In this document: positions 1 through 30,738 of the stretch, piece by piece
Layout of the letters: every line of letters begins with the position of its first letter
Numbering within the stretch: the stretch's first letter is position 1
The notes under the pieces: generated by a model
Seen by the model: only the letters and a program-made list of their open reading frames with translations
Databases searched by the model: none
Told to the model about the DNA's origin: nothing
Position numbers and translations under genes: made by a program
From: Promethearchaeota archaeon
Lineage (GTDB): Archaea; Asgardarchaeota; Thorarchaeia; Thorarchaeales; Thorarchaeaceae
Length of the DNA stretch: 30,738 bases
Direction of reading: 5' to 3'
Assembly: GCA_014728035.1 (NCBI GenBank)
Contig: WJMJ01000125.1
Coordinates: 1-30,738, forward strand

Positions 1-14
1 AGGAGTTTATATGG

Positions 15-147
15 AGTGATCTGGAATAGAGATTTGGTCTAAAGACACAGGATCCCTGACCAGGACCGAGCCAGTTCCAGTACCGTTTCTGGACGGACAA
101 AGCTCGGGTGTCTAAGTTTGTCCAACTAAAAATGAACGGTAATCACT
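15..147 (+). ncRNA. Candidate structured RNA (three-way junction), family unknown
   Basis: Contiguous helices 15-20/142-147, 21-26/75-80 and 81-87/135-141; inner stems 35-39/58-62 and 95-101/117-123. G-U extensions favour the + strand. No Rfam family recognised. Confidence 0.45.
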
Positions 148-149
148 TG

Positions 150-260
150 CTATTTCTTTATTTTTTCAGGATGCTGTTCCATTGCATGCTTCTTCATCTC
201 TTCTTTTGAAGAGAAGGTAGCATCACAAAACTTACACTCGAGTGGTTTCTTATCAGTCAT
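150..260 (-). CDS. 36-aa single C2H2 zinc-finger microprotein (not in ORF track)
   Basis: Translated by hand: MTDKKPLECKFCDATFSSKEEMKKHAMEQHPEKIKK*. C-x2-C-x3-F-x8-H-x4-H spacing; GTGAT RBS-like sequence just upstream. Confidence 0.8.
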   Translation of the reverse strand: MTDKKPLECKFCDATFSSKEEMKKHAMEQHPEKIKK

Positions 261-364
261 AGTATCACAATTAAATATAGTTAATTGTGCTATATTAAAG
301 GTGTGGTAAAGTAGTAGGCGACATATCCATTAGGAGTTACGTAATTACAAGAACGAAGAAAATA

Positions 365-1957
365 TTGGGAGACCATTACGTGGCACGTCGGTATAAAGAA
401 TTGCTTGATTGTCCTGCTGATAACCAATGGTTCAAGAGAATTCAAAGAGCTCTCGCATTTCTGATATGGCGTTTTGTACATATCAAGAAATATACAAAGA
501 TCTACGTTTTGGAAAAATCAGGTAGGGATGATGAGGGGGCAGAAATCAAAAGAAGTCTACTTGAAAAGAACCCGATATTTCTAGGTGATATGACCCATAT
601 TCAGACACTGGTATTAGAGTTTATGTACATACCAGATTATCCTACAGTGAATTATGCTACTAACCTTATGATACAATATGGTAATACTCCAGGACTAGAA
701 CATTTCCAAGCATTGGGATATTTATTCAAAGGAATAGTTCAATATCGAACTGGTGACTATGAGAAATCAATTGCAAATATCAAAAAAGCACTGCAATTAT
801 CGTGTGAAAACAGAGATCTACAAGCAGTAGTTAGGTCAATGTTCTCCTTAGCTCAGATACACTATAGTCAAAACGAGATGGCAAAAGCTGTTGTTCTCTT
901 TAAGAAGTGTATTGAAAGAAACAAAAGTCTAGGAAATTTCAACAAGTTATTGGCAACGTATTCTGAATTGAGTGCAGCTTACCTTGCTCTAGGAAAATAC
1001 AAATCCGCTAGGAAGCTGATTGAATTTTGTCTTCAACATGAAAAAAGACTCGACCAAGACAATATCGCGTTTCTTTACTATGATCTTTCAGAATTACAAA
1101 TGATGACTGGAAATCTTGTTGATGCAAGAAGTGCATTAGAAAGGTGTGCTTCAGCTGCAAAACGAGCTGGAAATACAGTTATGCAATATGCGGCAATGTC
1201 ATTACAGTCAAGACTTGAAGAATTCTCTGGTAACCTTTCAAAAGCAATTGAACTACTTAGAAAGAGCATCGATTTGCAAAAAGAACTAGGGACAACCGAA
1301 GTATTGATCGATAACATGTGTCAACTTGTTCATCTTTATATCCTACAAAACGACTTGAATCGAGCTTCAGACACCCTACTGGCAATTGAGCTAAATCCCA
1401 ACATCAGCTCGATTGAAGAGTTTGAAGCTCAACAGAAATATTATCGCGCAGAACTTGCTCAATCTCAAGATAAACATGAAGAAGCTTTGGAAATCTTGGA
1501 TGAAGTTGAAGAGATTTTTCAGGATTTGGATGATACTCTCATGCTCACTTTGATTCAACTCACAAGAGTTGAAAGCTTTGTTGCTCTAAAAAGAATAGAC
1601 GAAGCTGATGAGAAGATTTCTGAAATTATCAAGAATGCTATTGAAAATGGTGCAAAAGTTTCTGAAATTCGTGGACGAATAATTCAATCCGCTCTGTATC
1701 TTCGGAATCATGATTTAAGAAAAGCTAGGAGCTCATCTGAATTAGCAATCAAAGCGGCAAGAACTGCTGGATATGAAACCTTTGCAGAAGATGCTCATGA
1801 TATAATGACCAGAATTGGCAATCTGGAAAGTGCATTGTCCCACTATGATGAAGTCGACCGTATCCAAGAGGATACTAAAAAAGACGAAATCTCTCTTGAT
1901 GACATCAAAGCGTATATTGCTCGTGCAAAATCGATAGCTTCTGCAGTTGATTCATAG
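365..1957 (+). CDS. Tetratricopeptide-repeat (TPR, MalT-like) protein
   Basis: Repeated helical units such as KGIVQYRTGDYEKSIANIKKAL, LAQIHYSQNEMAKAVVLFKKCI and LSAAYLALGKYKSARKLIE. TTG start uncertain. Confidence 0.8.
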   Translation: MGDHYVARRYKELLDCPADNQWFKRIQRALAFLIWRFVHIKKYTKIYVLEKSGRDDEGAEIKRSLLEKNPIFLGDMTHIQTLVLEFMYIPDYPTVNYATNLMIQYGNTPGLEHFQALGYLFKGIVQYRTGDYEKSIANIKKALQLSCENRDLQAVVRSMFSLAQIHYSQNEMAKAVVLFKKCIERNKSLGNFNKLLATYSELSAAYLALGKYKSARKLIEFCLQHEKRLDQDNIAFLYYDLSELQMMTGNLVDARSALERCASAAKRAGNTVMQYAAMSLQSRLEEFSGNLSKAIELLRKSIDLQKELGTTEVLIDNMCQLVHLYILQNDLNRASDTLLAIELNPNISSIEEFEAQQKYYRAELAQSQDKHEEALEILDEVEEIFQDLDDTLMLTLIQLTRVESFVALKRIDEADEKISEIIKNAIENGAKVSEIRGRIIQSALYLRNHDLRKARSSSELAIKAARTAGYETFAEDAHDIMTRIGNLESALSHYDEVDRIQEDTKKDEISLDDIKAYIARAKSIASAVDS

Positions 1958-2048
1958 ATTTTGGTTAGTAATGTAGTATTAATGATTATTTGACCATTGG
2001 GAAATGCTTTTCATTAATGCATGTTACACTATACGGAAGTGATATTGT

Positions 2049-3794
2049 ATGTTCTTGTCTAGGTCAGATGTATACCCTTTAGATCAAATGATTGATGTCG
2101 CAGCAGGAAGAACTAGAGCTGACACAGTTCTGAAAAATGCAACAGTTGTAAATGTGTTCACAGGAGAATTGATTGAAGGAAATCTTGCAATCCATGCGGG
2201 ATATATTGCAGGTATAGGTGATTATGTTGGAAAGAAAGTAATTGATGTGAAAGGCAAATATGTCACTGCATCATTTATTGATGGACACGTTCATGTTGAA
2301 AGTTCTATGGTAATGCCAGTTCAATACGCACGAGCTGTCGTTCCGCATGGAACTGGTTCAGTTGTAGCAGATCCGCATGAGATAGCAAACGTTCTTGGTA
2401 TCGAAGGAATCCTCTACATGTCGAAGAGCATGCGTGGAGGACCTCTGGACTTTTACATTATGATACCTTCATGTGTCCCAGCTACAGACCTAGAAACAAA
2501 TGGAGTCGCTTTAGATTTTCTAGATATCAAACCACTGATGACTGAACATTATGTGCTAGGTCTTGCAGAAGCAATGAACTATCCAGGTGTCGTCTATCGA
2601 GATCCTGCAATATTAGAAAAGATACGAATTGCACTTGAACAAAATAAACGGATAGATGGTCATGCACCAGGTCTTTCAGGACAAGAACTTAATGCCTATG
2701 TTGCAGCAAGAATTTCTTCAGAACACGAATGCACTACACTAGAAGAAGCGAAAGAGAAATTATCTGTGGGGATGCATATTCATATTCGTGAGGGTTCAAC
2801 AGCAAAAGATTTGGAAGCTCTAGCGGGACTCATTGGGCCCCACACAGCTCCTTATTGTAGTTTTGTGACTGACGATAGAAATACTCTCGATCTTATCAAG
2901 AAAGGACATATTGACAGTATGGTTCGACAAGCTATTGAGTATGGAGTTGATCCAGTTCTTGCAATAAAAGTTGCAACTCTATCAACAGCAGAACATTATA
3001 ACATGCAGTATCGTGGAGCAATAATCCCAGGATATGTAGCCGACGTAGTAGTCTTGGACTCGTTAGAGAAAGTAAATGTTGAGATGGTATTCAAGCAAGG
3101 AGAATTGGTAGCGAAAAAAGGAAAATTGCTGTTTGAATGGGGCGAACAAGAACTACCAAGATTGAGAAGGTCAGTTAATATCAATTGGCTCGAACCTAAT
3201 GATTTCGAGATTCAAGCTCGAGGAAGTCATATGAATGTCATTGGGGTACGACCAAATCAACTAATTACAGATCATCTAATAGAAGAAGTAAAGAAAAGAG
3301 ATGGACTTGCAGTACCTGACCTTGACAGAGACTTGGTGAAGATTGCAGTTATTGAACGACACAATGCCACAGAACCCCACTCAATTGGGTTTGTAAAAGG
3401 AACTGGACTGAAAGAGGGTGCAATGGTGTCATCGATTGCTCATGATAGTCATAATATCGTCGCAATTGCAACAAATGACCGAGACCTCATTGAAGCTGCT
3501 ATTCAAATTGTAAGAATGCAAGGTGGGATTGCTATTGCAAACAAAGGCAAAATCAAAGCCTCATTGCCACTGCCAATTGCAGGACTTATGTCAGACCAGC
3601 CAATAGAAATCGTGAGTAAACAGATTGAGAAACTCAAGACGGAAGCAGCAAAATTAGGAACAGTATTGGATGAGCCATTTATGGCCATGTCATTCTTATC
3701 CCTACCAGTGATTCCCAAACTAAAGATAACTGATCTTGGACTAGTAGATGTTGAAAAATTCCAATTAGTTGACCTTTTCGAAGTAGAAAAATAA
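2049..3794 (+). CDS. ade: Adenine deaminase (AdeC type)
   Basis: FIDGHVHVESS, DPHEIANVLG, LAEAMNYPGV, DGHAPGL, IREGS, VTDD, AHDSHNI and FLSLPVIPKLKITDLGL motifs; 581 aa. Confidence 0.95.
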   Translation: MFLSRSDVYPLDQMIDVAAGRTRADTVLKNATVVNVFTGELIEGNLAIHAGYIAGIGDYVGKKVIDVKGKYVTASFIDGHVHVESSMVMPVQYARAVVPHGTGSVVADPHEIANVLGIEGILYMSKSMRGGPLDFYIMIPSCVPATDLETNGVALDFLDIKPLMTEHYVLGLAEAMNYPGVVYRDPAILEKIRIALEQNKRIDGHAPGLSGQELNAYVAARISSEHECTTLEEAKEKLSVGMHIHIREGSTAKDLEALAGLIGPHTAPYCSFVTDDRNTLDLIKKGHIDSMVRQAIEYGVDPVLAIKVATLSTAEHYNMQYRGAIIPGYVADVVVLDSLEKVNVEMVFKQGELVAKKGKLLFEWGEQELPRLRRSVNINWLEPNDFEIQARGSHMNVIGVRPNQLITDHLIEEVKKRDGLAVPDLDRDLVKIAVIERHNATEPHSIGFVKGTGLKEGAMVSSIAHDSHNIVAIATNDRDLIEAAIQIVRMQGGIAIANKGKIKASLPLPIAGLMSDQPIEIVSKQIEKLKTEAAKLGTVLDEPFMAMSFLSLPVIPKLKITDLGLVDVEKFQLVDLFEVEK

Positions 3795-3835
3795 GATGAT
3801 AGGGGACTTGGAATTATCCCTTTCCCCTTCCTTCA

Positions 3836-4657
3836 TCATTTTAGACCAAGCTTTTGTTTTGCGTATTCAATCTGGTTCCTTTTCTTTAATCCGTTGTAAA
3901 TTGCACCTAATGAACCAAGGAATACCATTAGAACTGCAACTGAAAAAGCTGCAAATAATCCCCAAGGATATAATGGATTAGGAAAGCTCAATAGGTTGAA
4001 GAAGATTCCTCGGAAGACCAAGAACACAGATTCTACAATTAGAATGAATGCCAACAATAATCCTGCACCCAACTGACGTTCATGGATATAGACTTGTAAT
4101 GCAGTCTGTAGTAGTATCGCAGATAGTAGGTTACCTAGAATGCTAAGAATCACTACAAGGTCACCACGCAGAAAGAAAAAGGGCAGAAATGGTGGATCAT
4201 TAAGACCCCATGTTGTAAAATATTGGATATACAGAATAGAAATGACGAAAAACAATTCAAAGATCATCATGAGTAACGCACCCAAACCCGTCACTCTGAA
4301 TATTATGTTGTCAGAACTATCAGCCCAATCCATATCAGTGAGTCGTTGGTATTCCCGATTAAGGGGTTTTGCCCATCTGCTTTCTGATACACACCGAAAC
4401 TTTTCGCAATTTACAATTGTAAATAACTTGCCTCCGTAATCACCTACACGATATTGTAAGCATTCTTCACATAGAAGGTCTCCACAGACATGGCACACAC
4501 CTTTTGCAAGTGTTCCTGGATGATTGACACAATCTCGGCTTTGACTTGGACCAAGAACTGGACTACCACAGTATTCGCAATTATTGACTTTGTCATCATT
4601 CCATCTCTCCATGCGAGCTCCACAAAGTGGGCATAATACTTGTCCTTTAGCCATCAT
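3836..4657 (-). CDS. Zinc-ribbon + B-box-type zinc finger membrane protein (about 4 C-terminal TM helices)
   Basis: CPLC..CEYC ribbon, then CVNH..CHVC..CEEC..C..C, then hydrophobic helices. Confidence 0.75.
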   Translation of the reverse strand: MMAKGQVLCPLCGARMERWNDDKVNNCEYCGSPVLGPSQSRDCVNHPGTLAKGVCHVCGDLLCEECLQYRVGDYGGKLFTIVNCEKFRCVSESRWAKPLNREYQRLTDMDWADSSDNIIFRVTGLGALLMMIFELFFVISILYIQYFTTWGLNDPPFLPFFFLRGDLVVILSILGNLLSAILLQTALQVYIHERQLGAGLLLAFILIVESVFLVFRGIFFNLLSFPNPLYPWGLFAAFSVAVLMVFLGSLGAIYNGLKKRNQIEYAKQKLGLK

Positions 4658-6093
4658 TAAAACCTCTTTACATAACCACCAGATTTTCTTTTGGTATCCT
4701 TTTCAGAACTTATTTGCCATGGTCGAGTGACTTCTCTAGCTGGAGATGATGGAGTGACTTCGGGAGCTCTGCCTTCCTTGAGACCCTGATCTCTTGCTTC
4801 TTCAAGAGAAACGAAATCAGTTCTCCTTAGAATTCTAACGGCTTCTATTGCAACGCCGATAAGTCCAGCATAGAAGATAATTGGTACGATGACAATTGCA
4901 CCTAGTAGAAGTATTAGGCCGATTGCGATGGGAATTGCTACAATAATGATCATGAGAATTAGCAGAAATGCTGCAGCATCGTCACTTTTCTTGCCACCCT
5001 TTGATTTTGCCATTTTTCCTGCAATACGGATTCCAAATAGCATCACATCCTTCATAATCTTACCATAAGCACCCAAGAAGCGTTTGTATATACTTCCCAC
5101 CTTGGAAAATCTTCCCCCAGCTTCAGAGAATAATTGGTCGATTGGAATAACGAGTGAAGTTGTTGTGACAGCTGGGCGATACCTTCCTTCAAAGCATTTC
5201 TGGCATAAATAAACCAGTGAGCCTTCCCACCGTTCGTCAACAGGTGGCTCTTGAGCTGTTAGACATAAACGACAAAAATGTTCACCACACACTGCACAAC
5301 TTGTTGCAGCAAGATATTCATCATGATTTTCACAAGGAACAAATACTCCACCGATTGCAAGACTGACACCACAATATTCACAGTCAATAGTATTGTCATC
5401 TTTTGCTTCTGTCAAAGGTGTTGCTCCGCCACAATTCGAACATAGAATAGCCATTCCTTTATCTGTACTAACTCGTCTGACCTTCATAATCTCTTTAACT
5501 TCTTCAGGAGAAAGTGTTGAGGTTCCATCAGCTGAGAGCATTCCCCCCTCAAGGGGTGTAATCGAAGTATGTTCTTCTATCTTCTTAGCTACTTCTCGGT
5601 CTCTAACAACTTCCACATCAGCAGGAGGTGCAACTTGGTTGAACTTTGCAATAAGATATATTACAAAAACACTTTGAATTCCAACCACAAAGACTGCAAT
5701 ATTACTGATGGCCACCTGAATTGATGTTTCAAAGACTGGAAAAGTCCAAAAATAGAACAAGCCATACGTGTAAAGGAAAAATCCTGCAAGTGTTATGGCT
5801 GCCAGACTATAAATTATTTGAGCTATGACCGCCCATCTTCTCAGGTCGTCAACATAGTTCCCTATTAGAAGACAAGGAATGACAACACCCAAGATTATTA
5901 GAGCCAGATATATGGGACCCATAACCATTAAGCTTGGATTAACTAGCATAGCAAGAGCTAACCCAATCGCAGATATCAAACCTAAACTTCCAAAAACCAT
6001 TTGAGTGATACCAATGAATCTAAGCATTCCTGGACGATCAAAGATGGTTAAAAGTTGACCTTCTTCCATTTGAGCAAATTCCCCTTCATTCAA
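4657..6093 (-). CDS. Multi-pass membrane protein with zinc ribbon and B-box-type finger
   Basis: About 4 N-terminal TM helices, CSNC..CEYC, CENH..CAVC..CRLC..CQKC and a long C-terminal hydrophobic segment. Its stop overlaps the next start (TAATG). ATG at 6069 may be the true start. Confidence 0.75.
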   Translation of the reverse strand: MNEGEFAQMEEGQLLTIFDRPGMLRFIGITQMVFGSLGLISAIGLALAMLVNPSLMVMGPIYLALIILGVVIPCLLIGNYVDDLRRWAVIAQIIYSLAAITLAGFFLYTYGLFYFWTFPVFETSIQVAISNIAVFVVGIQSVFVIYLIAKFNQVAPPADVEVVRDREVAKKIEEHTSITPLEGGMLSADGTSTLSPEEVKEIMKVRRVSTDKGMAILCSNCGGATPLTEAKDDNTIDCEYCGVSLAIGGVFVPCENHDEYLAATSCAVCGEHFCRLCLTAQEPPVDERWEGSLVYLCQKCFEGRYRPAVTTTSLVIPIDQLFSEAGGRFSKVGSIYKRFLGAYGKIMKDVMLFGIRIAGKMAKSKGGKKSDDAAAFLLILMIIIVAIPIAIGLILLLGAIVIVPIIFYAGLIGVAIEAVRILRRTDFVSLEEARDQGLKEGRAPEVTPSSPAREVTRPWQISSEKDTKRKSGGYVKRF

Positions 6094-6215
6094 TATTGAG
6101 GTTTACATGAAAGTATTTGACTTTTATCACAGATAGTTGTTGGGTCCAATAATTTCAAAAAGCCTACGTGTACCACAAAAACATAATTATGTTCAAAGTA
6201 GGTTGAAAACTAACC

Positions 6216-6371
6216 ATGACTGAAATTCCAATGCCCCAAGAAATCTCAGATGATAAAGACGAAGAAGATAAGGACTGCTGTGACAGAATATGTGAATGTT
6301 GGTGCCAGATCTGTGGCGTTCTTATCCTTATTGGAGCAACTATTGCAATTATTAGTGCATTCTTTGCATAA
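6216..6371 (+). CDS. 51-aa acidic, Cys-rich, tail-anchored microprotein (not in ORF track)
   Basis: Translated by hand: MTEIPMPQEISDDKDEEDKDCCDRICECWCQICGVLILIGATIAIISAFFA*. ATG start, 6 Cys, C-terminal TM helix, same strand as the downstream operon. Confidence 0.75.
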   Translation: MTEIPMPQEISDDKDEEDKDCCDRICECWCQICGVLILIGATIAIISAFFA

Positions 6372-6444
6372 CACCGCATCCGTTTAACTTAAATTCTCTT
6401 ACAAAAAAGGGATTAGTAGATTCATTCTGGAGAAAAGATAGTCT

Positions 6445-7122
6445 GTGACAGAATCAGAAGAAGACTCAGACACGAGTCATTCAGAAACTAGTTTTTCAGA
6501 AGACGACGGTGGAAGAATAAGTCAAATAATGAGGGCACTTGAACTCACTGAAGGTGTACAGATTGCACGCAGATATCTTGCAATGAATGCTTTTGACGGG
6601 GCTTTGACAATGCTAGGTCTCATTTTGGGAGGTCTCATATCAATGGCAACAGCTTCACCTGAAGTTGTTTTTGAAGCCACTTTATTAGCTGCTGTTGGAA
6701 CAAGTCTAGCAATGGCAATATCGGGATTCAGTGGCTCATATCTAGCTGAATCAGCTGAACGGGATCGTGAAGTTGAAGAAATGGGAAAGGCAATGTTATG
6801 TGATATGAGTCAATCAATGTATGCAAAAGCAACTCGAACAACTTCGGCAGTAGTAGCTATAGTAGATGGTCTCTCACCTGCTATAGCAGCGATTATTGTG
6901 GTTATCCCATTGATGATAGTACCTTTCGGATTTCTCACATATTACCAAGCATTCTTTGCTGCAATCGCTATCTGCATGTTCCTGCTTTTTGTTCTTGGAC
7001 TCTTCCTCGGTTCCATTTCGGGAAAGAGTATATGGGTCTATGGAGGAAAAACATTACTTGCAGGAATAGTCACTGCAATTCTAATATTCTTCATATCTTT
7101 AGTTACGGGGGCTAGTCACTAA
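6445..7122 (+). CDS. VIT1/CCC1 family metal (Fe/Mn) transporter
   Basis: RRYLAMNAFDGALTMLG and AMAISGFSGSYLAESAER motifs; 5 TM helices. Confidence 0.85.
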   Translation: MTESEEDSDTSHSETSFSEDDGGRISQIMRALELTEGVQIARRYLAMNAFDGALTMLGLILGGLISMATASPEVVFEATLLAAVGTSLAMAISGFSGSYLAESAERDREVEEMGKAMLCDMSQSMYAKATRTTSAVVAIVDGLSPAIAAIIVVIPLMIVPFGFLTYYQAFFAAIAICMFLLFVLGLFLGSISGKSIWVYGGKTLLAGIVTAILIFFISLVTGASH

Positions 7123-8111
7123 TGCTACTAAAAGAAATACCAAGGATTTCATTAGCGAATCTCCCAACACCAATCGAAAAACTGGTTCATCTTGGAGATT
7201 CAATAGGAATAGATAACTTATGGGTCAAAAGAGATGACCTGACAGAAAATGCAGCGGGCGGAAATAAAATCAGAAAATTAGAGTATATAATTGCAGACGC
7301 ATTAGAGCAAGAATGTGATACTGTTATCACAATTGGAGCAATTCAAAGTAACCATTGTCGTCAGACTGCTGCAGCTGCTGCGAAAGCTGGAATCAGATGC
7401 ATTCTTCTTTTAGCTGGAGAAGAACCCGAGTCGGATATAGGCAATTTGCTACTGGATAAAATTCTTGGTGCAGAAGTCAAATTCTATCCTGACGACACAT
7501 TTCACACCCTTCCAAAAAGAATGGATATGGTTATGGAAACACTGCGAGACTTTGGTCTAAATCCGTATGCAATTCCTGCAGGTGGGTCAACCCCTCTCGG
7601 TTGTCTTGGTTATATTTCAGCAATGGAAGAATTGAAAGATCAGATGATTTCCAAAGAAATTGACTTTGATAAAATCATTGTCCCTGTTGGGACAGGAGGG
7701 ACTTATGCAGGGATGATTCTTGGAGCTTATGTCAATGACATTGAAGCTGATATAATCGGAATCAGTGCGCTATATGAAGAAGATGTAGCTGAGCGGCATA
7801 TTACTGATATTATCAATAGAATGAAAACTGAATACCCAGACATCGTGGGAAATGCGAAACCGAAAATCAATATTGATGACCGTTATCTTGGAACCGGTTA
7901 CAAAGACGTTGCCTCTGGTGTAGCAAGTGCAATCGATATGTTTGGAAAAATGGATGCATTACTTCTAGATCCAATTTACACAGGTAGAGCAGGATTAGCT
8001 TTGATGCGGATGGCACTCAATGGTGAGATAGAATCTAAGCACAATATTCTATTCTATCACACAGGAGGAACTGCAACCCTTTCAGCATATGCATCCAAAT
8101 TATGGGATTAA
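7122..8111 (+). CDS. dcyD: D-cysteine desulfhydrase-like PLP enzyme (ACC deaminase/DcyD family)
   Basis: KRDD..GGNKIRKLEY PLP lysine, QSNH, GTGGT. LDPIYTG and HTGG carry the Thr residues typical of DcyD rather than the Glu/Leu of ACC deaminase. Confidence 0.85.
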   Translation: MLLKEIPRISLANLPTPIEKLVHLGDSIGIDNLWVKRDDLTENAAGGNKIRKLEYIIADALEQECDTVITIGAIQSNHCRQTAAAAAKAGIRCILLLAGEEPESDIGNLLLDKILGAEVKFYPDDTFHTLPKRMDMVMETLRDFGLNPYAIPAGGSTPLGCLGYISAMEELKDQMISKEIDFDKIIVPVGTGGTYAGMILGAYVNDIEADIIGISALYEEDVAERHITDIINRMKTEYPDIVGNAKPKINIDDRYLGTGYKDVASGVASAIDMFGKMDALLLDPIYTGRAGLALMRMALNGEIESKHNILFYHTGGTATLSAYASKLWD

Positions 8112-8192
8112 ATCACATTCGGGTTCATCATTTGTCCTAGTAGTTAATATATAGATAGTACACAATCACCGTATAGTCACGGGGGTAATGAA

Positions 8193-9095
8193 GTGGCAGA
8201 AGAAATAGAGTTTGCACAGAAATTTAGTGAACAAATAGAAAAAGCAAAAGAGCAAAAAGTTAGAATTGTGATTAAGGAACAATACAAAGAGGCGTTCGAG
8301 ATTCTTGAAGACTGTGAAAGTGCTGGTCTGATACCAGGAATCATTGGACCTCCGGGTGTTGGAAAGACACTCATTCTTAGAGCTTACGCAGAAAGAAGTG
8401 GTAGAGATTTCGCATGGATTACTGGTGATGAGGGCGTTCGACCTTCTCATCTTGTTGGGTCTTTTAATCCTGCCATAGTTCTTCGAAAAGGATTTTCTTT
8501 GGAGTCATTTGACCCCGGCCCATTATTGAAAAGTATGGTATTTGGCAGAGTATTTGGTCTAAATGAAGGAAATAGATTACCAGAATATGTGCAGAACTCT
8601 CTGCTTGAACCATTCGAAGAACGAACATTGCATGTTCAGAGACTTGGAAGAATTCAAGCGAATGATGACTTTTTCCCTGTATTGACAATGAACCCTGAGG
8701 AGATGGCTGGAGCACATAGACTAAGTGAAGCTCTCCGAGACCGAATACGTGTCTGGATCCGAATTGGATATCCTAGAAAAGAAACCGAGCTTGAAATAGT
8801 TAGAATGAATTGTCCAGAGTATACCATAAGTGATGGTGTAATGGATAAGATATACGACTTGGTTTCATCTACCCGCAGCAGTACAGATATTGAAGTGCCC
8901 GGTTCAATTAGAGCTGGTATATCAATTGCAAGACTAGCAGCACAGATGGCTAAAAGGAAAAATGAAGAGCAGATTTCTCATAGTACTCTTTCAACAGCTG
9001 CAACCTATGTTCTTACAGGTGCCTTGCGCTTTCGTCCAGGAATTGATCCAGAACCTGCAGTTAATGCATTAATTCGTAGAACTCTAGCATCATAA
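8193..9095 (+). CDS. MoxR-family AAA+ ATPase
   Basis: Walker A GPPGVGKT, Walker B-like FGLNEGNR, QNSLLE, TMNP and LSEALRDR. Confidence 0.9.
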   Translation: MAEEIEFAQKFSEQIEKAKEQKVRIVIKEQYKEAFEILEDCESAGLIPGIIGPPGVGKTLILRAYAERSGRDFAWITGDEGVRPSHLVGSFNPAIVLRKGFSLESFDPGPLLKSMVFGRVFGLNEGNRLPEYVQNSLLEPFEERTLHVQRLGRIQANDDFFPVLTMNPEEMAGAHRLSEALRDRIRVWIRIGYPRKETELEIVRMNCPEYTISDGVMDKIYDLVSSTRSSTDIEVPGSIRAGISIARLAAQMAKRKNEEQISHSTLSTAATYVLTGALRFRPGIDPEPAVNALIRRTLAS

Positions 9096-9107
9096 AGAGG
9101 GAGTAAA

Positions 9108-11612
9108 TTGGCGGAACAATCACGAATCGAACCGTTACCATCAAGTGTCCTAACATTCGCATATGAATTTGTTAGTAGAATGAGAAAACGAGATGATGTA
9201 CGAGTCAAACCGAGTGTCCGTCAAACACAATCGATTCCACAACTTGTTTCTGCCAAATTTTTCAGAAAAGGGAAGCTATCCCTTGATGACTTAGTTAACG
9301 CAGCAGTTTTTACAACATTTCCAATTGACCAAGAGATTGCAAGAGAGGTAGCAGAAGATATTCTTTTGGGGAAAAAGGATGAAATAGATATCGAGAAGAA
9401 GACAGAGAAGGAAAAACCGGGAGTATCAAAAAGTACTCATTTGGAAAGTGTAATTGATCAGATTCGAAGAGAACAGGAATTAGCAAAAACTATCCAGAAA
9501 GATAAGGTGCGTGAAGGGTACGAATATCTCATGGATATTCGAAAACACGAAGATAGATCGTTATATGACATGGCTCTAGAGTACTTGAATGATGGAGACA
9601 TTGTCTTACGAGGGATTTCTTCGGATGATATGTTAAGTGATGAAATTCGTTCGGAGATCAGCAAACGTATTGGAAACCTATCTCCAGAAGATATCCAAAA
9701 CGCTTCCGTATTAGATTATCTTGAAGAAATACTACTGAGTCAACGAGCTAATGAACGTCTTTCAGCACAGGCTCTTAGCGAAGATCAAGGATTTGACCAA
9801 GATTTTACAGAATTGCTTCGACATGATAGAGCAACTGGAGCAAAGACCCTAAGATTTCTCACAACAATGCAAGCATTCGACTCGCACAAACTAGAAGCAT
9901 TAGACATTGAGCTTCAGCAATCTTTAGAAAACTTGACTGAAGTTGCAGACTATTCTAAAGAAGTCGGAAAAACTCCAGAAGATATCGAGAAATTTGTAGA
10001 AGATGCACCACTGAAGTATCGATATGATGTGGCAATGGGTCTTGCAGAAAGTATCAAGAAGCAGAGCGGTGAAGATATCCGAGAAAGACTGACTGAAGCA
10101 TATAGGGACCAGTTTGACACTGGTGCTCGTGAAAATGTTGACCTACCACAACTTGCTGAGAAGGAAATCGATTCTCAAAGCTGGAAAGAGTTACTAGAAA
10201 AGCAAATAGATAGGATAATCGATGACTCAGATTGTCGGGCCTCGCCAGAACATCATCTACTGAAAGCTGCTGCTCAATCAAGTGATTTGAAAAAGGAAAT
10301 TGAATCTGCAGAAAATAAACGAGAATGGATGAAATCTATACAAAAGTTAGCAGATTCTAGTGTGGAGAGAGCTCAAACCAAAACAGAGTTACGTAATATT
10401 GTAAAGACTCTGAGAAGACACAATATAGAACCAACTCATGATATGATTCGTAAAACAGGTGAAAAACTTGGAATGTCAGAGGCAGAAATCCTCGAATTAC
10501 TAAATCCATCTTTTGAAGTAATTAAGAAATTAATCAATGAAGGATTGCAAGACTTCGATCGTCTTTATGGACTGATGTCTTCTGCTGGACTTACAAGCCA
10601 ACAGCTAAGAGAATTAGCTGATCTCGCGTATTCAAAAGGTAATCAATCAGCACTTGGAGCAGTGGCTCATGTTGACTTGAAAGCGGCTTTAGGGATGTCA
10701 GGAGGTAGAGGATATGGAAGTGGTGCTGGTGATGGGAGCAGTAGTGAACGGGAAGAAATGGTAGTTAGTGGTTTACATGGTGGTCCAGCAGCCAACATTG
10801 TAAAAATATGGTATACTTACCGAGACGAAATTCCTAGCGAACTGAAACAGAAATTGAAGAATATTGCTAAGAGATTATTGATTGACCTTGGACAGCGATT
10901 CTCACGGGCTACAATGGGTTCTTCAATGCTTGGTGGAATTCAGCAATCCACAACTGTTCGTCCTTTTAGAATTGGAGATGACATCGATCTCATTGAACTC
11001 GAAGAAACAATCGATTCTCTATTATCTCAAGGTCGAACAAATTTTGAAGTCCTAAATACCGAAGATTTTCTAATCTCAGAAACCTATCAAGGGCATCGAG
11101 CATATTTTTGGGCATTGGATAAATCCGGTTCAATGAATAGTCCAGATAAATTGGGTATGCTTGCGATTTCAGTGATGGCTGGGTTATACGGGGTCCAGAA
11201 AGACGATTTTGGTGTTGTTCTCTTTGATAACGTGACTCATGTTGTAAAACAAATACAGGATAGGTCCGTTTCTGTCGACAAAGTAGCGGCAGAACTATTA
11301 GATGTAAGAGCCTCTGGTGGGACGGGAGGACTCAACTCGATGAAAATGGCTCTGGATAATTTCACGCATACTAGGGCAAAAGAGAAAATATTCATCTTCA
11401 ACACGGACATGTATCTAAGTGATCAATCAGAGTGTGAAAAAGTAGCTGCAAAACTACATCAACAAGGAGTTAAAACCCTGATTCTCGTACCGGAAGTGGG
11501 AAGTAACATGTCAGCTGGTGATTCGCTGGCAAGAGCAGCTCATGGTGTAATCATTGCATTTGGTTCGATTGACGAACTTCCTGAAAAACTATTGAGGCTT
11601 ACTAACTACTAG
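9108..11612 (+). CDS. VWA-domain (MIDAS) partner of the MoxR ATPase, CoxE-like
   Basis: C-terminal VWA with DKSGS (DxSxS), GGT and NTD; long helical middle region; AAA-lid-like N-terminus. Confidence 0.85.
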   Translation: MAEQSRIEPLPSSVLTFAYEFVSRMRKRDDVRVKPSVRQTQSIPQLVSAKFFRKGKLSLDDLVNAAVFTTFPIDQEIAREVAEDILLGKKDEIDIEKKTEKEKPGVSKSTHLESVIDQIRREQELAKTIQKDKVREGYEYLMDIRKHEDRSLYDMALEYLNDGDIVLRGISSDDMLSDEIRSEISKRIGNLSPEDIQNASVLDYLEEILLSQRANERLSAQALSEDQGFDQDFTELLRHDRATGAKTLRFLTTMQAFDSHKLEALDIELQQSLENLTEVADYSKEVGKTPEDIEKFVEDAPLKYRYDVAMGLAESIKKQSGEDIRERLTEAYRDQFDTGARENVDLPQLAEKEIDSQSWKELLEKQIDRIIDDSDCRASPEHHLLKAAAQSSDLKKEIESAENKREWMKSIQKLADSSVERAQTKTELRNIVKTLRRHNIEPTHDMIRKTGEKLGMSEAEILELLNPSFEVIKKLINEGLQDFDRLYGLMSSAGLTSQQLRELADLAYSKGNQSALGAVAHVDLKAALGMSGGRGYGSGAGDGSSSEREEMVVSGLHGGPAANIVKIWYTYRDEIPSELKQKLKNIAKRLLIDLGQRFSRATMGSSMLGGIQQSTTVRPFRIGDDIDLIELEETIDSLLSQGRTNFEVLNTEDFLISETYQGHRAYFWALDKSGSMNSPDKLGMLAISVMAGLYGVQKDDFGVVLFDNVTHVVKQIQDRSVSVDKVAAELLDVRASGGTGGLNSMKMALDNFTHTRAKEKIFIFNTDMYLSDQSECEKVAAKLHQQGVKTLILVPEVGSNMSAGDSLARAAHGVIIAFGSIDELPEKLLRLTNY

Positions 11613-12360
11613 AATTATCTGAAACAAAACCCGTCCGATGGTCTAATGATTTTTCAGTGACTTCGGAAACCCACAATCTATACACACACGGATAATCTTT
11701 GAAACCGAGATTTAGATATCGTCTCCCAAATAGATAGAGCATAGCGCGCATGAATCTATAGAAAGGCTCTCCAGGAAAAATGACTTCAGCTATACAATTA
11801 AGTTGAAATCCAACATTTCGGGGTTGTTCTTTCCGGAACCAATGGAAGCTTAGAGTAACTCTACGGTCTCGAAGGATATTCTGATATGTTCTTCCTCCAT
11901 ACATCTCAACAACCCCCAAACGTAGTCGGTCTATCTTCTCTTCTTCTAGGAACAGATTCCTATACAGATCAATTCGTTCCTCCATGGATTCTTCAAAAGG
12001 CCGACTTACCACTGACAAAACGTCACCTTCGATTTTATCTATCCGTTTCTCTAGTTCTGAATCTGTTAGAGTCAGTCGTACTCGTTTTGCTGCACAGTTA
12101 ATGACAAAGGGAGATGTCTGAGAATAGGTACACAGGGTCGGTTTGTGTGCCATGGATTTGTAAATGTAAGAATAATCTGCAGTGTTTTCGTCATCAGAAG
12201 GTTCAGTGAGATTAAGAAGTTCTTTGTAGAGTGTATCAGGAATCGAATTTAGAGGATAAGAAGCGATGATTTTCTCAGATGCAAGCTCTATTCTTCTTCG
12301 TTCTCTGTCAATAAACTTGATTGTTGATTTCATATGTTTATTCAATGCAGCATACTCCAA
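11602..12360 (-). CDS. Putative pyridoxamine-5'-phosphate-oxidase-like (FMN-binding split-barrel) protein, paralog 2
   Basis: TYQNILRDRRVTLSF resembles the split-barrel 'NL..NPRVTL.F' motif; clear paralog of 12392..13108. Confidence 0.55.
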   Translation of the reverse strand: MEYAALNKHMKSTIKFIDRERRRIELASEKIIASYPLNSIPDTLYKELLNLTEPSDDENTADYSYIYKSMAHKPTLCTYSQTSPFVINCAAKRVRLTLTDSELEKRIDKIEGDVLSVVSRPFEESMEERIDLYRNLFLEEEKIDRLRLGVVEMYGGRTYQNILRDRRVTLSFHWFRKEQPRNVGFQLNCIAEVIFPGEPFYRFMRAMLYLFGRRYLNLGFKDYPCVYRLWVSEVTEKSLDHRTGFVSDNSSS

Positions 12361-12391
12361 ATTCGAACCTAGTTAGGAACTAATTTTGATT

Positions 12392-13108
12392 CTATTCAGT
12401 AAAACCCGTCTTATCTGTTAACGTTTTCTCTTTTGTTTCAGAAATCCATAGTTTATATGCACAAATATACTCAGGTTTTCCAAGTTCAAGAAAAGTTGTT
12501 GAAAATAAAGTTCTAAGGATACGCATGAATTTGTAGAAAGGATCACTGGGAGGCACTATCTCAGCAATGCAATTGATATGATAAGCAAGAAATTCTTCTG
12601 TTTGAGGTCTATACCAACTGAAACAAAGAGTAACTCTTGGATCGTCTAAGATATTCGAGTATGTATTTGCACCATACATCTCAACAGCTCCAAATCTAAC
12701 TGGGTCAATTTCACTATGAGTCAGAAATAGTTCGTGATAGAGTTGATGTCTTTCCGATTGTGTGGTAGAATAGGAACGTCCTTGAAATGATAAGAACTTT
12801 CCTTCGAGTTCCTCAAGCCTGTCCTGGATTACTTCATCGCGAAGTGTAATTCGAGCGATTTTAGGAGCAACATTAATTATGAAGGGATGGGATACATTTC
12901 TTGTGCAGACAATTGGTTTATGAAGCATATTTCCCTCGATTAGCTTCTGTGCATTTACTGACTCTTCATCACTAAATGAGATGTTTAATAAATCATTAAG
13001 TAAATCATTGGGAATCGGACTAAGTGGGAATGAATGTTTCACTTCGCCACGAGTAAGGATAATTTTTCTACCTTCTCTATCAATGAACTGAGTAGTCTTA
13101 TGTGTCAC
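12392..13108 (-). CDS. Putative pyridoxamine-5'-phosphate-oxidase-like (FMN-binding split-barrel) protein, paralog 1
   Basis: INVAPK and TYSNILDDPRVTLCF motifs; GTG start. Confidence 0.55.
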   Translation of the reverse strand: MTHKTTQFIDREGRKIILTRGEVKHSFPLSPIPNDLLNDLLNISFSDEESVNAQKLIEGNMLHKPIVCTRNVSHPFIINVAPKIARITLRDEVIQDRLEELEGKFLSFQGRSYSTTQSERHQLYHELFLTHSEIDPVRFGAVEMYGANTYSNILDDPRVTLCFSWYRPQTEEFLAYHINCIAEIVPPSDPFYKFMRILRTLFSTTFLELGKPEYICAYKLWISETKEKTLTDKTGFTE

Positions 13109-13217
13109 GAGAATATCCCTTTCCTATGCATTGATTGTGCATGCAGGCAAACCAAATAAGTAGCACGATATTATGATTTCTACAAGAAGTGTTCAAATCA
13201 GGTCAGAGGTATTAACA

Positions 13218-13490
13218 ATGGAAACTTTCGAAATTGACAGCGACGCTAAACTCATTGAAACGAAAGAAAAACATGTTAAATTGGATTCCACGAAAGTATT
13301 AGTCTTTGTGGATCACGACGAGAAAGTTGTTTACCTTTGGAGAGGCAAGAATGCAGGTCTCTTCAAGAGATTGATGGGAACACGGGTTGCAGCAAAACTA
13401 AGTCACAACTATCCGGATTATCGGATACGTCCAGTGGGTCAGGGGCATGAACCGATTGCATTTCTTCAATTACTAGGACTGAAAAAGTAA
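13218..13490 (+). CDS. Single-domain gelsolin-like protein (Asgard type)
   Basis: LDSTKVLVFVDH..VYLWRGKNA..VGQGHEPIAFLQLL matches the gelsolin repeat pattern. ATG at 13218 follows GAGGT (ORF track starts at 13173). Confidence 0.85.
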   Translation: METFEIDSDAKLIETKEKHVKLDSTKVLVFVDHDEKVVYLWRGKNAGLFKRLMGTRVAAKLSHNYPDYRIRPVGQGHEPIAFLQLLGLKK

Positions 13491-13538
13491 CCAATAACTA
13501 ATTACGTAATCAAATACAAGTACTACTGAGCTGATGAT

Positions 13539-13829
13539 ATGAAGGTTAGTAGACGTGCATATCTCGTTATGATAAACAATGTACGTCGAGGACTATTGAC
13601 TAGAACACAAATTCTTGACGCGCTAAGTGTCAGTGAATATAAGACCATTAGTGAAATATCTGAAGCAGTTCGAGTTACATCAAATACTATCCTTTACCAT
13701 TTGAAGAATATGGAACGTGAGAAAATAGTCAAGTACGATTCGGAAGGAAAAGGCTGGAAATTAATTAAACCAAATCAAATGCAACTCACTAAATTTATGA
13801 AAAGAAAGAGCCGAAGAAGCAATGACTAG
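13539..13829 (+). CDS. Winged helix-turn-helix protein (ArsR/TrmB-like) with C-terminal PIP-box-like motif
   Basis: TRTQILDAL..TISEISEAVRVTSNTILYHLKNMEREKIV; tail QMQLTKFM. Confidence 0.8.
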   Translation: MKVSRRAYLVMINNVRRGLLTRTQILDALSVSEYKTISEISEAVRVTSNTILYHLKNMEREKIVKYDSEGKGWKLIKPNQMQLTKFMKRKSRRSND

Positions 13830-14583
13830 AAGACCAAAGAAGGCAATTGTGAGAAAACCACCCCCCACATATCGTGATTGTATTTCCGATCACCCAGAGA
13901 GAAAAAACGTGGACTGGCAAATAGCAATTGCCCAACATGCAGCTTATTGTCAAACATTGATTGATTTAGGTCTAGACCTATACCAGCTACCTCAACTAGA
14001 TGAACATCCCGATTCGTGTTTTGTAGAAGATACGGCAATCGTGTATCAAAATAAAGCTCTGATTACAAGGTTAGCAAGGGCTACGAGAAGAGGGGAAGAA
14101 AAAGAAGTAGCTGATATTTTGCAGGAATCATTTGAAACTAAATATGTAAAAGAGCCAGCGACTATCGAGGGAGGAGATGTAATTCATCTATCAAACCATT
14201 TGATTGTTGGAAGAACACAAAGAACAGATAACAGAGGGATAAGTTATCTATCTGATTGGTTTGATGTAGATGTAACAATAATAGACAGTCCCAAGGTCAT
14301 TCATTTGAAAAGCCATGTTACTGCTCTATCAGATGATTTGCTTATTACAACAAAGGAATTTTCAGAGCATCCAGCATTTGATGAGTTCGACATAATACTA
14401 GTTCCTGACGACGAGAAGTATGCTGCTAACACTTTAGTAATAGGTCGTACTGTACTAATGCCAAAAGGTTATGAGAAAACTACTAGGCTAATTCAAGATC
14501 TTGGTTTCAGTATTATTCTACTTGATACGAGTGAATTTGAGAAATGTGAAGGAGCTTTAACGTGTCTCTCTATAATTTACTAA
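13822..14583 (+). CDS. ddaH: Dimethylarginine dimethylaminohydrolase (amidinotransferase superfamily)
   Basis: PDSCFVEDTA, RRGE, EGGD, HLKS, YAAN and GALTCLS supply the Asp-His-Cys triad. Confidence 0.9.
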   Translation: MTRRPKKAIVRKPPPTYRDCISDHPERKNVDWQIAIAQHAAYCQTLIDLGLDLYQLPQLDEHPDSCFVEDTAIVYQNKALITRLARATRRGEEKEVADILQESFETKYVKEPATIEGGDVIHLSNHLIVGRTQRTDNRGISYLSDWFDVDVTIIDSPKVIHLKSHVTALSDDLLITTKEFSEHPAFDEFDIILVPDDEKYAANTLVIGRTVLMPKGYEKTTRLIQDLGFSIILLDTSEFEKCEGALTCLSIIY

Positions 14584-14612
14584 TCCTGATTAGAAATATA
14601 TGAGAAATCCTT

Positions 14613-15548
14613 ATGACTAAAAATTATGACAGTACACTCATGCTAAGAGGCAGATATCGAAAACACAGTTTGTTGTCACTGATATTGATTATTATAATTA
14701 CTCTATCACTGTCCCTTCCTTTCATCAATTATATAGGATTTCTACGATTCCGGCCATTTGGGATAAACAATAGTGCATTTCAGATTGCATTTATTATAAT
14801 CATGATTGGTGTGAGCTCGATAATTGGAGGAATTCTGACATCTTATCTTCTCTCTCCTATGTATCTCTTCTTTCACAAGATTATCTTTGGATACAACAAA
14901 GAATTTGGAATAGTTGACAAACCCGTTCCAGAGAAATTCAGACCGTTGTCAATGGTTCTGTTTCCTGCATTGATGGCTATGAATTTCTCCCTGCTCTTCT
15001 CAACTAATTCCACTGTGATTCAAGTCGTAGTCCACTGGGATTACATCAACTCGCTGGGTGGATACAGTAACGAAGTATTTGCCATTCTATCCGTTATTAC
15101 ATTCATTAGTTTGTTGATATTAACTTCTGGAGCTGCTGTGGGTTTGTTCGCACCAGCTTGGACTCTCCAAGATGCAGGAATAGTATATGCTAACAAAGAC
15201 CGAGATTCTACTCACAATATTGAAGTAAGAAGTGTTGGTAGTTGGTATCAATGGGTCTTAAAAGGCTACTCTGGTATCTCAGTTATCTTGGCATTTATCG
15301 TATTCTTAACTGCAATATATTTCAATGCACCACAGGGCTCACTTATTGATGTTTACAGAACTGTACTGCCAATGCCACTTCTTTTGATGCTAATGACTCT
15401 ACCAACCGTTATCATTTTGGATAAAATACGAAGTCATAGAATTAGATTCATTCTCAGAGTAGCTAGAAAATTAGGAATACAAGATAGAGTCAGTGTTAAG
15501 TATGAGAAAATCAAGAAAACAACAGATATTGAAGAATCCAACATTTAG
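14613..15548 (+). CDS. Uncharacterised multi-pass membrane protein
   Basis: 311-aa ORF with about 6 hydrophobic helices. Confidence 0.7.
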   Translation: MTKNYDSTLMLRGRYRKHSLLSLILIIIITLSLSLPFINYIGFLRFRPFGINNSAFQIAFIIIMIGVSSIIGGILTSYLLSPMYLFFHKIIFGYNKEFGIVDKPVPEKFRPLSMVLFPALMAMNFSLLFSTNSTVIQVVVHWDYINSLGGYSNEVFAILSVITFISLLILTSGAAVGLFAPAWTLQDAGIVYANKDRDSTHNIEVRSVGSWYQWVLKGYSGISVILAFIVFLTAIYFNAPQGSLIDVYRTVLPMPLLLMLMTLPTVIILDKIRSHRIRFILRVARKLGIQDRVSVKYEKIKKTTDIEESNI

Positions 15549-16495
15549 AGGTCATGCAAACGATGTGCATTCTGCCAATATATTTTCTCAAGAACAGTAG
15601 TTGGTAAATCCAGACCATTGATGTAGGTACCACCTAGATGTACGGTATCTTTGTCTACGAATGGTAGGGGAGCATCCCTTACGTCAGTTTCAAATAACAT
15701 TCGCTCAGACCAGAATCGACCATCGTAGTAACTCTCATCCATAGTTCTAGCAACACAATCAATTCCAAAAAGAATTCTATCTTGATATTCTATTATTAAG
15801 TTACGAGACCTCTCAACATCCTTCCCTAACTCACGGACCATCCATCTTGCAGAACCAGTGTCAATATTCAAGTTAGGATAGGTTTCAAGCATTCTACTCA
15901 AGTTTTCTTGTCTGTGAATTTCTGGTTGCGCTAAAAAATGTGCAACTTGAAATGTGACCTCTGGACTTTTTCTTAGTCTGTTCTCAAATTCTTGGATATG
16001 GTCTTCTTTGGTTCCATAAACTCTCTCATCAGAATAACGTTGTGTAAAGTAGGTATCGGGGTCTCCAATATGGATCACTACAGGAATGTTTTCTTTTGCA
16101 AGAGTATCAAAAAAAATGTCAAATCGCTCGTCATCAACTGTTGGAACTAGGTCAATATCTAGACGGTCGCCCCAGAAAGGAGCGAAGTGCATCTTCGCCA
16201 TTCCATATCCATCCTCTCTCAGGGTATAAATTTCAGAAACAGTTTGGTCAAAATCATCCGAAAACAGAATCCATCCTGAAAAATATTTAGCATAAATAAA
16301 CCGATCAGGGTATTTCTTTTGATAGGCTGAAATATCAGATCCGTGAACTATCAACAATGATTGTTCAACATTATATCTATTTGCGATTTTAACATAGAGG
16401 TCCAAAGCTTGCTCATCAGCTACATGTGAATGTGCATCGAAAATTGGTCCTTGATATCTCAGTTCAGTCAGATTTACACACCGAGATAATTTCAA
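15545..16495 (-). CDS. Amidohydrolase family protein (Amidohydro_2-like TIM barrel)
   Basis: IFDAHSH, KMH, IHIGDP, VAH and ILFGID motifs. Start uncertain. Confidence 0.8.
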   Translation of the reverse strand: MKLSRCVNLTELRYQGPIFDAHSHVADEQALDLYVKIANRYNVEQSLLIVHGSDISAYQKKYPDRFIYAKYFSGWILFSDDFDQTVSEIYTLREDGYGMAKMHFAPFWGDRLDIDLVPTVDDERFDIFFDTLAKENIPVVIHIGDPDTYFTQRYSDERVYGTKEDHIQEFENRLRKSPEVTFQVAHFLAQPEIHRQENLSRMLETYPNLNIDTGSARWMVRELGKDVERSRNLIIEYQDRILFGIDCVARTMDESYYDGRFWSERMLFETDVRDAPLPFVDKDTVHLGGTYINGLDLPTTVLEKIYWQNAHRLHDL

Positions 16496-16615
16496 AAAGA
16501 ACTACTGAAAACTCTGTCCGTTTTGGTAATTTTTTTACGAAAAATAAAAACGAAGCACTTTTCAAGGATAACTTTCACTATAAATAAAACCAGTTTGGTT
16601 TTGGAGAAAAAGATA

Positions 16616-17314
16616 ATGACACGCATGCTTCAAATTTTGGTAGCCATTAGCCTTGTTTCAATGCTTATGGTGACAAATGTAGCCGCAGCAACTTCTCAAG
16701 GTTTAGAGTGGGGCGTTGCCGAGGATGATAAATTCAACTATACCCTTACGATAGAAAGTGAGAACGATACAATATCTGATGGTGTATATTTTGAAATTAC
16801 TTCACTTTCCACCATTCCAAATACTATGGATAACTTTACTGATATACCAATAACGAGCTCCACTTGGTATTGGACCGCCAATGACACAGCACTCAGCTTC
16901 TGGAGTTTATTCTTGATCATTCTTCCTACAGCGATTGTGGGTGGATATAATGTCGTTCCTATTGGAAATTATGACTTGCTAACCACATTACACTCTGACT
17001 TTATTGGTGCAGAGGAAGAACTTGAAAACGTAACTGTTACCTATATCAATAATTACCATTACTGGGGTGTTTCTGCAACATGGGATGATGAGGACATTAC
17101 TATGACTTTGGAAACAACCTTTCTCAAATCAGATGGCGCACTTGCTACCGCTAGTATGTCAGGAGAACTTGAAGATGAAACAGTTTCATTATCACTTACA
17201 AGGTTAGACCTTCCATCTGAAATTGAAACCCTGATCATGAGTAATATACTCTACATCGGAATCGGAGTTGGAGTAGTTATTATTCTAGGTGCAGTTGTTT
17301 GTAAGAAGAATTAA
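16616..17314 (+). CDS. Exported acidic protein with C-terminal membrane anchor
   Basis: Signal peptide MTRMLQILVAISLVSMLMVTNVAA; several N-x-S/T sequons; TM helix plus KKN tail. Start moved from 16523 to ATG 16616. Confidence 0.75.
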   Translation: MTRMLQILVAISLVSMLMVTNVAAATSQGLEWGVAEDDKFNYTLTIESENDTISDGVYFEITSLSTIPNTMDNFTDIPITSSTWYWTANDTALSFWSLFLIILPTAIVGGYNVVPIGNYDLLTTLHSDFIGAEEELENVTVTYINNYHYWGVSATWDDEDITMTLETTFLKSDGALATASMSGELEDETVSLSLTRLDLPSEIETLIMSNILYIGIGVGVVIILGAVVCKKN

Positions 17315-17321
17315 TAGAATT

Positions 17322-17337
17322 AGGGGCAAAAGCCCCT
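17322..17337 (+). terminator. GC hairpin followed by T-rich tract between convergent genes
   Basis: AGGGGC-AAAA-GCCCCT followed by TCTCTTATTTTT. Confidence 0.6.
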
Positions 17338-17341
17338 TCTC

Positions 17342-18670
17342 TTATTTTTCATCCAATCTTTTCCACAGTTCTTTTGCTGACTGTTTTGAAATATCAGCTA
17401 CTTCTTGGTCCGAAATTCTTGTTATTTTCCTATCCTTCAACACTAATTCACCATCTATCATAACATCTCTTACATCACGTCCACTAAATGTGTTAACAAG
17501 ATGGCCAATCACAGAGGATGAGTTGACAGGGGTCGGAGATCGTGATGCATCAATAATTACAATGTCAGCTAGTTTCCCAACTTCGAGCGACCCAATCCTA
17601 TCTTCCAACCCATAACACTTTGCTCCCTCCAACGTTGCCATTTTAAAAACTGTATCTGGTTGCATTGCACTAGGATTCCGATATTCAAGACGATGCACAG
17701 TAAGAGCACAACGAATATTCTCAAAGGGGTCAAATATCCACCCATCATTTCCAAGCCCGACATTAATTCCCATTTTAAGCATTTTCAAGATGGGGGCGGT
17801 ACCAACAGCATTTAGCATATTGCTCATCGGATTATGAGCTACAGAAGTTCTTGTTTTCGCAATGAGCTCTAACTCGTTATCATTCACATGTACACAATGA
17901 GCAAGGATCGTATTTGATCCAAGTAAGCCCAACCTATCTAACCGTTCAACAGTTCGTTCTCCCCATCTTTCCAAATTGTGATAAAGGTCAACTAAGCCTT
18001 CTGATGTATGAATCGTTAGTGGCATACCTAGTTTCTTTGCTTCTGTTGCTGCTTTTACAACCAATTCGTCTTCAACAGTAAATGAAGCATGAAGACTCAT
18101 CATAGCTGATGTTAGTCCCGATAAGTCGTTACAGCGTTTTGCAAATTGGATATTCTCTTTGAGACCTCTTTCAGCTTCACCGGGATTGTTTCGTTCCGTC
18201 ATTTCAAATGCTAACAAAGACCTAATACCAATTTTCTCTGTTGACTTAGCAATAGCGTCTAAACTACCTTCAATGGAATTTGGTCCAGAATATGTATCAG
18301 CAAAGAAGGTAGATCCATTTCGAATCATATCTGCTGAAGCGGATAATGCACTTGCTTCAGCATCTTTGACTGTCAGCGCTTCATCCACAGGCCACCATAC
18401 TCGCTGCAACACTTGTGCAAAATCAGTTGGTGGTTCTATATTCAGGGTAGCCCCTCTCAACAGAATTCCATAAAGATGTGTATGAGCTGTGATAAGGCCA
18501 GGAATCGCGATACAACCTGATGCATCAATTATCAGGTCTGGTTTTTTCGATACCTCTCCAATCGCCGCAATTTTATTTCCTTCGATGAGAATCGATGCAT
18601 TTTCATGAATCTTATTCTGCTCATCAGCTGTTACAATCAAAGCATTCTTGATAAGTGTGCTTTCTGTCAT
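17342..18670 (-). CDS. Metal-dependent amidohydrolase, SsnA/MtaD (nucleoside/base deaminase)-like
   Basis: PGLITAHTHL, HASFT, IHTSEG, LAHCVH, HNPMSN, GLGNDG and GSLEVGKLAD. Substrate not determinable from sequence. Confidence 0.85.
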   Translation of the reverse strand: MTESTLIKNALIVTADEQNKIHENASILIEGNKIAAIGEVSKKPDLIIDASGCIAIPGLITAHTHLYGILLRGATLNIEPPTDFAQVLQRVWWPVDEALTVKDAEASALSASADMIRNGSTFFADTYSGPNSIEGSLDAIAKSTEKIGIRSLLAFEMTERNNPGEAERGLKENIQFAKRCNDLSGLTSAMMSLHASFTVEDELVVKAATEAKKLGMPLTIHTSEGLVDLYHNLERWGERTVERLDRLGLLGSNTILAHCVHVNDNELELIAKTRTSVAHNPMSNMLNAVGTAPILKMLKMGINVGLGNDGWIFDPFENIRCALTVHRLEYRNPSAMQPDTVFKMATLEGAKCYGLEDRIGSLEVGKLADIVIIDASRSPTPVNSSSVIGHLVNTFSGRDVRDVMIDGELVLKDRKITRISDQEVADISKQSAKELWKRLDEK

Positions 18671-18727
18671 TTGAGAGGCCTCAAGAAAAATAAGATGACA
18701 TGCTCTCAGATTAGTGTTTGCACTAAA

Positions 18728-20437
18728 TCATAATTCCATATCTACATATCTCACACTATCAGAGCCCGGACGATAGATGATACCTTCACGTTCTAATTCA
18801 ACAACAATATCTTCTACTTGCTCAGGTGATAGTTCCAAATCGTGAGCTTTTTCCTTAAGCATCTCAATCTTCACCTCGGTCAAGTCACGAGTTAAAATTT
18901 TGAGAAGTTCTAAAACTTTCTCAGATGGGGGTAGGGATATATCGATTTCACTGAGTTTCTTGGGATGAGTATCTCCGTTTGCTTTCTCTTCAGATGAAGA
19001 AGCAGCATCACGAGCAGATAGCAAAGCAGCAAGAAGACTCTTCTTATCACTAGCTTGTTCGGATTCGCCAGTCGTTCGCAGGTCGGATAAGCTAACTCCT
19101 TCAGGTTTAGAATCTTGTGAAGAATCAGTTCCTTCTTCAAAGACTGGAAATGGATCTTCATCTGAGAAATCAAAACCAAGCCATGAAGAATCAATATCTT
19201 TGTTTGATGGAGCGCCTTTCAAGAGATGCTCTCGATACTTCTTCTCGATCTTCTGCCTTTGTTTTTCGATATCAGACCCAATACAAGGTATATGTGCTAC
19301 TTGAAGTAAAACGCGTTGACCAGATCCGCGTACTCTTGTATGTGAATCGGTCAAAGCGTATTCAAGAATTCTCAGTAGCGGAGAGATTTTCGATTTTGTT
19401 ATGTCTATATTATCAATCAGAGATTGTTTTACACGCCAGTCCTCGTCTGCAATGACATCATTGACTATTCCAGAAGTGCTGGAGATTCCAGCCTTTCCAA
19501 CAGCTTTTGCAATCAATGTACGTTCATGCCAAGTTCCGTCCTTTAAGAAAACTGAAAGGTATCGTACTGTTTTTTTCTCTGTGATGCCACAAATATATTG
19601 CAAAATGTCACGCTTCTTGTCTGCGGCTTCTTTCACTAGTAATCTAATGAGTTTCCTTCGAGACTTGAGCGGGAAAGAAGCAAGACTCTGAATAGCACCA
19701 AGAGGAAAAGTTTCAACATTTCCTGTAATTCGTTCTTTGACCCACTTATAACCTGCATTGCCAAATTTGGCCATTATTCCAACAACAGTAGCCTCATGTT
19801 CTCTCCCAAGCGATTCAAGTGATGAGATCCAATTTTTTCGCTCACTGTTCGACTGAGGAGGCCCGACAGCACTAAACATCTCATCAATAACCTGAAGAAC
19901 CTGTTCACGTTCTGCGGGATTAATCTCATCCATCCGCTTGAATAAATCCTCAGTGTAAACACCAAAAACGTTCTTTCCGGCCATTCTGAATAATGAACGT
20001 TTCAAAGTTGGATCTGCTGTATCAAGAAGATCCATTGCTTTTGGTAAGAGACTCCTTGAATAATCATAGACATTCATTTTGCCAGCCGCAGTATACATCA
20101 TTTTAGGGTCAGCAGCATCCAGAGAGAGTGAGAATCTTCGTATTTCGCTCAGCTTTTTCTGTTCCAATTTTTGAAGGTCGGTCAATTCTTTTCTTTCTTT
20201 TTTTGTCCTAGTTGTTTTTGGTTTTCTCTTCGATTTGGAACTTTCAGATAATTTTTTAGCAGCTTTTACAATTTTCTTTGCTGTTGCGGATCCTACCCCG
20301 TCAACTGATTCAGCAAGCTTCTTGGGTTCAGCTTCAGAGAGTTTTTCTACAGAATCAATACCTTCTGACTTCAACTTCTTCTTGAGTGCCGGTCCTATAC
20401 CAGATATGTCACTTAGGTCCATCTCTTTTTTACTCAA
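18728..20437 (-). CDS. HhH + HEAT-repeat + C-terminal winged-helix protein
   Basis: LSDISGIGPALKKKL and VDGVGSATAKKI (two HhH). HEAT-like DGTWHERTLIAKAVG, DEDWRVKQ and DSHTRVR. Tail EQVEDIVVELEREGIIYRP resembles MCM/RPA C-terminal WH. Confidence 0.75.
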   Translation of the reverse strand: MSKKEMDLSDISGIGPALKKKLKSEGIDSVEKLSEAEPKKLAESVDGVGSATAKKIVKAAKKLSESSKSKRKPKTTRTKKERKELTDLQKLEQKKLSEIRRFSLSLDAADPKMMYTAAGKMNVYDYSRSLLPKAMDLLDTADPTLKRSLFRMAGKNVFGVYTEDLFKRMDEINPAEREQVLQVIDEMFSAVGPPQSNSERKNWISSLESLGREHEATVVGIMAKFGNAGYKWVKERITGNVETFPLGAIQSLASFPLKSRRKLIRLLVKEAADKKRDILQYICGITEKKTVRYLSVFLKDGTWHERTLIAKAVGKAGISSTSGIVNDVIADEDWRVKQSLIDNIDITKSKISPLLRILEYALTDSHTRVRGSGQRVLLQVAHIPCIGSDIEKQRQKIEKKYREHLLKGAPSNKDIDSSWLGFDFSDEDPFPVFEEGTDSSQDSKPEGVSLSDLRTTGESEQASDKKSLLAALLSARDAASSSEEKANGDTHPKKLSEIDISLPPSEKVLELLKILTRDLTEVKIEMLKEKAHDLELSPEQVEDIVVELEREGIIYRPGSDSVRYVDMEL

Positions 20438-20521
20438 GAAACAACGCTCCTTATTGATTCATTCTTCCCTCTAGTAGTGTGTTAATTCTTTCTCATCTTA
20501 TTTCTTCTTCGGTGATTACTA

Positions 20522-21298
20522 CTATTCATCGCTATCGTCATCCGAAACAGGTTCACCATCTAATGTCAATTGTTGTGTTTCCTGTATATCAGGCAACGTT
20601 TCTACATCAAGTTCAAGTTCTACAAGCATGTGTTCATATTTTTCTAGAATCTCTTTTGCAATTGGATCTGAAGCCTTGACCTTCACTCTAGTCACTTCAA
20701 GGTCTCTCAACAGCAGCTTTCCATATTTTGAACGTAAAAGCTTGCTCAATGAATATTCTCCATCTTTTTCTACAGGAAAGGCATCCTTAAATTTTTCAAT
20801 TCGTTTATCTTTTAATTTCGGAGTCAAATATCCAAAACCATCTCGTTTCAGACCCGATTCCGTAAGAAAATCAATATCGCCTTTTTCAATCATCGTGTTG
20901 ACTATTTTAGCACAATGATTTCTAACCTCACGCCGACCATCCTTGAAAGATTTTTCTTTGCAAAGAATCGTCAATATATCTTCTGTAGGAAGGTCAAGTG
21001 CTAAACTGAATGAGAGAATATCAAGAGAAGCAAATATTCCATCTCTAAATAAGATTAAAGCACCTGAAAGGTCATATTCTTGATTTTCTTTCTCCCAGTA
21101 CTTGTCAATAACTTTGTAAATCCTATGAAGAGGGTATTGCTTCTTATCCGACCAATAACCTTCCATAGTTGTCTGAAAACCAGCAATATCTCCTCTTTTG
21201 CTCCTCTCATATAGCTCTAGGGCAAATTTCGACTTTTTGGTTTTCTTTTTAGACAGGTTAATCATCCTCCGAACTGCTGATACAGTCTTAATGCACAT
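20522..21298 (-). CDS. Hypothetical protein, homologous to the N-terminal domain of 26057..27433
   Basis: 258-aa ORF (true start probably near 21265) with shared blocks described in the findings; acidic tail containing QQLTLDG. Confidence 0.75.
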   Translation of the reverse strand: MCIKTVSAVRRMINLSKKKTKKSKFALELYERSKRGDIAGFQTTMEGYWSDKKQYPLHRIYKVIDKYWEKENQEYDLSGALILFRDGIFASLDILSFSLALDLPTEDILTILCKEKSFKDGRREVRNHCAKIVNTMIEKGDIDFLTESGLKRDGFGYLTPKLKDKRIEKFKDAFPVEKDGEYSLSKLLRSKYGKLLLRDLEVTRVKVKASDPIAKEILEKYEHMLVELELDVETLPDIQETQQLTLDGEPVSDDDSDE

Positions 21299-21367
21299 TC
21301 ATTTATCATAGGTTGTATTGCTCAGGTAAATAAACCAATGTGCTACGGAATATTTAAGAAAAAGAGA

Positions 21368-21387
21368 GAGAACCCCTGGGGGTTCTC
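21368..21387 (-). terminator. GC hairpin followed by T-rich tract after the 827-aa surface protein gene
   Basis: GAGAACCC-CTGG-GGGTTCTC; on the minus strand it is followed by TCTCTTTTTCTT. Confidence 0.6.
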
Positions 21388-21403
21388 AAAATGTTTTCAA
21401 TTA

Positions 21404-23887
21404 TTATTTTCTTTTCTTGGCAATAATTGCGATAATTATCACAACACCGAGAATAGCAATAATAATCAACAACGTATTCAAATCAATTGGGAATTCTGAT
21501 GTGGGTGACGGATTCACAACAACAATAACTGAATCAGTTGCTTCATATCCAGCAATATCAAAGACAGTTATTTCAACGATATGAGTCCCGACCTCGAGAC
21601 TATCAAGATTGAATTCTACCTGTCCTCCATTCCAAATCTCATCAACCGTACTACTACCATTAAGTGTAATCGAGTAGGTACCAGGAGAGTTACCTGTTGG
21701 ATTCCAGATTAGGCTATTACCTGTTTCTCCAGAAGTAAATTCTACATCTGATGGGCTATCAATATGAATCCGCATTAAATATGCCAATTGATTAACCCAT
21801 ATCTCATAGGCATCGGTGTATCCTGAATCATCAGCATCTCCCTGAAGGTAATCTTGTAGATACGAATTGTATAATGTTCTACCATTGTTACCTATCAATA
21901 GAGTTGTTTCGTTTTCTTGTTGACTAGCGCTATGACCAGCAATTGCTACTCCATCGATAACGTGGAGCAAATCACCTTTATCAGCGAAAAATCCAAGCTC
22001 ATCAAAAGTTGTTGTTTCAAACTCAAATGGTTTATTGAATATTGGATGACTTTCATCCCAGATATAAAGGGGATCACTTGATAAAATATCATTTGCATAT
22101 GCAAATCCAAGAGTTTCCCATAGCGGATGTTCAGGTGCTGAATCTACGTTATAATATGACATCAATAAATGCCCCCCATTAATAACGTAGTCATTAGTCA
22201 AATTCAGAATCGATTCTGGGAGAGAAAAGTTTGGCGCTTCGACAATGACCAAATCCCAATCTTGTTGTTGGAATGATAGGTTATATGCACCGGATGTGGT
22301 AACAAGCTCGAAACTTACCCCAAATTCATTGATTGCACGGACACAATAACTTGTGTAATAGTTAGGTACTGCATAATTAGTAAATACAAGAATATTTGCA
22401 TCAGCTGCCGTAAGCCAACCGACCGATTCGATTGCAAGGTGGATATTGTTGACAGTGGTTAGACGGACGTCGTCAACCCAGTTCATATCGGCACCAACAA
22501 TAATTCTTCCATTTCCAATTTCTTGAGCAGCATAAACTGCACTGCCGTTCAATGTTGCTAAAGGTTCCGCAGTTCCTGTTAAATTCAAGTATCCAAAAGT
22601 AGCAAATTCAACGGTAACTGCATTTTCAGTAGCTAAATGTGGTGTGATATTGACTTGGTGAGTACCTGATACATCAATATCTGAGGCGATTTGAATGTCG
22701 GTGAAGCTCAATAGCTGATTAAGCTGGTCATGCGGGATTATAAATGAAGAAAATATGTTCGATTCACCCAATACCCACAAAGAACCCCCATCGTTTACAT
22801 AGTCTTCAACAGCAGTTCTCTCAGAGGCGGTGTAGTTAAGGTCTGGGCATATCTCAATTATTAGGTCGAATACTTCAAGTCGATTTAAGGTTAGATTTCC
22901 TGAAGAAGAAGGATATAACTTCTCTACAGTATAATCGAGAGCAACAAGAGTATCTCTAAGAGGTTCATAGAAACCTGGAAATGTTGTAAATTCATCATCC
23001 CAGTCATCAATTCCTAATCTTGGTTGATGAGTATAATCAAATGCAATTCTGGCCTTCGGTCTGGGGCAAAGCCAATTTATCGAATCTTCTACCAATTCAG
23101 TCATATCACCTGGAAAAATCTCCATATCACCGGGTATCTGAACCACTCGTCCACCACCTCGATTTAATGGATCCATAGCTAGAATTGAAACCCAATCGAC
23201 TGTAGAAAGAGGTGAACCGAGATAGGTAAAATCAGCATGATTAAGCAATGCATTAAGAACGGTCGTATTGAAAGCACCCCAGGAGATACCTCCTCCGGAT
23301 GTTGTATTGATTTGGTCATTAACCGCATAGCTTTGTGTTACAGGATGTAATTCGTCAATGACATGCAATGGTTGACTAATATAAGTCCAAACATCATCAT
23401 ACAGTTCATCTCCTACATAAGTATCAGAGATTATCCCAGAATACACAAGATATCCTATGACACTATCAACACTTAGAATAGATCCTCCGCCAAGCCAATA
23501 CTCTTTGACTAGATTCACAGTATTCTCTCGTGGCAAGACATCAGGAATTACAAACACGTCATAAGCTGAAGGTTGCAATTCATGATTTAGGATATCATCA
23601 TTATCAACTAAAGTTATACTAAATCCAAGGTTTTGAAGTACAGTGTACATAGCACTATAATTTGCTTGGTCGGCAATAGAAATGTAACTTGGTTTTGTCG
23701 AATTCAGTTCACTATAAAGCGCGACCCTAACATCTCTCTCAATTTGAGATGAAATAAAAGGATTATCAGGGCGTGCTGATATTTCTGTTATTTGTTTATT
23801 TTTTGATATCGATTGGTTGGAAACCATGGGTGCAACCATGGTGCAAACCAAAATTGTAATCGCGAATAGAGAAACAATTCTTTTCAT
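21404..23887 (-). CDS. Large surface protein: three GATase-like/GIFT (GldG/IFT52, DUF4350-like) domains, Ig-like domain, C-terminal TM anchor
   Basis: Signal peptide. Three repeats of a 'D(L/V)hhh..Y..GGxhh' pattern (YWLGGGSIL, YVNDGGSLW, YVINGGHLL). LEVGTHIVEITVFD is Ig-like. TM helix plus KKRK tail. Confidence 0.75.
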   Translation of the reverse strand: MKRIVSLFAITILVCTMVAPMVSNQSISKNKQITEISARPDNPFISSQIERDVRVALYSELNSTKPSYISIADQANYSAMYTVLQNLGFSITLVDNDDILNHELQPSAYDVFVIPDVLPRENTVNLVKEYWLGGGSILSVDSVIGYLVYSGIISDTYVGDELYDDVWTYISQPLHVIDELHPVTQSYAVNDQINTTSGGGISWGAFNTTVLNALLNHADFTYLGSPLSTVDWVSILAMDPLNRGGGRVVQIPGDMEIFPGDMTELVEDSINWLCPRPKARIAFDYTHQPRLGIDDWDDEFTTFPGFYEPLRDTLVALDYTVEKLYPSSSGNLTLNRLEVFDLIIEICPDLNYTASERTAVEDYVNDGGSLWVLGESNIFSSFIIPHDQLNQLLSFTDIQIASDIDVSGTHQVNITPHLATENAVTVEFATFGYLNLTGTAEPLATLNGSAVYAAQEIGNGRIIVGADMNWVDDVRLTTVNNIHLAIESVGWLTAADANILVFTNYAVPNYYTSYCVRAINEFGVSFELVTTSGAYNLSFQQQDWDLVIVEAPNFSLPESILNLTNDYVINGGHLLMSYYNVDSAPEHPLWETLGFAYANDILSSDPLYIWDESHPIFNKPFEFETTTFDELGFFADKGDLLHVIDGVAIAGHSASQQENETTLLIGNNGRTLYNSYLQDYLQGDADDSGYTDAYEIWVNQLAYLMRIHIDSPSDVEFTSGETGNSLIWNPTGNSPGTYSITLNGSSTVDEIWNGGQVEFNLDSLEVGTHIVEITVFDIAGYEATDSVIVVVNPSPTSEFPIDLNTLLIIIAILGVVIIIAIIAKKRK

Positions 23888-23963
23888 GTCTCCACCTTAA
23901 CTGATTGTTAGAATAATTACTGATAAATCTAACGAACTTATTGAGATGAAAATAGGCAGAGAT

Positions 23964-24575
23964 TTATCTTTTCAAAGCTTCTTCTACTTCCTTTTTCTCT
24001 TTCTGTAGCTCTCTGCTCTCTCTAATTAATCTAGTAAGAGAACTTCGATAATAATCCTCAGATATTTTCTTTCTTGAAAAATCTCTTTCCAAAGCATCAC
24101 GTTCTCGCTTAAGTTGAACCAGACGACTTTCAACTGATCGTTTTTTTACTATTAGCATCACTCGTTTTCTTTCTGGAGGTGTTCCATCAGGCACTAGGGA
24201 GGGAGGTTCAGATTTTAAGTCAATTCCTGCTTCTCTAAGCTCACGTTTTGCAGGACTGACCAAACGATTTGGATCTTTCCTTGCACCATATGTTGGTTTC
24301 ATAGTAGATTTCTTTGAAGGATGTTTAGAAATACTCTCAGTTTTTTTCTTTGGGATATCTTTGCTTCTTATCACTTTGTCCCGCGTCTTGTGAGATTTTG
24401 AAGTTACAGATTTTGGTTCTCGCCCCCTGATAGATTCAGAGGAATCTTTACTACTACTGGCTTCAGACATATCCTTCATACAACATTTCAGAATCCTACC
24501 CTCATTTTTTGCTAACTTAGCAAGATATGCTTTGTATCTCTTAAGACGTTCTTGCGGTGTAAGATCATCTGACAT
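23964..24575 (-). CDS. Basic low-complexity protein with C-terminal coiled coil (SHOCT-like)
   Basis: Lys/Ser-rich middle region; LERDFSRKKISEDYYRSSLTRL helical hairpin. Confidence 0.7.
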   Translation of the reverse strand: MSDDLTPQERLKRYKAYLAKLAKNEGRILKCCMKDMSEASSSKDSSESIRGREPKSVTSKSHKTRDKVIRSKDIPKKKTESISKHPSKKSTMKPTYGARKDPNRLVSPAKRELREAGIDLKSEPPSLVPDGTPPERKRVMLIVKKRSVESRLVQLKRERDALERDFSRKKISEDYYRSSLTRLIRESRELQKEKKEVEEALKR

Positions 24576-24752
24576 GTATCACTCACGGTCCATCAATTGC
24601 TATTTCCACCTAGAAGAAAGAGTGGATAGAATCCCCTTGAAGATCTAACATCTAATCTGGATAATCTTTTATTAAGAGTATTCTGCGCAAGTGAATCAGT
24701 TGCTTTCCATTTTTTGGTATTATTTGTTTTTAATATACAGTTTTCAATTCTA

Positions 24753-25307
24753 TTAGGTCATGGAACCAGGATCTAGAGAGAATAATCGTCGAATTAGATT
24801 TCCAACACTTAGACTTGCCAGGAAATACCAAGGCCAGAAGTAGAGACCAAAACCGGAACCTGGTACATTTGTACCTAGCCAACCTTCAAGAAATGGAAGT
24901 GCATCTTGTGGATTAAATGGAAGGATTGCTACGGGTTGTAGACCATAGAGGCCTGAAAGAAAATAATAGATAGCCAAAAAAGGAAGATAGAATATTAACA
25001 TTGGTTTGCAGCGAGAACCCATCATTTCAGTCTGTATTCTTAGAATTCTTTGCTGTTCAGCCATGACCTCTTCAAGTAGAATAGGATCCATGGTTTTTCT
25101 TGCTTCATTATACTTGTTTCTCCATTCTTTCACTTGTTCCATCTTTTCTTGCATTTCTTCAAGATCAGTGAGTTTTGCAGTAATAATAGAAGAAACGAGA
25201 GCCAAAGCCATTCCAACAATAATGACAAAAAGTGCAGAAAAGGGCATTGTAGTGATTAGTGACAAACCATCTGTGATGCTTTGTGCCAGAGATGAAAAGA
25301 GGTCCAT
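24753..25307 (-). CDS. EMC3/TMCO1 (DUF106, Oxa1 superfamily) membrane protein insertase
   Basis: TM1, cytosolic coiled coil, KPML..LPFL and FWPWYFLASL motifs. ATG at 25307 preferred over 25325. Confidence 0.85.
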   Translation of the reverse strand: MDLFSSLAQSITDGLSLITTMPFSALFVIIVGMALALVSSIITAKLTDLEEMQEKMEQVKEWRNKYNEARKTMDPILLEEVMAEQQRILRIQTEMMGSRCKPMLIFYLPFLAIYYFLSGLYGLQPVAILPFNPQDALPFLEGWLGTNVPGSGFGLYFWPWYFLASLSVGNLIRRLFSLDPGSMT

Positions 25308-25407
25308 ATAACATCCACTATTCACAATGGCAATAATTGTGGGTATTAAGCATTATCTTTTGTGTTTTTTATGATCTAGACTTCTTTTTTCAAGTTCCTC
25401 TTCATCA

Positions 25408-25660
25408 GTAAACGTTTGAGAGTTAGCTGATGTTTTAGCTGATTGGTACTAGTAAACGCTTATCGATTCGCGCCACGTTAGTATTACTGTAATAATATCT
25501 CAGTGTTACAAAATTATTGAGATTGTAAAATCAAGCTAAATGGTTGTGTTTTGTGCAATATTGGACAGATATATTTCCTTTTTGTGTAGTATCAATCCTT
25601 CCCTTAAAACAAACGTTTACTCTGTCAGACCTATAGGGTTTATATTGGAGTAACGTTTAC
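25408..25660. promoter_or_regulatory. Four GTAAACG(T/C) sites plus a TTTATAT box in a divergent promoter region
   Basis: Sites at 25408 and 25452 (+) and at 25612-25620 and 25652-25660 (-). The last two flank TTTATAT at 25639-25645. Confidence 0.6.
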
Positions 25661-25694
25661 TTTCATTAGTCAGCCGCCGGGAGGCAGACAACAT

Positions 25695-25964
25695 ATGATG
25701 ATGTTCAAGCGAATGTTAAGAAGACAGGGTTTTTACCGTGTCAAAAACCAAGATGAGCCAGTCTACATGAAGCACAATGTAGGTATAGGTGGAATGTATG
25801 TTACTATTGCAAAGAAGAAAGCTCAGATTCGAGTTAGAGATCTTTCAATTGATGAAGAATTTTCCAGGGTTAAAAGACTAGAAGATTTCATCGTTGAATT
25901 GGAGGATGAAGCATATCAAAAGAAATGCGTAATAGTTAACAAGATGCGAGGAACTGGTTCCTGA
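25695..25964 (+). CDS. Small hypothetical protein
   Basis: 89 aa with GGAGG RBS, upstream TATA box and downstream hairpin. Confidence 0.75.
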   Translation: MMMFKRMLRRQGFYRVKNQDEPVYMKHNVGIGGMYVTIAKKKAQIRVRDLSIDEEFSRVKRLEDFIVELEDEAYQKKCVIVNKMRGTGS

Positions 25965-26002
25965 GCATTGGAATTGGACGGAGACAGAAAAAGAAGAGAG
26001 AT

Positions 26003-26029
26003 TGTAGGTAACCGCTATGGGCACCTACA
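26003..26029 (+). terminator. Hairpin after the 89-aa gene
   Basis: TGTAGGT/ACCTACA stem followed by a pyrimidine-rich tract. Confidence 0.4.
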
Positions 26030-26056
26030 TTAGTCTCCTCCTATTCTTATTTTCTG

Positions 26057-27433
26057 ATGATATTGAAGAAATTAGAATATTTTTTGAAACATGTCTATAT
26101 ACAAGATTACGTTCGCAGCTCTACAGTATTACAAGAGGTCTTCAAGACAAATCTTGTAGAAGAATTTTCGCTGGAATTGCAGAATAGATACAAGCAATTT
26201 GAACAGACATTATCAATTCGAAATCATGTTGCATTCTTTCTCAATATGACACCTGCATATTTTGCCCTGAAACTACCTTCGCATGAAATCTTATCATTAG
26301 TTGACAGACAAGCACAAGACATACCTTTAGAATCCATAATCCTAAATTGTATTCACGAGTATCTCACACATGATGAAGACATAGTTTCTACCTGTAATTT
26401 TGATATCACATTATTAAGCAGTACACAATACGCTCGACTTGTTCCAGATTTAATCTTGAAACGAATGGACAAATTACGCAATTGCAAAATTCCATTTATA
26501 GAAAAATCCAATGCTGAGAGAACAATCTATGGTATCAGTGATTTTACGAGAACATCTTTTGGTAGACGGATACTATTAGCTCTAGAAATATCTCCAACAT
26601 CTGTATCAATTTCCAAGAAAAACTGGATTCGTATCGCTAAAGCTCTTGAATCATTAGAGATTCAACCAGATGAAATGCTTATCGAAAAGACACAAGATGA
26701 ATGGTTTCAATATTTAGATACACTTTCAGAAAGAAAAGAACCGATTTTCGAGGAGTGTGTTACTCTTAATCACACATATGATCAAATCACATTACTTGAA
26801 TCCCCAAATCAGAATATCAGACTAAAAGCATTGGAAAATCTTGAACATATTGAATGCATAGGACATATGTATCAAATGAGAAAAATTGTTGCCGAGGGAA
26901 GTATTAAACAACAACAGAAAGCTATCTCTATCATAGCTTTGACAGGTCTTCCATGGGTTGCAAATTATCTAACAAAATTACTACAAACTGGGAGAGGAGA
27001 AATAAGAAAAGCAGCAGCGAAGGCATTATCTGAATATTCATCTAAATCATTTACCAAAGGAATAAGAGACCTATCAAGTCAAAAAGAACAACTAGTGAAA
27101 GTTGGATTATTCTATTCACTATATGGGAAAGAATTGAATTTGGAAAGATTAGATTTTCTAGCAAGTCATAAGAATCCTCTAGTCAGATTAGAGGTGACCA
27201 AATCTGTGACATCAAGTGCGGTGAAAGAATTCAAACCAATTATTCGTAAACTCTTACTTGATAAAGAACGAAGAATCAGATTACAACTGGCTGAACAAAT
27301 TCATTCTATGGAGGAGGAAAATGCAAGAATGGCAATTGAAACTCTTCAACATGATCCAGATATTGAAGTTAGAGAAACTGCATTAAAGAATGCAGAGAAA
27401 CGTTGGAGAGAAGAGGAGGGTCTCAGCAGGTAA
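26057..27433 (+). CDS. HEAT-repeat protein with uncharacterised N-terminal domain
   Basis: SPNQNIRLKALENL, GEIRKAAAKAL, KNPLVRLEVT, DKERRIRLQLA and DPDIEVRETA HEAT-like repeats. Confidence 0.8.
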   Translation: MILKKLEYFLKHVYIQDYVRSSTVLQEVFKTNLVEEFSLELQNRYKQFEQTLSIRNHVAFFLNMTPAYFALKLPSHEILSLVDRQAQDIPLESIILNCIHEYLTHDEDIVSTCNFDITLLSSTQYARLVPDLILKRMDKLRNCKIPFIEKSNAERTIYGISDFTRTSFGRRILLALEISPTSVSISKKNWIRIAKALESLEIQPDEMLIEKTQDEWFQYLDTLSERKEPIFEECVTLNHTYDQITLLESPNQNIRLKALENLEHIECIGHMYQMRKIVAEGSIKQQQKAISIIALTGLPWVANYLTKLLQTGRGEIRKAAAKALSEYSSKSFTKGIRDLSSQKEQLVKVGLFYSLYGKELNLERLDFLASHKNPLVRLEVTKSVTSSAVKEFKPIIRKLLLDKERRIRLQLAEQIHSMEEENARMAIETLQHDPDIEVRETALKNAEKRWREEEGLSR

Positions 27434-27436
27434 AAC

Positions 27437-27652
27437 CTACTTCGTTTTTTTGAATTCTAGAGATTCTCGATTTGCATGGTCCCCTGTTGCACACCAAGAA
27501 TCATCGTTGTATGTAATCGGTCTATTGAGACCCTCTGGATGCTCTGAGCACCCCACCCATTTGCCTTCGTGCCACATAATCTTTGTATGTGTATCCGAAC
27601 TCCGGAGGTTTACACGTTCTTTCAGTGATGTTCTAGTCAGCCAATGTGTCAA
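27437..27652 (-). CDS. Small hypothetical protein (possible Cys/His metal site)
   Basis: 71 aa, TTG start, fills the gap between genes. CSEH..CATGDH. Upstream TTTATA box and repeats. Confidence 0.45.
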   Translation of the reverse strand: MTHWLTRTSLKERVNLRSSDTHTKIMWHEGKWVGCSEHPEGLNRPITYNDDSWCATGDHANRESLEFKKTK

Positions 27653-27659
27653 TATTTGA

Positions 27660-27737
27660 GATTATCGCAATATTGCCGGGAGGCTTTGCGATATACACAA
27701 TATTGTATTTTCTACATAGGATTATCGCAATATAAAG
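27660..27737. promoter_or_regulatory. Operator-like direct/inverted repeat with minus-strand TATA box
   Basis: GATTATCGCAATAT at 27660 and 27720; inverted core TTGCGATA at 27686; TATAAAG at 27731-27737. Confidence 0.55.
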
Positions 27738-27773
27738 GTTTTTGACACAAAAGATTTTCGGAAAACTCGACAA

Positions 27774-28967
27774 CTATCCAAGTAATTTTGATTTTACATA
27801 ACTAGGGATAATAGAAAAAATTGTTCCTCTAACAGACCGGATCCCTAAAAGTAATTCTGCGATTTTCCTCTGGTTCTTTTTACTACTCAAGAAACTGTTA
27901 TTCATTCTATCAGATCCAGAATCCAAGAATAGACTTTGCAAACGCAACCCCCATTTCAAATCAGAACCAAATTCCTTCTGCCAAAGTTTGTCGTACTTTT
28001 TCAGAAAATCATCATCAAATCTTTTTTCCCTAGCTGCTTCTATTGCAACAGATGCTGCGATACGTCCCGCAAAAAGAGCATAATGGATACCCTCGCCCGT
28101 TATAGGAGAACATTGCCCACCCGCATCTCCAGCAAGGAGAATCCCATTAGCATGATTTGGAGTTACAGGTCCCGATAGTGGCAATACTGCTGCTTCGCGT
28201 TTAATTACCCGGTGATCATTCAAACGGTTTTCATGTTCTGAAATATAAAGTAGCAATGTGTTGAGATATTCGTTAAGATTCTTCTTTGCAGATTTCACCC
28301 TAGAAATTAACCCGCCTGTTCCGACAACAACGTGTTGCCCTCTTGGAAAAATCCATGCGTAACCTCCAGGTGAAAAGGTTTTTCCATAATAGAAGTCATT
28401 GACTGTTGGAATAGATTCATCAGTTTCTAGATGATACTGCATTGCGTAACCCATCTGACCATTATCCAGACGATTTCTGACGAGACCTCTCTTTAATGAA
28501 ACTGGATTTGCACCACTGCAATCAATCACCAGCCCAGATGAAACCTGAAACTTCTCATCTCCAGACTGAACATTGCAAACCATTTTTCTTTGGATACGTT
28601 CGATGCTCGTAACAGAGCAATCAAAATAATGATTCGAACGAATTATATCAGCTTGTTTCAGCAAATAGGAACCCAAATCGCCTCGGTCCACATTTACACC
28701 AACTTGCTCATCAAATTGAACTATGACCGAGTCCATACCTGGAAATTTCATACGTACAGCTAAGACTGGATACGAATTAGGGATATCTTTCAAATCAAAA
28801 TCATCTATAGCCCTACCTGAAACAAATCCCCCACAAACTTTGTTCTGTCCTGGTTTGGAATCTTCCGTAATTATCTGGAAATCAATTCCATTATGAGTTA
28901 GTATTTTGGCTGCTGCAAGTGCCGCAGGACCCGACCCAATTACAATTATTTCAGTATCTGATGCCAT
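27774..28967 (-). CDS. Geranylgeranyl reductase family FAD oxidoreductase
   Basis: IVIGSGPA, KVCGG, PGGYAWIFP (PxxYxWxFP) and GDAGG..PITGEGI. True start probably MASDTE at 28967 (track starts at 29096). Confidence 0.9.
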   Translation of the reverse strand: MASDTEIIVIGSGPAALAAAKILTHNGIDFQIITEDSKPGQNKVCGGFVSGRAIDDFDLKDIPNSYPVLAVRMKFPGMDSVIVQFDEQVGVNVDRGDLGSYLLKQADIIRSNHYFDCSVTSIERIQRKMVCNVQSGDEKFQVSSGLVIDCSGANPVSLKRGLVRNRLDNGQMGYAMQYHLETDESIPTVNDFYYGKTFSPGGYAWIFPRGQHVVVGTGGLISRVKSAKKNLNEYLNTLLLYISEHENRLNDHRVIKREAAVLPLSGPVTPNHANGILLAGDAGGQCSPITGEGIHYALFAGRIAASVAIEAAREKRFDDDFLKKYDKLWQKEFGSDLKWGLRLQSLFLDSGSDRMNNSFLSSKKNQRKIAELLLGIRSVRGTIFSIIPSYVKSKLLG

Positions 28968-29082
28968 TACAAATAATGATGAAAAGAACCATCCTAATAA
29001 TGTTCGCAGTATCAAGAAAACAAATGTACATGCTATTATCCAAGTTGTACACGTTTCGTCATTAATCAAAATAGAAGAAAGT

Positions 29083-29168
29083 AGTAACGTGTACACATAG
29101 AGGAGGGGAATCTATACACACCACTGAAATAAATTCCCGGGGCATTTCAGCTTTCTGTACACGTTACT
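29083..29168 (-). ncRNA. Candidate structured RNA or palindromic DNA site, 13-bp closing inverted repeat
   Basis: AGTAACGTGTACA/TGTACACGTTACT encloses hairpins 29097-29115 and 29124-29150, whose loops are complementary. Confidence 0.35.
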
Positions 29169-29348
29169 TTTTCTAAAACACAATGTTAGAGAATTTTGGA
29201 ACATTGAGCTTATGAATATAGAGAGGAGATATCCAACGTATGGACGAGTGAATGTATTCTGTGATTTTCAATTATCACATAGTACACGTCAGTTCTTTCT
29301 GGATAAACTATACGTTTACTAAATATAGAAGGTTGTATTATCTAACTC

Positions 29349-29954
29349 TTATTTGTAAGAAATTCGATCAGCAAAGTTAGATAGTACACTATCAGGTATT
29401 GAACCCTCCAAAGCGGCATCTGCAATAAGTTCCAATGTAGAGTCGAGTTCTAACACTTCTAGATTAGGATGAGAGAAAAAGGCAGATACATCTAATCGAT
29501 CAATAGGATTGTTTGTAAGATAAAAATATTTGAATTTGCTGCAGTTTGTTAGAGGTGATATGTCTAATGTGGAAATCTGGTTATCGGATAGATCAAGACC
29601 TTGAAACTCTGAGCATTCAGATAACGGACTCAAATCTAAATTTGTTAATTGATTACCATATAATCCAAGAAGTTGTAGTTTGGGACATTTGCTTAATGGA
29701 GCAAGATTCAACTCTGTCAAATGATTTGAACTAAGATGGAGCTGTTCCAAGCCTTTGCAAGCAGAAATTGGAGAAATGTCAATATCTGTAATGAATAGCT
29801 CAGTTAATGCAATTTCTGTTACATCATCTATCATGTCAATGTCAAATTCTTCGCCTTGTGATAATTTTACCTTGAAGCTGACAGTGTTCAATGCTTTTTC
29901 CCCTTGCTTGTATGACGTTTCTACGTTCAGTCCCAAATTGAATGTGAGAAACAA
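29349..29954 (-). CDS. Leucine-rich repeat protein (internalin-like)
   Basis: About 5 repeats of 22 aa, LxxLxLxxNxLxxLDLSPLxxC. True start may be TTG at 29891. Confidence 0.9.
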   Translation of the reverse strand: MFLTFNLGLNVETSYKQGEKALNTVSFKVKLSQGEEFDIDMIDDVTEIALTELFITDIDISPISACKGLEQLHLSSNHLTELNLAPLSKCPKLQLLGLYGNQLTNLDLSPLSECSEFQGLDLSDNQISTLDISPLTNCSKFKYFYLTNNPIDRLDVSAFFSHPNLEVLELDSTLELIADAALEGSIPDSVLSNFADRISYK

Positions 29955-30044
29955 GACTGAGACGTATTTTTCACTAATAACCGAAACTGTGATGAATTGC
30001 TTCCTAACAATGATTGTTTTAGATATCTGATCTAATGTTTCACA

Positions 30045-30608
30045 TTAGATTACGGGAGGTTGGCTCTTATCTATATGACTCCATGGTGTTGGTTTTCCAG
30101 TGGTTTCAATAAATCGATGAATAACTTCTTTGATACCTTCTGGATTGGGAATTCCTTCCCAGATCATAGCTGGTTTATCAGCATTCTCAGTGTATATTTT
30201 TAAATCTCCAGTACCTACGCGCTCATGTTCTTCATCTTTTTCAATATCAATTCTAGTGATATCATCAAAGAAAATTCGTTTTGCACTTTTCCTTATGAAT
30301 CCAGCATAAATTCGAACATTCCAACTTGTAATAATATACTTTGTTTGTCTACGAACAATCTCAGTAAAAATAACGATAGATGTACCGATAATGATTGCTG
30401 CTAATCCAGTTATCCAAGCAAATAATGTGTATTGAACATCCATTGGTGTTGTGATATTATACATAAGTCCAACTAAAGCAATAATTGTTCCCACTACATA
30501 ATTGAGAACATTTGAAGTTCTACTCTGATAAAAAATATCAACGAGAAGTTCAACGTCTTTTGGCCTCATTTTGGCATCGGGCGTTTCACTCATTCTGGAC
30601 ACACTCAC
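30045..30608 (-). CDS. Membrane protein with bacterial-type PH (bPH_2) domain
   Basis: 2 TM helices, then YIITSWNV..GFI..I.FDDI..I..GTGDLKI..GIPNP. Confidence 0.8.
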   Translation of the reverse strand: MSVSRMSETPDAKMRPKDVELLVDIFYQSRTSNVLNYVVGTIIALVGLMYNITTPMDVQYTLFAWITGLAAIIIGTSIVIFTEIVRRQTKYIITSWNVRIYAGFIRKSAKRIFFDDITRIDIEKDEEHERVGTGDLKIYTENADKPAMIWEGIPNPEGIKEVIHRFIETTGKPTPWSHIDKSQPPVI

Positions 30609-30658
30609 TTCTCCAACAAAACCGACTTATCAAGGTGTCGAAGCAGAAAAAGATTTGA

Positions 30659-30676
30659 GCCCGGTAAGTACCGGGC
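30659..30676 (-). terminator. GC hairpin followed by T tract
   Basis: GCCCGGT-AAGT-ACCGGGC; on the minus strand it is followed by TCAAATCTTTTTC. Confidence 0.6.
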
Positions 30677-30693
30677 GTGGCATAAATAGTATC

Positions 30694-30738
30694 TTAGCTG
30701 GGATAGATTTCCCACAGAACATCACAAGCATGAACAAC
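30694..30738 (-). CDS. Probable 3' end of a gene entering from beyond the window
   Basis: Open frame VVHACDVLWEIYPS* immediately before the terminator-like hairpin. Confidence 0.4.
   Translation of the reverse strand, partial: VVHACDVLWEIYPS

What the first reader, a model, noticed from the sequence alone, without database searches (positions are those of the whole stretch)
15..147. Perfect three-way-junction RNA candidate with a second pairing option
Seen: three helices abut with no unpaired junction bases (AGTGAT/ATCACT, CTGGAA/TTCCAG, TACCGTT/AACGGTA). Each arm has an internal loop and a terminal stem. The 12 nt at 102-113 (GCTCGG GTGTCT) are complementary to CCGAGC (66-71) and AGACAC (43-48). 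This gives either long-range kissing or an alternative nested fold with hairpin 76-80/89-93. G-U extensions (14/148, 27/74, 33-34/63-64, 88/134) favour the + strand. It ends 2 nt from the convergent zinc-finger gene's stop codon. Inference: an unknown ncRNA or conformational switch.
Basis: partly seen in the sequence, partly recalled or inferred. Interest (0 to 1): 0.7.

Follow-up and report, generated by a model that had tools for sequence, protein, structure and literature searches.

The report
Gene-less IS607 mini-transposon carrying guide RNA
The flagged "three-way-junction RNA" is the right-hand three quarters of a 186-base, protein-free jumping element present about 34 times in this Asgard (Thorarchaeota) genome. 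It carries the folded guide-RNA scaffold of a TnpB nuclease encoded elsewhere in the genome, so it is a known kind of selfish element and not a new cellular RNA.

Summary

- **Element:** the full unit is 186 bp, inserted after a target GGGT and ending ...AATGAACGGT at window 140. The genome holds 34 right ends of the family with distinct flanks (33 gene-less, one behind tnpB), many at contig ends.
- **Origin:** its left end matches the left ends of two IS607-type elements in the same genome. One encodes an intact IS607 serine transposase. The other encodes a 713-aa TnpB/Cas12f-like nuclease and also shares the right end.
two of its three helices (15-20/142-147 and 21-26/75-80) pair at chance level across copies.
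- **Conserved fold:** Across 82 distinct copies from 17 genomes, six helices are kept, five with compensatory changes. One pairs a hairpin loop with the scaffold's last six bases.
- **Promoter:** a TATA-like box sits 19-21 nt upstream of the first helix.

Best reading: a gene-less IS607 mini-transposon expressing a TnpB omega-RNA, with the flank (window 141 to about 160) as guide. Earlier agents of this scan reached the same reading on other copies. It is a new member of a known kind, of modest interest.

The parts
1..140 (+). Right-hand 140 bp of a 186-bp gene-less IS607-derived element. The contig starts inside it; the missing 46 bp of left end plus the target GGGT are seen in other copies.
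   Evidence: more than 50 matches in the genome, many at contig ends. Full copies include C95:23198-23387 and C121:15045-15234.
6..13 (+). TATA-like box TTTATATG, the predicted archaeal promoter of the RNA.
   Evidence: the consensus YTTATATA is kept 19-21 nt upstream of helix P1 in 71 distinct copies whose neighbouring bases vary. Promoter function is inferred.
33..64 (+). P1 hairpin (33-39 with 58-64). Its loop holds GACAC (44-48).
   Evidence: all 7 pairs show changes on both sides; 85% of cells are paired.
44..112 (+). PKa: loop GACAC 44-48 pairs with GUGUC 108-112 (pseudoknot).
   Evidence: 94% paired; the pair 48/108 is C-G in 30 copies and U-A in 16. This helix was not part of the model used for aligning.
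66..107 (+). P2: CCGAGC 66-71 with GCUCGG 102-107, enclosing P3.
   Evidence: 96-97% paired; 4 of 6 pairs have changes on both sides.
76..93 (+). P3 hairpin (76-80 with 89-93). Its loop carries ACCGUU.
   Evidence: 97.6% paired; the closing pair is C-G in 52 copies and U-A in 27. In autonomous elements this stretch encodes the TnpB C-terminal tail SSAVPGRT.
82..140 (+). PKb: P3 loop ACCGUU 82-87 pairs with the scaffold's last six bases AACGGU 135-140.
   Evidence: 90-95% paired, but nearly invariant, with only one-sided A/G changes. It is compatible with pairing but not proven by covariation.
95..123 (+). P4: GGACAAA 95-101 with UUUGUCC 117-123. At the DNA level, 109-125 is an inverted pair of TTGGACA-like motifs that mirror the two direct copies in the left end (candidate transposase sites).
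   Evidence: 84% paired; the pair 96/122 is G-C in 63 copies and U-A in 10; the left-end motif TTGGACAnnnTTGGACA is shared with the IS607 elements on C25 and C16.
141..160 (+). Predicted guide segment (AATCACTTGCTATTTCTTTA). This is unique flank and overlaps the 3' end of the convergent zinc-finger gene.
   Evidence: This is where omega-RNA guides lie (PMC10691335; 10.1101/2023.11.20.567912); the flank is unique and has no second site next to GGGT. The guide length is assumed.
150..260 (-). Neighbouring 36-aa C2H2 zinc-finger ORF. It is not part of the element, which ends 9 nt beyond its stop codon.

Best explanation
Window 1-140 is the right part of a 186-bp non-autonomous IS607-family element.

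Shown:
- It is a dispersed repeat with 33 gene-less insertion sites in this genome. It sits after a target GGGT and ends in ...AACGGT, with no terminal inverted repeats and no target duplication.
- Its left end is homologous to the left ends of two elements in the same genome. One carries an intact IS607 serine transposase. The other carries a 713-aa TnpB/Cas12f-like nuclease with an intact RuvC triad, and its right end is homologous too.
- The last ~65 nt of the element is the same module that overlaps and follows the 3' end of tnpB genes across the family.
- The stretch from about 33 to 140 keeps a pseudoknotted RNA structure, through compensatory changes in five of its six helices.

Inferred by analogy with characterised IS605 and IS607 systems:
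- A TATA box inherited with the left end starts transcription at the base of P1.
- The roughly 105-nt scaffold plus 16-20 nt of flank is bound in trans by the large TnpB.
- When the serine transposase excises the element scarlessly, the complex cuts the restored site (GGGT plus the guide match). Recombination with a sister chromosome then puts the element back.
- The occupied site escapes cutting because the right end reads CGGT rather than GGGT.
For: - **Repeat and boundaries:**. Three empty-site reconstructions support the boundaries. At C121:79700 and C4:10725 the left GGGT completes a host hairpin ACCCC-NNNN-GGGGT. A copy nested in an older copy restores the older one in register when the 186 bp are removed.
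- **tnpB link:** in 16+ loci the module follows ...HADVNAARNI....
- **Partner genes in the same genome:** PF07282 at 1.4e-15 and NF040570 at 3e-19 for the 713-aa protein; NF033518 IS607 transposase at 167 bits, above its cut-off of 110. The left ends align.
- **Nuclease intact:** D488, E597, D692 and two CxxC pairs are invariant in 16 homologues. Foldseek's top hits are Cas12f at 1.8e-11 and TnpB at 3.6e-7.
- **Structure:** 91.4% of cells paired against 80.9% in shuffles; covariation 0.289 against 0.124 (0 of 500 shuffles reach it); slid controls 0.079 or less. The result is reproduced on a structure-blind alignment.
- **Promoter box:** conserved at a fixed distance from P1.
- **Co-occurrence in 24 related genomes:** both present in 14, module only in 2, TnpB only in 2, neither in 6.
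- **Literature:** the IS607 CboIStron has a TGGG TAM, a GG core, a scaffold ending UCGG and a loop-to-3'-end pseudoknot (10.1101/2023.11.20.567912). Gene-less elements and standalone omega-RNAs act in trans (PMC10055086, PMC10691335).
Against: - There are no expression data, so transcription, the 5' and 3' ends of the RNA, TnpB binding and cleavage are all inferred.
- PKb, the hallmark pseudoknot, is almost invariant, so covariation cannot confirm it.
- The 5' half of the scaffold (P1, P2, PKa) is not clearly alignable with the tnpB-embedded sequence of the autonomous copies. That the large TnpB accepts the mini-element's scaffold is therefore an assumption.
- No Rfam family matches.
- The usual archaeal TATA-to-start spacing puts the predicted start 1-4 nt inside P1.
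- One related genome has more than 20 copies but only broken tnpB fragments were found.
Confidence: 0.85

Rival explanations
1. It is a plain non-autonomous transposon whose conserved sequence serves only transposition (transposase binding sites, recombination core). Any RNA made from it has no function, and TnpB does not use it.
For: The TTGGACA-like repeats in both ends look like serine-transposase sites. The last 65 nt and PKb are conserved as sequence rather than through covariation. One relative has many copies without an intact tnpB.
Against: P1, P2, PKa, P3 and P4 change sequence yet keep pairing, with many G-U pairs that would be A-C on the other strand. IS607 moves as double-stranded DNA (10.1101/2023.11.20.567912), so base pairing within one strand has no role in transposition. 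A promoter-like box is kept at a fixed distance.
Confidence: 0.08
2. The copies are domesticated guide RNAs or antisense regulators that act on host genes. Here the target would be the zinc-finger gene whose 3' end the transcript overlaps.
For: The predicted guide/read-through region (141-166) is antisense to the 3' end of the zinc-finger ORF. Gene-less copies outnumber intact tnpB about 33 to 1.
Against: Every guide matches only its own flank. None has a second site next to GGGT. About 20 copies are 98% or more identical, which points to a recent burst. Neighbouring genes differ between copies. The TnpB keeps its catalytic residues, unlike domesticated TldR-type proteins.
Confidence: 0.04
3. 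One reading: a stand-alone novel ncRNA or riboswitch-like switch built on a perfect three-way junction at 15-147.
For: The minimum-energy fold of the truncated sequence gives this junction, with z = -2.16.
Against: Two of the three helices are not conserved: 41% and 45% paired, equal to the controls. One strand lies in unique flank. The 5' strands lie between the TATA box and the predicted start. The locus is one of 34 right ends of this repeat family.
Confidence: 0.02

Closest known systems
IS607-family TnpB omega-RNA, as characterised for the Clostridium botulinum CboIStron (10.1101/2023.11.20.567912)
   Same: - Uses a serine-recombinase TnpA.
- Has no inverted repeats and no target duplication.
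- Has short repeated motifs within about 40-60 bp of each end.
- Has a G-rich target with a GG core (TGGG there, GGGT here).
- The right end and scaffold finish in CGG (UCGG there, ACGGU here), one base different from the target motif.
- The scaffold has stem-loops, and a hairpin loop pairs with the scaffold's 3' end.
   Different: - The host is an archaeon.
- The partner nuclease is about 713 aa rather than about 400 aa.
- There is no group I intron.
- This is a natural, gene-less 186-bp copy with its own promoter-like box, whereas the 'mini-IS' in that paper is a laboratory construct.
- The pseudoknot loop belongs to the middle hairpin, not the first.
- Extra long-range pairings (P2, PKa) are present.
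PATE-like gene-less IS200/IS605 derivatives that encode omega-RNAs (Geobacillus stearothermophilus; PMC10055086), and standalone omega-RNAs of OMEGA systems (PMC10691335)
   Same: These are protein-free, multi-copy elements that keep only the transposon ends and the guide-RNA scaffold. They depend on a transposase and a nuclease encoded elsewhere in the genome.
   Different: Those elements belong to the IS605 family: a Y1 transposase, single-stranded DNA hairpin ends and peel-and-paste movement. Here the ends match an IS607 serine-recombinase element, and only a 36-residue Y1 fragment was found in the genome.
RAGATH-18-derived reRNA of bacterial IS607 TnpB (ISFba1; PMC11061315)
   Same: It is the guide RNA of an IS607 TnpB, with three stem-loops and two pseudoknots. 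Its scaffold lies largely outside the coding sequence.
   Different: There is no Rfam match even at E <= 1. Its scaffold is 187 nt and its TAM is AGGAG or GAGGG. Its partner protein is 330-433 aa.

Membership tests
Non-autonomous (gene-less) IS607-family element | Ends homologous to those of an element encoding an IS607 serine-recombinase TnpA | tested here: met
   The left end aligns with the left ends upstream of the C16 transposase (NF033518, 167 bits) and of the C25 TnpA remnant. The right end matches the C25 tnpB right end.
Non-autonomous (gene-less) IS607-family element | No terminal inverted repeats, no target-site duplication, and insertion at a GG-containing target with the same core at the right end | tested here: met
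   The junction logos give GGGT at the left junction and AACGGT as the last six bases of the element. Three empty-site reconstructions leave no gain or loss of bases.
Non-autonomous (gene-less) IS607-family element | Many copies at different sites, with no open reading frame | tested here: met
   There are 34 distinct right flanks. The element is 186 bp, and window 1-140 holds only chance ORFs of 33 aa or less.
Non-autonomous (gene-less) IS607-family element | Excision and integration by TnpA supplied in trans | not testable with these tools
   This needs an excision assay.
TnpB omega-RNA (reRNA) | The scaffold lies at the transposon's right end, overlapping or following the 3' end of tnpB, with the guide in the flank | tested here: met
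   The same 65-nt module directly follows ...HADVNAARNI... and encodes the TnpB tail in 16+ loci. It ends exactly at the element boundary.
TnpB omega-RNA (reRNA) | Conserved secondary structure, including a pseudoknot to the scaffold's 3' end | tested here: met
   Six helices are 84-98% paired, five of them with compensatory changes. The 3'-end pseudoknot is 94% paired but has no changes on both sides.
TnpB omega-RNA (reRNA) | A cognate TnpB with an intact RuvC site in the same genome | tested here: met
   The C25 ORF of 713 aa has D488/E597/D692 invariant across homologues.
TnpB omega-RNA (reRNA) | The RNA is expressed, bound by TnpB and directs TAM-dependent cleavage | not testable with these tools
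   No transcriptome or biochemistry is available.
RAGATH-18 (Rfam family; IS607 reRNA core) | Match to the Rfam covariance model | tested here: not met
   No hit at gathering score on the window, nor at E <= 1 on four element-bearing loci.
PATE (IS200/IS605 palindrome-associated element) | Ends and transposase of the Y1 (HUH) IS200/IS605 type | tested here: not met
   Only a 36-residue Y1_Tnp fragment was found, at a contig end. The ends match the IS607 elements instead.
   Helices 15-20/142-147 and 21-26/75-80 pair in 41% and 45% of cells, equal to the shuffled and slid controls.

The most novel reading that the evidence does not exclude
The gene-less copies, each with its own promoter and outnumbering the single intact nuclease gene about 33 to 1, may be the main carriers of a Thorarchaeota-specific RNA-guided system. 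In that system an unusually large (about 713 aa) TnpB/Cas12f-like enzyme would use a compact (about 105 nt) scaffold with several pseudoknots that matches no described RNA family. That would make it an undescribed TnpB/omega-RNA lineage in the closest archaeal relatives of eukaryotes, with a scaffold that has evolved free of coding constraint.
Probability: 0.25. Interest if true: 0.5.

Novelty: new member of a known kind. Interest (0 to 1): 0.3.

Why it matters
- **It removes a false lead.** The "perfect three-way junction" is an artefact of a contig that breaks inside a repeat. The same repeat explains many contig ends in this assembly.
- **It gives a testable anatomy.** The data define a natural IS607-derived guide-RNA mini-element in an Asgard archaeon: exact boundaries, target motif (GGGT against CGGT at the right end), a promoter-like box, a covariation-backed pseudoknotted scaffold and candidate partner genes. 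That is enough to test at the bench whether a large archaeal TnpB works with a short trans-encoded guide.
- **It is not a new principle.** Gene-less omega-RNA elements are already described.

Tried and rejected
- **tRNA/tmRNA:** none found.
- **Rfam:** no match at gathering score or at E <= 1.
- **IS200/IS605 hypothesis:** I first took the element for an IS200/IS605 derivative (PATE) with hairpin ends. I dropped this when the partner element proved to carry a MerR-HTH serine recombinase (IS607 transposase) and only a Y1 fragment was found.
- **Empty site for the window's own copy:** I looked in three relatives. Only the zinc-finger ORF matched, at 74% identity, which is too diverged to use.
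- **Built-in terminator:** T5+ runs downstream are not enriched (5 of 35 against a 10% background).
- **Second genomic targets of the guides:** none lie next to GGGT.
- **P1/P2/PKa in the tnpB coding sequence:** I tried to trace these helices in the autonomous copies. A GCACG/CGTGC hairpin and an ACATCA/TGATGT pairing appear in some, but too few sequences are available to judge.
- **Energy z-scores:** uninformative, because the real fold is pseudoknotted.

Full report
**Observation.** RNAfold on window 10-155 returns the same three-way junction. Its energy is -43.3 kcal/mol against -34.8 +/- 3.9 for dinucleotide shuffles (z = -2.16), and 8 of 200 shuffles fold as well. The fold is therefore real in silico but only weakly better than chance. 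No tRNA and no Rfam family lies in the window.

**The region is a truncated copy of a dispersed repeat.**
- Searching the window's own genome (4.33 Mb, 173 contigs, with the window at C96:1-30738) using window 1-400 gave 41 matches to bases 1-140 only. blastn and nhmmer raised this to more than 50.
- Many matches lie exactly at contig ends. About 15 contigs begin or end with bases 1-140 followed by unique DNA. About 17 end with the first ~89 bases preceded by 50 further conserved bases and then unique DNA. The assembler evidently broke at this repeat.
- Internal copies (for example C95:23198-23387 and C121:15045-15234) give the full unit: GGGT, then 46 bp missing from the window, then window 1-140 ending ...AATGAACGGT.
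- With the missing 5' part restored, the minimum-energy fold changes and z drops to -1.38.
- The genome holds 34 right ends with distinct flanks: 33 gene-less and one behind a tnpB gene. About 20 are 98% or more identical. Older subfamilies sit at 83-88% and 72-77% identity.

**What the repeat is.**
- The last ~65 nt (window about 76-140) recur in many copies in 16 of 24 genomes of the same family. They were not found in 16 more distant genomes of the phylum.
- In 16 or more loci the sequence just upstream of this module is coding and reads ...C..C...HADVNAARNI..., the RuvC-III motif of TnpB. The module itself encodes the C-terminal tail SSAVPGRT and then continues to AACGGT.
- In the window's genome, C25 carries such a gene. 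It is a 713-aa ORF matching Pfam Cas12f1-like_TNB (1.4e-15) and NCBIfam guided_TnpB (3e-19, below that model's curated cut-off).
- That ORF is preceded by a 123-aa MerR-HTH remnant and by a left end, GGGGT-TGCGGGCTGATAC...TTTGGACAAAGTTGGACA, that aligns with the repeat's left end.
- C16 carries an intact IS607 transposase (NF033518, 167 bits against a cut-off of 110; MerR HTH plus resolvase domain). It has the same kind of left end and is followed by a fragment of a second large tnpB at the contig end.
- Only a 36-residue Y1-transposase fragment was found. The repeat is therefore a gene-less derivative of an IS607-type TnpA/TnpB transposon.
- The organism is a Thorarchaeota MAG: the closest named relatives of the TnpB are Candidatus Thorarchaeota records.

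**Boundaries and target.**
- Across 54 copies with both ends, the left junction reads (A/G/T, never C)-GGGT and the right end reads AATGAACGGT. The flanks are otherwise unconserved.
- There are no inverted termini and no duplication.
- At C121:79700 and C4:10725 the left GGGT completes a host hairpin ACCCC-NNNN-GGGGT. In the first case the T-run of that terminator follows the element.
- A copy on C166/C99 sits inside an older, decayed copy. Removing the 186 bp after GGGGT restores the old copy in register. This assumes the two contigs are the two sides of one locus.
- GGT is shared by the target and the right end, so the crossover point within it cannot be fixed.
- The pattern parallels the IS607 CboIStron: TAM TGGG, a strict GG core and a scaffold ending UCGG (10.1101/2023.11.20.567912). 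Here the target GGGT and the right end CGGT differ by the same G/C position, which would spare the occupied site from cutting.

**RNA structure.**
- I collected gene-less copies from 17 genomes and aligned 78 with MAFFT (A1). I then built a covariance model from three nested helices and realigned 83 hits (A3).
- Six helices were counted on 82 distinct rows:

| Helix | Window positions | Cells paired | Variation |
|---|---|---|---|
| P1 | 33-39/58-64 | 85% | all 7 pairs change on both sides |
| PKa | 44-48/108-112 | 94% | one pair is C-G in 30 copies, U-A in 16 |
| P2 | 66-71/102-107 | 97% | 4 of 6 pairs change on both sides |
| P3 | 76-80/89-93 | 98% | closing pair is C-G in 52 copies, U-A in 27 |
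| PKb | 82-87/135-140 | 94% | one-sided changes only |
| P4 | 95-101/117-123 | 84% | one pair is G-C in 63 copies, U-A in 10 |

- Overall, 91.4% of cells are paired against 80.9% in shuffles. The covariation score is 0.289 against 0.124, reached by 0 of 500 shuffles. Sliding the partners by 1-3 columns gives 0.079 or less.
- PKa, P4 and PKb were not in the aligning model.
- The structure-blind alignment gives the same picture except for P1, which MAFFT misaligns.
- G-U pairs are common, which places the RNA on the + strand.
Only 81-87/135-141 (= PKb) is kept.
The junction is not.
- Covariation cannot say whether P4 forms together with P2+PKa or alternates with them.

**Promoter-like box.** A box YTTATATA (window 6-13) is kept 19-21 nt upstream of P1 in 71 distinct copies whose surrounding bases vary. 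With the usual archaeal spacing (my own knowledge: a TATA box centred near -26/-27), transcription would start at the base of P1, around window 33-37. This is an inference, and the spacing would clip one to four outer P1 pairs, which are also the least well paired.

**Partner nuclease.**
- Sixteen homologues of 700-740 aa from the family align at 40-57% identity. D488, E597, D692 and two CxxC pairs are invariant.
- A profile of the alignment hits Cas12f (1e-7) and TnpB (9e-7) over residues 470-696 only.
- An AlphaFold model (pLDDT 78, pTM 0.70) matches Cas12f best (1.8e-11). It also matches ISDra2 TnpB, ISFba1 TnpB and Fanzor2.
- In the 24 related genomes, the module and TnpB co-occur in 14. 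The module occurs alone in 2, TnpB alone in 2 (fragments), and neither in 6. These genomes are kin, so this is not an independent statistic.

**Mechanism proposed.** The element is mobilised in trans by the IS607 transposase, binds the large TnpB in trans and uses its flank (window 141 to about 160) as guide. This would let the nuclease cut the restored empty site after excision and so promote reinsertion by recombination. That function has been demonstrated for IS605 and IS607 elements (PMC10055086; 10.1101/2023.11.20.567912) and is inferred here.
- Each guide matches only its own flank, which fits a selfish role rather than a host-regulatory one.
- No terminator is built in. In the window copy a T6 run at 161-166 happens to follow.

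**Comparison and novelty.**
- Gene-less IS605 derivatives with omega-RNAs, and standalone omega-RNAs acting in trans, are already described (PMC10055086, PMC10691335).
- IS607 reRNAs with several stem-loops and two pseudoknots are also known (PMC11061315), but this RNA does not match RAGATH-18 or any other Rfam model.
- The element is a new member of a known kind.
- Earlier agents of this scan reached the same reading on other copies in this genome and in other Thorarchaeota. I reached the TnpB and IS607 reading before consulting those notes and re-tested the claims here.

Noticed in passing
G000 C25:210078-212216 (L043:2576-4717, minus strand): A 713-aa TnpB/Cas12f-like nuclease, nearly twice the usual TnpB size, is conserved at 700-740 aa in many genomes of the family. 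Only residues about 470-700 resemble known TnpB or Cas12f by sequence. The N-terminal ~470 residues are largely helical in the model and have no sequence match.
   Followed up: partly
G000 C25 (L043:4707-5078, minus strand) and C16:29418-30029: The TnpA next to the intact large tnpB is truncated to a 123-aa MerR-HTH stub. The only intact IS607 transposase found sits on C16, next to a contig end that holds a fragment of a second large tnpB (66% identity).
   Followed up: partly
L043:1871-1945 (C25, minus strand): A tRNA gene (Rfam, 56.6 bits) lies about 600 bp downstream of the right end of the C25 IS607 element.
   Followed up: no
window 150-260 (minus strand): A 36-aa stand-alone C2H2 zinc-finger ORF. 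A 74%-identical stretch exists in a genome of another genus of the family (G022:C230:3776-3908), so it is probably a real small gene.
   Followed up: partly
G013 (related genome): This genome has more than 20 gene-less copies of the module, but only short tnpB fragments with stop codons were found. Either the guide elements have been orphaned or the nuclease gene is missing from the assembly.
   Followed up: no
G000 C166:1-330 and C99:79950-80138: A younger copy of the element appears inserted into an older, decayed copy at that copy's own GGGGT, in the PKa 3' strand region.
   Followed up: partly
G000 C71:12196-12215 and C163:16663-16682: Two independent copies have right flanks sharing GGGCGGTTA. 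This suggests either insertion into paralogous sequences or a wider target preference.
   Followed up: no
G000 C16:30029-31714 (minus strand): A 562-aa open frame with no Pfam match lies between the IS607 transposase and the tnpB fragment, on the opposite strand, where the 5' part of tnpB would be expected.
   Followed up: no

Follow-up and report, generated by a model that had tools for sequence, protein, structure and literature searches.

An orphan domain paired with and fused to HEAT repeats in Thorarchaeota: a candidate two-subunit complex tethered to DNA or PCNA

What brings a protein domain of no recognised family together with HEAT repeats twice within a few kilobases, once as a separate gene and once by fusion? 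The question is raised by the Thorarchaeota contig WJMJ01000125.1, analysed here over a window of 30,738 nucleotides. The first-pass annotation had proposed that two open reading frames share this domain, that it works with a HEAT scaffold and that its role lies with DNA or chromosomes. Both reading frames are present in the window, as follows:

20522..21298, minus strand: P0001 (designated A), 258 aa, stand-alone orphan-domain protein ending soon after a T-x-Q-x-T-L-x-G motif
20600..21226, minus strand: orphan domain of P0001, residues 25-233 (hhalign; AlphaFold2 pLDDT 94)
20555..20578, minus strand: T-x-Q-x-T-L-x-G motif C-terminal to the domain (residues 241-248), kept in every orthologue
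26057..27433, plus strand: P0002, 458 aa, orphan domain (residues 6-214) with HEAT repeats immediately after it (about 244-449)
26072..26698, plus strand: orphan domain copy of P0002 (BLASTP, hhalign)

Orphan domain common to P0001 and P0002

The presence of a common domain in P0001 and the N-terminal half of P0002 is supported in agreement by BLASTP (26% identity over 140 columns, E 4e-6), by shuffling (Smith-Waterman score of 81 against 38.7 +/- 5.7 for shuffled sequences, z 7.5, with 0 of 2000 shuffles scoring as high) and by hhalign. The latter compared alignments of orthologues, A1 with 20 P0001-type and A2 with 11 P0002-type sequences, and gave a probability of 97.2% and E 4.7e-11 over 194 columns (P0001 27-229, P0002 7-212). 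The BLASTP alignment pairs residues 84-210 of P0001 with 54-186 of P0002, spanning in order the three blocks noticed at first pass; the extent of the hhalign match indicates that the unit common to both proteins is the entire domain of about 200 aa rather than these blocks. Residues R85 and G193 are invariant in both subfamilies.

The models predicted by AlphaFold2 for P0002 (pLDDT 83.8, pTM 0.81) and for the P0001 domain agree in the order of their helices and short strands. In P0001 the domain is predicted to be mainly helical, with a short helix-strand-helix-helix-strand segment. The predicted fold is a high-confidence model, conserved throughout one Thorarchaeota family. The domain had been described as unrecognised, and so it proved: no family or fold match was obtained in Pfam, NCBIfam, PADLOC, a PDB sequence search, Foldseek, VIA-align or the ESM Atlas, and the full P0002 model returned only generic HEAT/ARM matches in fold searches. 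No earlier description of the domain, or of the gene pair considered below, was found in the literature.

The A-B gene pair, its modules and its fused paralogue

P0001 is located directly upstream of, and co-oriented with, the HhH-HEAT-WH gene P0003 (designated B), as first annotated, with a gap of 84 nt between the two genes. The features of P0003 and of the next gene downstream are the following:

18728..20437, minus strand: P0003 (B), 569 aa, comprising HhH2, basic linker, HEAT solenoid, acidic linker and C-terminal winged helix
20252..20419, minus strand: HhH2 module of RadA-N type, residues 7-62, with a Lys/Arg-rich linker after it (Pfam HHH_5)
19238..20140, minus strand: HEAT solenoid core of P0003, alphaRep/PBS-lyase type, about residues 100-400
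18731..18949, minus strand: C-terminal winged helix of P0003, probably of MCM C-terminal type, residues 497-569
17342..18670, minus strand: SsnA-like amidohydrolase, co-oriented downstream neighbour of the pair in 17 of 18 loci

The HhH2 module matches HHH_5 over residues 7-62 with 50.7 bits (Pfam cut-off 27) and the RadA N-terminus of NCBIfam with E 2e-9, while over the HEAT region, recognisable at profile level, P0003 matches alphaRep chains with E 4e-8. The P0003 orthologue profile matches the MCM winged helix 2m45 (E 2.8e-4) and residues 625-688 of 4fdg; the score of this winged helix against Pfam MCM_WH_arc, 16.7 bits, is below the cut-off of 26.1. Searched against the same genome, it has its top non-self match in the C-terminal part of the MCM gene, and in other Asgard genomes P0003 finds only winged-helix matches, located in MCM-sized ORFs. 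The acidic linker of B carries conserved short motifs.

The linkage to a HEAT gene, first noticed at this locus, recurs elsewhere: A-like and HEAT-WH B-like genes adjoin in all 52 Thorarchaeota species loci having both. The stop codon of one and the start codon of the other mostly overlap; in 25 loci the overlap is 4 nt, and in 41 the junction lies between -8 and +3 nt. The order A then B, adjacent and co-oriented, was found in 18/18 loci. Both genes are single-copy and family-wide. A word-indexed protein search yielded only two homologues of P0001, and the remainder were recovered by exhaustive profile search. The domain profile is found in all 43 f1 genomes, with A orthologues as its full-length stand-alone matches, and B is present in 40 of the 43; no B orthologue was found in the 157 other Asgard genomes searched. 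The pair is restricted to one Thorarchaeota family and so does not represent a general archaeal system. One same-genus genome, 97% complete, contains neither gene, which means either that the pair is dispensable or that this block is missing from its assembly. Across at least 15 genera the orthologues are only 36-45% identical, yet the genes remain adjacent, with the 4-nt overlaps, the invariant motifs and the PIP box described below also kept while flanking genes vary. The amidohydrolase is a metabolic rather than a replication gene, and no functional link between it and the pair is evident. No WD40 gene is conserved beside the pair in the 18 loci.

A tail resembling a clamp motif had been noted at first pass. 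The candidate in P0001, QLTLDG, is invariant but was rejected as a clamp motif, since it has no aromatic pair and the real PIP box of the orthologues sits downstream. Residues T241, Q243 and G248 of the T-x-Q-x-T-L-x-G motif are invariant among orthologues, and the motif may act as a partner-docking strand. Of 52 P0001 orthologues, 48 have a PIP box, Q-x-x-L-[TSA]-[DE]-[FY]-[ILVM], in their tail, 20-50 residues short of the C-terminus and ahead of a K/R-rich tail. The P0001 of the window lacks both the PIP box and the basic tail, and no Q-x-x-[LIMV]-x-x-[FYW]-[FYWLIVM] motif occurs in the tails of its P0001, P0002 or P0003, so that no claim of tethering to PCNA can be made for this genome. Assembly error as the reason for the short P0001 was rejected in view of P0005, a protein 72% identical and encoded on a separate 157-kb contig, which ends identically. 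PCNA is encoded in this genome, and the strict PIP motif occurs seven times among its 4246 ORFs, in five cases at the extreme C-terminus; these C-terminal cases include FEN1, the DP2 subunit of PolD, and PolB.

The proposed role on DNA gains support from the PIP box and basic tail of the A orthologues and from the HhH2 module. The placement of this module is lineage-specific: it is N-terminal in B of the window and C-terminal in A of the three genomes of genus g12. As read from the sequences, such swapping between two adjoining genes argues for joint action of their products.

P0002 corresponds collinearly to P0001 plus P0003, because profile comparison matches its C-terminal half to the HEAT core of P0003 (hhalign probability 93.7%, E 2e-7), with the reservation that repeat similarity alone can yield HEAT-HEAT matches. 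A direct BLASTP comparison of P0002 with P0003 was not significant (E 0.083), leaving the profile comparison as the sole support for this link. The split/fused pattern is real and stronger than originally claimed, since it extends to the HEAT half. Residues 365-444 of P0002 match HEAT_2 above the Pfam cut-off, and the predicted pTM over the entire chain fits a rigid arrangement of the domain and the HEAT repeats. P0002 contains no PIP box, DNA-binding tail or winged helix. Both halves and the overall length are retained among its orthologues, which are 20-26% identical. Long A-type fusions (630-2000 aa) were looked for and not found, which is weak evidence.

Proposed complex and competing explanations

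On balance, we lean towards regarding the A-B pair as a Thorarchaeota-specific two-subunit complex, a HEAT scaffold tethered to DNA or PCNA. The pair is probably an uncharacterised accessory complex of DNA replication or repair; from the features listed above we infer binding of A to B, binding to PCNA and DNA, and action at sites of replication or repair. In this model, the orphan domain of A would dock on the HEAT solenoid of B, and P0002 would be a paralogue carrying both modules in a single chain. In most Thorarchaeota, the PIP box and basic tail of A, on a flexible C-terminal arm, would tether the complex to PCNA-loaded DNA, while B would supply the HEAT scaffold, the acidic linker and an MCM-type winged helix recruiting or competing for a replisome partner. 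In the lineage of the window, A would have lost the PIP box and basic tail, and the HhH2 module with the basic linker at the N-terminus of B may bind DNA instead.

The suggestion that the domain works with a HEAT scaffold holds in part: its pairing and fusion with HEAT are real, but it is not HEAT-specific. It belongs to an Asgard family that has undergone expansion: among 16 members in the genome of the window, 11 are LRR-N-terminal fusions and three are HEAT fusions, so the orphan domain may not be a dedicated HEAT-binding module. Family expansion, reaching about 10 members in relatives, together with fusions to LRR, HEAT and WD40+LRR arrays in proteins of Thor- and Lokiarchaeota, would also fit a homotypic or adaptor module, acting in the manner of Death-like or effector-associated domains. 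The copies on P0001, P0002 and the LRR fusions would then bind each other, joining repeat sensors (LRR, HEAT, WD40) in a signalling or conflict network in which the HEAT linkage is incidental. A weak match to a NACHT-associated domain in one LRR-fused member and the location of the fused paralogue 3-10 kb from the A-B pair in at least 12 genomes point the same way. We nevertheless consider this explanation, taken as a whole, unlikely. No STAND or other NTPase and no effector domain was present in any family member scanned, PADLOC assigned no defence family to P0001, P0003 or six paralogues (P0002 matched only a generic HEAT-ARM model, E 2.4e-5), and most paralogues retain just the C-terminal two thirds of the domain. 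Moreover, A and B form a syntenic, single-copy pair throughout the family, and the A orthologues carry replication-type PIP boxes.

It is similarly doubtful that the orphan domain does the work itself, either as a divergent winged-helix-like nucleic-acid binder or as an enzyme, with the HEAT and LRR regions as regulatory or targeting appendages and with A and B perhaps co-expressed without forming a stable complex. The predicted helix-strand-helix-helix-strand order of its C-terminal module is reminiscent of wHTH, P0001 has a basic putative recognition helix, and the many invariant polar residues of the A orthologues, K52, R85, R126, D153 and E229, are consistent with such an activity.

Rather improbable is the proposal that A-B represents a Thorarchaeota-specific, PCNA-coupled chromatin or fork-accessory factor like a split CAF-1, and that the orphan domain is a general plug docking Asgard LRR, HEAT and WD40 proteins on HEAT scaffolds. 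Here a HEAT scaffold would bear the PIP box, a DNA anchor of either basic or HhH type, an acidic linker for client binding and the terminal winged helix. If this is true, the archaea most closely related to eukaryotes would possess a new class of adaptor domain that ties receptors built of repeats to the replication machinery.

Finally, a pattern without functional meaning, with P0002 a diverged duplicate fused by chance and the A-B adjacency due to shared ancestry rather than selection, is very improbable: the pair-bearing genomes all belong to one family and so are not independent, and one genome lacks the pair, but the conservation of adjacency, overlaps, motifs and PIP box at the divergence given above amid varying flanks, and the retention of both halves in P0002 orthologues, speak against it.

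The orphan domain is distinguished by three marks: linkage of its gene to a scaffold with HEAT repeats and an MCM-like winged helix, a clamp motif of the FEN1/polymerase type in orthologues, and a large family of LRR, HEAT and WD40 fusions. Confirmation of the two-subunit complex would provide a new type of PCNA client for archaeal replication and a new adaptor domain among the repeat-protein architectures expanded in Asgard archaea. The natural variants offer ready constructs for its dissection: PIP box with basic tail, PIP box and HhH2 both on A, HhH2 on B with the PIP box absent, and the fully fused paralogue. If the complex is not confirmed, a well-delimited new domain family for databases remains.

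Comparison with known systems

The A orthologues share with the archaeal PIP-box clients of PCNA (FEN1, PolB, PolD DP2 and RNase HII) the pattern Q-x-x-L-T-D/E-F/Y-hydrophobic on a disordered C-terminal arm. In the genome of the window, this motif reads QSSLTDFF in FEN1, QTALTDYF in PolD DP2 and QPQLTEFM in PolB. Unlike these clients, A has the orphan domain as its folded part, with no catalytic signature, and the motif of its orthologues precedes a basic tail instead of occupying the extreme C-terminus; in P0001 of the window it has been lost.

The large subunit of CAF-1 (Cac1/Pcf1/p150) comprises a PIP motif, a basic KER DNA-binding segment, a disordered acidic region and, at the C-terminus, a winged helix (PMC10942606). 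By analogy, an equivalent set of modules may be seen in the Thorarchaeota pair, divided between A and B. The likeness is one of analogy only, as the pair has a HEAT scaffold and the orphan domain where CAF-1 has WD40 subunits, and no CAF-1 family or chain was among the Pfam or PDB sequence matches for A1, A2 and A3.

The repeats of P0002 and P0003 are of the same type as those of archaeal PBS-lyase/alphaRep-type HEAT proteins (Mth187 family). Whereas the latter are plain repeat arrays, the Thorarchaeota arrays have the orphan domain either ahead of them in the same chain or as a separate partner, and that of B continues into the acidic linker and the MCM-like winged helix.

In the eukaryotic Timeless-Tipin, HAWK-kleisin and Nse5-Nse6 complexes, a scaffold of the HEAT/ARM type is associated with a small, mainly helical partner and carries DNA-binding and replisome-docking appendages. 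The A-B pair appears similar in layout to these complexes of an alpha-solenoid with a small obligate partner.

The orphan domain and its family

Three genes of the window carry the argument:

20522..21298, minus strand: P0001, 258 aa, stand-alone orphan domain
18728..20437, minus strand: P0003, 569 aa, HhH2-HEAT-winged-helix partner of P0001
26057..27433, plus strand: P0002, 458 aa, orphan domain fused to HEAT repeats

Relatives of the window genes are found almost solely in Candidatus Thorarchaeota (Asgard archaea). Orthologues of P0001, P0002 and P0003 were gathered from related genomes and aligned (alignments A1, A2 and A3, respectively).

The three collinear blocks that the first-pass annotation had noticed in P0001 and P0002 are real. 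A BLASTP alignment of residues 84-210 with residues 54-186 (26% identity, E 4e-6) spans all three in order, and the Smith-Waterman score of 81 withstood shuffling, being reached in 0/2000 shuffles (mean 38.7, sd 5.7). Profile-profile comparison of the two families aligned P0001 27-229 with P0002 7-212 (97.2% probability, E 4.7e-11, 194 columns); judged from these alignments, the two proteins have a whole domain of about 200 residues in common. AlphaFold2 models of the P0001 domain (pLDDT 94, 29 sequences) and of P0002 (pLDDT 83.8, pTM 0.81, 11 sequences) have the same order of helices and short strands. As initially suspected, the domain is an orphan: nothing in Pfam, NCBIfam or PADLOC matches it, its profile finds nothing below E 0.69 among PDB sequences, an ESM Atlas search returned no usable neighbour, and a literature search found neither the domain nor the P0001/P0003 pair described.

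The family goes well beyond what the original finding implies. When 1.84 billion representative proteins were searched exhaustively with the profile, 268 scored E 1e-3 or better. Some 64 of them reach E 1e-30 or better, either as stand-alone proteins (about 280-340 aa) or as HEAT fusions (about 440-505 aa); a long tail of matches covers just profile positions of about 77-205. Those sampled from the tail are mainly leucine-rich repeat (LRR) proteins with the module C-terminal, together with a Lokiarchaeota WD40+LRR protein and some HEAT proteins. In a second Asgard family (f9; L135-L137 in genomes G113, G133 and G188), the module lies at the very end of conserved proteins of ~790 aa, the remainder of which has no Pfam match. 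The window genome encodes 16 members: P0001, three HEAT proteins, P0002 included, with the domain N-terminal to HEAT, 11 proteins in which the LRR precedes the domain, and a last one that matches nothing in Pfam. The paralogues share the core motifs F-L-D-x-E, R-x-x-E-I-E and D-L-x-P-L-x-x-T-x-Y-G. Across P0001-type and P0002-type proteins, R85 and G193 are the sole invariant residues. The proposed linkage of the domain to HEAT is not exclusive: 11 of the 16 members are LRR-fused, and three are HEAT-fused.

These partners bear on a less likely rival reading, in which the domain would be a homotypic adaptor joining repeat sensors. In another, also less likely, the domain would be the working part itself, nucleic-acid-binding or catalytic.

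The gene pair and its single-chain counterpart

A P0001-like gene followed by a co-oriented P0003-like gene was found by tblastn with the window proteins in 18/18 loci from 17 genomes, and an SsnA-like amidohydrolase gene comes next in 17 of these. The P0003 profile located 61 species-representative loci; 52 of these contain both genes, which are adjacent in 52/52, although the genomes with the pair are all kin and the counts are not independent. The two genes overlap by 4 nt in 25 of the 52 loci, and in 41 the distance at the junction is between -8 and +3 nt. The orphan domain profile finds matches in 43/43 genomes of the window's family, the full-length stand-alone matches being P0001 orthologues, and P0003 is single-copy in 40/43. 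The expected co-occurrence therefore holds for the pair but does not extend across Asgard archaea: no P0003 orthologue was found among 157 other Asgard genomes searched, and matches outside the family are only to its winged helix, in MCM-sized ORFs. A reading of the whole pattern as historical accident, the least likely of the rivals, would have to accommodate the conserved adjacency.

One other genome of the same genus (G001, 97% complete) is without P0001 and P0003 orthologues. For the SsnA-like amidohydrolase (block at window 17342-21298), the closest match in G001 reaches 35% identity, compared with 59-71% in other genera. This genome may lack the block; alternatively, given the size (4.3 Mb) and contamination (8.5%) of the window's metagenome-assembled genome (97.9% complete), the window's contig, C96, may stem from another Thorarchaeote binned together with it.

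P0002 extends the comparison to HEAT repeats. In profile comparison, its HEAT half (244-449) matches the P0003 HEAT core (135-380) with 93.7% probability and E 2e-7, with the caveat that HEAT repeats can match each other generically; direct pairwise comparison of P0002 and P0003 was not significant (E 0.083). With that caveat, P0002 is collinear with P0001 followed by the P0003 core, which upholds the split/fused pattern. P0002 orthologues (441-504 aa) keep their length and both halves at just 20-26% identity. In at least 12 genomes, spread over several genera, they are found 3-10 kb away from the pair. The whole-chain pTM suggests a domain-HEAT interface.

Several neighbouring genes were also recorded. 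The 89-aa protein directly 5' of P0002 (25695-25964, plus strand) is 65-76% identical across Thorarchaeota, far above the conservation of its neighbours, and has no match in Pfam or NCBIfam. An 827-aa protein (21404-23887, minus strand) with an N-terminal signal or anchor, a C-terminal transmembrane helix and only weak GIFT / ABC_transp_aux-like matches stands between the pair and P0002 here, and adjoins the pair in some relatives only. The adjacent genes 11602-12360 and 12392-13108 (both minus strand) are paralogous, one having a weak PNPOx-like match; both match one and the same gene in most related loci, indicating a tandem duplication specific to the window lineage.

PIP box and predicted DNA anchor

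After the domain, P0001 orthologues carry an invariant T-x-Q-x-T-L-x-G, a variable acidic stretch, the motif Q-x-x-L-[TSA]-[DE]-[FY]-[ILVM], conserved in the tail of 48/52, and a K/R-rich tail. Among 4246 ORFs of at least 100 aa in the window genome, which also encodes PCNA, the strict form of the motif occurs just 7 times. Five of these lie at the very C-terminus of their proteins: FEN1 (QSSLTDFF), PolD DP2 (QTALTDYF), PolB (QPQLTEFM) and the following two proteins:

G000:C103:27350-28240 (L112): DUF2797 protein, ending QTGLSEFV
G000:C16:9990-10514 (L110): C39-like peptidase, ending QPKITEFI

This rarity and the position at the ends of FEN1, PolD DP2 and PolB identify the motif as this organism's form of the PIP box, and make the DUF2797 protein and the peptidase candidate unrecognised PCNA clients. 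A 96-aa ArsR-type wHTH protein (13539-13829, plus strand), whose synteny is conserved in many Thorarchaeota loci, has QMQLTKFM near its end, followed by a basic tail; this sequence fits the strict form of FEN1, PolB and PolD.

The clamp motif is present in the orthologues but missing from P0001 of the window, which has neither PIP box nor basic tail and ends right after T-x-Q-x-T-L-x-G. Assembly error was ruled out by an independent protein, 72% identical, with the same end, so the short form is a real lineage state.

P0003 begins with a RadA-N-type HhH2 (residues 7-62; Pfam, NCBIfam) and a Lys/Arg-rich linker, followed by a HEAT solenoid of alphaRep/PBS type, an acidic linker in which short motifs are conserved, and a C-terminal winged helix closest to that of MCM (2m45, E 2.8e-4). 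In its own genome, the best non-self match of the winged-helix profile is the C-terminus of an intein-containing MCM gene. Inteins or LAGLIDADG insertions occur in MCM, the PolD large subunit and PolB of this genome (C9:162530-166171, C25:40709-44980, C161:23412-28400).

The HhH is absent at the pair locus in most orthologues. In the three genomes of genus g12, the P0001 orthologue ends in PIP + HhH2 and the P0003 gene abuts it, while in the window HhH2 and basic linker form the N-terminus of P0003. A predicted non-specific DNA anchor, basic tail or HhH2, is thus always encoded at the junction, in either product, as expected if the two work as one particle.

Proposed assembly and nearest analogue

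The best reading is that P0001 and P0003 form a two-subunit HEAT scaffold complex, tethered to DNA and, in most lineages, to PCNA, and that P0002 is a paralogue representing the same complex as a single chain. P0001 would bind P0003, the anchor would bind DNA and the PIP box PCNA, probably in a replisome context. Homology with the CAF-1 large subunit is not detectable. By architecture, the pair's nearest analogue is this protein, which combines a KER DNA-binding helix, a PIP, an acidic ED region and a C-terminal WHD (PMC10942606).
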